Shown in pieces: positions 1 through 64,000 of a stretch of DNA of 64,000 bases (positions within the stretch are counted from its first letter, which is position 1; the number at the start of each line of letters is the position of its first letter). This DNA comes from Podarcis erhardii. Taxonomy: Eukaryota. Location: assembly GCA_964252035.1 (NCBI GenBank), contig OZ176209.1. One strand, given 5' to 3'. The notes below the pieces were generated by a model. The model had not been told where the DNA came from. It was given only the letters and a program-made list of their open reading frames with translations, and made no database searches. The translations under genes were made by a program, and so were the position numbers.

Positions 1-1029
1 CAACATTTCTGTTTGGTCAAGAGTCGTAATATTAATTGGTGAATAATGTTTGTATTGACATTTTGTTAAATAGTTCACCTGATTTGCCTTGAGAAACTAT
101 GGAGCCACCTTTTTCTTTTGCATCATCTTCTACTTCCTTGCTTTGAGACCAAAATGTCTGAAATTCCCATATAGTCTCTCTGCATGTGTGAGGATGAGTA
201 CAACTATTCTTAACTCTTCTGTCTGTATTTTAATACGATATTTCTTGAGGTTCGTAAAAGCCAGCTAGTTAGAACTCTAGAACTCCTTAGAAATTATGGA
301 TGCAAGTTACAGGTGTTCATTTGGTAACAAACGTTTACTGGTTGTTTTAGAAGTTCAGGGAACTAAATCACTGTAGAATGCAACTGGCTATACAAGTACT
401 GGTATTGCTTTTCTGAAGGTATAGGTATGGGGAGTAAGTGATCAAACAGTGCAGTAGTTCTTAACTTACTTTATTAGAGGAGAGGAGCTCTTCAGCCACA
501 TATCTGCGCATTGTGGTTAGTGATGGTAGCCAGTTTTGTACATTGAACTTGTTAGCACTACTTCATATACTTCAGGGGGGAAATGGCTGATATTATTTGA
601 TGCATAACAAGTTGTTTTCATTTTCTTGTCTTTTAGTTTGAATACTGGTTGGTTTAGCATAATTCAGAAAGCTGTTTTAAGCATTTGGTGCTGAGCAATG
701 TTTTTTCTTGAATCCACTCTCCTTAAGAGTACTGTAGTAAGTTTAGGAACTGGATTTCAAATGAAGCAGCATTAATTACACCATTTATTGGGATATTGCA
801 CTTACCTGAAAATCAACAGGTTCCATTGTACTGGTAAGCAGAATTAGAAGCTCTGGCCAAAAAGCAAATACTACATAGGTAATGCAGTATATACTCATTT
901 CTGCATACTATGCTACAGAGTGGGATTTAGATTGTCAGGTCATTCTCTTAGACAGAACGAAGCTATGTAGTTAAATCTTAAAGCCTGCAACCCTATGCAC
1001 ACTGTAAGAGTAGTTTTAATTTTTGAGTG

Positions 1030-1180
1030 GACATGCCTGTGCTTAAAAGTCAGTGCAATCTTGCACATATTTACTCAGAAGTAAGTCCTATTTTGAGATT
1101 CCTAACCATGTCTACTCAGAAGTCTTATTGAACTAAATGGAGTTTACTCCCAGATTACAGGGGTTAGGATTACAGTGAAT
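1030..1180. repeat. Two adjacent copies of a short dispersed repeat (TACTCAGAAGT core)
   Basis: TACTCAGAAGT occurs twice (~1072 and ~1113); degenerate relatives near 4000, 34790 and 44200. Confidence 0.45.
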
Positions 1181-4100
1181 ATGCTCAAGATTGCATCCTT
1201 TATGTAGTTGTGTTCAGTGAATGATTCCTTTGCCTATGAGAATTGCATTACTCTTAATATCCAGTAAGCATATTTTAGTTGTTTTGTTCTTTTATAATAT
1301 TGGTAAGCTATCACATATCTTCCTACCTTATTTGAGAAGTATACTAGACAAATCTTAGTGTCTTGTAATGGTTACTTGGTTTGTTTACTAGGCTTGTTAC
1401 CTCCTTTAAAAAGGTAATTATTGACTAGTAATAAATGATCTATAATGCCTATTTTGATTGAATCCTCAGTGAAATACTAGTCAACTGGAGATGTTAAGTG
1501 TAACGTTAATTTAGCCGTGTTTGAAGAAATGCTAAGTATATTCAGCATACTGCAACCAGGGCTAGTCAAATTTAATCTCCAGAAGTACTTTATCTAGAGG
1601 TTAGATTGTACAGATACATTACTTCATATTTAGAATGTGGAAATATGATAGTTACTCTTACTTTATGCGTTCAGAATATGGACATGCAGAGAAGTAATTT
1701 AAAATATACTAACATGTGGTATGGTAGTAAACCTCATTTTGGAAACAAACTAGTCGTCTTCCCCCCTATAATGCTGCGTCACAGTGCTGCATCTTTTTCT
1801 AGCTAATAGAAGCCCTAGCTGTCTTATTTCTGTGTTCTTGTTCTGATGCCTTAAAACATATTTAATACAAGTTTAAAAGCATATATAGTTGTAGAATACT
1901 TCATATTAATGCTGAAATCATTAGAGTATATGGAGATATTAATGTTGGAGAAAAAAGACTGTTGATAAATAGAAACATTTCTAGATATGTCATTGCCATA
2001 AGAATAAAGTTGGCAATTTGTGCAGCTTTTCTGTCTGTATGCTGAAAAGCAGTAGTATTGCTTAGAATTCCCACATTACCTGTCTTGACTGCTATCAGAA
2101 CTCCGGAATACGGTGCTTCCCCCTTTCCTCAAACAAATGAGTTTTGCTATAGTATTATTAATAGCTTTCATATTGAGTGGAAGGAGATGTCTTTTCATTA
2201 TTTGATTATAACAAAGTTGTGTGGTCCTGTATGAGCTCAGCTGAAAACACAGGTTAGAACACAACACAAGCATGTGCTGCATTGAGAGAGAACACAACTA
2301 CTGTATGCCATATCCATAAAGTAGTGCATTGTGTTATGAACGCTTTTATTAAACCTACAGTATATGTTTTAATTTAGTTGTGTTTTGTGAAATGAAATAC
2401 ACATTTGAGAATTTTAGTTAGTGTAAACCTATAAGGTTGCATTTCAGTTGTCTTTCTGAAGGTTAGGTATGTAAAGAACTCTTGAGTAAAAATTGGAATA
2501 TCATCCAGATACATACAGTGCTGATGTTGGGAAATGAGGCAGAAAGTAGGTAACGGACCTGCATTTTAAACCTGCTTCTTCTGTTTGGTATGTGACTGAT
2601 TTTACAGACTATCATTTTACAGAAACAATTTGTTTCTGTCATCTTGGCTACTTTGCAGCAACAGGCAAAACTAAATGTGTGCAGTGTACATTCAGAATAG
2701 CTATGCAGGTACACAGCTATTCAGATTCTATGTCAGGACCCAAATAGGTGCTTTAGGCATACTCAAGGGCTTCATGGGATTTTTTTACTGCACCTATGTG
2801 CTTTTGAACTGTCCCTCAGTTTCAAATCGATTTTGGAATGGAGTAGGATCTCCTGTTTGAAAAACACAGAAACCCCTTACCTTTGAGATGTATTAATTCC
2901 AGTATCGTAAATCCTTGCCATTAATCTCATTAGCCTTACTTTTCTGTTTGTGCATTAAACTTCTTGTTGTATGCTTATTTCTCTGTCTGTAGGTACTAAT
3001 TAGAATTATTCTGATCTTCAAAATGTATAGCATTATACTCAATCATGTTCAAAGTTGTGTTTTTCTTCTGACAAATAAGCATACTTTCAAATGACTGAAG
3101 TATGATTTGTATTTCATACTTAATTTGGTGTATGTGTGCCTAATTTAGAACAAATCACTTCAATCATGCTTTGATATCAGTTTGTTTCAGAGGTTATTGG
3201 AAACAGTATATCCCAGCTGCAAAATCCCATAAGAATGAGCTGGAAAAGGTAGAACAAAATGGGAAAGTTTAGATGACTGCAAAGTATAAGTTATTTAGTA
3301 TATGTTTTAGCTTTCTCTGTGAAAGATGGGACTAGAAAGCTACTGTAAACTAATAGTTACTATTGTACCACTGGCAACACACACACACAAATAATGGGCT
3401 GTAGTGCATTTACCAACCTTGTGACTAAGGAATAGTTGTTCATCTTTTTCTTTCTCACTCCTTTGGCACCAATGCTGGTAGTTCCCTTCATGTTAGGAGA
3501 GTTAAGACTGCAGGTAAAGTGGATAGTGGAGGAGACCAATCTCTGTACTCCTCTTTACTTCTCCTGTCGCTTTCACCACATAGCAGGAATACCTTGCCAT
3601 TGTCCTTGGGATCAGGAGCACTGGGGAGAGGTGGTAGAGGGTTCTTGTCTTTTTTCATAGCAAGCAGTTGAGCCTAGAGACCATTTCCCCAGTGGTGAAT
3701 ACCTTTGACCTGGGAGCCCAGCAGAAATGGTGGTAAAAAGCCATGGAGCTTTAGTTTCGGACTACAGACATTTGGCCATTGGAAATAGAGCAAGTAGTTC
3801 TGGCAGAATTATAATATTTTTATAAGCAATTTAATGTCCAATGTTCCTTACTGTTTTCTAATGTAGGGAGTTGAAAAATGTAAGCTAGTTTTATAGAGTG
3901 TAGCTCTTGATGTCCTTATTTCAGTGTGCATGCATGTATCACTGGATTTTAGCAATTGTAAGGTAACTATTAAACAATACAGAAGAATACTAAGTTGCAA
4001 TCCCTGAAAACTCACATATCGAAGTAAGTGCCAGTGAAATCAGTGGTGCCTTAATGCCAAGTAAATATGATTAAAATAGTGCTTCACAACACTATTAAAT

Positions 4101-4967
4101 TGTGGCACTGTAAATAGTGTATCTACTTCCAAATGGTGGAGTCCCAGTGTGTTTCAAACACTTAAGACTGCTTTTTAAAGCTTTTTACATCATTAGTATC
4201 ATCAGTACTATCATGTCATCCAAACAAAAGCTAAACAGTTTGCAGATGGGTGCAGACTAATTGTTAACAAGTCACTAGAAATAATGTTTGACAGACTTTC
4301 CTAAACCAATCTCATTTATCACTGATCAATACTAATGCAAAAGTTTATACTAGACCCTGTAGAAAACATATATTTCTAAGTATGTTGTAGGAATTGGAAG
4401 CATTCAATACTCTAGGTGTATAAAATCAAACTAGTAGCTGCATAAATAATCAGAGCGATATGCATTGTAGGTGAAGCATCCCTCCAAATAAAATAAAACA
4501 CTGAGTTTTGGATCACAATGACAATTCATCTGTAGTATGTGGATGATTGAAGAACAAGCTTCTACTTACTAAGTTATATTTAGTGTTAAAGCATTTGTTT
4601 TGCAAGGGGGCAGCAAAATTTACTTAGTTGTGGCACCTGAAAGACTAAAGTTGCAATAGACGCTCAGCACTACATCAGGTGCTGCTGGGCATTGTGATAA
4701 ATGTTTAAATGGCTCAAACCACCAGGTAAGCATGTTAGGCAGCCCACCAGAGCTGGTCCTGCTGTAATCCTGAACACATTTGACTGTAAGACATATAATT
4801 GCACAATAAAACCTGTTGTCCCTTAGGCTTTTATATATCGGAGCCCACTTTATGAAATGCATGGTATTATCCTTAGTTGTCAGATATGTAGTTGCCCTAG
4901 AGATGTAAGAGTAGGATCAGGAGTCTTATCAAATTTCCATGCTGAGTTGAATGTATATGCAAGAAGC

Positions 4968-5355
4968 GACCTGGGAGAAGAGAAGATGGAGGAAGACTGG
5001 GAGAAATTCAAGAAGTATCTACAAAAACATTGTAATTTGGTTGAATGCTAAGAAGGATGCTAGATTATAAAAAACTGGCCACCACTAAATTAGATTTGAA
5101 ATTTGATGATAAGTGAGACTAAAGAAAATATAAAATTTTTTGGAAGAAGTGCTAGATTATATTTGAATGAGTGGACATGAGATTGTAAATAAGTTGATAA
5201 TTTGTTTGGAAAAAACTTTTAACGATGTAAATGGGAGCGGGAGACGTGAGGGAGCCCAAAGAAGTGATGAAATTATGTCTGTGATAGAAGTAAGACTGTT
5301 TATTATTTGTGCATTTATATTTAAAAACTTTAATAAATATTTATATAAAAAAAAA
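4968..5355 (+). mobile_element. 5'-truncated L1-type LINE (ORF2 C-terminus, 3'UTR, poly-A) with a 20-bp TSD
   Basis: TSD TGAATGTATATGCAAGAAGC at 4948-4967 and 5356-5375; AATAAA at 5332-37 and an A9 tail; 'EDWEKFKKYL' resembles an L1 ORF2 end (family call by recollection). Confidence 0.8.
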
Positions 5356-6399
5356 TGAATGTATATGCAAGAAGCTTGCTGATAAGTTAACAGTTTCCTG
5401 ATTAGCCCTTCATTAGGAGCTTAGCAGTCAATTCATAGTTGATGTAAAAAAGAAGTTTTTTGGGGGGGAATCTAGAAAATACAAGTAACCTCTCATTGCT
5501 CTATGATTGGGGAACTTAAAAAAAAAACTTGAGAGAGAAGCAATAGGCTTCTGCTTTGTTTTGGTGTAACTTCAGAGGAACATACTGAAAAATCATGTCA
5601 TTTGCATAGGAGATGCTCGAATTTGGTTTGTGTTCATAGATCCTAAATCACCAAAGGCAAAACAGAACTTTCTGAGGTTTTGCTGTTGAACATCCATATC
5701 TTTCTCCCCTTAAAGAATAATGTGCAGGACTTTGCTTGAACTCATCCCAAGAACATGAGAAGTTATGGGTCATTTGTACTAGTTTCAGTTCACCAGGTAA
5801 TCATAAGCAGTCTTGTACAGCCTTTGAATAAGCCCCTTATAAAAGTAGTTTCCAGGCTATTTTCTCTTAAGGTAGCAGCAGCTACTGCAGGCAACTAGTT
5901 AGGGTTTGGTTCATAGCTTTCTCTTGAGTCTCAGCCTCTTGCAAAGGGCAGTGTCTTTGGAAGGAGCCGTTATCTCCTGTTGATAAAGACTTGCATGCAT
6001 GGACTGTCTGCAGACTAGTCACTTTCTTAATTTACTGGGACTTGATTTGCAAAAAAGGTATTGACTGCAGAGCTCTCTGCACAACAAAGCAGGAGTCATC
6101 TGGTATAAAGTACTAGCTCTAACTTAGTTTGGTTAGCACTGAATTGAACATATCCAGTAGATTTAACTTTTAAAGGAATAAACTCATGCTGAGAAGTGTA
6201 ATGAAAATTTTTGGTTCTGACTTGGCATCTAATCACTTGGAGGCAGATCCTAGTCACCACCAGTGGCAGTAACTCACTTTCTGATAACTGGTGTTCACTT
6301 GGGGCACATTTAGTGTCTCACATGAATCTGCCCTTTTCTGAGCTTCCCTGCTTTCTGAAATGAGGTTGGTGGTGATTAGGGAAAGGGGCATGTTTTATA

Positions 6400-6579
6400 T
6401 GTGCGCTACCATGTATATGCGCATCGCAGAATCCAGAAATGACCCGGAAATGTCATAAAGATGTCATTAAAAGGGTGAGGTGGAACGGGTTGTTTGCAGG
6501 CTTTGTCAGTAGGTTTCAGTTATACGCAATGTGTGCAGTGCCTCAGAATATAACCCCCGCGTAAACAGTGGACTGCCTG
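6400..6579. mobile_element. Truncated Tc1/pogo(Tigger)-like MITE end
   Basis: Ends ...GCGTAAACAGTGGACTGCCTG followed by TA; left boundary approximate and no left TIR found. Confidence 0.4.
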
Positions 6580-6649
6580 TAAAGCAGTCAAAGTTGCAGG
6601 ATGGTTAATGAAACAGGAAAGTGACCCATAGTTATTAGTTGCACCAACA

Positions 6650-7135
6650 CTTCGAATTGTGCTCGGAAACATACTAAGAGCCAATGTAGGCCTTTCAAGA
6701 CTGGTGTTATGCGGTCTAGGTGGCCGCTCCCAGTCACCAGTCTAGCTGCCGCATTCTGGATTAGTTGTAGTTTCCGGGTCACCTTCAGAGGTAGCCCTAC
6801 ATAGAGCGCATTGCAGTAGTCCAAGTGAGAGATAACCAGAGCACGCACCACTCTGGCGAGACAGCCTATGGGCAGATAGGGTCTCAGCCTGCGTACCAGA
6901 TGGAGCTGGTAAACAGCTGTCCTGGACACAGAAATGACCTGCTCCATGGACAGCTGTGAGTCCAAAATGACTCCCAGGCTGTGCACCTGGTCCTTCAGGG
7001 GCACAGTTACCCTATTCAGGACCAGGGAGTCCTCCACACCTGCCTGCCTCCTGTCCCCCAAAAACAGTACTTCTGTCTTGTCAGGATTCAGCCTCAATCT
7101 GTTAGCTGCCATCCATCCTCCAACCGCCTCCAGAC
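6650..7135 (-). mobile_element. L2-clade LINE fragment (RT C-terminal region)
   Basis: ORF 6588..7112: WMAANRLRLNPDKTEVL, SLGVILDSQL, SHLDYCNALYVGLPLK, LQLIQNAAARL and LHWL are typical L2/CR1-group ORF2 motifs. Confidence 0.85.
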
Positions 7136-7956
7136 AAATACACGATTACAAAAGAAAGAATTATTGCATCCCCAAATGCTTGTGTGGCTAGATGTAGATT
7201 CTGGGTCTGAAAAGATGGATGACTACTACCTAGTCAACGTATGCTGCAATAGATTTTGTTTCGGTTATTTAGGAACTTTCTGCTATCTTACTTTTACTTT
7301 TCTGAAAACCAGCAGTCCTAAAGATTAACTTTTGTCTGTTAAAAAATAGGCTGAATAAAAACAGCCTGAAAGGAAACTTTGGTCCACATTTTGAATTGCT
7401 TCTGCGCTTTAACCAGTTTGCCCCATACCATATTTTCTATCAAAAAGGTGACATTTCTTGGAAGAGATGTGTTGGATGGGTTCAGAGGTGGGAAATATTT
7501 CCTGAGAGCACTTCAACTTCTTGTTTGTCTAGCTTCTGTGATTTTTCTTTCATATGATTGTGTCCAAAATAGACCTTGGAAGTACTGTGAAACTGCTAAA
7601 TACTGTATTTGAAAAGAAATGCAGAATTTTAATCCTTCTGCTTTGCTTGGAAACAGTTAGACTACAGAAATCTAAACTGAATATATTTTACTTTGTCATG
7701 CAACATAGCACAGGAATGGCTAGAATTTTGAAATGAGACTCTTTTTGTTGTTTAAGTTTATTTTATTGAAATATAGAATGCTGGAAACAATAGCAAAACT
7801 GCAAAAAGTTTATTTTCATGTGATCCTGTGTGTTGTATTGCATTGTAACTAATCAGACTTCATTCTGAAAATTAAGCTCCATTGACAACCATAGGACTTC
7901 CAAGTAAATATAATTAGGATTGGATTATTCTATCCTCAGTTGTGTAAGCAACAACT

Positions 7957-8060
7957 AAATATTCTAATAACAAATCTGATATTCTAAATATTCTAAATCT
8001 GATATTCTAAATATTCTAAATCTGATATTCTAAATCTGATATTCTAAATAACAAATCTGA
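7957..8060. repeat. AT-rich tandem duplication array (AAATATTCT / AAATCTGATATTCT units)
   Basis: Direct reading of the sequence. Confidence 0.8.
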
Positions 8061-8153
8061 ATGATGTGCCAAATATATTTGCAATTTGTCCATTCCCTTA
8101 TTCCAAGTTCAACCTGCACTCAGATACCTGAGGTGAATATTTCTTGGGAAATA

Positions 8154-8355
8154 CAGTCGTACCTTGGTTTTCGAACAACTTAGTTCTTGAATGTTTTGGC
8201 TCCTGAATGCAAACTCTTCTGTTTGTGAACTCTTTTTGGAAGCCAAATGTTCGACGCGGCTTCCGATTGGCTGCAGGAGCTTCCTGCAGCCAATCAGAAG
8301 CCTCGCTTTGGTTTCCAAATGTTTTGGAAGTTGAACGGACTTCTGGAACAGAACT
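8154..8355. mobile_element. Tigger-like MITE, right end degraded, with an internal palindrome
   Basis: TA|CAGTCGTACCTTGG left end; internal inverted repeat GCTTCCGATTGGCTGCAGGA / TCCTGCAGCCAATCAGAAGC (19/20). Confidence 0.6.
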
Positions 8356-11094
8356 TTTTAAATTGGCATTAAAACAGCCTGATTTATTCAGTGGTGGCTA
8401 TCTGGTCTTTTATATATTTTATGTGTTTGGGTTATCAGTGTATTTGGATGACTTTAAACAATAAAATAATACAAATCATATATACTTATGCCAATAAAGG
8501 CCAAGAGCAACAAATAACAGCTAAATTTAGTGTTTAAAGTTAGTTGTTTAAGTTTTAGCTGATACTGAACTGAAGCCGGATGGAAATAGGGCTGTAGTTT
8601 ATTTCCAGTATGATGGTTTTTAGTATCGGGAAGCTCATGCTTTCCACCATTTCATGAATGAAAGAAACATCCTAACCAATATGAGAGTGTTTTCTTCAAG
8701 TGTGTGTGTGAAGAACCAAAGAAAGCTATTCATGTACATCAAGGATGGGGAACTGGATCCAGATGAATCTTTATCTCCTCTGCCCCTGTGGGTCAAGTTT
8801 GCTAGATGGGTGGGATCACCCATCCTTCAGTCACCTGACATCAGTGTTAGGTGACTTGCTTTTGCTATAGTTTGAAATTGAATCTAATGGATGTGGGTGC
8901 AGTGCTTTGTGTCAGTGATCAGCTAATCATCTGATGGCTTTGATCACTGGTGCTTGCAAAGTGCTCTGCATGGGGGTTTGCAGGCACTGCTGATAGGCAC
9001 TGCCTGCACCCCCCTTCCACCACAGCTTGACCTTTACCTGTTCCAAACTTGAGTTCATATACAGCAACTGTGGCTTGACTGAAATGGTCTTGCTAGCCTG
9101 GGAGGCTTAACTTTGCCTTGGGTCTGTGGTTCCTCACCACAAGTGTACATTAAAGTAAAGAATGTTGACAACATCATTCATTGTGATTTAAAATTGCATT
9201 AATATTTTTGTGAAGAAGCAGCACACCTCAGCAGGTTCTGATTATTTGAACCTCCATTAAAAAACAACAACAAAAACCCCAAACCCTCGCTGTTCTTACC
9301 TAGAACTAACATGTCCCTAAAAGAGGAAACCATAGCACTGGGAACTAAATCGTTTTCAAAATAACTGTTGGCATATAATGGCAACCCTGTAAACTGCTGT
9401 CCTTAGTGTAGTTCAGTACTCATCTGGCCTGACAGAAACACACATTCTCCATTCTATTAGAGTGCATGTTTGATATGATCAGTTTAAGGTTAGTTCAACC
9501 TAAAAATTCCCAGAGTTTTAAAATCAGTTGTAAGAGGGGGGAAAACCAAATCAGGTGAACCAAACATTCATATTGTAGTTTCAGAACACCTGGCAAGTAA
9601 ATGATAGGTTAAGAATATCATAGGACTCCTGGTTAATTGAATACTAATGAAAGTGTTAAATCTCTAGAAAAAGGTATAACTGTTCCTTATTTTCTAATCC
9701 ACATTTTATGGATTTTTTTGTTTTTGTTTCTATAGTTCTAAACATGCTGAAAATGTACACTTTCCACTCAGAATGCTATGAGAAGGGCAGCCTCTGTCTA
9801 TTGTAGTAAGAGGTTTTAAAAAGCCCTCATTGCATTGTGTTTTATAATAGAAGTTCGTATTAGCCTTTCTCTTTCTTCACTTCCAAAATAAATCAATTGT
9901 ACTTTAGAGTGAGACATACCTTAGAATGCTGCCTTTAAAAAGTTGCATGGCATTGTTGGGTTGCTTGCCTTGCAGTTTCTTTGGGTGTGGCAGATATCAT
10001 TTGTGTTTTTCTTTATTTCTTCCTTGTTTGCTGAAGGATAGCATAATCCATGAGCTCCATAGTGAGATGTTGCTGCATGTGTGTATGCTGACTCCAAGGA
10101 CTAGAACCCTTCCGATGTTGTTGAATTACAACTTCCATCAGCCAAGAAAGCATGGCCAATGGCCCAGGATAATGAGAGCTGTAGTTTGGCAACATTTGGA
10201 GGGCCCAACATCTGAATGCCACTGGCATTTGCATACTGCTCATAGGGGTTAGCACTTTGTATGGAAAACTCCATCAAGCACGGTCATGTCAAAGCAGGCC
10301 ACTATGTGGCAAATACGAGCCGTTTGCATTCCTCACAGGTGTTCCTGCTGTCTATGAACTGCCCTCTCAAGAAAGACTTGCACATGGGAGCAGGGAATGT
10401 AGTTGAGAATGCTAAGCTAGCTTGGGCCTGGTTTGCAGATAATGCTAAGCCAAATTAACATAGTAAACAATAGCATAATCACAGGTGTCCCCACAGATGA
10501 TCGGGCAAACATTGGCTTGTTTCCCCCCTGCCTCCTTGCCTGCCTTGTGCTCTACCTGATATCCTGAGAAAATGTCTACTGGCATTGCCCAGCTGTGACA
10601 CCATGCTTCCTTCCATTGGCTGGCTGGAGTGGAAATCTTACTCCATTAAAATCCTTGGCAGTGTAGTTGATTACCCTTTTCCTTCCACTGCTTTGCTTTA
10701 TTCCCCTACTCACCAGTCACCCATAGTGTTGCTCTGTCACATAATTCCGTTGCTCCTACCTTGGTTAGGACAAATCCTGCCCTCCTTCCTCAAGGAATGA
10801 AATGTATCTGAGTGAAAAGACAAAGTTTAACATTTTTGCAAATACTCTTGGACTGGAGTTAGAGAAGAGGGACTAGTTTTCTTTCACAGGCAAGATTCCA
10901 TGAACTGGACACTTGTCCTCTGGAAGGAAGAATAGGACTTTGTATGTGTGTTGGTGGGTTTTGGTTCAAAAGGAAAAAATTGAGTTGCTGCTGCTGGCAT
11001 TACTTCACCTATCTCATCATTTCCAATGTAGCCTGAAGTGTCCCTCCTTCCCTTTTCCTGTTTAAAATTGGGACTTTCTGATATGCTTAGAATA

Positions 11095-11710
11095 CCGTAT
11101 TTTTCACCCCATAGGACGCACCGGCCCATAGGACGCACCGGCCCATAGGATGCACCAAGTTTTTTGGGGGGGAAATAAAGAAAAAAAATTATTTTCCCCC
11201 CAGGCGCTTGTGGGGCCGGCAGCGGGGAGAAGCGCTCTTCTCCCCGCCGCCTGCTTGCAGACCAGGTCTGGGGACAGCGGGAAGACGCGCTGCGCCTCCC
11301 AGCTGTCCCCGGAGCTTGCGGGGCAGGCAGGGGGGAGAAGCGCTCTTCTCCCCGCCACCCGCCTGCAGACCAGGTCTGCGGACAGCGGGAAGACGCACTG
11401 CGCCTCCCCGCTGTCCCCGGAGCTTGCGGGGCTGGCTGCGGGGAGAAGAGCGCTTCTCCCCGCCGTCAGCCTCCAAACCACATCGGGAGACAGCGGGATG
11501 GCGGCGTTCTGCCTCCCTGCTGTCCCCCGACCTTGTGGGGCTGGCGCTGCGGCTCTCCTGAAGCCTGGAGAGCAAGAGGGGTCGGTGCACACTGACCCCT
11601 CTCGCTCTCCAGGCTTCAGCGAAAGCCTGCATTCGCCCCATAGGACGCACACACATTTCCCCTTCATTTTTGGAGGGGGGAAAGTGCGTCCTATAGGGCG
11701 AAAAATACAG
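11095..11710. mobile_element. Tc1/pogo(Tigger)-type non-autonomous DNA transposon with ~3 internal 108-bp GC-rich repeats
   Basis: 27-bp TIRs (CCGTATTTTTCACCCCATAGGACGCAC vs revcomp CTGTATTTTTCGCCCTATAGGACGCAC) with TA on both sides. Confidence 0.85.
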
Positions 11711-11734
11711 TATATCCAAGCTGTAAGCCCCACT

Positions 11735-11900
11735 AAATTTATCTATTATTTATTAAATTTGTATACTGCCCTATATCCACAGGTCTCAGGGCGGTTCACA
11801 GGATAAAAACAGAATATAACACCACAAAATGCATAATCAAAACAACACAACCCAAGGGTAGTTTTCTATGGTAGTTTTCTTTCAAAATAATTTTAAAAGC
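11735..11900 (-). mobile_element. Probable L2 3'-end fragment
   Basis: TTTATTAAATTTGTATACTGCCC...CTCAGGGCGGTTCACA resembles the other L2 termini in the window (e.g. 32650-32790); boundaries approximate. Confidence 0.45.
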
Positions 11901-12875
11901 CCCACGCTCACTCGTGCAGGCATGACTTTAGAATGTTAGCAACAGGCTTTTAAGCTTTGTAAACAGTAGACAATGAATGAAGTGCAGAAAGCTGGTCGTA
12001 ATGAGAAATAAACACTGTTTAAAATTTTATCTCCACTCCACAACTCTTCTGTGAAGTCATGGTGGGTCAGAGCAGACAAATTTCTGTTAAGGAATGCAAT
12101 TTTATTAATAGTTGCCATAACTCAAGTTGCTTTAAGAAATCTGGAGGTGGAAGAATTGTTTGGGGGGAAAGGACCATATTACCAGGGAGATCTAGCAGTG
12201 ACATCATTTATACTCTTACTACTGTCTCTGTACCTTTATGTGGAACAAACAACCACACTTAAACCATAGTCAAAAAATTGTCCTCTAAACTAGAGATGCA
12301 GAACTGGATGTGGCTGGCAGGTTGGCTCCTCAATTCTCCCACTTCTCACGTGCCAGCTTTGACAGGTAAGTGGGACCAGTTACAGCAAACCCTTTTGAAG
12401 TCCCATTTGCTGGCAAAGTTTGCATTCATACTGCATCTACACATGGACATTTCTCCTCTGGAGACAGCAGGTGTGGTTTGAATCCAAGTCGTTCTGCAGA
12501 TCTCTTGGGGTTGTCAGTGAGCCCCATTTGCAAAGTAACAATTGGAGCCACATACTTTCCTTATACTGGACATAGCATATGATTTCAGTTGTGGGGCAGA
12601 TAGACATGGTTAGGAGGAAATGGCGTAGAATCTGGACACATTGGGCCTAATCGGCTCATGGGCCAGAGATTTCTCATCCTTGCTCTAAAACATAGTTAAT
12701 GTCAGGTGGCCAACCATGGCTTATTTTATTCGAGGAAGTGGGTCAAGTTCACACATAATACTAAACCATGAACTAATATGTGTGAACCAGGTCATTCTCT
12801 CACAGAAATATGGAATATCTTTTATAGTATATACTTTATTGAAATATCAAATTGCTGAAGAGTACAGTATGTTGA

Positions 12876-13242
12876 GGGACGCGGGTGGCGCTGTGGGTAA
12901 AACCTCAGCGCCTAGGACTTGACGATCGCATCGTCAGCGGTTCGAATCTCCGTGGCGGGGTGAGCTCCCGTCATTTGGTCCCAGCTCCTGCCCACCTAGC
13001 AGTTCGAAAGCACAATTAAGTGCAAGTAGATAAGTAGGTACCGCTTTCTAGCGGGAAGGTAAATGGCGTTCCGTGTGCTGCTCTGGTGCCGGTTCGCCGG
13101 AGCAGCTTCGTCACGCTGGCCACGTGACCCGGAAGTGTCTCCGGACAGTGCTGGCTCCCGGCCTATAGAGTGAGATGAGCGCACAACCCTAGAGTCTGTC
13201 AAGACTGGCCCATATGGGCAGGGGTACCTTTACCTTTACCTT
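12876..13242 (+). mobile_element. Full-length Sauria SINE
   Basis: tRNA-like head (GGTGGCGCTGTGG, GGTTCGAATC), (ACCTTT)n tail and a 13-bp TSD TACAGTATGTTGA at 12863-75 and 13243-55. Confidence 0.9.
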
Positions 13243-13336
13243 TACAGTATGTTGAACATTTGAATTTCATTTTGTATGAAGGTGCTCCAAAGGTGGAGCA
13301 GGTTCTTGCAGGCGCATTTTTAGTGGGTGTCTAGGG

Positions 13337-13799
13337 CAGGGGTCTGCAACCCGCGGCTCCGGAGCCGCATGTGGCTCTTTTACACCTTTGCCGCGGCTCC
13401 GGGGCGGATACTAGCGAGGGGAGGAGGCACATTGTGCGCCCCGACACTCCCCACTGTGGCGGGCGCTGTACTGGCTGTGACATCGCATGGGGGCGGTGCG
13501 TGCGTTAGTCACACACCGTCCCGAAGTCACCTTCCCACCCGCCCGTTACATTGTAAGGGGCATGTACGCTGGTCACTGTTTTGAAGGGGAGTGAAGAACA
13601 CACACACAGAAAAAGGTAACTTGTTAATTTAACGTTTATTTCTATGAGGAGGAGTAATTCTGAGGGGTCAAACAAAGAAATAATAAAAAAGTGACAAAAA
13701 AGTTATTTTTATAATGACGAGTTTTGCGGCTCCCAGGTTTTTTTTTCTTCGGAAACGGGTCCAAGTGGCTCTTTTTGTCTTAAAGGTTGCAGATCCCTG
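13337..13799. mobile_element. hAT (Charlie-like) non-autonomous transposon
   Basis: 15-bp TIRs CAGGGGTCTGCAACC / CAGGGATCTGCAACC; exact 8-bp TSD GTCTAGGG at 13329-36 and 13800-07. Confidence 0.9.
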
Positions 13800-14200
13800 G
13801 TCTAGGGCTACTTTCTAGCTTGAGTTGGGTGAAACAGGTTTTGAAACTGAAAGTCCATAGTTAATAAAAAGATTCTGTAATTGCTTAGTTGTAGGCACTA
13901 TCATTCATGTCCTTTGTTGTGTGTCCAAAATGGTTTTGGATAAATAGATGCACAAAGCCTAACATTTGGCAGTTGAGGCTTGTAGCATTTAAAACCTACT
14001 CCCCCCCCCCCAAAAAAAACCCACTGATGTTTAAAAGGCTTTTGATCTTTCGATTAAAAAAAAATCCAAGTATTTATTCATGATGGAAGGTATGTATGTG
14101 TGTGGGCACACCCACCCACCCTCCATCATGAAAAAATACTTGGATTTTATTTTTTTAAAATCGAAAGATACATGTGTACTTACAGGTGGTGACCATTTTA

Positions 14201-14565
14201 GGTAAAGGTAAAGGGACTCCTGACAATTAAGTCCAGTCGTGAACGATTCTGGGGTTGTGGCGCTCATCTCGCTTTACAGGCCAAGGGAGCTGGTGTTTGT
14301 CCGCAGACAGTTTTTCCCGGTCATGTGGCCAGCATGACTAAGCCGCTTCTGGCGAAACCAGAGTAGAGCACGGAAATGCCATTTACCTTCCCGCCGGAGT
14401 GGTACCTATTTATCTACTTGTACTGCGTGCTTTCGAATTGCTAGTCTGGCAGGAGCTGGGACCGCACAACGGGTGCTCACCCCGTCACAGGGATTCAAAC
14501 CGGCAACCTTTCGATTGGTAAGACCAAGTGGCACAGTGGCTTAACCCACAGCGCCACCCGCATCC
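14201..14565 (-). mobile_element. Full-length Sauria SINE (reverse strand)
   Basis: GGTAAAGGTAAAGG tail on the + strand, head ending GCGCCACCCGCATCC, and a 14-bp TSD TGGTGACCATTTTA at 14187-200 and 14566-79. Confidence 0.9.
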
Positions 14566-16730
14566 TGGTGACCATTTTAAGCGTGTCCAAATGACATGTG
14601 ATCACCAACACGTGGGTCCTTTGGTACCCAGAATAAGGCAGAACAGAAGCAGTGTGTGCTTATATGTGCTCTGCTGACATGTATGGGGGGGCAGGAACAG
14701 AACCAAGGTTTCCTGCCTGTATTTCTGTGCTTAAAGCTGTTTTAGGTTTAAGTAGATTGAGCTGATGCAAACTCAATATACTTGTGTGAACGATAGCGTG
14801 TTTAAGACCTTTAGTCTAGGCAATTCAGTTGCTGAACGAAAACCAAGAAGGAAGTATTCTTTATAGTGGCACATGAAGAAAACTGGTGTTGCACAGTAAG
14901 TTCCTGGTTCATTTCACTTCAGCTGTGAGCTTGCTAGGTGTCTTCATTAGCTACTGTTTTCTTGCCCCCATCTTCAGTATGGTGTAACTACAGACCTACT
15001 TTGCAAGGCTATTTGTTAGATTTACCAAATTCATATCTGGAGTGCTTTGAACTCTTGGCATATGGCATGGGTGTGAAACCTCTAGCTTGTGTACATTATT
15101 AGACCTAGCGTTTTATCTGCAAGGCTGGCTGCCATAGCCAGCTGCCTGACACCTGAAGTACTGTGTGATGTCATGGATAGGGTAGGCAAGGATGTGGCTC
15201 CAAATGAGCTATTGGAAGCTTAAAGTGGGCTTCCAATTGTTTATTTGCAAGTGGGACATGCTGACAGTGTTGATCAGGTGATGTGCACTGAAAGTGAGCC
15301 CCACTGGGATTAGCCAAGAAGGCACAGTGCTTTACAAGTGCCAACAATCAACTGATCATTGGTGCTTGAGAAATGTTGTGCCTTGCCTGCAGTGGCTTGA
15401 TTTCAAACTGCATGGGCAAAAAGGAAAAGGAGCCATGTCATGTCAGCACTGCCCATCTGTCAAAGCAAACCTGCTGAGGGGTTGCAGAATAGGGGAGGTA
15501 GGAATCTGGCCTTCCAGCCAGATCCGGTTCTTTCACCACAACCAATAGTTTACAAACACTATGTGACCTTATTTTTACAATGAAAGCTTTTAACATGAGT
15601 TAGAATCTTGCAGGAGTAAAAGAAATTAAGCCTTGAATATATAAATATGAAAGAATGTGGTATAGTTGATATTTGATTTGATTTGCACAGGAGAGCCCTT
15701 GGTTTAAACCATTGCTAAGCATTGTTCACTTTCGGTCAGTTACTATTGCTCAGCTTGACATATTCTGTAGGGTTGTGAGGGAAAAATGTGAATTTTTAAA
15801 AACGATTTTTAATTTCAAGTAACTAAACAAGGAATGCAGAGCTTAGTAGTTATGCAGAAAAGAAAGAAAAATAGAGGCTGATGGTTGTAGTTTTAGATGT
15901 CCCAAGAAAGGCGATCAAATGAAAGTGTTTCTTCATAAGGTTCCATAAGTTGATTATCTTAACAAAGTCAATAAAAGGATAACTTGTCATATAGAAGGTG
16001 TGAGTTTTCCTCCCCAACCCCCCAGCCAATATTCCTTTTGTGAAATGGTTAATCTGACCAGAAGCACAATACCTGTGAAATCCAGGCTTCAAAAAGATTG
16101 GCATTTAATGTTTTCCAGTTTTTTTGCAGTCACTAATCTAACTGCAGTTAATAAATGGAGAACCAGGTTTTTATTGGTTATGTTCTTAATCCGAGGAGAA
16201 AAATTATTGTAGGGCTGTAGCTATTGTCCCATCATTTGATTGTTTGAAAAACTTCTTCCCGAAAGGGAATAATTTTGGGGCAAAACCACAGGTGTGTACT
16301 AGAGACAGATAAATTGCATTCCTGCTTGCAAAGGTTGGATGTGTTATGATTAATTCTCTATAATCTGGCTGGGCACATCTACTAGTGATGTGCTATCTTT
16401 AAAGCATTTTCTCAAGTTCTAATTGAGATTGATCCAAATGGCAGTTTATTACAAATGTGTTCCCAGAATTGTTCCTCTGTTCTCCAAAATCTTTTCCCCA
16501 TTTTAGTCTTAATGAAGTGAGAAGAAGGGTAGCCAATTGTGTGAGGCTTTTATACAGTTGGAAAAATGTGAAATACTTTTTGAAAAAAAACCTGTTTATG
16601 CTTCTAGGCTTGCTGCATAGTTAATTAGATAAGAAAAGTGATATTGTGCCAGCATTGAAAAGAGCTAACTTTTATATGAAATATATTCTCAGTGTTCTAA
16701 ACCATTTCTTTTGCTTTTTCCTTTCCCTAG

Positions 16731-17389
16731 ATTTTGGATCCCTGTTTGATCTGGAACATGACTTACCAGATGAACTGATCAGCTCCACAGAATTGGGACT
16801 TACCAATGGTGGTGACATTAATCAGCTGCAGACTAGTCTTGGTATGGCACAAGATGCTGCTTCAAAACACAAACAGTTGTCTGAACTGTTACGTGCTGGT
16901 AGCTCACCAAACCTTAATATGGGAGTTGGTGGGCCAGGTCAGGGCATGGCCAGCCAGCCCCAGCAGAACAATCCAGGAATGGGAATCTTAAACAGTATGG
17001 TCAAAAGCCCCATGGCACAGGCAGCATTGACATCTCCAAATTTGGGGATGGGTGCAAGTGGACCAAATCAAGGTCCGTCTACTCAACCCACTGCAGGAAT
17101 GATGCCAGCAGTGAACAATCCGGTAAATCAGCCTGGAATGGGAATGAATGCAGGAATAAATGCTGGCATGAATCCTGGTATGTTGGCTTCAGGAAATGGA
17201 CAAGGCATGATGCAGGGGCAAGTTTTGAATGGTTCGATTGGAGCAGGAAGAGGACGTTCCAACATGTCATACTCGAACCCAGGAATGGGTAATGCTGGTA
17301 ACTTGTTGGCTGAGACATTGCAGCAAGGTTCTCCGCAGATGGGAGGACAGACAGGCTTGAGGGGTCCACAGCCTGGAGCAATGGGCAAG
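16731..17389 (+). CDS. EP300: EP300 exon 2 (659 nt; DFGSLFDLEHDLPDEL...GPQPGAMGK; contains the LSELL LxxLL motif)
   Basis: Acceptor ctttccctag|ATTTTGG, donor GGCAAG|gtaaga; part of ORF 16646..17422. Confidence 0.96.
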
Positions 17390-20300
17390 GTAAGACAAAG
17401 TTTTTCTTGTGATCACAAATAAAGTTTTTGAAGTATAATATTTCAAAATACCTGAGGATTTCTAGAAAACAGGCTTGTTCACTGCAATTATGAATGATAC
17501 CTGGGAATATTTAAGCATATTAATACATGATAAGGAGGCATGTAGCATTATATGAAAAGTTGTATTTCTAAAAAAAAACTCATAGTCTTTGTGTCCAGTT
17601 ACAGTATTGCCATTCAAAATGATGTGTTGAGTTTATAGCTTTCAATAGTACCTATGATTGGTGTATTAGTTCTTCAATTGCAGAATAATCCTACAGGTGG
17701 TGTTGATACTGAAGATGAATTTTTTCCCCAGTATTAAAACTACTGGGAAGGCTAATATTGCTATTCTTCAGTGAAACATTGCTATAATTGTGGGTGGGGT
17801 GGGAATATATGTGCATGCAATATTTTCCTTGATTTGTTAAGTAGTGGGTAGGTTTATCACAACTGTTACCCATGATTGATAACTTCAACCTCCAGGGGCA
17901 GCATTTTTGAGTACAGGTGCTGGTGCCAAACAATGAAGGAGAGTTTGCATGGTGGTTGTAGATATTTTGTAGTCACTTTTACAAATTAGATGGTAGACCT
18001 GTAGGTTTGCTCCAGCAGGACTTCTCATATCTCAGTACTTGGAAAAAACAGTACTGTGAGTGTAATAAGCCACCAAGAACAGTATCTTCACTAATTAGAA
18101 TGAATAACCTAGTGCTTTGTAAGTGGTGGAGCAGAAAAATGCTGTACATTTCATTACTAATCATGTAGCTTTGGTGTAACCTCTGCATGTAGTTGTTTAC
18201 TACTTCAGGGGAAAGGATAGGAAACAGCTTTTCTCTTACTTATTTTAGTACAGTGTTTAGATTAAGCATCTAAAATGAGTCCTCAATAGGTACTTGCCTA
18301 GCAGGTGCTTGTCCTGTGGGAAATATGTAGCAAACTGCCAGGTTGCTCTCATTGAGTGGTAGCCAGTGAGAGTTAACACATGATTGTACAGAGCAGCAAA
18401 TAGAGGACTTGGGTGCTTTATGTAAAATGGGTGAGGAACTATAGCTGGTGGGCTGTACCCTGGTTTCTCCTGCCGATGGTGGGCCATTTTGACAGGTAGG
18501 TGAGCCTCTGCCCACCTGGAAATTACTCTATGTCACTGTGATGGCAGTTGACACATTTTTACTTGGTAGTGCTACAAAGGAAATTCTAGTTCATTCAAGC
18601 CTGACTTGGAAGTTACCATCAAGCTGCTGATACAGGCCAACTTCATGCTCTACTTTGAGCAGGGATTTAGTGCATTATGGAGTACTGTATGGGGAACTCC
18701 ATGGTTCAGCTGATCCCAGCAGGGCTGCTGTCACTGCCAAAACCAGCTGATCAGCAGTGATAGCAAGTCTCCCTTGCCAATGAACAATTGAGAGTGTACT
18801 TTAAGGCTCCCAGTAGATCATGACTGCCATTGCACAATCTGCTCCATACCTGATATCACATGACATCAGTTGTGGGGTAGGTGGGTGTGGTTTTGGGAAA
18901 GCAGCCTCACAAGCCAAATTGGGAACAGTGCTAGGTCGAAGTAGGCCCACAAACCAGAGGGTCCTCATGCCTGGTGATAGATGTAGTCAGAAACATATGA
19001 AGGGCACACATTGGTGAGGATTTCTTTAGTAGAATAGATCTTTAGTAGAATAGATCTATGCAGTCTTTGCATATAATACCCTTTCACCTGTCTTTTGAAA
19101 ACTCATTTGCTCTAATGACTAAACATAACAATGCGTTCAGTCTCCATAGTGTGGCCTTCACTGGCAGGTTTACTACTTAGATGCAGACTGGGTTTGCAAG
19201 TTGCTTGGCTGATGAGCTTGCTTGATCAGTCAGCCTCTTGCCTTACAGTTCCATCTTTGTGAGCTGTTTAGCTTGTCAAAGAGTGAAGCTTGTAAAGGGG
19301 ATATAGCAAATTCTGATCTTTGGTTCCTAAGGTCTGCAGAATCTCAGTTGATAGTTCAGACATAAGTCTTGTAAGCAGACTTTAATGGCAATAACTAGCT
19401 CTAAAGTAACAAAGTAGAACAAAGATTTTACAGTTTGGATGTATATAGGTGCAGTGACAAGATAAGAATAACATTTTATTTTTAGAAAGCTTGTTTTTTA
19501 TGGGGAGAATGGACTTCACACTGTCAGTAGCGAGGAAATGGAAGTGTGTGACCAAAGAAAATAGTACAGTATGGTGTTCTTTGTTTTTGTTTAACTCAGG
19601 CAGTGGGAAGGCATGAGAGGCTGGGCTTTAGCAATGAAATGTAACTACTATTGTAGGTGCAGTTGGCTACACACATATTCAAGTGACAAAATATGAATTT
19701 CAAATTATCAAAAGTAGTGCCAGATTTTATAGTGAGATGAAATCTGGAATTTCAGAAAAATATGTAGCATCACTGCTTAGCATAACTTGAAACAACACCG
19801 TCTTATAATATAAAATAGATTTGCCATTGTAAATGTAACACCCCCCTACAAAAATACTTAATGATCCATGTTTTATCAACATGTTTGATTTCTTGTATAT
19901 TTGGCTGGTCAGTTGAACAGTGTCCTAACCCTGAAAGAGAATGCAAGTGTTTGATTCAGTCTGAGAACTTACTGGAATCTAAATTGAAGAGTAGAGGAAT
20001 CCTGGCCCCAGATGCAGGGAATTAATCAACATTTTTTGTAGTTGAATTCTTGAAGCAAAAACATTTTTTGCTTGACATGAGAGAGCTTGTTGCTATTGAG
20101 GAATGTTTTTGTGACAGGACTGCTACATTACTGTACTTCCATCGCTATTTCTGTGCTTGAGATGGCAGCTTTTTAAAAATAAAGTGAATGAGTTGGACAC
20201 ACACACTGCAGAATGCTTCACTGCCAGTGACTACTGTAGGTACATGTTCACATTTGGAAGTTGGGGAAGTAGAATCACTTCAATTTTGTCTACTAGTGAA

Positions 20301-23300
20301 TGTTTTGGTTTACATGGGAAATGATTTTAGCAATGTATATGTGAATGAGGTGGACAGTGATGCTTGGAAAAGGGAAGTCTTGCAGTCATTGCTGATTTCG
20401 GTGGCATCTTGATAGAAGTTGTGGAAGCACTATCTCAGAAGCAGGGTTAACATGTGGAGTAAAGAACAAATATGACAGTGACAAGGCCCTATAATTTGCT
20501 GGCCATGCCCTCTCCCTAGCAAGCATCTTTTACCCCACCTCCTCACCTGGGCAGGGGAGCATGCATGCTTGGGAGCTGCAGCTCAAAGGAAGTGGCATCC
20601 AACAACCTTCTCGGCTTCACTGATGTGGTCCAAAGGAAAGGAAAGTTTGGTTGCAGGAGTTGCTGGAAGGAGGTATACAGGGCACCATCCAACCGTCTTA
20701 GGGACTCCATTTTGGATTGTGTAGGGTTTACTCCTTAGCCTTTTCTTCACCTGAATATGTCCCATAAAATAGCGGGTATGGATTTTTTCTCAGGACTTAC
20801 TGGTCAGTTCACCTCCTGTTATATGACTCAGGCTGGGAACAGGTTGTGTTCTATCTCTAAGAGCTACTGAAGTAAAGATACATTGTGCCACCTTCTGATC
20901 TCCACTATAATGATAACTCCCATTTAATATTACCACTTTGGGGAAGGGTTGCTATTTATGTATTGCCTTTAAAAATAACGTGTATTCTGTGGCTTCCAAG
21001 ATAAAAACTGTAACACCTCTTTCAACATGGATTTCCTGGAAAAAATTCCGAGAGTGATCTAGTTTGCCATATTTTCTTGTATTTAATAAACAAAACTAAA
21101 ATATTTGAAACTATCAAGCTTGCTTAATATTTGCATTTGGCATCTTTTAATTTTTGCTAATGAACTTATAAAACAGAAAAAATTTCATGGAAAAATAAAG
21201 CTCTGAAAAGTTTTCTGCTCCACATTACTGCTGCATATTGTTGAGAAATCTTGTGCTTTGCATGGACATGAAACACATGAATAGTGGCTCTGGAGTGATG
21301 CAGTTTCCTTTTCTCAATCTGTGGGGCTTGTATGTTTTGGTTCCCAAAGCACCTAGAATTCTAAGTTGCAAACATTTTTATTTATTACCTGATTATATCA
21401 GGCCCTCAAGGTCTGAGCCAGCAGAAATTCTTACTGGCTCTTTCTTGGTGGCAGTTGTTTAACCTAACCCTGGTTTGGGAAAGGTTTTGAATCTGAGAGC
21501 AAAACTGGTATGTTTACCTAAAGATGCTTACAGCCAATAAAAAATCAATATAGATTAACAACAAAGTTGCAAAGCAACAACACTGTCTTTCAAATGGATG
21601 CAAATATGTATTTGATCAACACAGTTATAGGTGGCAGTTTAGAATTTGATTTCATATGGTTGTATCCAATAGTAGCCTTGCTGTACTGAAAAGTGTTTCT
21701 GCTCTCAAGATAGGGAACATACCTTTTACTGATCCCACTACCTTCTGCAGACCTTAGTGCCATATTTCATAGAGGGCTGGTCAAATAACTAGATTTAAAC
21801 TGGCTAAACTTAAAGGTGCAAATATAATCCTCATTAATTTATTGATCACCTTCTTAAAAACCATCTCAAGGTGATGTATAATTAAAACAAGTTATAACAC
21901 AAAAATAGCAGATTCATTTAAAACAAAAACGAAATCAAGCAATGTAGACAGTTATGATATAGACCAGTTAATGCTGCTGGTAAAACCTGTTGGTACAAAC
22001 ATGTCACTTATTTCAGGAAAGTACAGGTAGAGAGGGTGCCTGTTGTATCTTGACAGGAATTCTATTCCACAGAGTGGGGACAGCCACACACTGCTCCGAG
22101 TTACTGCAGAGTGGGCTTCTGAGATCTTTGGAACTTGCAGGAGAAACTTAACTGCAGGCATTTTCAGATAGCCAAATAGCAGTTAGAAAGACAGTGACCC
22201 TGCTACCAGATCTAGCTTTGTGACTTTAAGCCCACAAAATGCAGTGCTGCAACCTTTCATCAGCTGAAGAAGCTTCATAATTCTGTAATGAGAATTTCCG
22301 TTCCTAAAGATTAGTTGGCTTATGTAAACAGATTTTTAGAAAACTATTTCTTTATTACCAAAAGTTCTTAAGAAAAACTGCAGGTGTCAGGCAAAATTTG
22401 GGGGCATAGCTTTTTTCTTCAGAAAGGCAAATGTTCTTCTAGGATGGTGCCGCCTGTAACATATAGGCACGAATAATCTGAACACTGAATGTCTTTCCCT
22501 TAAACAGTTTCATTCTATGCAAACATTTACAGAGCTAAATTTTAATGCACTTTTACTCAAAATGCATTTTTTAGTATTGTGCGTTTTTACTCAAGCAAAT
22601 CAATTGAACAAAGTAGGACTACTGATGAATGTACATATCATTGCAGGCTTAGTCTGTTGGCTGTACTTCACAAGATTGATAAACACTACTAAGATTTCTT
22701 TAATAGTCTGACAACTTTAATAATATAATAATACTTAACATGTGAAGATTCAGTTTAATGAGCAATTGGAGTATACTGTCTTCAAATCCTGAAATTTACT
22801 TGAGAGGTAATTGGAGAAGCAAAGAAGATTGTTTAACGTGAATTGTAGATATGGTTTTGCTCTGCTTCTGTCAGTTTTAGCAGAAAGGACACTCTTTTTG
22901 GCTTGGACACCCCCATTTGTAATGTATGTTCTTAAGCTAGCTGAAGAGCCTATTAGAGGGAAATCTGAAATGGAGGCTGAGACTCAAAAGTGTATTCAAC
23001 TGGTTTGGCTGTTGGCAGAGAGCCCAAGTTTCACTTTTTGAGGTGGAGTTGGTGACAACTGCAGTACAAGATCTTGCAGGTAGAACTAGATGAAGTTGGG
23101 ATGTAACTTGGTGGCAATTTTTTTTTGTACTTTTATTTATTTTTGAATAATTTCAAAGAACAATTGTACAAGACATCCCCTAATAACATAAATATACAAC
23201 CACATGTGAAAGGGAAATGTCAGGATGAAATTGGGATTTATCTCTGATTAGGTTCACAATAGGAAGTGTGCACAGTTTGAACCTGGGACATCTTGTACAC

Positions 23301-23706
23301 AACCCCTGGCATTTCTAGGTAGGGCTGGAAAAGGCTACTGTCTGAAATGTTGGAGAGCCACTGCCAATCAGACTGTAGATGATAAAGACCTAGCAGCAGC
23401 AATGGTTTGACTTGGTCTAAGGCATTTTCCTATGTTCTTGTGCACCATATTAGCAACACCAAGGATGTGGAATGTGTTTCGTTTCAGATGTTGTTGAACT
23501 CCGATTCCCTTCAGGCCCAGCCAGCATGGCCAGTGATCAGAGTTGGTAGGAGTTGGAAGCCCATATAGAGGGTCTCTGTTTCCCAATCCTGGAATTTTTG
23601 TGTGGTATAAAGGATATGGTTCAAAACTTATATGTATGCAAGAACTGACAAAGTCATAATTGAATAGCATAGTTTCTGGGACTTCAGTAAAAAAAGACAT
23701 GATATA

Positions 23707-23945
23707 CAGTGGTACCTCTGGATGCGAACGGGATCCATTGCGGAGCCCTGTTCACATCCTGAGTAGAATGGAACACGCGTGTGCGTGGGTCGCGTTTCAC
23801 CGCTTCCGCAATGCGCGTGACAGCATTTTGAGCACATGCGCAAGTGGCGAAACCCAGAAGTAACTCGTTCCGTTACTTCCGGGTCGCCGCAGAGCATAAC
23901 CTGAAAACGCTCAACCTGAAGCATATTTAAGCCGAGGTCTGACTG
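23707..23945. mobile_element. Tigger-like MITE
   Basis: TA|CAGTGGTACCTC ... GAGGTCTGACTG|TA; CpG-rich interior. Confidence 0.7.
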
Positions 23946-25848
23946 TATTTGATACATAAATGAACTCCAAGAAAGGACACATTTGGATCCATTGATTTAC
24001 ATGTTGGCATTGTCTAACAGGTGTTTTGGCCACTTAAGGATTCAATATGCCACATATTAAAATGAACTGAAAGGTTTGGCTTTGCAATAATAAACCTCCT
24101 TAACTCTTGGTAAATACTGAATTTAATTCAAATGCTGTAATCTTATATGTCTGGGGAAAGTCCATCTTATCTTCTCCTTTATTTTTTCTTGATGATGGTT
24201 CACATGTCTTTTCTTAGAGCAAACATGCTAGAGTAGCCTGCAACAGTGTTTGAAATTAGCCAGGCACATTTTGCACCTGGCTATCAGCCACTTTTGACCA
24301 AGTAAAGAAGCCTAAGTGTGAGGATGGCGCCTGACATTTCCACCATCTGGAGGTGCATGCCTCAGGATCCTTGGATTTTGATTGTTTTCACACACTAATA
24401 AGACATCCTGTAGAATTCTATAAGTTTTTATTTTATCTACAAAATCAGAATGAATTTCAGGAACCAACATGCTTTATCTGTGCAGCCTGAGCAGGAGCAG
24501 TGAACAATGTTATAGTTAATTGTTGTAGCTTCTCTTCACCTACCCCACTTACATTATGAATGGTCTGTGTCACCATTAAGAAAAAGAGGTAAGAATAGGC
24601 CTATATGTATGTGTGAAATGTCCCTGGATAAAGTGGCTATTCCTCCTTAAGTTCACAAAGTTCTGAGTTTCTAACACTGGTTTATAGTGGGAGTGTGGTC
24701 AGTTTGGGCTTTTAAAATGCACATGCTGCAGACTGAATTTAACAGGGGAGGTGGAGTAAATTGCATTCTTGAAACAGAAGTTTCCAGTGCCATCTGCTCT
24801 GTTAGCATCTATAGAGAATTTTCCAAATTTGAGTATTTAGAGGATCAGTTTGCTGCCAAGAACGTGTGTGGAGAACCACCCCCTCCCAAATATAGGAGCT
24901 TCTACTACTCATTGTTATGTTTAATTGGTGAATGTGAATATTGTCAGTTCCCTGAGCAATGACTGAAGAATAAATATCACAAGTTTATTTTAATTGTTGT
25001 TGTTGTTTATTAAATTGATATAGTTTTCTTCAACCAAAGATCACAGAGTGGTTCGCAACATAATATGGCCTTAACTGGGATTTAACAATCGGCCTGCTTA
25101 TAGTACCCTGTAAGAGAGCCAGTGCATTGAACAGATCTTCTCTTCACATCTCAGCCATATTACACTTAATGGTAGTCGGCTATGCTGGTGCAATGACATT
25201 GATAATTTAGTTAGTTAGAGGCTTGGAAGAATGGCTCATGAAGATAGTTTAGTTATGAATCTAAATGGGTACACTTTACAAACATTAAACTTAAAATCTG
25301 TTGATATTTTGAAATCGTAAGAGTTGCAAGGGACCTTGGTGGTCATAGCATTTATCTCTTGAGTTTTACTTGTGAATCTAGGGACTGCTGATAGTCCATA
25401 GTGAGTTTTCACATGAAATCATGAATGGAAGAGAATGCTAGAGGTTATTCCCTGACCAATCAAATATTAAAAAATAATAGGATTATAACAATTGTGCACA
25501 AGCTTTCTCAACTGGATAAATGGGTCTTTGCTGGATCTACTTTATATTATTTGAGTTTTGTTTTAAATGTGTCTGCTGTGTTTTGTGTTTTTAACCGTCT
25601 TTTCACTTTTCATTTTTATTATCTTGTGCATAACTTTGAGATGATTGTGCAGAAGGCTACTTAAAAATTAATGACAATAATGATATAAATTGGCCACAAA
25701 GTTAACAGCCAGCCAAAAATAGTACTCAAAAGAGGGGCTGATGGAAGATGGATAGAATATTTGCCAGCCCCTGCTCTGGGTAAAAAGCAGAGTGAAGAAT
25801 TCTGCAGGCTAGAAACACAGTAGGCACCAAGCCTTTTGTGTTCCTATA

Positions 25849-26078
25849 CAGTGGTACCTTGGTTTGCAACTGCTTTGGATTACAACCATTTTGGATTACA
25901 AACACATCAAACCCGGAAGTGCGTGCCCCTTTTTTGGGATTCTAACCCATTTTTTTATTACAACACATTTTTTGGGGGGGGAGGCCCCATTTGCGAAAGC
26001 GCACCTTGGGTTATAAACTGTTTTGGTTCACAACCGGACCTCCGGAATGGATTATGGTTGTAAACCAAGGTACCACTG
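25849..26078. mobile_element. Tigger-like MITE
   Basis: 22-bp TIRs (21/22) CAGTGGTACCTTGGTTT(G/A)CAAC with TA flanks. Confidence 0.85.
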
Positions 26079-26208
26079 TACTTTATGTCTTGAAAATAAA
26101 GACTCGTTCTGCAAATCCAGCAAACAAAGCAAATGGACTAGTGGCAGAGGCATGAGTCACTCCACACCTCCCTGTTCTTCCTTTTCCTACTTGTGTAGCA
26201 TAGAGGTA

Positions 26209-26535
26209 CAGTGGTGCCTCACAAGACGAAATTAATCCGTTCCGTGAGGCTCTTCGTATAGCGGTTTTTTCGTCTTGCGAAGCAAGCCCATTGACAGCTT
26301 AGCGGATTAGCGCTATTAGCGGTTTAGCGGCTTTTAGAGGATCAGCTGATAAGCGGCTTAGGGCTTAGGAAAAGGGGGGGGGAGGGAAAAACCCCGCAGG
26401 AACTCGCAAGGCATTTTCGTCTTGCGAAGCAAGCCCATAGGGAAATTCGTTTTGCGAAGCACCTCCAAAACGGACAACCCTTTCGTCTAGCGGGTTTTCC
26501 GTCTTGCGAGGCGTTCGTCTTGCAGGGCACCACTG
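26209..26535. mobile_element. Tigger-like MITE
   Basis: TIRs CAGTGGTGCCTCACAAGACGAA / CAGTGGTGCCCTGCAAGACGAA with TA flanks; internal TCGTCTTGCGAAGCAAGCCCA repeats. Confidence 0.85.
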
Positions 26536-27151
26536 TACTACAGGCTGGTGGCAGAGGAATGAAGTGCTTCATTTCTCTGCCGCCAGCTCTCTTGCTTTCT
26601 AGGATGTACAGGGAGCTTGACCTCTAGAATCCAGTATGAAAATTCAGTGGGCTGGCAGTGGTGCGTTGAAATGTTTCATCTCTTTGCCAGCAGTCCACTT
26701 GATTCCTGTGCACAGCATACTGTGCACCTTCCCACCTCCTATGCTCTAGCAAATGAAAACTTTAAACATTCTTTAAAAAGCAATAATAAACTCTAACCAG
26801 TCACTCTGAAGTTGGCTACAGCAACTACCAGAGGAACAACATATTGTGCCTGCCAGTTTATGTACAACTTCATGATCTATGCTGTCAAGGTAGATCTAAA
26901 CCTATGTAGTCTCAATTTTCAGGGTTGCCTATGTGGCATGTTTTGAGGTACACAAACTGAAGACACAAGGATGACAGAGCAAATGGGATGACTTAGCAAG
27001 AGCCGAACACCTTGCAATTGTCTTCTGTTCCCCAGTAGAAGGATAGTAGAGAGGCTCCATTCTCCACTGATGTAACCAAGCTTGTGTGTTCAGTTATTTT
27101 TCCATGCTTCTCTATGTTTGAGGCTAAGGAACACAGATTCCCCATTACTAC

Positions 27152-28032
27152 TAGGCCTGGGTGATATATCGCCCAAGACCGGTATGAGGAACAGGCCGCG
27201 ATGTCTGCTTCACTGTCTGCGGTATTTCGCTGAGTGAAACAGCCATCCCACTTCGTTCTCATATGACAGAGAGCTGTATCTGTGAAGTGCATCTTTAAAC
27301 TGCCCGACTGAGGAGTGTGCAGCTGCCCTTGCATCAGTCGAGCAGTCAAAGGAGCCCCCAGCCCTGCGCTAACTCCCGCAGGCTGGCGGTGCTGTGAAAC
27401 TGCTCAGCTGAGGATAGCGTGATTACTGCTCCCCATAGCGAGCCATTAAAAGAGCCCTGATGCTCTGCCCACTCACGGGCGTTCCCTCCCCCCAGCTGAG
27501 TGGCACAAAGCAGCTCCAATGCTATTGCTGCTCACACGAGAGAGCACCAGGACTGTGAAAGCTGGGGCAGTTTCAGCTGGTGTCTCACTGGCAGAGGCCA
27601 ATGCATCTTGTTTTTTCAACATTGTGGTATATCGCCAAACTGCGATGTTTGGCTGGCAATACACCACTATGTTGAAAAGCGGATGATGATGATGATGACG
27701 ACAACAACAACAAATTTATTACCTGCCCATCTGGCTGAGTTTCCCCTGCCACTCTGGGCAGCTCCCGATCGAGTGTTAAAAACAATACAGCATTAAATAT
27801 TAAAATCTTCCCTAAACAAGGCTGCCTTTAGATGTCTTTTAAAAATAGGACAGCTGCTTATTTCCTTGACATCTGATGGGAGGGCGTTCCACAGGGCGGG
27901 CACCACTGTCTGGTTCCCCGTAACTTCGCTTCTCGCAGTGAGGGAACTGCCAGAAGGCCCTTGGCGCTGGATCTCAGTGTCCAGGCTGAACGAAGGGGGT
28001 GGAGATGCTCCTTCAGGTATCTCCCAGCCCTA
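27152..28032. mobile_element. hAT non-autonomous element interrupted by an L2
   Basis: TIRs TAGGCCTGGGTGATA / TAGGGCTGGGAGATA (13/15); exact 8-bp TSD ATTACTAC at 27144-51 and 28033-40. Confidence 0.8.
27683..28016 (-). mobile_element. L2 3' fragment nested inside the hAT element
   Basis: Trinucleotide tail (GAT)n-GAC-(AAC)n followed by L2-like sequence (GGGAGGGCGTTCCACAGGG, GGAGATGCTCCTTCAGG). Confidence 0.7.
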
Positions 28033-28730
28033 ATTACTACTACTATACTACAGAATTATGTCTGTTTTATATTCACCTCAACTTATTAGCAGTGTGACCT
28101 TTTAGGGGGTGGCATCAGCTGTCTCTACTGGAGAACAGGGTATGTTGATGAGTATTAGATAATGTAAAAGATAATGATATCAGAAAGTTTTGGAAGGGAA
28201 TTTCTAGTATGTTACAGTAGTGCATAGAATAGACTCTTCCACTGTAGCCATCTAGGTTTATTTAACTGATGCTGGTTTCTTAATTATGTTCGTACCTGCT
28301 ACTTTGTCTAAACCACAGATTTCCTCTTTTAAAAACAATGTACTTGTTTTCTCTGCAACTAAAATCTCTGTGTAAAATGGACTGTGGCCAGCAGAGCTTT
28401 CTTATAATTTCTAGTAGAGATTTCCTGCTATCTAGGAACTCTACTAGCAAAATAGTATTAAATGAACTTACTTGGACAAGTAGATAAGATCTGAGACATA
28501 GAAAATCTTCCTGTATAAAGAACCAATTATTGAAAATTACCTGCTCTGGTAGACCACACTTCTGAAAGAGGCACAGAGATTATGTGTTTTATTTATAATG
28601 GGCAGGGGTCCACCAGCTTGGAGCCGGGGAGAAGGGCAGAGCCTTGTTGCTTCAATTTCAGCTAAAAACTCATGCATTTTTTTGATAACTGTTTAAAGAT
28701 TGTCATGATTTAGACCAGTCCAACATTGTA

Positions 28731-28778
<48 letters not shown>
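28731..28778 (+). repeat. (AAT)16 microsatellite
   Basis: Direct reading. Confidence 0.95.
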
Positions 28779-28780
<2 letters not shown>

Positions 28781-29831
28781 CACCATATGGAGGAATTCAG
28801 CTTCATGCTGTAATGATTGTTCTATCAGTGCATGCATTTCTGCTTGTCAGGTTGAACTGTCCCTTCTCCTTACCCCCCTGCAATGTTCTAGGGATTCTCT
28901 TGACTCGCCAGAGTAGATTTGGTGGAGCAGGTGAAGCCCCATTGTGCTAGTGGGAGACAATTTGCTGGCTTCCACTAGCATGTTAGGTTAGGTGATTCTA
29001 GGGTGTAGTATCCACACATGTCAGGAGAACTGTTGGATTACTATTCAACAGCTAATAGTGAAAAAGTCAATAAATGTAGAAAACATCAATTTAGGCAGCT
29101 GCCAGATTCAGCTGTGTTTTCCATATATATACTCACGTGTTCTGCTTATTTTGTGTGTATATATATATATGCCCATTTGACAGCTTCAGTCTGGAGCACT
29201 GACACTGTTACAGGTGATTCATAATACTCATTCTGCACTTGTAAAAATTTGACATTTAGGAACTATCAATAATTGTATTTTATATTTTTGTAATTTGCTT
29301 AGAGGTTTTCTTAGATCAAGTGATATATAATTCTTTGTTAAACAATTAATGGCTCGGGTGCTGCTTTGATATAAAATCTTTAATCTGCCAAACCATTGAG
29401 ACATTCTTTCAAATCTTCAATTTCTTCATGACCTATGATCAGAATCAGGCTCAATATTCAGATTGTAAAATTGAAGGTGTGCCTTTGGATCATAAGCATT
29501 CAAGGATAAATTAACTTTTGAGGTGCTCAGTCAATATAATTCAATATCTGGAGGAATATATATATGAAATGCTTGATTTAAAATGAAGGGAAAATGGAAC
29601 GTATTGAATGATAGCAAAATTTTATTAATTGTCAGTACAACCAATATTGAATTGGGGTTTGGAAAGAGATGGATAGTATTAAGAGGGTATATGTAGATCA
29701 GAATTTGTTAATACTTTACAGTTTGTTGATATTCCATTCCTTGAACCAAACAGTAGTTAACCATAGTGTATACCATGAAATGAACAGAAGAAAATGAAAA
29801 TATTCCTTAATTGTCATTCTTTAATTTCTAG

Positions 29832-30008
29832 ATGGGAATGATGAACAACCCCGGTCCTTATGTACCACCATACAGCCAGAATCCTGGACAACCAATTGGA
29901 GCCAGTGGACTTGGTCCCCAGATGCAAAATAAGCCTGTATTACCTAACAGTTTACCCCAGTTTCCAATGGACAAGAAGCCAGTGCCTGGTCCAGTAATGC
30001 CTAATATG
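29832..30008 (+). CDS. EP300: EP300 exon 3 (177 nt; MGMMNNPGPY...PVMPNM)
   Basis: Acceptor aatttctag|ATG, donor AATATG|gtaggt; phase 0/0. Confidence 0.95.
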
Positions 30009-33000
30009 GTAGGTAGTAACTTCTATTTCAAATTATTGTGGAGCTAGTTCAAGATATACCAGTATTTTGTCTTAAAGGCTTCCATATTGTGCCAAATCAT
30101 GAGAAATAAGGGTATTCAACCTAGAGGAAAAAAGCATCTTAACTGAGTTTTAATTTCTTTTGAATGGCATTTCTACTTGAACCATATCTCCTTGTCTTTT
30201 GCATAACTCTCATATCTACCCTTTCATCATCTGAATTCTAGCCTTTTAGGGGACAGACAGTATACTATTTCCATCCATATATTGGAGGACATATAGAAAT
30301 AACAGTCTGTGATGTGTTCTGAAACTGTGTTCATGTGCTTGTTGATAATATGGGTGGAAGGTTCAAGGGGAAATGGGATATAGGAAGAAATGGATGACAT
30401 AAAATTACTTTTTGTTGAAAACTAACTTTATGTGAGTTCACATAGGTGCATTGTCATAGCAGGATGTAAGATGTATTTGATGAGGAGTGATTGCATCAGT
30501 TCATTCATTTGCCAATCTATGCTTTGCAGCCATTGAGACAACACATTCAGTGGAGCATTGCACCACAGATACACCTGAGCTCCCAATGAGCAGACAGTGT
30601 AATGTGCACACACTTAACTTGATTCTTGTTAATCCTGCCTTCCACAGTGCTGAGCTAGTGACACAGCAGTACAAGAGAATCTCTGTGTACATAGAGATTC
30701 CATTCCCAGTAACTGTGCATGTCAGTGGGACACACACAAGTCCTTTCTGTCCTATTCTGCCCCCCTTTGGCACCAAAAATGATTCATGTGTCAGTGGTCG
30801 TGTGAGTGGGAAGGTGCCTGTACATGCTCATAAGGTTCTTAGCATCCCTATTCGCTTCCAGATGATGTGTGCCTTATTGTTATTTTTAACAGCAATTTTT
30901 GGGAATGGTGGAGAGGTTGGAGGCAGGGGTATCAAGGAACATACTCTTCTTACTGGACAATACAGAGGTGGAGGAGGAGGCAGAATGTAGCTGGGTAAGA
31001 TGTTGGAGGAGCCAGGCTGGTTAGAACATGGAGAGTGTGACACTTCCTTGGAGCTTCCAGTGTCCCTTTCTCCTTGCTGTGGGGTGGGGTGAAGATGGGC
31101 AAACTGTGTTACTTGGATTGTGAGGTCTGCAGAGGCCATGCAGAGCTACCACCTCTCTCTCTGGTGGCCTATATTGGCCTTTTTTAGGTTTCAGTGCTCC
31201 ATTCTCTGGGAAGTCGGGGGGGGCTGGGCGGTGGGCGATGAAGGCACCACACTGAAAAGCAGGCTGGAGCTGGGGAGGGGAGCACTGAAGAGGCTGTGTA
31301 GAGCTGATTCCTGGGTTGTGTATCGCCTGTCTTAATTTTTCTACCACCCTCGTGGGGGATAGAATTGCAGGTATGCATGCAGTATTACTTATCTCATGTT
31401 GCATTGTATGTGTGGCCTGAGTGCATGCATGGAACCATGCTCTTAAAAAGTGGAAAGCTAAGAGTGTAAGTCAAACCCCCAAACATTCTTAGACTGCTGT
31501 TTCTGAATGGCTAGCTGTTGCCAGTAATCTTTGTAGCCAAGTGTTGCTCTGTAAAAAGTGGATTTTTTAAAATCTTCGTTCATCATCTTCATCTACTCTG
31601 AGCAGCACAGGTGTGTAGCTCTTCACTTATTTCAAGCTAATTCTGATTGCTGACTAAAAAGAATGTCTTATGCACCTTATGGTCAAATTGTACATCCCTA
31701 AATATTGGCATTTTAAAAGTGATATAACATTGTATAGATCTTAATAGAACTGTGCTGAACTTTTGCCTAAAAAATACTGGGAACAAAGAAGATTAGGAGA
31801 AGTCAAAACATCTTACAGTGCTCCTCTTTGCTTGCTTCCATTATGTACTGTTCACATTAACTTTTAAACCATATCCAAACCAATTGGGAATCACGTGGGC
31901 AGCATGTTGCGCTGCTCATCAGATCAGCATGCCAATAAGCAACAGTTGGTTTGGCTCTCAGATCTAATAGATTCCAATAGTGAACTAGTTCACACAATAC
32001 ATTAAACTAGAGCTTATTTTAAAGTATGTTTTAATGAGTATAGGCAGTATATTCTTCTACTGCTATAACATCCATGTCAATGAATTAAGAGTGAGGGCAG
32101 AAACATCAGCCTCCCTCTGCAGAGGCTTCCTGACACTGGCACATAATGAGAATTGACTAACCTAAGAAATTCAAATGTGAGGTGAATTCTACTTACACTC
32201 CCCTGAATGGGTAAAATTTTCCCCCTCTCTTACAGCATTCGAAATTAGCCAGGCACCATGCTCATTTTGCACCTGGCTATCAGACACTTGCAACTAAGTG
32301 AAGATGCCTGGGCACCAGGATGGCACCTGACATCTCTGCCACTGGCTGGTGCACAGCAGCATTGTTGTTTTTTTGCTGCCGTGCTATGGCATGAGTCAGA
32401 TTTTAGCTGGAGCTGACAGTATACAAAATTCATTTTTGGCTTTGTAATCATGGGTTTTGTCGTTTGTTTTTAGTTTTAAAAAGTGCCTAAACATTCCATT
32501 AGTGTGTCTGTAACCTAGGTTTAAGGGGCCATATGACAAATAGCTTTAATATCTCTGTTTTTAACACTGCTCTTCATAGAACTGGTCAAACAGTTACCTC
32601 AATGAGAGAGGGGCAGGCACATGCAGGAGTCGGGAAGGAACAAATTATTGTTACTATTATTTATTAAGTTTATATACTACCCTTTATCCGAGGATCACAG
32701 CATGGTTTAGAATATAAAAATACAAAAATACATAACATAGTAACAAGCAAAAACAATAACCCACACCCATTCATGGTTTAAAAGGCCATAGGGACTATAG
32801 AGTGGGCAGGAGCACACTTCTCATAGTTTAAAATAAACTATGGAGTAATGTTATGTACAAACTGGGCCAGTGTAAACTTGTACACCATAATCCATATAGC
32901 ATTGGCAAAGAGCACTTTAAAAGCTTCACTGTATGACTATAGATCACGCTGATTAGGTATGTTGTATTACTATTTATTACTCTAATAAAGAGTAAGTTTA

Positions 33001-34116
33001 TTAGTTGTGATTGAAATACAATTGGTATTGGGTACACCAATTAATTTGAAGAGAGTGAAGCTATCTGTGAGTGCCACAATCCTACCACCTGTATAGGGGA
33101 GTTCCATTCATGTCAGTGGGGTTTTACTATGAATCGCCATAATACCCATACATGTGAAGAGTCAAAGATCTGGAATTTACAGCATTGCTAAAGGGTAATT
33201 CAATTGTAGTATTATGTTGTAGTCAGTTTGGGAAGGATGAAACATGGTTCATATGGAACAGTAACGCAGAGGAAAGCTCATTTCAATTATTAGTGTAACT
33301 TTTGTTCAAACTGGAGTTAGCCTTTGCCTATGGTGCCCAGTTAGTTTCAAGCTGTGAAGCTCCAGTATACTTGAAAACAGGCTGAAAGTGAAGAAATCCC
33401 TTTACTACTGTATTTGGGTGAAGCTGACATGAAAACTGAATTTCTCCCATGGATGGTACAATGTTAGTTGTGCTGAACTCTCATACCTTGACCCCTTGTT
33501 AAAAGAGAAAAACAATAATTATTACTTCCCAGTTAATGAAGCAAGCCTGAAGATCCTTAAAACCAAATCAAGTCAAGCTCTCTGAAGTTGAATGAAAAGC
33601 AATATGGAATAATGCTTGCATTGCCACTTCCAAAGATCAGCCTCAGAAGTGGTGTTGCAAGGTGGTTGCTAAGCAGAATAGGACATATATTTCTAATTAT
33701 CAACCTCAGCAATATTAGTTTGCTGTGTTGCATTGGTAGTGGCTACAATAACTATGTCTCCTGTGCTTGATCTGTCCTTTGCATTGCTCCATATTTAGGG
33801 ATGGTATATTTATGTGTTGGCTGCTGGAGGTTAGAAAATATTGATTCATGAAATCATTCCTCATACTCATTATATTAGTAGGCTGTGTTGTATGGCTGCT
33901 TTCTTTAGGGACTATATGAACATTAAGTTGCATTGTGGAACTTTGCTTGAGAATGGGTTTTCTTCAAAGGAATAAGAGCTTTCTCTGAGAGAGGATTTAT
34001 TAAGTTATCTTAAAGTAATTCATATAGCTGCTGCTTCTACAGGTTTAAGCACACTTTCAAAAGACATGAATAACTTCTTTGTGTTTTGCTGACTTCTAGA
34101 GAACTGTCAGGGTTAG

Positions 34117-34503
<387 letters not shown>

Positions 34504-34929
34504 TAGGAAGCTAATACTGTTTGAAAAACAATTTTGCAGTAATTTGTGCTCACAAGTTACAAGGTCAGGATGAGAGATACAGATACTGAAGTTTTAGCAA
34601 TCAACTTTGGCCTCCACTGTGCAATAAGTAATAAGAGATCCAGACTGGGTGACCTATTGCAAAGAGCAGAAAAGCCTTGATCTGTACTTGGGTAAGATAA
34701 GTTTCAATCAACTAAGATTTCCCTTGACCTATCAGTCAAAAGAAGACTTAAGGGGAAAGTTTTCAATTCTGGAGATATAGATATATGCAGTCCAATATAC
34801 TCAGAAGCATGAGTCACACTGTACTCCAAGTAATTGTGCATAGATTCTGTGCATCAGTAGCACATGTATAGCTGGCTCAAAGAAATTTAAAGTTTTAAGT
34901 GTAAAATTACTTTTTAACCCTCTTTTTAG

Positions 34930-35043
34930 TGGCTCACTGTGCATCTTCACGACAAATCATATCGCACTGGAAGAATTGTACACGGCATGACTGTCCTGTG
35001 TGTCTCCCTCTCAAGAATGCTGGGGACAAAAGAAATCAACAAT
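34930..35043 (+). CDS. EP300: EP300 exon 5 (114 nt; TAZ1 second part)
   Basis: tctttttag|TGGCTCAC ... CAACAAT|gtaagt; encodes (V)[37 protein letters not shown]. Not in the ORF track; translated by hand. Confidence 0.96.
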
Positions 35044-35462
35044 GTAAGTAGTCACTAATTTATTTCTTTTTAGGGCATTACAGATTTGCAGTATCACTCC
35101 ATTTCTCATAATGTTTCTCCTAATACTATTAATGGCTGGTGTGAGAGACAGCTGCAGGATCAAGTTCCTACAGGACAAGCAGTGCTCCTGACAGCAGGGA
35201 CCCTCCATATACATGGACCCTCTACTCTGGCCTCACTATCATATTGTGATGGCAGTCGTGTCCGCAAATACAGTAGGACGCAGCCATAGCTGCCCAAGTT
35301 GTGGTAGGCAGCAGCCTCCATGCTTATCAGGTCAGCAACAGACACAGTTTAATGCCCCAAACCTTATTGGTGTGTTACTAAGGACTTTATAAAAGGGTTG
35401 GTGTGTTTTATGTTCATTCTAGTCACTGTTTTTGATCGTTTTCATGTCTTCATTTTTTCTAG

Positions 35463-35699
35463 CATTACTAGGTGGTGCTGCAGTAGGACTTGGAAATTCT
35501 GGCTCTGTAGGGGTTGGTCAGCAGACAACCCCCAACATAAATACTGCTAACCAGATTGACCCCAGTTCGATTGAGAGGGCTTATGCTGCCCTTGGACTGA
35601 CGTATCAAGGGAATCAGATGCAGACGCAGACACAAGCTCAAGTGAAGAGCCAGCAGCAAGGACAGTCACCGCAGGGACTTCGCCCCATGAATCCTACAA
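35463..35699 (+). CDS. EP300: EP300 exon 6 (237 nt)
   Basis: ttttttctag|CATTACTA ... CCTACAA|gtatgt; encodes IDPSSIERAYAALGL. Confidence 0.94.
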
Positions 35700-36308
35700 G
35701 TATGTTCTTAACTTCATTTTTAAAATGTATATCCCACCTTATTTCAGAAGGCAGCTAACAACTCCAAATCATAGCAGCAACAATAAAATATGTAATTCCG
35801 CATTAAAACAAAAATATGACCACCAGCACCTAAGCTACAACTTATTCAAGTATTTTACTAAAGGCATTTGTGAAGTTTTGCATCCATTGGGAGAATGGGT
35901 GATAGTGAGGTGAGGCTTTGTACATGGCAAAAGCAAGTTTTCAAGATTTCATTGTTCTCTAGTATAACCAAAAAGTTGAACTCAGGGTAGTCTTAGTGAG
36001 GGGTTATCTCAGTGATTCTCATTGAGTTCATTTTTAATTTGATGAACAAATTAAACATGCTGCAATCTGAGATTCAGTTAAGGAAGCAAAATCTGCCTCT
36101 GCCATCATAAGTGCTCCCTCCCCCCTTGAGCTGCTCCTACACATTCATATGGAGGGAAAGAAGCCGTTTTGTAGTAGGGCCAAAATCTGTTTTGCAGCAA
36201 TGATAGCAGCATGTGTACCCTAGAATATCTGGAAACAACTTAAGCACCCAAAGCAATTAATCTACAGTAGAGCATATTTTAATTTTTTCTTTCTTTCTTT
36301 TGGTCTAG

Positions 36309-36402
36309 ATGCTAATCCTATGGGAGTGAATGGAGGTGTTGGTGTTCAAGCCCAGAGTCTTCTACCTGAATCAATGTTGCATCCAGCTATGAATTCTCAA
36401 AA
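36309..36402 (+). CDS. EP300: EP300 exon 7 (94 nt)
   Basis: ggtctag|ATGCTAAT ... TCTCAAAA|gtaagt; encodes ANPMGVNGGVGVQAQSLLPESMLHPAMNSQ. Confidence 0.93.
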
Positions 36403-37361
36403 GTAAGTTTATTTTTAATTGTATAGAAAGCAACTTTTGGAATAACACATTGAGGAAAGAATTCACAAAAGTGACAGAGCTACAAAATAGTAACTTTGAA
36501 CAAGAGGGATTTTTACAAAAGGAAAATATTGTATACTTTAAAATTTTATCTGTGACCTCTGAATAAAGCTCTTTATGATAGAGATGGCTTTTTTGTCTGC
36601 CTGATCTAAATCTGAGTTAGCATAGAGATGCTCTGTCTGTTCTGCCATAGGGGCTCCACATTTACCTGAAAAACTTTTTTTGTAAAGGTTATAGGTAAAG
36701 CAAAATACCTTGCAGTAGCTGCATTGCTTTCATAGTAGATATACATGCGTCTCGTTACTGAATTCTGTAGTGCTGCTACACGCTCTTAGATCGCCGGTTC
36801 TATTTTGACTGGAAAGTGTTGGCATTTAAATGTTGTCAGTGAAGTAGTATAGCACATTCTGCTAGTGATACACATGCTATATAGCACATGTTTTGAACTA
36901 TGATATATAATATGAATATATATCATATACTGGGCTAAAGAATTCTGTTCCCCAAAAAGGTACATGTTGTTATTGGTAGATATTGTACAAATTAAAGTTG
37001 GTTATTGTGCATAATGTTGTTACTGCTGCTCATTGCTTGGGGCACAGGTCAAGTGAGGACACTGAAGCTTCAGCTCCTGACCACTGTAAATTATTGTTGG
37101 TTAATAACAAGTACTCAGGACTTTCCAGATGCAAGAAATGGCAGCTAATGTTCAAAATTGTATTTCTCCATCTATAAAGTGGAAAGTGAATGAATATTGG
37201 AACTCACCTTAATGTAGAGCCTTGCCTGAAAGAAGAGTGCAATATCATCCATATGTATTTTAGCACCAATAGTGACTTGCTATTCATTGGCCCCAAGGTA
37301 TTAAGCCATTATTTATTTACAGTTGTCTCTTTACATAAAACAGTGTTTCAGAAGTTCATAA

Positions 37362-37388
37362 GTGTGTGTGCGCGTGCGCGCGCGCGCA

Positions 37389-37432
<44 letters not shown>
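37362..37432 (+). repeat. Compound microsatellite (GT)n(GC)n(CA)10(GA)13
   Basis: Direct reading. Confidence 0.95.
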
Positions 37433-37436
<4 letters not shown>

Positions 37437-37579
37437 AAATGTTTATCCACCTATGGCTGAGCATGAGTAGGCCACTTTCATATACAATTACTTGTGATGT
37501 GTTTACATATAAAGAAAGTCTCACTTAACGAGGTTTATTGTGTCTTTGATAATCGCCTCTCTTTTTTTTTTTTTAATAG

Positions 37580-37717
37580 TACCATGATGAATGAAAATGC
37601 CAATGTTGCCAGTTTGGGAGCCATGCCAACAGCAACACATCCTTCTGGCATTGGAATTCGGAAACCATGGCATGAAGATATTACTCAGGACCTCAGAAAT
37701 CACCTTGTTCATAAACT
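37580..37717 (+). CDS. EP300: EP300 exon 8 (138 nt; KIX start)
   Basis: ttttaatag|TACCATG ... CATAAACT|gtaagt; encodes GIRKPWHEDITQDLRNHLVHKL. Confidence 0.96.
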
Positions 37718-39407
37718 GTAAGTATTGATCACCAAATCTTCAAACTTCTAGATGAAATAATTGAAATAGTGCAATAAAAGTACTTAAACCTTCTAAATGT
37801 ATCTGCTACATTCCTTCCATAGGTGATGGATGTAACTATTCACTTTGTTACCTCGTTAACTTTACAGTTACTGGTATCCCTTGTATGGGAGTTGTGGGAG
37901 ACTGAGCAGGAGTCTAAAGATCAGACAGAGTTATTAATGAAAGGAGAAAATCAGCCTTATGACCAAAGATGGCAATACTTCCAATTTGCTGCCTAGCTCA
38001 TTTGGAATCTCTACATTGAACCAAATGCCTAAAAGGGTGTTGTAGTTGGAATTCAGAGGAAACAGCCAGTGGTGGCCAAGTGGTGTGATCAGGTTCTAGC
38101 ATGTCATCCATGTTGTCTTAAGCTATCTTTTTTTTGTCCCTAGAGTTTAATTTCTCAGTAATTGTTTCCACACCCTGCTCCTGAAGACACAAGTCATTTC
38201 CAGGGCTAAATGGCAATTCTGTGCATGATGTGATGGGTGAACAAACACACAGCAATTGTAACTCTGCCCAAATAAATTATCCTAGGTTACGAGCCGTTTT
38301 TCAGTACTTAGAACCTTTGCCACATAAACTCCCCGCCCCCCCACCAAGGCATCCATAGGGTAATTGAAATGACTTCCAATAAACCAAAGAGAGATGATCT
38401 TGAACATGCCCAGAACATTTTTCTATACTGACTCAATAAGGAAGAAGAAATTATTACTGGTTTCGACTAGGAGACAGACTCATTGTGATAGATTTATTTG
38501 GAAGATTTTTATTTAACATTGCTGTTTTCCTCCAAGGTAGCATACTTGGTGTATTGTCCTCTATCCATCTCAGTTACAACAATGACAGTGGCCTAGTTTG
38601 CATGTCACATTAACCCATAGTTAAACAGTGCTTTAATATGCTGATGCACACCGCTCAAAACTTTCATGTTGCTTCTCCCTTGCTTCTGCTGTGCTAAAGA
38701 TGAAGCATATCAGACTCTAGCTTGTCTGGAACAAACCTTGGTTTCAGTTCATAGTCCGTTTGGTCAAAATGATCCACAGGCTCGGGTTTGGCTGACAAGC
38801 CAGGTCGCTCTGGCTTATTTTGTCCACAGTGTAACATGAGTGTGTGTGGAAGGAGTGCCATGAGAACTTTCGAGCAGCATGTTTCTCTTTCACATTAAAT
38901 TATAATTTGTTTTAAACTATGGTTCAATGTGATACACACCAGGTTAGTGAGAATTTGAATTTACCTCCCCAGGCTAAATGCATTTTCCTTAGCACTGTTC
39001 CACTCAGGATCTTATGCATCAGCTAATTGGAGTGCAATAAGCTGGTGGAGACTTCAGGCTTTAATACCCTCCCCCAAAAAACCCCCAAGAACCTTAAGTT
39101 CTGCCAGCAAGAGCTAGAGGAACTATTGGGTGGATATACTTAAAATTCAGAATTTCTTGAGGCTGAACACATTATCAGGCTAATCACAATTTTAGTACCA
39201 AAAATAGCTGACAACCCTTTCACAGAAAAATCAATTCCTGCTAACGCACTCCCTGCCCCCCAAGTTTTCTTTTGAGTAACCCATTTTGCTACTGATAAAC
39301 TATTTGGAGTCAAACCATTGTGGATCTTCAGCAAATCATCCAGAGATCTACTTTATGCTTACACATGGATTAAGGGGAATGTAATAAGTAGTCCATGTAA
39401 TCTAGAC

Positions 39408-39543
39408 CAGGCATAGGCAAACACGGCCCTCCAGATGTTTTGGGACTACAACTCCCACCATCCCTAGCTAACAGGACCAGTGATTAGGGATGATGGGAAT
39501 TGTAGTCCCAAAACATCTGGAGCGCTGAGTTTGCCTATGCCTG
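39408..39543. mobile_element. Palindromic hAT-derived MITE (136 bp)
   Basis: Arms CAGGCATAGGCAAAC...CCAGATGTTTTGGGACTACAA are reverse complements; exact 8-bp TSD ATCTAGAC at 39400-07 and 39544-51. Degenerate relatives near 10090-10215 and 23460-23590. Confidence 0.9.
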
Positions 39544-40432
39544 ATCTAGACCATTGCCACTTCTTCATGATGGGGAAAAACAGTTTAATTGAAAAGAAAA
39601 AGCCCAGGTTGTGTTTGCTAGGATGCTTCAGGGGCTTGCTTAGTAGTGCTGTAAGTAGCAGTGTTGCTCATCGGACCGCACGCTGTTGAGTAAGGGACAG
39701 TTCTTAATCATAATTCACATATTGCACTGATTGGATGAAGATTGGTTTTGTTGTCTGTCTTCTGGCCCAGTTTTATTGAGACAATAGGTGTTTCAGTGTG
39801 GCAAACTTCGGTTCATATTCAGACATCATATTCAAAGAGCGTATGAGTGGAAAGTAGCCTTTTGTTAGGAACCCCTGGAACTAGAACTGAGAACTTTTGG
39901 ATCTATGCTCTGCTGCCCCTTGTGGTAAGACACTTCATGTTACAGATTGAAAGGTTCAGAAGACTATCATTTCCTCTGAGGCTGTAGGGTGATTCTATTG
40001 GATCAGTCACATTCCCTGAAATAACAAGGTTATAAAAGCGTGTTTTGCCTGAGAAACGGTTATCATGACTTTCTCTTTCTTCCTGTTGTACCAAGCTATA
40101 CTCTGCTGGATTCAATTTCTTTTTCCAGAATTTGTTCTGCTTGTGAGCTAGCATCACAACCGCTAAATTCATATTTGTACTGAACACCTATTCCTAATTA
40201 AGGCATCTTATGTTATCTGGATGTTGCAATCTTTCAGTGAGTTGAATTAGACAATTTGTACCTCTTGGTGCAGTACAGCTACAGAATTCCCATCTATGAT
40301 TGTTCTTGGCTTTTACCAGAAGTTGACAAAAATTAAGAATAGCATAAACTCTAGCTGTGGGCATTAGATTTGTGGATCCAGAAGTTCAGGAGACAAATAG
40401 TTTGTTCAAGGTTTCCCTCTATATTCTTGCAG

Positions 40433-40550
40433 AGTACAAGCCATATTTCCAACTCCTGACCCTGCAGCACTAAAAGATAGGCGCATGGCAAATCTTGTTT
40501 CCTATGCTCGGAAAGTAGAAGGGGACATGTATGAATCAGCAAATAGCAGG
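40433..40550 (+). CDS. EP300: EP300 exon 9 (118 nt; KIX middle)
   Basis: ttcttgcag|AGTACAAG ... AGCAGG|gtaagt; encodes [39 protein letters not shown]. Confidence 0.96.
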
Positions 40551-42105
40551 GTAAGTTATTTTGTAATTTTCTGGTATGAAAGTATTAATTTATAAATTGA
40601 TTTGTCTTTTTGTCATTTCTGTAATTACGTTGATCAAAAGCCAGTCATGTTCTTTTCCATTGTATGGTATATATAATAAGTATTTGGAAGGAATGCTTCA
40701 GTAATAGTAATGAATCATCATTTGTAGCAAATTCCAATTTTCTCTGAAGCAAGTTCCAAGGATTCAAACATATTCTATTTTAGGAGCAGGAAACATTTTA
40801 GGCTTTGCAACCCAGATCCCTAGTAGATGCTAGCTTTGTGTCTACCTTCCTGTCAATCACTGGATGTCAGAATGGCATCATTGCAGAGAGCCTTGCACAG
40901 TGCTTTAAAGTGTTTGAAGCTTTAGCTTTGTAGAGGCAAAGTCTGCTTTCCCTGCCAGGACACAGTCAGTGGCACTGTTGTGTATCAATAGCTGTGTATC
41001 AACAGCTGCATTGACAGCTGCATCTCTACCTACCCCACACCTGATGTCATATGTGACATACTTTGGGGGAAACTGCAGGCCAAATATGAAACTCTGGTTT
41101 GGACTGTGGGCCAGAGGTTCCCCCCCACTGCTGCTATTTTCACCAAGAAACAGAAGCCAGATTGGGGTGACAAAGCCCTGGTTCTGAGCAGTTCCTGCTA
41201 TACCTCATATAAATAGGATAGTATTTAGCAACTGTGAGGAATGAAACCTGCTCTGACCAAGAAACTAGCCCCCATTTCAGTAGTTCTCCTGGTTATACTC
41301 CTTTGCTTTTGTCCATTTACTCCAGTAATGAAGTGCTGCAGTTGGGACAATGTTGCCTTATGGCCAAACCTGCCTACCATGCCAGACACTGGGTATTTGC
41401 ATGCAAAGGACAGACTCTTGAGACCTTGTATTCTGGGACCTAGTAGAGCGCTGTCTGTCAGTTGAAGCAGGAGGCAGAGGCTGAGTTCCAAAGCTACAAA
41501 CAAAGAATATTAGCAAAATATCATTCTGGTGTAGGCTCATTCCAGTGATGAGTTACTTGGAATAAGGAGTAAACTTTTGAGGCTAGTATTTTATAGGGCC
41601 TGCTGACTAGATACTTGTACTTGTGGTCAGCTGACTGAATGCTCAGGCAACCTAGAACTGCAGCCTAGATGTTGCCCTTGAATTACGGAACACAATCTGC
41701 CAGACTTGAAGTGTAAATTGAACAGTTTTGCCGTAGGAAGTAAGGCACTGAATCTTGATTTCCTGGGCTTACATGTACAAGACCACTCCCTGGTACTTCA
41801 AAGTATCCTGGCCTCTACTGATGGGGACCCCAGTCACATTCTCCCCACTCCCCCTTTCTAGGTCAGTACAGTATGAAGGGCAACCTTCTATGTGTGTATA
41901 CCATCCATCACAAGGATCAGCATTTTACTAGTATGGATTAAAATGAAATTCTAATGAGAATGTGGCCACTATTTTCTGTGCAGGAAAAAAAGATTACAAC
42001 TTAATATGGTGTAGCTGGAGGATTCCTTCAGTCTCGGGTGGATTGGAAATATGCATATTGTAAGCTTTCCTTATGTATGCATCTCATATACTTTTCTCAT
42101 TGCAG

Positions 42106-42277
42106 GCAGAGTACTACCACTTATTAGCAGAGAAAATTTATAAGATCCAGAAGGAACTGGAGGAAAAGAGAAGGACCAGGCTACAAAGGCAGAATATGAT
42201 ACCAAATGCCCCAGTCATGCCACCAGCTCCTATCAGTCAGGGCCCCATGGGGCAGCCACAACCCGTGATGACAGCAA
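42106..42277 (+). CDS. EP300: EP300 exon 10 (172 nt; KIX end)
   Basis: cattgcag|GCAGAG ... ACAGCAA|gtaagt; encodes AEYYHLLAEKIYKIQKELEEKRRTRLQ. Confidence 0.96.
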
Positions 42278-43034
42278 GTAAGTGTTGTACCCTTACAAAG
42301 TTTGATTTAACAATAACAATGAATTTAACAACAACAATAGACATTTGAATCTATTTGATTCTTGGGCACTCAAGAATTACAGGGGTGACAGTCATCCTCC
42401 AGCTGGGTACAGAGGGAATAACCCATATGAGCCTTCACCCCATATAGTTGTGTGATTTGTTCAGAGCCTAGAAGTGCATAGTGTGAAAACATGGCAAAGT
42501 AGTTGTGTCTGTATGAAAGGTGGCATTGGGACAAGCATGTGTGAAAACGGCTAACTCATTATCAGCATTCTGATATATCTGTATAATTGCAAACATTTGA
42601 TCATTAAAACGAATAGTTCTACACAAATGACATTACACCCTTTAATCTCTCTTCAGTTACATATAGTTCTGTTTAAGGTTTCCTTTGTTCTGCTTGTGAT
42701 ACATAATCGTCAGTTTCAGGGAGGATGCTTGGAGAACTGTGCATGCTTTCACATTCTGTTGAAAGTACCTTCAGAATAATGCCCTTCATCCTGGCATTTC
42801 ATTTCTAAAGATACATTTGGTTCTTGAAAATAGAACTTGGTTGATCAGCTGCTGAATTTTATAAAGATAGTGCTGCTGTTAGGTTTTTAGCATCCTAGAT
42901 GTAAAAGTTAATATTCCCCAAATGTTGAAATATGTCCAAGAATTTAAGAATTAAACTTCCCCTTACCCTAAAGTGACTTTTTTAAAAATGAAAATGTCTG
43001 AATTCTTTAATTTTGGTGTTCAACTACATTACAG

Positions 43035-43112
43035 ACGGTCCTCTTCCCGATCCATCTATGATTCGTGCCAATGTGCCAAACCAGATGGTGAATCGAATGC
43101 AGACACCATCAG
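43035..43112 (+). CDS. EP300: EP300 exon 11 (78 nt)
   Basis: cattacag|ACGGTCCT ... CCATCAG|gtaaga; encodes (N)GPLPDPSMIRANVPNQMVNRMQTPS. Confidence 0.93.
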
Positions 43113-44029
43113 GTAAGAGTTCAGAAAAAGAGAGCTGAACAACTTGGCACTATAGTAAGGACTTTTCATTGTCTCTACCACTTCCCATGCCAGCTCCAGC
43201 ATGGTCCCCTACCTGACAGTGCTTCCACCCTATTCGGCTCCCACTTCGGTGCTGCCACAGCATGCCACCACCACCAGTTATTCACCTTCCTCCAGATATG
43301 TTTCCTGCATGGCATGCTTTGGAATGGGTGCTGAGCTAGTGCTTAGCAGCTGCCTGCCAATGTAAATTGCCCCAAATGCTATGCTTGACATTGCCCATCA
43401 TGCAGTGTCCAACATCATTCTAAAATGTCAAGCCACCACAAGCAGATCAGAGCCGAGTACTGAGTTGACATAGATTCCAAAGTGCTGGCACATGTTGGGT
43501 CAGTATGTCCAGATGTGAGAGGCCAACAGCAGCATTGGGCAGGACATGGCAGTGGAATGGCAGGACACAGCAGCAGCAATGTCAGTTGCCAAAATCTTTC
43601 CACATACTTTACAGTGTCTCTAAGAGCCACCCTTTTCTTTTTATTGCAACAGGCCATGTCCATATGTAATCATTTTCCCCAAGCTGTGTTTTCTTGATTT
43701 TTCTGCATTTCTGGTACATTTTCCTCTCTTGATTTGTTTCAGAATGTCTGTGCTGTAAGTGTCTCTTTCCAGTGCCATGATAAAGTTCCTATTTGCCTTT
43801 GCTTCCTGTCTCTATTCATTTTAACTTCAAGCTTCACACTCCCTTGGGTCTCCTTATTCTCTTGTACACAGTCCTGATACTGGTTTGTCCCTGACATCTT
43901 CCTCCTTCTTTCTTTCCTATTTAAAAGATTCCCATCCTTCTCTGATTCTTACAAATTTAACTTTTTGTGTGGCATAGTATAAATATTCTGATGAACTCAC
44001 CAATCTTGTTTAAACATGTAAACTTCCAG

Positions 44030-44139
44030 GAATGAATCAGTTTGGCCAGATGACCATGCAAATGCAGTCAGTTGGACCCCGGCAAACTCCTCCCCTTCAG
44101 CACCCTGGACAGCTAAGCCAGACGGGGACCATGAACCAG
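44030..44139 (+). CDS. EP300: EP300 exon 12 (110 nt)
   Basis: aacttccag|GAATG ... AACCAG|gttggt; encodes (G)MNQFGQMTMQMQSVGPRQTPPLQHPGQLSQTGTMNQ. Confidence 0.92.
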
Positions 44140-44580
44140 GTTGGTTGACTTTGCTTTCCATTGTTGGCTGCTGTGCCCAAACTATATAGGTGCTGTTTGA
44201 CTCAAGTCCTGCTCAGAGTAGACCTGTTGAAATTAAGAGATCTGACTTGGTCATGTTTATTAATTTTGGTGGGTCTACCTTGAATACCACCCTATGTATT
44301 TAAATGTGTTGGTAGTCCACTCTCTAAATAGGGAGTACTGTTCATATTTTAACCAGTTATGTTAACTAACTTAGACCTGCAACATGCTTCAAATAATGAA
44401 TTTTATTGGGCTACTGGGCTGAGAATCCAGAGGCAGTACCATTTAAGTCTCTGGCCATGATAGTCCCTGGCAACTTATCTGATAAGAGGGTATCAATAAA
44501 TTTGCTATGTTAATGTCTGGAAGTACTGTGTCATTCTTAACATCGACTATTAGCTTGATACAATAAATACTTTGTTACAG

Positions 44581-44733
44581 ATGGGATTTTCCCCACGTAT
44601 GCAACAAGGGGTGTCACAACCTTCCAATCAAAGTCAGTTCCTTCAGCAGACCCAATATCCTACATTGTCTCCTGGAATGAATCCAACAAGCACGCCTATG
44701 ACTCAACCTGGCAATCAGACTCCCACGTCTCAA
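44581..44733 (+). CDS. EP300: EP300 exon 13 (153 nt)
   Basis: tttgttacag|ATGGGA ... TCTCAA|gtatgt; encodes MGFSPRMQQGVSQPSNQSQFLQQTQYP...QTPTSQ. Confidence 0.9.
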
Positions 44734-45195
44734 GTATGTTGAGAGAAGTTCTGTTGGCAGGCTCTTTGGATGTGGATTTGTTTGTGTGTGTGGTAGACCT
44801 GGATGAATGATAAAAAGGGAGCAAAATTATTAATTCAAGCCAGTTACTGGCACTACTGATTATCTAGTGAGGACCATCTTTCAGGCAAGCGTACTTAGTA
44901 CTTATCCTTAAGTTCTCTGTGCACTGCCTTCCATTTTACTCACATTCTCATTGGTTGGCAAGTAGTTCTACAGGAGTGCCACTGAGTGGGAGGAGGAGGA
45001 GGATGGGCCAAAGCTCCATCCATTCTCCGATGTGAACTGCCTGCAAGTCACACCACTCCCTCCACATCCTTTTCTCCTTTGTGTTCCAAACTGAGGGAGC
45101 AGGAGCTGATGGAGACTAGATCTGCCCCTGGGACTTTCAATTGTTGATACCAAACATAGTTTATTCAGATACTGACAATTCTTTTTTATCAACAG

Positions 45196-45368
45196 GCACA
45201 AATGACCAGCTCTTCCTGTCCTGTGACTTCTCCAGTAGTGGCGCCAGGTTCTCAAGGGAGTCATATTCATTGCCCTCCTATTCCACAGTCTACTTTACAT
45301 CGAAACTCTCCTTCTCCAGTACCAAGTCGTACTCCCACACCTCACCATACACCCCCAGGACTGGTATC

Positions 45369-45412
<44 letters not shown>

Positions 45413-45681
45413 CAGCACCACCACAGGCAACAATTGCGTCTGCTCCTGCCACTGTTCCTCAAGCGATGCCACCCGGACCACCGTCACAAACTATGCACCC
45501 CCCACAGAGGCAGACCCCAACACCTCCCCAGGCTCAGCTGACTCCGCAAGTGCAGCCTCCAGTTTCTGTTACCCCTTCTGCAGAGCAGCAGCTGCCACAG
45601 CAACCTCTTTCGCAACAGAGCACGACTGCATCTGTGCCCACCCCTACAGCAGCACTGCAGCCTCAGCATCCTACAACACCC
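45196..45681 (+). CDS. EP300: EP300 exon 14 (486 nt; P/Q-rich, contains Q14)
   Basis: atcaacag|GCACAAATG ... ACACCC|gtaagg; encodes AQMTSSSCPV...SPSPVPSRTPTPHHTPP. Confidence 0.94.
45370..45411 (+). repeat. Coding (CAG)13CAA repeat (Q14)
   Basis: In frame within exon 14. Confidence 0.95.
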
Positions 45682-46159
45682 GTAAGGAAGTTTAAGTTTT
45701 CTAGGGCTATTAAGAGTGAAAGTCCAACCTTGGGCAAAATCTTTTTAGGTTGTTATTTACAGTATCAAAGGCTAAATGGTTTCTGCTGTCTCAATAACGT
45801 GCATTGCATGAAGGTATAGAACAGTATTCTGGACTTTGGAATGCATGCTGTCTTTTGTATAGCAGAGTTTCAAAGAATTAATTCAGCTACAGATGTCTGA
45901 TAAAAATATGTGTGTGTGATTTCTGGGGAGGAAGGTGCAGAAAGTGGTATAGCTAGACATAATTTCGTGGTAGGCTAGTATTAAGATATTGGGGTTTTTT
46001 TGTGTAGCGCCTCTTCTTATTGAGATGCACGTGGCATAAGTTGCTTGAGATACCATCTAGCTTAGAAGCACAAAATAAAGCAAAGAGTACAATTGCTGCA
46101 AAACTGTGTAGCACTACTTGACATGTAGCTTTACTAGTTTTGTTGCTTTCATTCTGTAG

Positions 46160-46351
46160 CTTTCACATCCAGGTGCAAACATTGATGGGCAAGTATCAAA
46201 CCCACCATCCACCAACAGTGCAGATGTGAACTCTCAACAGGCTGCTCCTGAACAGCAGCAGCAGCAGCCTTTGCCTGAAATTAAAATGGAGATTAAAATG
46301 GAAGAGGAGGAGTCAGAACAAACAGATCTTCAAATGGAGGAGAAGCCAGAG
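46160..46351 (+). CDS. EP300: EP300 exon 15 (192 nt)
   Basis: attctgtag|CTTTCA ... CCAGAG|gtgaga; encodes LSHPGANIDGQVSNPPST...EIKMEIKMEEEE. Confidence 0.92.
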
Positions 46352-47084
46352 GTGAGAGTGTGGCATTCACACTGGATATGCCTAGGAATTCATTCATTTG
46401 ATCACATCTGGATCTTTTTCTTCCAAGAAGAACAGGAGGGATACGGGAAAGGGGGGCTGCAATATATCCACTCAACCCTATGAAGTAGATTAGGCTGAAA
46501 AGAGAGTAAGTGGCTCAAGGTCGCCCTGTAAATGTCATGGATTTTAGCCCAGGTCTACCCAAATTGGTACTTTATCTACTATACCAGTCTGACTTGCTGA
46601 TTAAGAAAGTCAATGCACTAATTTTTAAAACATTTCAGTTTTGTTTTTTTGATCCAGATCTCCTGTCTCTGTAGTCTCTGATGCATGATACAAGCGGGGT
46701 TAGAAGTTTTCTCTCAAGTGATGACCAAGCAGTTTAATTAGTAGCACTTGTGTGGGGAACAGTTTCTGGCCAGCTGGTCAGATTCTGAACCACCCCCATC
46801 CTGTGGTCCATTTTAACAGGTGGGTGGGGTCACCTGATGTCTCATTGACACACACTCTTTTTGGTGCAAAAACTCATTGTGACATCAGAAGACCCAGACT
46901 AAAAAAATTGTCTTATGGTTATAGCGCAAGCCACACCTGCAGAGAACAATAATTTATCTGTGGCTTCTTTTCATGCTGGTGGTGAAATATTTGGCTCTCT
47001 GGAAGTGCTGATCCCAGTGGCCTTGCTGTAAATTCATCTGCACTATTAATTTGACAGCACTTGTGTGTGTTGTGAAGCACTTTC

Positions 47085-47319
47085 GGGATACTTTCCCTGC
47101 ATGTTCCGCCTGGCCTTTGGTTTGGACTCGGTCCGACCCTTATGTTTCCCTCTCCTTATGGTCTTTATTTATCAGCTATTGAGGCTGCGTTTAAAATTTT
47201 ATTTTAACCTGTATTTTAAATTGGTCCCCCCCCCTCTTTTTCCGCTATTATGTTTTTACTGTGGTTTTATTGGTGTTAGCCGCCCTGACCCGGCTCTGGC
47301 CGGGGAGGGCGGGGTATAA

Positions 47320-47372
<53 letters not shown>
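47085..47372 (+). mobile_element. L2-like LINE 3' end with an (ATT)17 tail
   Basis: TTGTTAGC-like 'GTTAGCCGCCCTGA...GGGCGGGGTATAAA' terminus followed by (ATT)n at 47320-47370; 5' boundary approximate. Confidence 0.65.
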
Positions 47373-47374
<2 letters not shown>

Positions 47375-48218
47375 GTGGGGAAGTGTGTGTGTCTGTCTGT
47401 TTCTCTCTCTCTGCGGCCCCTTCGGCGCTTCTCTCCCGGGCATCGGAGAACAAGAGAAAAGCAGAGAGGAGACAGACAGACAGACAGACAGACAGACACA
47501 GACAGAGGACTCAGCATGGGACTCGGGAAAACCAGGAGCTGGCTGACCGACCCATTCACCAGGGAAGCTGGAGTCGCTCTGTTGGGTTGGGCTTTGGGTG
47601 GGCAGGAAGGAGAACTGAGGCTCATTGGCTTCGCAGTGTGCAGGCAGCAAGGTCTCCTGTTGTGAGGTGTCTTCAAGGAGCAGCTTGCCTCCACCCCTTC
47701 ACTTCTTCCAGCCCCGCTTCATGACATTCACTCCTTCTGCGCCTCGCCTGCCTTCTCACTGGCTCTCCCTCTTCCCCACCCGGTCCGCGCTCTCCAGCAC
47801 AGGCGAAAGAGCAACCTCCTTCTGAGTTCAAAAAAAGGAGGGAAAGGCAACGAAATCAGGCTTATGCAAAAGCCAGGCAGAAGCATCCCGATGTGGCACA
47901 TTGCAAAGCTGCCCCCTCTCCCGTGTGTGTGTTTTGCTTCGCGCAAGCGTGGCCCAGCGTAGCTCTCCTCTCCCTGGTGTCGGAGGGCAGGCTCGTCCAC
48001 CCCCACCCTGCTCTGCATCATGGATCTTGAAAACAGCAGCACAGCCCGAGCCAGCTGTTTGTCCTCAAGGGTAAGAGACAGACCCTTCTGTTTATCGATG
48101 GCTAGCTGATCTGTTGCTCTCCGCCAAAATAAAAAATAAAAATCCAAACCTGCTTTGGATCCAAACCCACACCATCACAACCCACTCTGGTACACGTGTC
48201 ATAGGTTCACCACCACTG
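47373..48218. mobile_element. GC-rich unclassified repeat ending in a hAT/Charlie-like terminus
   Basis: Abrupt GC/CpG rise, (GACA)n near 47480-47506, right end ...CATAGGTTCACCACCACTG; no matching left TIR or TSD found. Confidence 0.4.
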
Positions 48219-48346
48219 CAATAGAGGGAGTTCATACAGTGTCACCCAGCCACTTTCTTCATTCTTATTCTTGAAGGTGTGGTAATTTATTATTATTTAT
48301 TTTATTTTTTGCTTTTTTGCTCATAAATGTCTTCTTGCTTTTCCAG

Positions 48347-48503
48347 GTTAAGGTAGAATCCATGTCTGAGGAATGCAAATCTGAATCAACAGAGCAAGAA
48401 GAGAAAAAACCAGAAGTGAAGCAAGAAGTGAAGGAAGAGGAGGAAAGACCTAGTACTCCAGGTACTCAGTCTTCACCAGCTTCAGGACAGTCAAAGAGGA
48501 AAA
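48347..48503 (+). CDS. EP300: EP300 exon 16 (157 nt; CRD1/SUMO region)
   Basis: ttttccag|GTTAAG ... AGGAAAA|gtaagt; encodes EVKQEVKEEEERPSTPGTQSSPASGQSKRK. Confidence 0.93.
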
Positions 48504-48900
48504 GTAAGTTTACTGTTTCTTTTCAGCTACATAGAGAACCTGTGTAGTTTTCTTAAGTTTGAGACTTGAACTTCGGTACTTGAACTTGAATTTCGGTAAT
48601 AGGATATCCATAGAAGGATGTGCCTTATCTAACGAAACACTGGTTAGGAGGCAGGCCTATGAAATTTAATTATTAGCCAAACTTTACATTTATTGTGCAC
48701 ATTAGCTCTTGAGTAAAATATTTTTAATTCCTACTGTTGTTCCGTATCAGATTCCTGTTCTGACTATTGTAAATTAGTCAGTGCCTAACACTTCACCATT
48801 GGATAATGAGTGGGGAAACTGGAAATGAAGCATTGTCTTGATGTTAATCAGATTTCTAATTCTCTTGGTTAATTTTATGTTATGTGTCTCCTTTCACAAG

Positions 48901-49019
48901 TTTTCAAGCCAGAAGAGTTGAGGCAGGCACTTATGCCAACATTGGAGGCACTTTACCGTCAGGACCCAGAGTCCCTTCCCTTCCGACAGCCTGTGGATCC
49001 CCAACTACTAGGAATTCCT
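48901..49019 (+). CDS. EP300: EP300 exon 17 (119 nt; bromodomain start)
   Basis: tttcacaag|TTTTCAAG ... ATTCCT|gtaagt; encodes (I)FKPEELRQALMPTLEALYRQDPESLPFRQPVDPQLLGIP. Confidence 0.96.
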
Positions 49020-49313
49020 GTAAGTGTATTGAAAAGAAACATTTCTCTCAATGCATAACTACTTTTCCAGGGCTTTGGTGTGTAACAACAAAATCCTGTA
49101 GCTCCATCTTTTTCCTTTTTCTTTTTTTCAGATTAGTCTCCTTCAGAGCAAAGTTGTCTTCTGTATTGGGCATTTTTAAATTTGTCTGACCGAAAGCAAA
49201 TGTCTTACCCATTACTTTCTGAGATGGGGTTTCAGGCTTTTGTAGATGAGATAAGCAAAGACATTCCATGTCTGCATCCAAGGGTTCAGAATTCTTATTT
49301 ATTTATTTTTCAG

Positions 49314-49553
49314 GATTACTTTGATATAGTAAAGAACCCCATGGATCTTTCTACAATCAAGAGGAAGCTTGACACAGGACAGTACCAGGAGCCCTGGCAG
49401 TATGTCGATGATATTTGGCTCATGTTCAACAATGCCTGGCTTTACAACCGCAAAACATCTAGAGTATATAAGTACTGTTCCAAGCTGGCAGAGGTGTTTG
49501 AGCAGGAAATTGATCCAGTTATGCAGAGCCTTGGCTATTGTTGTGGACGAAAG
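49314..49553 (+). CDS. EP300: EP300 exon 18 (240 nt; bromodomain)
   Basis: tttttcag|GATTAC ... CGAAAG|gtaagg; encodes DYFDIVKNPMDLSTIKRKL...WLYNRKTSRVYKYC...GYCCGRK. Confidence 0.97.
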
Positions 49554-50335
49554 GTAAGGAGAGTCATCTTAAGCTGAATTTCAGGAAATTACCCAAACAC
49601 TTCAATGTCTAATTTTAAGGATCCCTTAAGTCTGTTTTGAATGCTAATATAGAAATCAAGTATGGTGAACTATTTTAGGATTGTCTTAAATTGTGTTCCG
49701 TACTTACTCCAGAGTCTTAATGTGCATCATTAAATACAACATTCAATTGTTTTCCTACTGCATGTAAGCAATAAAGCAGATGGTCCTCCAAGGCTAAGAA
49801 GTTTATTGTCCCTGGTCTACCTCTACATGTAGTTGTGTACAAAATATTTTGATGGCAAGGTTTTCTTTGGGGTAAACAGCATTCCGAATGGATAAAACTA
49901 CTGCCTAATAAATGTTATGTTGTACAGCAATCATCATTAGCACTACAACATTTGTAGGTTGTGCTCTGATTCTAGGAGCTTGGGGAGGGGCGGACAGTGT
50001 TGATATTGAACTACCACCACTCATACTTCATGAATACTTATTCATGAATAATACTTCATGAATACTTATAAACAAAAACCTGAGGTTTCTGTGCAATCCC
50101 AAGTATGGGCTTTCTGCCTCTTCAGGACAGTGTCTGGAACCTTCTAGAGCTTATCCATTAGGAAAATTTGGAGCCCAGCCTGCCCTCTGGAGATAGTGTA
50201 CATGCCGTCATTGGGTGGGATCTGTGCATTCGCTGCTTTTGGATTACCAATGTAGTAGCAGCTTTTGAAACTTTGCTTTAAAGTGTCTTATTTCTTGGAT
50301 ACCTGTAAGCAACCTGCGTTCCCCTCTCTTTTCAG

Positions 50336-50424
50336 TTGGAGTTTTCACCACAGACTTTATGTTGCTATGGCAAACAGTTATGCACAATCCCACGAGATGC
50401 TACATATTACAGTTACCAAAACAG
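50336..50424 (+). CDS. EP300: EP300 exon 19 (89 nt; RING start)
   Basis: cttttcag|TTGGAG ... AAACAG|gtaaga; encodes LEFSPQTLCCYGKQLCTIPRDATYYSYQN. Confidence 0.96.
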
Positions 50425-50865
50425 GTAAGAAAATGCTTGGGTACAGCATTGCACCTGCTGTGAAAAATTATATTAGATATAGGCAGGCATGCACTTACAT
50501 TTGTAGCATTCTCAGCAGATTACTTCCCATGCAAGCCTTGTTGCATCAATTGACTTTTACTTCCTGTTTCAGAAATTAGGATGTTAATATAAACTCTCCA
50601 TATGCTTTAGATTAGTTCAAAGCTTTTGCAGTAAAACCATCATTTTTTCCTCTGTATGAAACAGTGCACAGAAAAGCATGCATGTTTGCATCTTGAGTTC
50701 ACTGCATTTAACATTCAGTCTTGTCCTAAGGGAGACATATTTCCTGTTTTAGATCAGTTATTTCAACCAAAGCTGTAGTTGTAAAGCTGTGTTTTGTTTG
50801 AGCCGCGTGAAAAGCAGGGTGCCTGCAAGGTCAGAGAGGGGCTGACTTCACTCTGCCTCTTACAG

Positions 50866-50962
50866 TCTCTCACGCTCAGCTAGAATTTCTATGGTAGTAG
50901 CACTCCTGTGTGTGTGCTTGGGATCTCTTAACTATTGAGGCATAACTGTCAAGTGTTCCTGA
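50866..50962 (+). other. Candidate cassette poison exon in intron 19
   Basis: Branch motif CTGAC (50842-46), pyrimidine tract and CAG (50863-65); donor GA|GTATGT (50963); 97 nt with an in-frame TGA at 50936-38. Confidence 0.35.
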
Positions 50963-51192
50963 GTATGTACTCTTGTTTAAGAAGCTAAATCTTGCACTGC
51001 ATCAGACCAAGATCTACCTGGTCCAGCATCTTTTATGGGAATTTCAGTAAACCAGCAACTTCTCTGTACTCCATTGGATCTGCAGCCTTCAGTTTCTTCT
51101 CGATAGCTCTTTTCTGAAGTGGAAATTAACTGAGGAGTGAACTCTGGAGTTGTTTCATTAAATAAGCATCACCGTGCATCTTAACTTTACCA

Positions 51193-51283
51193 CCTGCATG
51201 ATGATGGCAATCTTTCTGAAGACTTGCTTTCTGTGATAGCACGGTTCTATGTTCTGCTTTGGGTTCGGAAAACATCTGATAGG
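51193..51283 (+). ncRNA. Box C/D snoRNA-like element (candidate)
   Basis: Box C ATGATGA 51198-204, D' CTGA 51216-19, degenerate C' GTGATAG 51233-39, D CTGA 51276-79, and a 4-bp terminal stem CCUG/UAGG in K-turn register. Confidence 0.35.
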
Positions 51284-52530
51284 AAAAACTGTGTTTGGAG
51301 CTCTTTTAAGGGAGGAAGCAAAACTGAGAACACAACTTTTTCACGTTTTTTGTCAGGAGTATTGCTGCAAATCATGCTTTGGGTGGGTTGCTGAAGTAGA
51401 TAACTAGTTCTTTAACAAATCTAAAGCTAAGCTTTCATTTATTTCTATAACTTTACAGCTTCATGCCATAAGTCATTTTTATCACAAATGCCCACTTGAG
51501 TAAAGAAATCATCATATGTATACATATGAGCTGGGATCCAAAGAACTGCTGTAGGTGTGTACATGGGCTAGGGCATTGCTACTGGATTTTTTTTACCTTT
51601 AATCAGCAGACTGTCATGCCATATCACAGCTTTTGAAATTAAGAGGAGTTTCAAAATCAATGTGGAATGGAAGGTTGCTGTCCAAAACATGCAAGGCAAA
51701 GCCCCCCCCCCCAGCAGATAACACTAAGTGGTTCTTTGGACACTGGTCTTTTGAATGTCCAAAATCAATGTTTGTCATTGTATCAGTGTAATAAATAAAC
51801 TAACCTGTTATAGATAGGAAACATAGGTGGTGAAGAAGTGATCCGTTCCTTAGCAATTACATTTCCTCTAGTGTTGGTTTTGCTTTGCTTTATAATACTG
51901 TCACAGTTTTGTTTTTTTGTTTTTGTTTCTTTTTGTTGTATGTTTGCACTCAAATTAACTTGCTTAGCAATGGAAAGGCTGCAGTTTCTGTGCACTCTTG
52001 AGGGTAAAAAAACATCTTGAGTAAAGCATTCAACATTAATTTAGATGAAGATGGAATCCTTTTAATATGTCAATTATACATCAATTTGGAGGCATGGAAC
52101 ATCAGTACGTCACATATTAAGAACATACATATGCATATCTCATTGTCAGATGCCTTAAAGCACCTGTCATTTTGGCAGATCATGAACAATTACATAGAAA
52201 TTGTTTTGGGGATGGTTACTGCTGCTTTAAACAGATGTTGCAAACAAAAAATGCTTTGAGGGGAAGGACTGGCCTGTCAACATTTGAGCATTCTCAAGAT
52301 GGATTGTTTTCACCCCTTTCCAGCCCTCTCCTGGCAGATGTTCTTGTGAAAAGAGTTGCTACCCTGATGCAGATGTCAGAGCAGCAATTGCTCTTACCCT
52401 TTCTTCATTTTGATTCTCTGCTTTATTGTAGCATTGATTATTGAAATGAGGAGGGCATGGGCATACTAAAATGGAATACTCTTTTTATTTGCTATAATTT
52501 GCTGCTTGTGATCCCATTTGAGAGATTTAA

Positions 52531-52873
52531 TGCTAATCTGTGCTTTGCCTTGGCTTTCTGCTTTGTGTTGTCCTGTCTTGCTTCTGTGTTTTTGTTTTTC
52601 GTCCTGCAAATCCCTATTTCTTTGTTCGTGTGTGTGTGTTGTTTTTTTATTTCTCCTTCATGCTTGTCGTTGTCTGCACTTGGCTTTGATTGCAAAAAAA
52701 CCAACCCAAACAAAAAAACAAAACCAAACACAAACTCTGGGTCCCATAAATCTTCATCATTGAATGTCCCTGTCGCCGTTGATGACCTGCTCTCTGCTCC
52801 CGCCCCCCTCCTTGGCCTGCTGTGATTGGTGGCTCCGTTGCTTGGCTTGGGCTGTGTTGTGTGGACGGAACAG
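52531..52873 (+). promoter_or_regulatory. Candidate distant branch point (tgctaAtc, A at 52536), long U/UG-rich tract and AG-exclusion zone before exon 20
   Basis: Read base by base, there is no AG from 52525 to 52871. The YUNAY motif CTAAT at 52533-52537 sits at the 5' edge and is followed by a pyrimidine/UG tract. Confidence 0.65.
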
Positions 52874-52903
52874 TTCACCCAAATATGGCCTTCTTGCCGA
52901 CAG
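52874..52903 (+). CDS. EP300: Candidate 30-nt 5' extension of exon 20 from an upstream alternative acceptor (adds SSPKYGLLAD)
   Basis: CAG at 52871-52873 is the first AG after a 347-nt AG-free stretch and is in frame with the CAG at 52901-52903; no stop codon between them. Confidence 0.7.
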
Positions 52904-52984
52904 GTATCATTTCTGTGAGAAGTGCTTCAATGAAATCCAAGGAGAGAGCGTTTCTTTGGGGGACGACCCATCACAGCCTCAAAC
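52904..52984 (+). CDS. EP300: EP300 exon 20 (81 nt; RING)
   Basis: gccgacag|GTATCAT ... CAAAC|gtgagt; encodes (R)YHFCEKCFNEIQGESVSLGDDPSQPQ(T). Confidence 0.95.
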
Positions 52985-55014
52985 GTGAGTAGCTATCTCC
53001 TTTCTAATTATTTTTAAATTTCTTAACAACATTTATCATAGCATTAGTCAATCTCATACTGTAAATACTATTAAACAATTTACATCAAATTTATGGTAAA
53101 ATTCCTTATTTAATGCTGAGGCCTTGTGCAATTATGGGAGGAACAGAGGACAGGAATATTATTTGAAAACTAGACAAACCTTATGTTTCAGAATAAGCTT
53201 TAGCTTTTAAAACACATATTTTGGTGAGAATATGAAAAACCACTTTTGAAAAGTAGAAGCATTCTTCCAGTTTATATGCTAGATTTAATAACGACCTAAT
53301 GTTTAAGAATTCCAATCCCACCTGAGCCTGCAAAATTTTTTGTTGCTTCTGCTTGTAGAAAAGAGACTTCACAGCTTGCTTTAACTTTTAACTATTTTGT
53401 GCATGTGCATGCACACACATACACACAATGACTACCTTTAATCTGTTGAGCAGGAGATCCAGTAAGGAATTGTTCAGGCAGGTACCTAACTGAAAGCAGG
53501 CCTAAATTTGAAAACACGGGTGACAGATTTTCCTGCTCAAAATAGGGTTATGTTGGAGCAGAGTGTTCATAGGAATTGTTTGCTGGAGGTTGCAACCATG
53601 TTCTGACACTTAGAATATTTATGTGCCTTTACATATTGGCCATATTTGAACGCCACATCCTCTTCTCCTTAGGCACAGCTACAAGGATGAGATGAGAACT
53701 GCATGTTGTCCAAACCCTAAACTGTGACTAACCTTAACTATGGCTTGCAACAACTCAACTTCAAACCATGTGTTATGAAGCATGCTTGTTTCAAACAACC
53801 CATAGTTAATGCTAGCCACAGTTTAAGTTAAGTTCAGATGACACGATGTTGCGGTTAATCTAACCCAGAAGAGGAACCATTGGAACTCTCAGGAGGGGAG
53901 TGCACAAGCTCAAGGCTTGTGGCTCACTCTTGTCATGCTGATGTGTGACTTGTCGTGAAATCTGGACTGGGTCAATGTGTAAGGCTCCCTTGCTTCAACT
54001 TCAATATTTGTAATGTTGTTCTGATAGTTCCATAATATGTGAAATAGATTACTTAATTGCAGTAAGTGGGGGTCCTTTGCCTGATGGATTCTGGTTATAT
54101 GTGAAAATATATAAACAGGGAAGGTTTTAGAAGCAGGAAAGAGCCTAATGCCGAGGATTAAACAAGAAGCGCTTGGAAGGAGACTTAGCTAAAAACTTAG
54201 TCTTCAGTCTTGTCCACCACTAATTTAACCTATAGGAGAAAATATGTAGTAGATTTTTGGAGAAGAAGTGCCTAAAATGCTTTTAAATACATTTTTAATG
54301 CTAAAATACACTGGATCTCAAGAGACATAATTTTTAGTCTGGTTGGATTCTGAGGCAGCAAATGTCTTCCAGAAAAGGAAAGTTTCCTACCCTTCAAAAG
54401 GTGAAAGGGAGCTAGCCAGGAAAAGCTTCTCTAGGCAACAATTTCATAACTGGAACATCACCACCAAGAACATCCTAGATGTCCAGATTTTTCCTCTAGT
54501 CCAAGAACACTCTTTGAAATCTGAGAAACAGTTGTAGGCACTACAAAATATCCTTTCATATCCAGGCCAAGTTCAAGGTGTTACTATTGATATACTAATA
54601 CAAAACCCTCAACAACTTGGGATCCATTTACTTGTGAGATCACCTTACCTCATTATATGCACATTTGATCTTTGAACATTTTAAAATACCTATTTTAACT
54701 TTTTTTTGTTGACATTACATTAACTTATGTCTTGTAAACCACTTAGAGGTTTATTACAATTAAGCAGTACGGTATATAAACTTCGTTAAATACTAGATAC
54801 ACACACACCAAAGCAGGCAGAATACCTCTCCCCCACAAAAAAATTAATACAAACAATTACCACTCCCCTGTCCTTCCCCAAACTTGACATTTATTCATTT
54901 TGTATACTGCCCTTCACCCACAGATCTCAGGACAGTTAGTTCACAACATTAAATTACAATATAAAAACCACAAAATACATAGTAAAAAAGAACAACATCA
55001 ACAACTTATAATGA

Positions 55015-55495
55015 AGGGATTTGAGAAGTGTGGTCCCTAAGAATTTGGGTTAGTACTGGTGCTTTTTAACTTGTTCATAAATCACCTGAAATTAAGCACG
55101 AGCAGTGTATTAGCCAGTTTTACTGATGATACTGAATTGTTAAGGTGGTAAAACCAAAAGAGTATTGTGAGGAGCTCCAAAAGAATCCAAACTGGATGAA
55201 TGGGCATTAAAATAGCAAATGCTGTTCAGTGTAAGCAAGTATGAAGTAATGTGCAACGGGGCAAAGCATCCTAACTTCACATATATGCTTATAGAGTCTG
55301 ACCTGATGGTTACTCATCAGGAGTGAAATCTTGAAATCATCATTGGTAGCACAGTGAAAATGTTGACCTATTGTGTGGCAGCTGTGCAAAAGGAAAATTC
55401 CATGTTTGGGATCTTTGGTAAAGAGACTGGGGAAAACTCTAAATATCACAATGTGATTATACATATTTGTAGAGTGACCACAACTCCCCATTAAA
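55015..55495 (+). mobile_element. Degenerate CR1 LINE RT fragment
   Basis: Frameshifted remnants of CR1 motifs: LFNLFIN, F(T)DDT.L (for FADDTKL), EELQK, LDEWA, CVAAV.K.NSM.G. Confidence 0.7.
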
Positions 55496-55689
55496 AAGGG
55501 GGGGCAGAGGGTCTTGGCTTGTACCAAGGTGGGTGCCTGGGGGCAATGTGATACTTGCAGGTGTCACACTGGGGACCCCAGCCTATATCTTACAGCTGCT
55601 GTCCATACCTCTTTGAGAGGATACAGTAATAGCACCACCTCCCAAAATTTCAGTTCCATATGGGGTACCTATGATATTCCTTCATGTTA

Positions 55690-55930
55690 TGAGGGCCCAG
55701 ATCAGGTAAGGCCTTAAAAGAGCTGAAACCAGAAATTTGAGTTTGTGGTTGGAAGCAAACCAGTAATCGATCCTATTAAGTGTAGCATAATTCTTATGGC
55801 CAGCAAAAGTCTGCTACATTCTGAATCAACTTCTGAAAAAAATTCTAAAGCAGCTTTATAGATAGCACACTGCAGTAGTTCAGTGGTAGAAGTTACAAAA
55901 GCACGTGCTACAACAGTTATTAACAATAAT
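55690..55930 (-). mobile_element. Degenerate L2 fragment
   Basis: Reverse-strand peptide resembling LDYCNA-L-GLP / LQL.QN.AARLL motifs (ORF 55714..55926). Confidence 0.5.
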
Positions 55931-56349
55931 TTCCTAACCTAATTTAATTAGTTTGATATTGTTCTAAAAGGATGCTTTTCAACAAAGCCTCTTTGGAATA
56001 GCTTACCATAGTAGAAAAGAATGAAATAGCTAGCAACATTGTGATAAACAAAATCATGTATCTGATAAAGTAAGCTCTAGTCCGTGAAAGCACATGCCAT
56101 AATAAAATGTGTTGGTCTTTAAGATGCCACAAGACCCTGTTAATTTTGCTGTAACAGACTAACATGGCTACTACCTGTCTGGTAACAATAAACCCAAGTA
56201 AGCAGCAAGGGGGGGAAATATGACAGTCACTAAAATAATAGATCAGATTGCAGCAGCAATTTGATTAAAAGCCTTGGTAAAAAGGAAATTGAGCTGAATC
56301 AAGGTAGAAGTAACTGCCATATTTATGTCTAGAGAGACTATTCAAAGAC

Positions 56350-56780
56350 AAAGCACCATCACTGAATACATGCTCTCACTAAAAGAGTTGAGGGCACCTG
56401 GAAAAGGGTGTTGGAAGGTGGACACCCTTTTATAAGAAAAGGTGGTCCTTCTTAAGTACTCTAGTGTCAAGCTGTTCAGGGCTTTAAAGGTATAAAAATG
56501 ACACTTTGCACTGAACTTGGAAATATTGGTTAACTTTGTAGAACTATTAATACTGCATAGGTGCTGAAACGAGTGTGTCCTGCTTAACAGTTTATCGGTT
56601 GTGTTTGGAACCAGATGAAGTTTCTGAACCAGTTTTAAAGGCAACCTCATATACAACATATAACAGTAGTCAAACTCTGAAATTTCCAGAGGGTGGAAAA
56701 CTATGTCTAGGCTATCATAGAAAAAGCAAGTATTACAGTTGAGAGAAGAAAAGGAGGTCTCACTAACCCAAAAGCTAGTC
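56350..56780 (-). mobile_element. Degenerate L2 fragment
   Basis: ORF 56342..56782 contains FDYCYMLYMRLPLKLVQKLHLVPN and FKALNSL.LEYLR, homologous to the L2 at 6650-7135. Confidence 0.65.
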
Positions 56781-57341
56781 ATAAGTTGTATATTAATAAA
56801 TTTCAGTCTTTAAAGATGATGTGTTTTATAAAATGGGGTTTCATGATACGTCAAACTGTAGAATGTGTTTAAATAGTACGTTCTGTACTTCCTAGTAGCC
56901 TCTTTATGCTTGTCTGCTCCCCAGTCTGTGATGAGTGTTGAATTTGGATGGTTAGAAGCTGCATGGTGACTGCATGGTTCCTGTACCTAGTGAGGAAGAA
57001 ATTATCTGTAGTTTCTGATGACACTGCTAAGCCCTAAGACTTTCTGGATTTTTAAGCATTTGCAGAGGGGGAGGAGTGCTTAAGTGTGTGGTCACAGGTT
57101 ATGAATGGCAACTCCGGTGTCTTAAAAGCTTTTAAGTAGCCACTACATTGCCCTAGATATTTGAATTCACCTGTAGTTTTCCTTCCTCTCAAAAGTTTTA
57201 ATTCTTAAGAAGCAGAATGCATATGGAGTCCTATTGGGCTATGTAGCAGGGTTTCCTGTAGGTGCTAGGAAGATTTATTATTATTATTATGAGCAGCTAC
57301 TTATTTTTGTTACAACTGTGATTATCAATTTTTCTCCTCAG

Positions 57342-57398
57342 CACAATAAATAAAGACCAGTTTTCTAAAAGGAAAAATGATACACTGGACCCTGAACA
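57342..57398 (+). CDS. EP300: EP300 exon 21 (57 nt)
   Basis: tctcctcag|CACAATA ... GAACA|gtaagt; encodes TINKDQFSKRKNDTLDPE(Q). Confidence 0.94.
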
Positions 57399-58086
57399 GT
57401 AAGTCATGCTTGAGCAGCTCAAATCACTTGTCATTTTAAAAATGAAATAAAGTTTTTTTCACCGTTTATTCATTTATTTATTTTTGCAGAGTGTGGGAGG
57501 GGTGAGTGGAAGGCTTTAGCATTATTCTCTTAGTTTATCACCTGCAATATTGATGATGTGTTGTACCTTAAGAAAGCAAATATTTGCCTGCCTAAGTATG
57601 GCCACATAATCTGAGTTTGGGGTAGAAAAGCCTTTGATTACTTTAGTCAATATTACAAATTTATATTGAATATATTTGTTTTGAAGTATAAAAAATTGAC
57701 TTCACTTTTTCAAAAGCCTCCCAATCCTCTTTGTAAACATTTAACTGTGCTTTGTCATGTACCTAGTTCTGCTTTCAGACTTAGATGTACAGGAATCTTA
57801 GTTGCTGTGAATTCTTTTAGTAGTGGAATGTAAGAAATGAGAAGCTATATAATGCATAACTAAAATCAATGTAGACCATATGGGGAGTAGTGGTTTGCAT
57901 TTGGGCATAGTACACTAGACTGTTGCTGAGAAAAGATACATGTACAGCAGATCAACAGGTTTGAAATTGTACAGTTCTGAATATTTTGTACTTGGGCTAC
58001 ATAATCTTCAGTTCCAACACATTTTTTCTAAATCAGTTATCTTCAACAACTTCCTGTGTTGCTTATACTTTGATTCTCTCTTCCAG

Positions 58087-58164
58087 GTTTGTTGAATGTA
58101 TAGAATGTGGAAGAAAAATGCATCAGATTTGTGTGCTTCACAATGAGACAATCTGGCCATCTGG
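58087..58164 (+). CDS. EP300: EP300 exon 22 (78 nt; PHD)
   Basis: tctcttccag|GTTTGTT ... TCTGG|gtgggt; encodes FVECIECGRKMHQICVLHNETIWPS(G). Confidence 0.95.
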
Positions 58165-58991
58165 GTGGGTTGCTTCCTGCTTTTTCTTTCCTTTTTTCTT
58201 ACAAAGATGGTAATTTGTTGATGATGTGCTTCTTGTGTACAATTAAAAATGACAAAATGACTACAGTTCTATCTGAAAAGAGTGCTGGTGATCTAATTAA
58301 AAACAGCAACCATGCTAGCTTAAAATTGTTTTTCTAAAATGCTTGCCATTATGTTACTATTTTCAAGTCAGTTGATAAACTTGCCTTCTTAATAGACATT
58401 TGTTAACATGCTCCTATGTAATATCAATACTGCCTTTAGAGGGACTTTCTACAACTCAGATCCCAGGAAGCTTGATTTTCTAGTTCCAATAACCTTACTA
58501 CTGCTGCCACAGATCACAGAATGCACAGAGAGCATCATTTATATGGTCCATGATGCAGTATTTCAGAAGGCAGGCCAACATTCTCAACAGCATCCTCCAT
58601 TCTGTCCATCTGGTATATTGTCCTAGTTGGAATTTATGCTCTCCTTTGAAGAAAGTGCTGTAGGGAAACTGCTGAAGTGGTAGTATAGTGTACATTAATC
58701 ACTGGATCAGCTTAAAATTAGTGCTCATCTTAAACCGGAAAAGGGAATTTAATTGATAAAACATATTTTTGGCAATAAGACCTTTCAGTGATTTCCTAAT
58801 TTATTGTTGATACGTACTAAAACATTGATCAAATCCAATATGCTATCCTTTTTTAAAAAAAGAAATAATGGTTGAAATAAATACTGGGTATCAGGATGTT
58901 AGAAAATATCAAAGGAATATTTTTGTGGAGATTATTCACCTTTTTGTTAAGAATATATTTTGAATTTCTTTTTTCCCCATTTCTATTTCAG

Positions 58992-59059
58992 CTTTGTTTG
59001 TGATGGTTGCCTAAAGAAAACTGGGCGAACCCGGAGAGAAAATAAATTTTGTGCTCGAA
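58992..59059 (+). CDS. EP300: EP300 exon 23 (68 nt; PHD end)
   Basis: ctatttcag|CTTTGTT ... GCTCGAA|gtaagt; encodes FVCDGCLKKTGRTRRENKFCAR. Confidence 0.95.
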
Positions 59060-60479
59060 GTAAGTGAAGATACTCCTTGTCTTCCTCAACCCTTTGGTTG
59101 CTTTATTTAATGCATTTTAATCCTGTCTTTCCTTCAAGATGGCTAACAACAACATTAAAAATCAATACAATAGAGAATTTCAAGTACAACAAAAATAAAA
59201 TAGCAAGTTAAAATAACAGTCCCAATTGCCCACTTATAACTTTTTAGCAAAATTAAATCTCTAAAGTCCAAGAGCCTTCATAAAAAGAAGAGTTTCCCTT
59301 GGCAGGGAGTTCCAGAGGCTGGACACAGAACCTGAAAAGGTCTCATGGACCCAGCAAGATGCATTTCAGGGGTCAGAGCATCCACTTGATGCTCACTTAC
59401 CGATTAGGAAATAAATCTTACTAATTTCAGAAGATCCTATAGCTAAGTGATACGCTGAGAACTGTTGTTATTACATGCTGTTTTTTTCACTGAGCCACAG
59501 AAATTAACTTGAGGTAGTCTATTGACCAGATCAGTTCCATTTGGGTACTGACAATATTCCTCTATCAGGAACAAGATCCTAACGTTACTCCGCCTTTAAA
59601 GTGGAATTTTGAATCTTTGGTCATTTTTATAATAAGAAATTAGGCAAGTATAGAAGTCCTTGCCTATCAGTAACCGCCTGGTAACTTGCTCTGACAAGGT
59701 GCAACAGGAGGCCCAGATCTCTGCACATCCTTGAAATATGGAAGACATTAACTTGCAGCCAAACACTTGGAGTTTTCCCCATTATCCTAAAATGGAAACC
59801 AAGCCACTGTATGAGCCTGATACTTAAAGTCTCAACATCTGTTTGCTTTCCCCCCCATAATTAAAGCTTCCTGGATTTATTGAGATCATTGCTTGAGAAT
59901 TGGGGTGGGGGTGGGGATGTTGTATTGTGCATGCTATTTGATTTCCAGTTTCTTTCCTAATCATTCCCAATACTGTTTGCCTTTTTTCTATGCTGCTGCA
60001 TGCAGTGTTTTTAGTGAGCTATACACAGATAACTTTTTCCTAAGTAGTCCGTTCAGGAACAATCTTGCTAGTATGGTGGACAGTTTAAGATGCTGGAGAT
60101 AGATCTTAAAAGAGCTCTAGTTCCCTGCTAGGGACATCATGACAAGCATATGGTCAAAAAGTACTGGAATCATGTTTCTAGATGAATTCTGTTTTCTTCA
60201 TTTAGGCGATATATATGCCTGATGCTATCCTCTTTTCTTGGGGAGAACATTATGCAGATGTTAATTACTAGCTTTATTGAAAACTGTTAGCAGGTTAATT
60301 CAGTTCTACATCATTCAGTTGGTAGATTAATAGGCAGAAGTTTTAGATTAACATCAGGGGCAAAAGCATGCAAATTTTAATCAGTGGGTCTCAAGGTAAA
60401 GCTATACCTATTTATATTAGGCGATTTTGGTGTTGATGTTTACTGTAATAGTATGCTAAGAGTTCTTTGTTTTATACAG

Positions 60480-60630
60480 GGTTACCAGCCACAAGACTTG
60501 GTACATTCTTAGAGAACAGAGTGAATGAGTTCCTGAGAAGACAGAATCACCCTGAGTCAGGCGAAGTCATAGTTAGGGTGGTTCATACTTCAGAGAAAAC
60601 TGTAGAGGTAAAGCCAGGGATGAAAGCAAG
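60480..60630 (+). CDS. EP300: EP300 exon 24 (151 nt; HAT domain start)
   Basis: tttatacag|GGTTACCA ... AGCAAG|gtatgt; encodes (R)LPATRLGTFLENRVNEFLRRQNHPESGEVIVRVVHTSEKTVEVKPGMKA(R). Confidence 0.96.
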
Positions 60631-61580
60631 GTATGTTTTTCCTCAAGTCTTTGAGTTATGTTTCCTTATGAATCCTCTAGTTGCACAGTTACTATGTGTG
60701 TTAAAGCAATGCATAATATATAATTTTCGTAATCAAAGAGCACTTGGCAATATCTTTGCCATCAATCGTATCTCACATTTATGAGTTTCAAACTGTTATT
60801 TCTATGACTTTCCCATTATAACAGGTTTTTTTTAAGTAAGGTGAATTAATTCAAAAATGTTGATCATAGGGATTAAATAGAGCATTGGCTTTTCATAATT
60901 TATATCTAAAAAATAAAATTTAAGGAGTAAAACATAATATTTCAGTCGGCTGTAGATACCCTGAACTGCTAAGTTTTCATTTGCAGGCTAAGGTGGTCAG
61001 ATCTCTTCTAATGTTAAGATATTTCCTCGCTTCCCCACACTCCCCATGGAATGTCATAATGTGAAGTGTTTTTAATGCTGCTATTATAGTATGAATGATT
61101 ATAACAATTAGGACATTCACTGTTGGTTGCATATCTTGTTACTTAGATTTCATACAATGAATTGTAAGGGTGAGGAGAAAAGGTATGTGGGAGATGTTGG
61201 GAAAGACTAGGGTAGTAAATTAATCACATTAAGGAGACTGAACAGGCATCTCTTATTGTTTAATTCTTATCAGAGATGGCTCTAATTCTCTCCATAGTTA
61301 CCGGTGTGCTCATTTAGGTTTTGTGCAGTTTATTAATTAGACACGCGGTTATGCTATCAAGACATTTAAAGCTGTTTTCATCATTAAGGTTAAACTACAA
61401 CAGAACAAGGCAGTTAAAACAAATCCATTATAAAATAAATAGCAGAAGTTACTAATTTTTATTTTGGGTACGATATCTGCATTTTTGAAACTGTACCACA
61501 TGACTAGAATTTCTGTTACCTTTATTCTGTCATGCTTGTCTTCAAAGAATGCCTTTAAATTATGTCTTTACATTTTGCAG

Positions 61581-61727
61581 GTTTGTAGATAGTGGAGAGA
61601 TGGCAGAACAGTTCCCTTATCGAACAAAAGCCCTCTTTGCTTTTGAGGAGATTGATGGTGTCGATTTGTGCTTTTTTGGTATGCATGTTCAGGAGTATGG
61701 ATCAGATTGCCCTCAACCCAATCAGAG
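61581..61727 (+). CDS. EP300: EP300 exon 25 (147 nt; HAT domain)
   Basis: cattttgcag|GTTTGTA ... ATCAGAG|gtaaag; encodes [48 protein letters not shown](R). Confidence 0.96.
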
Positions 61728-62500
61728 GTAAAGAAATACACTAATGAAGTTTTATAATTTTGATGGTAGTTATGTTTGGATTGTTGCTAGATATTCCATT
61801 TTGAAGGTTTAAGAAAGGTTGAATTATTTGCCCAAAATCAAACTGCAAGATTCGTTGTAAATGTCTACAGTTACCCTCTACTCCTGTTCCATCTCTGACT
61901 TTTCTTTCTGATGGTTGATTCTCTCCCCCCCCCCCTCAATGCAGGCACAACTGTGTTTACTTCATAGAAGTAACTGGAATGTTTTTATCTTTAAGGTTTT
62001 ATGGTTTTGGGCTAGCTTTGCTAGGCAAGCCAAAAATTGTGGTTGCCAGGTTCGCTCTTCCCACCCTGTCCCATCCCCCCGTGGCTTGATGGAGGCAATC
62101 GCCTCCACTCAGCAGCAAAAGAAGTCCTGTGGGAAAGGCAGGCCAGGACCATTCTGGCTTCACCAGTGCTCAACAAAGGAGCTCAAAGTAATGGCCAAAG
62201 ACTGTCCCCCTTCTATGGGAGAGAGGGAGTGTCACCATTGAGCAGCCACTGAAGAAGCCCTCAAAGCAGATTGGTGTTGGTTTTAAGCCCATATGTTCAA
62301 AGTGGGGGCTTGGAGCAATGAAGATGATAACCAATCCACACCTTCTTCCTAACCTTAGAACTGGGGAGAGGGGCAGGGATCATCAGAATGCTTCCAGGGG
62401 ACAATCTCCACCCATCTTTGGAGCATCAGAGTTGGCAGAAGACTCCCCATGGCACTCCCCATGGCAAGCATAATTGTTGAAGCTTGTTTATCTTTTATAT

Positions 62501-62501
<1 letters not shown>

Positions 62502-62553
<52 letters not shown>
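62502..62553 (+). repeat. (TAA)17 microsatellite
   Basis: Direct reading. Confidence 0.95.
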
Positions 62554-62554
<1 letters not shown>

Positions 62555-64000
62555 TTTTCCCCTTAAATTCAGTATTTTCTACAGAATTAAATGAATAAGC
62601 TCATCTGCTCATATTGGTCTTCTACTTGGGGATGGATTGTTAAACTATTGCAATAACTGTTGGGAGATGTATCCTGAGACCATTGTGCTAGCCACATAAT
62701 GTGCCCATATCTCTTGAATGGGGGAAAGTAGCCTATGAGTGACCTATTTGTAGAGGTCAAGTAATGCCTAAAGTTTTAATACAAGCTAAGTACTCGGTAT
62801 TTGAGAGATGTTAATACTTCTTAGAAGTGGCACCATGTAAACCAGTACCACATTTTTTTCTCCTGATATTATTTCTATTTATTATGCTGTATTGTTAATG
62901 AGACTATATATGTTTGTTACTGTAATAGACTTGCCTTACAAAACACTTGAGAACATCCAACGTCTGAGGCTTGCATGCCAGAGAGAGATCTAGCCCAACA
63001 AGTTTGCAGGACTGGTTTAAATATCAACTGTGACTTGATACTATAAAGACTCTCCTCCTGCAAGAGAGGGGAGTGGTTGTGGTCGGGAGCCGGGCTCCGC
63101 CTCAAGCTGGGGGCATTAGCCCCCTGCCTCCCACTCACCTGGCTGGCGCCCACACCCACGGGCAGGCACCCAGCCAGATGCCTGCGAGGGGGCGTGTTTA
63201 GCAGCCTAAATTGCTGCGGCGCCAGCCTTCCGGCCTCACTTTTCGTCGTCCCGTCGCGAGTCTATAAGTACAAACCTTCAAGGAGCTTTTGACTTGTATG
63301 TGCACTTTTTGCCCTCCATTGCACAGGACAGTTCCCTTTCTGGTCTGAGGCAAGTCAGAGTTAGTCATTTTGTCTGAACTGTCAAACTATGGTTAGTACT
63401 TCACCTGTGGGCCAGTATTGGAAACAAAAGTTTGATCCCGTTTTCTGGCCAAAGACAAATCCTAGTTTTCCAGTTCACATAAAATCACAGCATGCAAGCC
63501 TAAAGCTTCTTGAAGGTTCATTCTAGTAGCACCAAACCAAGGTTTGACATTGTGACTGAACCTTTCTGACATTAATTTCTTCCAGAGATGAGTGCTGTAA
63601 AATAAAATATAAAACAAGGGCCCCCAACTTTTGGAGTTTTAAGGCCACCTTTGGAGATCTAAAACTCTCATGGGCATCCCAAGATATAAGTTTCAGAGAG
63701 GAAGAAAATAGTGATGCTCAGAATACCCCCCCAACAGACAAAACACCTATACATCTCTGATAACAAATATCAGATTAAAAAAGCAGTTAACATACCCTCT
63801 AAAATAGGCAACCTTCCCCAGAACAAATACAAGACAAGCAAGCCCCCCAAAACCTCATTTAAAGAAACATTAGAACTGAAGGGCAAGAGGTATTGGTGGC
63901 CACTAAGGGGGTGTCAATGAGGACACCATGGTGCCCACAGTTGTCATGTTGGTGACCCAAAGTATAGAATGTTACATGGCAAATAGAGAAAAAGTTTGGG

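What the first reader, a model, noticed from the sequence alone, without database searches (positions are those of the whole stretch)
52525..52873. 347-nt AG-exclusion zone with a candidate distant branch point before RING exon 20
Seen: no AG dinucleotide occurs from 52525 to 52871. The zone opens with tgCTAAT (52533-37, candidate branch A 52536, 337 nt from the first AG), followed by ~140 nt of U/UG-rich tract. Known: long AG-free zones mark distant branch points, as in the regulated exons of TPM1, TPM2 and ACTN1, where the spliceosome scans to the first AG. Inference: at a rough 6-7% background AG frequency (estimated by eye) such a gap is vanishingly unlikely, although the U-rich composition inflates it. 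This implies selection and a regulated or slow splicing step at the auto-inhibitory RING of p300. Caveat: weaker proximal YUNAY-like motifs exist (ATGAC ~52782, GTGAT ~52822, TTCAC 52874).
Basis: partly seen in the sequence, partly recalled or inferred. Interest (0 to 1): 0.8.

Follow-up and report, generated by a model that had tools for sequence, protein, structure and literature searches.

The report
Conserved AG-free zone before p300 exon
A 347-base stretch with no AG, just upstream of an EP300 (p300) exon, is real and is kept in fish, birds, mammals and the sister gene CREBBP; it ends at an ancient alternative splice acceptor that adds ten amino acids to the RING region, and it most likely marks a distant branch point.

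Summary
No AG occurs at 52525-52871. This AG-to-AG gap (349 nt) is the longest in the window, against 5-9 AG expected from local shuffles.

The gene is EP300 on the + strand, probably from a squamate. The reference-frame acceptor is the AG at 52902-3. The AG that ends the zone (52872-3) lies 30 nt upstream and in frame, and would add SSPKYGLLAD.

Isoforms with that insertion are annotated in p300 and CBP from sharks to mammals. Tunicate and beetle proteins carry the segment too, so the long form is ancestral.

The AG-free zone (253-379 nt) holds in turkey, kiwi, narwhal and trout p300 and in a bird CREBBP, even where the sequence between has turned over. It opens at a UGCUAAU block identical in all six.

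Only two branch-point candidates are conserved in all six: A52536 (distal) and A52877 (27 nt before the downstream acceptor).

Best reading: this is the AG exclusion zone of a distant branch point serving the upstream acceptor, one half of a dual branch-point, dual-acceptor switch.

The parts
50336..50424 (+). EP300 exon 19 (..FSPQTLCCYGKQLCTIPRDATYYSYQN, ends with AG of a split Arg/Ser codon); the 5' splice site GTAAG starts at 50425
   Evidence: Sequence reading; tblastn of p300 proteins
50425..52903 (+). Intron 19, 2479 nt to the downstream acceptor (2449 nt to the upstream acceptor)
52400..52524 (+). Amniote-conserved intron block upstream of the zone, with normal AG density (6 AG)
   Evidence: Four-species alignment; AG list
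52525..52871 (+). AG-free zone (347 nt): the AG exclusion zone of the upstream acceptor
   Evidence: Conserved as 326-379 nt in p300 of turkey, kiwi, narwhal and trout, and as 253 nt in Tauraco CREBBP
52531..52537 (+). Candidate distal branch-point sequence UGCUAAU (branch A 52536; 368 nt before exon 20, 336 nt before the first AG)
   Evidence: 5 of 6 possible U2 pairs, the best in the zone; TNA kept in 6 of 6 sequences; 13 nt after the last upstream AG in five of the six sequences (15 in narwhal, 56 in trout)
52538..52585 (+). Most conserved block: U/G/C pyrimidine-rich tract after the branch candidate (about 73% pyrimidine, 5 YGCY motifs counted from the branch motif); a variable U/UG-rich continuation runs to about 52680
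   Evidence: Near-identical in all six sequences including trout p300 and bird CBP
52693..52738 (+). G-free A/C-rich tract. Its length and sequence vary among species but it has no G in any amniote p300 copy
52786..52822 (+). C/U-rich tract following the intermediate branch candidates UUGAU/AUGAC (A 52782, A 52785); GUGAU (A 52825) follows it
   Evidence: candidates kept in amniotes, not clearly in trout or CBP
52872..52873 (+). Upstream (ancestral, long-form) acceptor AG: the first AG after the zone. Its proximal 21 nt are only about 38% pyrimidine
   Evidence: Conserved in all six vertebrate sequences and the tunicate. Isoforms using it are annotated in many vertebrates. The snake long isoform P0395 aligns across it at 97.5%
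52874..52903 (+). 30-nt alternative segment coding (S)SPKYGLLAD. It also carries the proximal branch candidate GUUCAC (A 52877) and the short pyrimidine tract 52889-52898 of the downstream acceptor
   Evidence: Identity 26-30 of 30 across species and paralogues, higher than the adjoining exon
52902..52903 (+). Downstream acceptor AG, used by the reference (short) p300 and CBP
   Evidence: Frame continuity YQN-R-YHFCEKCF
52904..52984 (+). EP300 exon 20, short form (81 nt; YHFCEKCFNEIQGESVSLGDDPSQPQ-T). The 5' splice site GTGAGT starts at 52985, and conservation stops there
   Evidence: 100% identity to human p300 chains in the PDB; alignment

Best explanation
The AG-free stretch is the AG exclusion zone of a distant branch point in EP300 intron 19.

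Inferred mechanism: U2 snRNP pairs with UGCUAAU (branch A 52536), which is followed by a conserved pyrimidine/UG-rich tract. After step 1 the spliceosome takes the first downstream AG, at 52872-3. That yields the long, ancestral exon form, which adds SSPKYGLLAD next to the RING.

Any AG arising in the 336 nt between would be used as a false acceptor, so AG is purged. That purging is what keeps the zone.

The reference short form uses the second AG (52902-3), most likely through its own proximal branch point (A 52877 in GUUCAC) and the weak tract inside the 30-nt segment. The choice of isoform would then be a choice between two branch points. Proteins binding the UGU/YGCY-rich zone may tune that choice.

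Shown: the zone, its selection, both acceptors' conservation, and annotated long isoforms in relatives.

Inferred: which branch points are used, and any regulation.
For: - AG count: 0 AG against 5-9 expected in each of five p300 zones; P(0) no more than 0.002.
- Position and length: the zone is kept from -381/-363/-395/-362/-413 to -32/-35 in p300, and from -285 to -32 in a bird CREBBP.
- Distal part: from branch A to -131, which lies upstream of every nearer candidate, there is 0 AG against 3.3-4.8 expected in amniotes (P0 0.001-0.02) and 4.1 in trout (P0 0.006). The equal length just upstream holds 6-15 AG.
- Branch candidates: only A52536 and A52877 keep TNA in all six sequences, and UGCUAAU has the best U2 complementarity.
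- Conservation: the block from UGCUAAU onward is the most conserved part between trout, amniotes and CBP.
- Upstream acceptor: it lacks a nearby pyrimidine tract yet is a real acceptor. Long isoforms are annotated in p300 of teleosts, frogs, a snake, bear and anteater, and in CBP of skates, a shark, a turtle, a bat and teleosts. The tunicate uses it, and beetles have the segment without an intron.
- Strand: the depletion is strand-specific, with CT 34-54 against AG 0.
- Published precedent: in long exclusion zones that were mapped, all but one exon used distant branch points near the 5' end, and MBNL1 exon 9 used both -229 and -31/-41 (PMC2991248). Definition and first-AG rule: PMC1431707.
Against: - No lariat, junction or expression data exist for this species.
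- Much of the amniote zone is ultraconserved, so part of the AG-free state there could be carried along by constraint on something else.
- Composition explains a good part of the depletion: A-poor and G-free blocks give 3-9 AG expected, not 24.
- In CBP the distal-part test is not significant on its own (expected 1.0).
- Intermediate branch candidates with a C/U tract (A 52782/52785) and GUGAU (A 52825) exist and are conserved in amniotes.
- Which isoform dominates, and whether the long one is made in squamates beyond one Ensembl snake model, is unknown.
Confidence: 0.65

Rival explanations
1. The branch points are proximal or intermediate (A 52877, A 52825, A 52782/52785). On this reading the long AG-free stretch is a by-product. 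The block would be a dense, ultraconserved platform for RNA-binding regulators with UGU/YGCY/CA-rich motifs (for example the CELF, MBNL or hnRNP L type) that sets the ratio of the two acceptors, and its composition and constraint leave no room for AG.
For: - UGU is enriched about 2-fold (z 4-5) and YGCY about 1.8-fold in all six zones.
- The amniote sequences are 82-90% identical over about 430 columns.
- Composition lowers the expected AG count to 3-9.
- Intermediate TNA candidates followed by a C/U tract are conserved in amniotes.
Against: - AG is absent also where the sequence has turned over (the trout middle part, the CBP middle part, and the indel-rich A/C tract).
- Local shuffles that keep composition still reject 0 AG.
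- AG density switches from normal to zero within 13-15 nt of the UGCUAAU in five of six sequences.
- The intermediate candidates are not kept in trout or CBP.
- The upstream acceptor has no usable pyrimidine tract near it.
Confidence: 0.22
2. One distal branch point serves both acceptors. The choice between the two CAGs, 30 nt apart, would be made at step 2, for example by masking the first AG with a protein or a local hairpin.
For: - The MFE fold of the window pairs the G of the first AG and A52877 in a 6-bp stem.
- The downstream acceptor's own tract is weak (57% pyrimidine, among the lowest of 23 acceptors).
Against: - The consensus fold of six sequences gives no covariation support: the covariation term is +2.11, and only 1 of 22 pairs shows a double change.
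- GUUCAC at -27 is conserved in all six sequences, as expected of a used proximal branch point, although the coding constraint of the segment could also explain this.
- From memory of the scanning literature, an AG 30 nt further on rarely beats the first AG.
Confidence: 0.08
3. The block is a DNA-level conserved non-coding element (an enhancer or similar), or a chance low-complexity stretch, and the lack of AG has no splicing meaning.
For: - Deeply conserved intronic blocks are often enhancers (general knowledge).
- Long single-dinucleotide gaps occur elsewhere in the window at repeats.
Against: - The depletion is strand-specific, with CT abundant.
- Conservation is flush with the acceptors and stops at the exon's 5' splice site.
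- The same architecture is kept in both paralogues and in a 556-nt trout intron.
- Shuffles reject chance.
Confidence: 0.04

Closest known systems
PTBP1 exon 11 and GABBR1 exon 23 (distant branch points found through AG exclusion zones; Gooding et al. 2006, PMC1431707)
   Same: AG exclusion zones of 380 and 287 nt with verified branch points at -351 and -275. The branch sequence and pyrimidine tract lie at the 5' end of the zone, AG density is normal upstream, and the first AG is used. Both are associated with alternative splicing.
   Different: Here the first AG is one of two in-frame acceptors 30 nt apart, and the reference isoform uses the second. The branch point is not mapped. The module is shared by two paralogues and by all jawed vertebrates sampled.
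MBNL1 exon 9, CLK1/CLK3 exon 4 and HTR4 exons (mapped branch points in long exclusion zones; Corvelo et al. 2010, PMC2991248)
   Same: Zones are 101-291 nt with branch points towards their 5' end, and the pyrimidine tracts are interrupted by purines. MBNL1 exon 9 uses a distal (-229) and proximal (-31/-41) branch points on one acceptor region.
   Different: In EP300 the two candidate branch points would feed two different acceptors and so two protein isoforms. The zone is longer (349 nt).
TPM1 exon 3, TPM2 and ACTN1 regulated exons
   Same: Distant branch point, long pyrimidine tract, and regulatory elements between the branch point and the exon.
   Different: Those are mutually exclusive or cassette exons repressed by PTB. 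Here UCUU and CUCUCU motifs are not enriched, and the event is an alternative acceptor that changes 10 residues in frame.
Tandem alternative acceptors (in-frame alternative 3' splice sites)
   Same: Two AGs in frame produce isoforms that differ by a short peptide.
   Different: The spacing of 30 nt is too far for NAGNAG-type competition. The segment is an ancestral part of the protein (tunicate, beetles), and the upstream site has a 349-nt exclusion zone.

Membership tests
Distant-branch-point 3' splice sites with a long AG exclusion zone | At least 100 nt without AG directly upstream of a used acceptor (AGs within 12 nt ignored) | tested here: met
   349 nt for acceptor 52872-3. For the reference acceptor 52902-3 the zone is only 30 nt by the published definition.
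Distant-branch-point 3' splice sites with a long AG exclusion zone | A consensus branch sequence followed by a pyrimidine tract at the 5' end of the zone | tested here: met
   UGCUAAU at 52531-52537 with 5 of 6 U2 pairs. The 60 nt from the motif onward are 73% pyrimidine. The motif is identical in six sequences.
Distant-branch-point 3' splice sites with a long AG exclusion zone | Normal AG density upstream of the zone | tested here: met
   14 AG in the 237 nt upstream in the window; 6-15 in the other five sequences.
Distant-branch-point 3' splice sites with a long AG exclusion zone | The first AG after the branch point is used as the acceptor | tested here: inconclusive
   Isoforms starting at this AG are annotated in many vertebrates, including a snake, and in both paralogues. 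No transcript evidence was obtained for the window's own species.
Distant-branch-point 3' splice sites with a long AG exclusion zone | A lariat mapped to the distal adenosine, or loss of splicing on its mutation | not testable with these tools
Distant-branch-point 3' splice sites with a long AG exclusion zone | Evolutionary maintenance of the AG-free state beyond plain sequence conservation | tested here: met
   Trout p300 (379 nt) and bird CBP (253 nt) keep it although only short blocks align. The distal-part test in trout gives P0 = 0.006.
In-frame tandem alternative acceptors | Two AGs in the same frame with no stop between, both supported by gene models | tested here: met
   30 nt apart, coding SSPKYGLLAD. 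Short and long forms both occur among annotated p300 and CBP proteins.
Deeply conserved non-coding element | High identity over hundreds of bases between distant vertebrates, bounded by unconserved sequence | tested here: met
   Window against narwhal 89%, kiwi 90% and turkey 85% over about 430 columns. The downstream intron is not alignable.

The most novel reading that the evidence does not exclude
CBP and p300 share a splicing switch older than their duplication. A distal and a proximal branch point select between the ancestral acceptor and an internal one. The textbook 'canonical' vertebrate p300/CBP would then be the derived short form, lacking a ten-residue segment (SSPKYGLLAD) that invertebrate CBPs carry next to the autoinhibitory RING. 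The ultraconserved UGU/YGCY-rich exclusion zone would let tissue-specific RNA-binding proteins set the ratio, and so tune acetyltransferase autoinhibition.
Probability: 0.3. Interest if true: 0.8.

Novelty: new member of a known kind. Interest (0 to 1): 0.66.

Why it matters
p300 and CBP are central acetyltransferases, and the RING region restrains their catalytic domain.

If the reading is right, it would show three things:
- Both genes have kept, for over 400 million years, an unusual 3' splice-site architecture that decides whether ten ancestral residues are present beside the RING.
- The reference proteins used in structural and biochemical work are the derived short form.
- A clean, testable example exists of selection acting on the absence of a dinucleotide.

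I found no paper in the searchable library that describes this event.

It also gives concrete experiments: lariat mapping, branch-point and AG-insertion minigenes, and isoform-specific HAT assays.

Tried and rejected
There are therefore no junction or lariat data. They were only read, aligned and counted locally. One local script used a 13-letter motif from that place to anchor the already-fetched loci.
- Folding: UG-rich and AC-rich arms pair in the MFE, but the zone is not more stable than shuffles (z +0.5 to +1.6). A 6-bp hairpin over the first AG has no covariation support.
- PTB-type motifs: UCUU and CUCUCU are not enriched.
- Gooding 2006: EP300 and CREBBP are not named in the text or in the held supplements. 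Papers that mention both EP300 and exclusion zones or ultraconserved elements were irrelevant.
- AlphaFold2 of the long RING-PHD region: mean pLDDT 51.9, so no conclusion on the insertion's structure.
- Locus look-ups: four proteins were not on record (P0261, P0258, P0154, P0035) and one gene was too long (P0205).
- My first reading (a low-complexity stretch and no distant branch point, 65%) was abandoned after the orthologue comparison.

Full report
**Observation.** The window has no AG from 52525 to 52871. The flanking AGs are at 52523-4 and 52872-3. This 349-nt AG-to-AG gap is the longest in the 64-kb window; the next is 159, and the window-wide AG frequency is 6.9%.

The zone is compositionally layered. 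It has an A-poor U/UG part, a 46-nt G-free A/C tract (52693-52738), then C/U-rich and G/U-rich parts. Gaps of 250-490 nt occur for other dinucleotides at repeats in this window, so I tested against local composition. Shuffling within 10-, 20- and 50-nt blocks gives 4.8, 6.1 and 8.7 expected AG, with P(0) of 0.0016, 0.0002 and below 0.0002. GA occurs 7 times and CT 37 times against AG 0, so the depletion is specific to order and strand.

**Gene context.** The window carries EP300 on the + strand, exons 2 to about 24. The exon after the zone encodes YHFCEKCFNEIQGESVSLGDDPSQPQ(T), 100% identical to human p300 chains in the PDB. Exon 19 ends at 50424 and the intron starts with GTAAG at 50425.

The frame of the reference protein (YQN-R-YHF) requires the acceptor AG at 52902-3, so exon 20 is 52904-52984. 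The AG that closes the zone lies 30 nt upstream and in frame, and using it would add SSPKYGLLAD.

By the published definition (from the acceptor back to the first AG beyond -12; PMC1431707), the reference acceptor has an ordinary 30-nt exclusion zone. The 349-nt zone belongs to the upstream AG. Approximate zones for 23 acceptors of this gene are 17-70 nt.

The closest protein is a snake p300 at about 89% identity; turtles score 85% and birds 83%. The window is therefore probably squamate.

**The upstream AG is a real, ancient acceptor.** Protein searches returned many annotated isoforms with YQN-SSP[KQ][YF]GL[LIV]A[DN]-RYHF:
- p300 of many teleosts, two frogs, the snake Pseudonaja textilis, polar bear and tamandua. 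The mammals have SSPQYGLLAD, which matches the narwhal DNA.
- CBP of two skates, a shark, a turtle, a bat and teleost crebbp-b.

The snake long isoform aligns across 52866-52985 at 97.5%.

Invertebrate CBPs carry the segment too: beetles have YQNSSLKAYGL[AT]SDRY, Bombyx has a similar form, and the tunicate Clavelina has YENSTPKYGLLSDRY. A mealybug isoform lacks exactly these residues.

In the tunicate gene the intron sits at the same place and the annotated acceptor is the upstream one, with the second AG also present 30 nt later. In the beetle Phyllotreta there is no intron there. The long form is therefore ancestral, and the vertebrate reference form uses an internal acceptor in the Arg codon.

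The 30-nt segment is more conserved than the adjoining coding exon:

| Comparison | 30-nt segment | 83 nt from the exon start |
|---|---|---|
| Turkey p300 vs Tauraco CBP | 30/30 | 70/83 |
| Window vs trout p300 | 26/30 | 67/83 |

The trout differences are three third-codon-position changes plus Y to F. That pattern fits a double load of coding and splice signals.

**The zone is conserved.** I fetched orthologous loci through exact-protein look-ups: turkey L001, kiwi L002, narwhal L003, trout L004 and Tauraco CREBBP L005. Counted from the exon start, the last AGs upstream are as follows:

| Sequence | AG-free from | to |
|---|---|---|
| Window p300 | -381 | -32 |
| Turkey p300 | -363 | -35/-32 |
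| Kiwi p300 | -395 | -35/-32 |
| Narwhal p300 | -362 | -32 (plus an AG at -22) |
| Trout p300 | -413 | -32 |
| Tauraco CBP | -285 | -32 |

In amniotes about 500 nt upstream of the exon are 82-90% identical, and conservation stops at the exon's 5' splice site. In trout the whole intron is about 556 nt and only short blocks align. In CBP likewise. Yet both remain AG-free, with 0 against about 7 expected in trout.

The best-conserved block in all six sequences starts at UGCUAAUC and runs about 50 nt through a U/G/C pyrimidine-rich tract. The last upstream AG lies 13-15 nt before the branch A in five sequences and 56 nt before it in trout. The equal length just upstream holds 6-15 AG.

I also restricted the test to the distal part, from the branch A to -131, which lies upstream of every nearer candidate. 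There the AG count is 0 against 3.3-4.8 expected in amniote p300 (P0 0.001-0.02), against 4.1 in trout (P0 0.006), and against 1.0 in CBP (not significant alone).

**Branch candidates.** Of all TNA motifs in the zone and the 30-nt segment, only two are kept in all six sequences. One is A52536 in UGCUAAU, with 5 of 6 U2 pairs, the best score. The other is A52877 in GUUCAC, 27 nt before the downstream acceptor.

Intermediate candidates (A 52782/52785 before a C/U tract, and A 52825) are kept in amniotes only.

The upstream acceptor has almost no pyrimidine tract nearby (about 38% in its last 21 nt). The downstream one has a weak tract (57%).

**Mechanism (inferred).** The architecture matches verified distant-branch-point exons: branch sequence and tract at the 5' end of the zone, normal AG density upstream, first AG used, and association with alternative splicing (PMC1431707).

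In Corvelo et al. all but one of the mapped exons with long zones used distant branch points, and MBNL1 exon 9 used both -229 and -31/-41 (PMC2991248).

I therefore read the zone as the exclusion zone of a distal branch point feeding the ancestral acceptor, with a proximal branch point feeding the internal acceptor. UGU is enriched about 2-fold and YGCY about 1.8-fold in all six zones, while PTB-type motifs are not. These are leads to regulators, not findings.

**Limits.** No read, junction or lariat evidence was obtained. Annotated isoforms are indirect evidence of use. The amniote copies are not independent of one another. Composition accounts for part of the depletion.

Several side checks gave nothing:
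- Structure around the first AG is not supported.
- Rfam gives no family match.
- An AlphaFold2 model of the long RING-PHD region was too poor to use.

Pfam places the insertion right after the RING_CBP-p300 match.

No paper in the library describes the event. This library misses most subscription journals, so the event may still be catalogued elsewhere.

**Verdict.** Selection on the AG-free state is well supported. The distant branch point is the best-supported but unproven mechanism.

Noticed in passing
This may be why a human-likeness filter tripped.
   Followed up: partly
window 52400-52524: Amniote-conserved intron block upstream of the AG-free zone. It includes a near-perfect UACUAAA (about 52466-52472) and a U-rich run ending at the GAGAG of 52520-52524. 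It is absent from narwhal in part, and its role is unknown.
   Followed up: no
window 11199-11545: GC-rich tandem repeat in EP300 intron 1: a 108-nt unit, 3.2 copies, 84% matches. It is open in all three + frames and TA-free for 451 nt.
   Followed up: no
window 47320-47863: A trinucleotide microsatellite (reads as poly-I, poly-Y or poly-L in the three frames) is followed by a 491-nt TA-free GC-rich stretch in an intron.
   Followed up: no
window 45193-45720: The large exon carries a run of 13 glutamine codons. It is the least conserved coding part of p300 against the snake protein (74%).
   Followed up: no
L006 8064-8124 (Clavelina lepadiformis): The tunicate CBP/p300 gene has its intron at the same place and the same two AGs 30 nt apart. 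Its annotated acceptor is the upstream one, and its AG-free stretch is only 86 nt.
   Followed up: partly
proteins P0327, P0439, P0443, P0444, P0445: A caecilian CBP model and several fish p300/CBP models carry other, unrelated insertions at the same YQN|RYHF junction. These are possibly intron-derived or mis-annotated, which hints that this 3' splice region is hard for gene predictors.
   Followed up: no
window 57340-57399: Small exon 21 (about 20 residues..TINK.QFSKRKND..) was missed at strict thresholds. It was found only with the snake protein and a short word size.
   Followed up: partly

What the first reader, a model, noticed from the sequence alone, without database searches (positions are those of the whole stretch)
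52871..52903. Tandem in-frame acceptors 30 nt apart add SSPKYGLLAD to the p300 RING domain
Seen: exon 19 ends AAC AG|. Splicing to the CAG at 52873 gives N-SSPKYGLLAD-R-YHFC; splicing to the CAG at 52903 gives the canonical N-R-YHFC. No other AG or stop lies between them. Known (human numbering from memory): the junction is N1196/R1197, just before zinc ligands C1201/C1204, in the RING that restrains HAT activity. Inference: scanning from the distant branch point would favour the longer isoform, which adds an S-P phospho-acceptor and a lysine. This could be a splice switch that tunes acetyltransferase auto-inhibition. I recall similar inserts in predicted non-mammalian p300/CBP proteins but cannot verify this, and I know of no functional study.
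Basis: partly seen in the sequence, partly recalled or inferred. Interest (0 to 1): 0.75.

Follow-up and report, generated by a model that had tools for sequence, protein, structure and literature searches.

The report
Ancient optional 10-residue p300/CBP RING insert
Two in-frame splice acceptors 30 bases apart in this reptile's p300 gene are real and conserved from insects to mammals in both p300 and CBP, giving an apparently unstudied protein form with ten extra residues in the RING domain that restrains the enzyme.

Summary
A CAG at 52871-52873 and the canonical CAG at 52901-52903 are in frame, with no AG or stop between them. The upstream site would add SSPKYGLLAD between N and RYHFC of the p300 RING.

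It is not a chance AG. Both AGs, 30 nt apart, are present in all nine other loci I could read: teleost CBP-like and p300 genes, a further CBP-like gene, and three invertebrates. In vertebrates the 30 nt differ at 1-2 bases while the adjacent 81-nt exon differs at 16-20.

Forty-six database cluster representatives carry YQN-SSP[KQT][YF]GL[LIV]A[DN]-RYHFC. They include lizard, snake, frog, turtle, shark, bat, horse, bear and anteater models, for p300 and for CBP. Insect and crustacean CBP models carry a homologous segment. No solved p300/CBP structure contains it, and I found no paper on it.

Most likely the 30 nt do two jobs: they code in the long form, and they supply branch point, pyrimidine tract and acceptor for the short form.

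Not shown: use of the upstream site in this animal. The isoform ratio and any effect on acetyltransferase auto-inhibition are also untested. Earlier scan notes cover this same window only.

The parts
50336..50424 (+). Upstream RING exon (LEFSPQ...YYSYQN plus AG of a split codon); donor GT at 50425-50426
   Evidence: local tblastn to squamate p300
52525..52871 (+). 347-nt stretch without any AG, ending at the upstream acceptor; pyrimidine-rich run at 52787-52822
   Evidence: the longest AG-free stretch in the window (next longest 157 nt); 0 of 200,000 mononucleotide shuffles lack AG. Orthologous and paralogous loci have 152-251 nt zones.
52817..52845 (+). Conserved intronic element CTGCTGTGATTGGTGGCTCCGTTGCTTGG, containing a near-consensus branch point (gUgAu, A52825, 48 nt before the upstream AG)
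   Evidence: 27/29 identical to L005, a CBP-like locus where the motif is a perfect cUgAu. The 'DW' (GATTGG) motif recurs in intron-derived ORFs P0004-P0010, P0016, P0017 and P0237. The branch-point role is inferred.
52850..52864 (+). UG-rich motif (GGCTGTGTTGTGTGG) just upstream of the upstream acceptor
   Evidence: CTGTGT-like motif present in all six vertebrate loci aligned. A regulatory role is inferred only.
52871..52873 (+). Upstream (alternative) acceptor CAG
   Evidence: YAG is conserved at the same place in L001-L009.
52874..52903 (+). 30-nt dual-use segment. It codes (S)SPKYGLLAD(R) in the long form. In the short form it holds a candidate branch point UUCAC (A52877), the pyrimidine tract CCTTCTTGCC and the canonical acceptor CAG (52901-52903).
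   Evidence: 1-2 of 30 nt differ from teleost and CBP-like loci, against 16-20 of 81 in the exon.
52904..52984 (+). Constitutive part of the RING exon (RYHFCEKCFNEIQGESVSLGDDPSQPQT, with zinc ligands equivalent to C1201/C1204); donor gtgagt at 52985

Best explanation
This is the EP300 orthologue of a squamate reptile. Its RING exon has two in-frame 3' splice sites 30 nt apart, an arrangement inherited from the bilaterian CBP/p300 ancestor. The downstream site gives the textbook protein. The upstream site gives a form with ten more residues (SSPKYGLLAD) in a loop between two beta strands of the RING, immediately before the zinc-binding CxxC. The 30 nt serve two purposes. They are codons in the long form. 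In the short form they are the branch point (UUCAC), pyrimidine tract and acceptor. That double constraint would explain why even synonymous positions are frozen across about 450 million years and across the p300/CBP duplication. Shown here: the anatomy, the conservation, and the presence of both forms in gene models of many species. Inferred: isoform choice is a choice between a distant branch point upstream of the long AG-free zone (first AG = long form) and the branch point inside the 30 nt (short form). Also inferred: the upstream site is used in this animal, and the short form predominates. Speculative: the insert changes how the RING restrains the acetyltransferase or binds a partner.
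For: The sequence anatomy is. Both AGs are conserved 30 nt apart in nine other loci, including three invertebrates. In comparisons of the window with the four other vertebrate loci, third-codon-position differences are 0-1 of 10 in the insert against 12-14 of 27 in the adjacent exon (Fisher one-sided p 0.006-0.054). A search with an insert-bearing fish p300 gave 46 cluster representatives at 71 bits or more, all carrying the insert spliced after YQN, while everything else scored 48 bits or less. These include Pseudonaja textilis p300 with a peptide identical to the window's. Podarcis raffonei p300 isoform X1 also has the identical peptide. CBP isoforms of skates, a shark, a bat and a turtle carry it too. 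Arthropod CBP models carry a homologous segment. The UUCAC/CUCAC branch-point consensus lies 26 nt before the canonical AG in all vertebrate loci, and long AG-free zones lie upstream in all of them. Gooding et al. 2006 (PMC1431707) link such zones to distant branch points, first-AG selection and alternative splicing. The AlphaFold model puts the insert between strands 44-49 and 61-65 at pLDDT below 50, and the model matches 4BHW RING-PHD.
Against: Predicted isoforms from annotation pipelines are indirect evidence, and I could not inspect their RNA support. Only 3 of 59 sampled sauropsid/mammal cluster members have the insert, so it may be a rare form. The upstream acceptor has a poor local pyrimidine tract (0.45). 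Some teleost copies have lost the element (P0020, P0026). Freezing of synonymous sites could have another cause. The per-pair Fisher tests are on small counts and the pairs are not independent.
Confidence: 0.75

Rival explanations
1. The 30 nt are only intronic splice signals for the canonical acceptor. The upstream AG is a bystander or an assembly or decoy site that is not ligated, and the long isoforms in databases are gene-prediction artefacts.
For: A consensus branch point and a pyrimidine tract lie inside the 30 nt. The upstream AG has a weak local pyrimidine tract. Most gene models lack the insert. Some models are clearly wrong; for example P0237 reads intron sequence into the protein.
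Against: Ordinary branch-point and pyrimidine-tract regions are not conserved at 28-29 of 30 nt across paralogues. The frame is open and the upstream AG is kept in every locus read. Amino-acid changes are conservative (L/I/V, K/Q, Y/F, D/N). Independent pipelines (NCBI X-isoforms and UniProt entries I take to be Ensembl-derived) produce the long form in many lineages. In arthropod genomic ORFs with K instead of R after the segment, an in-frame internal AG cannot exist at that junction, so the segment must be constitutive there (inferred from the lysine codons, no DNA of a K-type locus was read).
Confidence: 0.1
2. One reading: the upstream acceptor is the preferred one in this animal, because a distant branch point is used and the first AG downstream is chosen, so the long form is the main p300 here.
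For: The 347-nt AG-free zone ends exactly at the upstream AG. There is a pyrimidine tract at 52787-52822 and conserved candidate branch points at 52782 and 52825. The first-AG rule for distant branch points is stated in PMC1431707.
Against: A conserved branch-point consensus lies 26 nt before the canonical AG. Most annotated squamate, turtle, bird and crocodilian models are the short form. All cDNA-derived constructs in the PDB are short.
Confidence: 0.12
3. The nucleotide-level freeze reflects a DNA element (intragenic enhancer or promoter) rather than RNA or protein constraints. The insert contains CCAAATATGG, which fits CC(A/T)6GG (a CArG-like box), and the intron 50 nt upstream has CTGATTGG (an inverted CCAAT box).
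For: The motifs are seen. The CArG-like string needs particular synonymous codons (CCC-AAA-TAT) and is identical in the window, L001 and L003-L005.
Against: The teleost p300 locus L008 has CCAAAATTTGG, with seven A/T, and the invertebrate loci lack the motif, yet both keep the two AGs and the peptide. Mammalian SSPQ forms would also break it. No binding data exist. The motif identities are from my own knowledge, not tested.
Confidence: 0.03

Closest known systems
Tandem alternative 3' splice sites producing in-frame insertions or deletions (the broader class that includes NAGNAG acceptors)
   Same: Two AG acceptors in one frame with no stop between them. Both products are full-length proteins that differ by a short peptide. 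The flanks and synonymous sites show raised conservation.
   Different: The spacing is 30 nt, not 3. At that distance each acceptor probably needs its own branch point, and the second branch point lies inside the optional coding segment.
Distant-branch-point exons marked by long AG exclusion zones (Gooding et al. 2006, PMC1431707)
   Same: An AG-free zone of 347 nt (152-251 nt in the other loci), with a pyrimidine tract towards its 5' side, lies upstream of an alternatively spliced exon border.
   Different: No branch point has been mapped here. The classic cases are cassette or mutually exclusive exons rather than a tandem acceptor pair.
p300/CBP RING domain as solved in the catalytic core (PDB 4BHW, 5LKU, 6GYR, 5U7G)
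   Same: The exon encodes the RING strand and CxxC zinc ligands (C1201/C1204 equivalents). It is identical in sequence to human p300 over RYHFC...PQT.
   Different: None of the 18 distinct solved sequences contains the ten-residue segment. The long RING has never been visualised or assayed, as far as the searches show.

Membership tests
Tandem in-frame alternative 3' splice sites | Two AG acceptors in the same reading frame with no stop codon between them | tested here: met
Tandem in-frame alternative 3' splice sites | Both acceptors are used in transcripts of the organism | not testable with these tools
Tandem in-frame alternative 3' splice sites | Both products are recorded in related species | tested here: met
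   long and short forms in gene models of squamates, turtles, frogs, fishes, sharks and mammals
Tandem in-frame alternative 3' splice sites | Both AGs are conserved across species | tested here: met
   AG at -30 and at 0 in all nine other loci
Distant-branch-point (AG exclusion zone) exons | AG-free zone much longer than about 40 nt upstream of the acceptor | tested here: met
   347 nt; 0 of 200,000 shuffles
Distant-branch-point (AG exclusion zone) exons | Experimentally mapped branch point at the 5' side of the zone | not testable with these tools
   Only consensus matches are available (52782; 52825 near-consensus)
NAGNAG acceptors | Acceptors 3 nt apart | tested here: not met
   The spacing is 30 nt
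CBP/p300 RING domain | Sequence match to solved p300/CBP RING, including the CxxC zinc ligands | tested here: met
Structured regulatory RNA | Stable or covarying secondary structure, or an Rfam match | tested here: not met
   z-score 0.38; no compensatory pairs; no credible Rfam match

The most novel reading that the evidence does not exclude
The ten-residue loop is the ancestral state of the CBP/p300 RING. The choice between a long and a short RING has been kept as a regulated splice switch since before the protostome-deuterostome split, and in both vertebrate paralogues. The reason would be that it sets how tightly the RING blocks the acetyltransferase site, or that it creates a docking motif (K-x-[YF]-G-L-x-x-D, plus an S-P site in vertebrates). 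On this reading all structural and biochemical work on the p300/CBP core has examined only one of two conserved states.
Probability: 0.25. Interest if true: 0.8.

Novelty: new member of a known kind. Interest (0 to 1): 0.6.

Why it matters
p300 and CBP are central transcriptional co-activators, disease genes and drug targets, and the RING is one of their two known auto-inhibitory devices. A RING variant conserved from insects to mammals, in both paralogues, with its synonymous sites frozen, is unlikely to be noise. Yet it is absent from every solved structure, and a 2025 review of p300/CBP regulation does not contain the word-stem 'splic' at all. If the insert changes auto-inhibition, E3-type activity or partner binding, it adds a layer of regulation. 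It would also be a class of variant sites, the upstream AG and the 30 nt, that clinical interpretation currently treats as deep-intronic. The locus is also a clean example of sequence that is codon and splice signal at once.

Tried and rejected
The local tblastn used a copy with those bases masked. The protein regions I searched and folded start after the homologous bromodomain part.
2. RNA structure masking one acceptor. Rejected: the folding z-score is 0.38 and the alignment shows no covariation.
3. Rfam: nothing credible.
4. AlphaFold of RING-PHD-HAT with the insert. The model was poor (mean pLDDT 43.7) and tells nothing about contacts with the HAT domain.
5. CArG/CCAAT DNA-element idea. 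Not conserved in L008 or the invertebrate loci.
6. Literature. Eight searches found no paper on this isoform. Delvecchio 2013 and Ortega 2018 are not held.
7. The DNA of P0006, the closest relative's ORF, was withheld by the tool and I did not pursue it.
8. I did not fetch contigs for the ORFs P0005 and P0007-P0011. Their species is unknown and they could be mammalian or human. No contig that I took for human was handled.

Full report
WHAT IS IN THE WINDOW

The + strand carries an EP300 orthologue from the N-terminal region to the first HAT exons. Local tblastn of database p300 proteins against the window, with bases 49377-49429 masked, gives the highest identity to squamates: Pseudonaja 88%, Phrynosoma and Tiliqua 87.5%. 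Turtles follow at 82-83%, birds at 81-82% and mammals at about 80%.

The exon before the finding is 50336-50424. It encodes LEFSPQ...YYSYQN, ends AAC AG, and is followed by gtaag. After a 2.4-kb intron there is a CAG at 52871-52873 and a second CAG at 52901-52903. No AG and no in-frame stop lies between them. The exon ends at 52984, followed by gtgagt.

Splicing to 52904 gives N-RYHFCEKCFNEIQGESVSLGDDPSQPQT, identical to human p300 over this exon. Splicing to 52874 adds SSPKYGLLAD. HMMER puts the gap exactly between N and R in all solved p300/CBP chains. The structural alignment to 4BHW, where model residue 146 equals residue 1282, gives N1196|R1197 and C1201/C1204. The observation and the numbering both stand.

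IS IT MORE THAN A CHANCE AG?

A word search with the 74-residue genomic open frame across the site returned three genomic ORFs from other organisms. An exhaustive representative search with the 39-residue extended exon returned 78 hits.

In the vertebrate genomic ORFs the sequence before the segment is unrelated intron translation, but SSPKYGL[LIV]AD sits directly before RYHFC. I read the DNA of nine loci:
- L001-L004: teleost, CBP-like by their FNEIQGNSVTL and MISKEQFEKKKND exons.
- L005: CBP-like, FTEIQGENITL.
- L008: teleost p300 type.
- L006, L007 and L009: invertebrates.

All nine have an AG at -30 and an AG at 0 relative to the R codon, in frame.

Against the four teleost CBP-like loci and L005 the window differs at 1-2 of the 30 nt, but at 16-20 of the 81 nt of the adjacent constitutive exon. 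At third codon positions the differences are 0-1 of 10 against 12-14 of 27 (Fisher one-sided p 0.006-0.054). These are small counts, and the fish loci are not independent of one another.

The few changes are a synonymous T/C in the split Ser codon, a synonymous ATT/ATC, and C/A/G at the first base of an L/I/V codon. Over 71 ten-residue versions the pattern is S-S-P-[K/Q]-[Y/F]-G-L-[L/I/V]-A-[D/N].

The element therefore predates the p300/CBP duplication. It is under protein-level constraint and under additional nucleotide-level constraint.

IS THE LONG FORM MADE?

Indirect evidence is strong. A search with a full-length fish p300 that carries the insert, scoring only 40 residues round it, gave a bimodal result. 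Forty-six cluster representatives scored 71 bits or more, all with the segment spliced directly after YQN. Everything else scored 48 bits or less.

The 46 include:
- many teleost p300 isoforms, from NCBI models and from UniProt entries I take to be Ensembl-derived;
- Pseudonaja textilis p300, with a peptide identical to the window's;
- the frogs Nanorana and Dendrobates;
- mammalian p300 of Tamandua and Ursus (SSPQYGLLAD);
- CBP of skates and a shark, the bat Pipistrellus kuhlii and the turtle Lepidochelys kempii.

A sample of cluster members added Podarcis raffonei p300 isoform X1 (a lizard, identical peptide), a horse p300 entry and another turtle CBP isoform. However, 56 of the 59 sampled members lack the insert. 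The long form is therefore widely modelled but is the minority of models.

Arthropod CBP models carry a homologous segment after YQN: Diabrotica CREBBP X2 (SSLKAYGLASD), Anabrus, Nesidiocoris and the ostracod Darwinula. A spider model lacks it.

In one invertebrate group the residue after the segment is K rather than R (RNPTPSLFSD-KY...). An in-frame internal AG cannot exist at that junction, so the segment must be constitutive there. I infer this from the lysine codons; I read no DNA of a K-type locus. L009, from the same group but with R, keeps both AGs.

Some teleost copies have lost the element altogether (P0020, P0026).

HOW IT PROBABLY WORKS

The upstream AG ends a 347-nt stretch with no AG. 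This is the longest such stretch in the 64-kb window, the next being 157 nt, and none of 200,000 shuffles reproduces it. The other loci have 152-251 nt zones.

Such zones mark distant branch points. From these the first AG downstream is taken in the second step of splicing, and they are enriched at alternatively spliced exons (Gooding et al. 2006, PMC1431707). Candidates here are UUGAU (A52782), followed by a pyrimidine run at 52787-52822, and gUgAu (A52825).

The second candidate lies in a 29-nt intronic element that is 27/29 identical in the CBP-like locus L005, where it reads cUgAu. Its GATTGG core recurs in the intron-derived ORFs of many vertebrates.

Inside the 30 nt, four bases after the upstream AG, lies UUCAC (CUCAC in L003). 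Its A is 26 nt before the canonical AG in every vertebrate locus, and CCTTnTTGCC follows it.

My reading is that there are two nested 3' splice-site units. Use of a distant branch point yields the long form. Use of the internal branch point yields the short form, and makes the upstream AG unusable because it then lies upstream of the branch.

The 30 nt are therefore codons in one isoform and branch point, pyrimidine tract and acceptor in the other. That would account for the freeze at synonymous sites. Both acceptors have weaker pyrimidine tracts (0.45 and 0.60) than most acceptors of this gene (0.7-0.9), as expected for regulated sites. A UG-rich motif just before the upstream AG is present in all six vertebrate loci aligned and could bind a regulator.

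All of this mechanism is inference; nothing here maps a branch point.

An RNA-structure explanation was tested and rejected. A DNA-element explanation (CArG-like CCAAATATGG, inverted CCAAT) does not hold across loci.

THE PROTEIN

An AlphaFold model of the snake RING-PHD with the insert (82-sequence alignment, mean pLDDT 68) places the ten residues between strand 44-49 (ATYYSY) and strand 61-65 (RYHFC) at pLDDT below 50. This is a loop at the tip of a hairpin, immediately before the CxxC zinc knuckle. The model matches 4BHW residues 1168-1282 (Z 8.8, rmsd 7.0 A over 115 residues).

A larger model that included the HAT domain was too poor to use. None of the 18 distinct solved p300/CBP sequences contains the segment.

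The RING sits over the HAT substrate site, and its deletion or displacement activates the enzyme (review PMC12547938). Whether ten extra residues at this hairpin change that is unknown.

The part shared with arthropods is a basic residue, an aromatic residue, G-L and a terminal acidic residue.

COMPARISON WITH WHAT IS KNOWN, AND NOVELTY

In kind this is a tandem in-frame alternative acceptor combined with a distant-branch-point architecture. Both are known phenomena. It is not a NAGNAG site.

The long isoform already exists in public databases as predicted proteins, so its existence is not new. What I could not find is any study of it:
- the peptide strings occur in no held paper;
- eight searches gave nothing relevant;
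- a 2025 review of p300/CBP regulation never uses the stem 'splic'.

The library lacks most subscription journals, so this absence is weak evidence.

- the event is shared by p300 and CBP and by arthropods;
- both AGs are conserved at the same spacing;
- the segment is more conserved at the nucleotide level than the neighbouring exon.

LIMITS AND COMPLIANCE

- No reads were laid.
- The DNA of P0006 was withheld and I did not seek it elsewhere.
- ORFs of unknown species that could be mammalian (P0005, P0007-P0011) were not traced to contigs, and no contig taken for human was handled.
- The species of loci L001-L009 are not known to me. Their assignment to fish, CBP-like or invertebrate rests on their exon sequences.

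Noticed in passing
window 52817-52845; L005 about 623-660: A 29-nt intronic element (CTGCTGTGATTGGTGGCTCCGTTGCTTGG) is 27/29 identical between this p300 intron and the intron of a CBP-like gene in another organism. That is unusual conservation for intron sequence across paralogues. It holds a branch-point-like cUgAu and reads as an inverted CCAAT box on DNA.
   Followed up: partly
window 52879-52888: The optional coding segment contains CCAAATATGG, which fits the CC(A/T)6GG CArG-box pattern (from my own knowledge). It is identical in five vertebrate loci but not in L008 or the invertebrate loci, so it is probably a by-product of the frozen codons.
   Followed up: partly
window 11199-11545: A GC-rich tandem repeat: 108-nt unit, 3.2 copies, 84% matches. 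It lies inside a GC-rich stretch (10-14 kb, GC 0.46-0.49) in an upstream intron of the gene. It is open in several frames, and its nature is not examined.
   Followed up: no
window 28732-28790, 47320-47380, about 62520-62570: Long trinucleotide microsatellites that read as poly-I, poly-N or poly-Y runs in the six-frame listing.
   Followed up: no
window 45160-45816: A large exon with a run of 13 glutamine codons (QQQ...) in the region between the KIX domain and the bromodomain. The length of such runs varies between species.
   Followed up: no
P0020, P0026, P0235, P0236 (teleost CBP-like copies): Some duplicated teleost copies have lost the conserved 30-nt element, or have unrelated sequence modelled there. 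This suggests the long and short RING forms may have been partitioned or lost after the teleost genome duplication.
   Followed up: no
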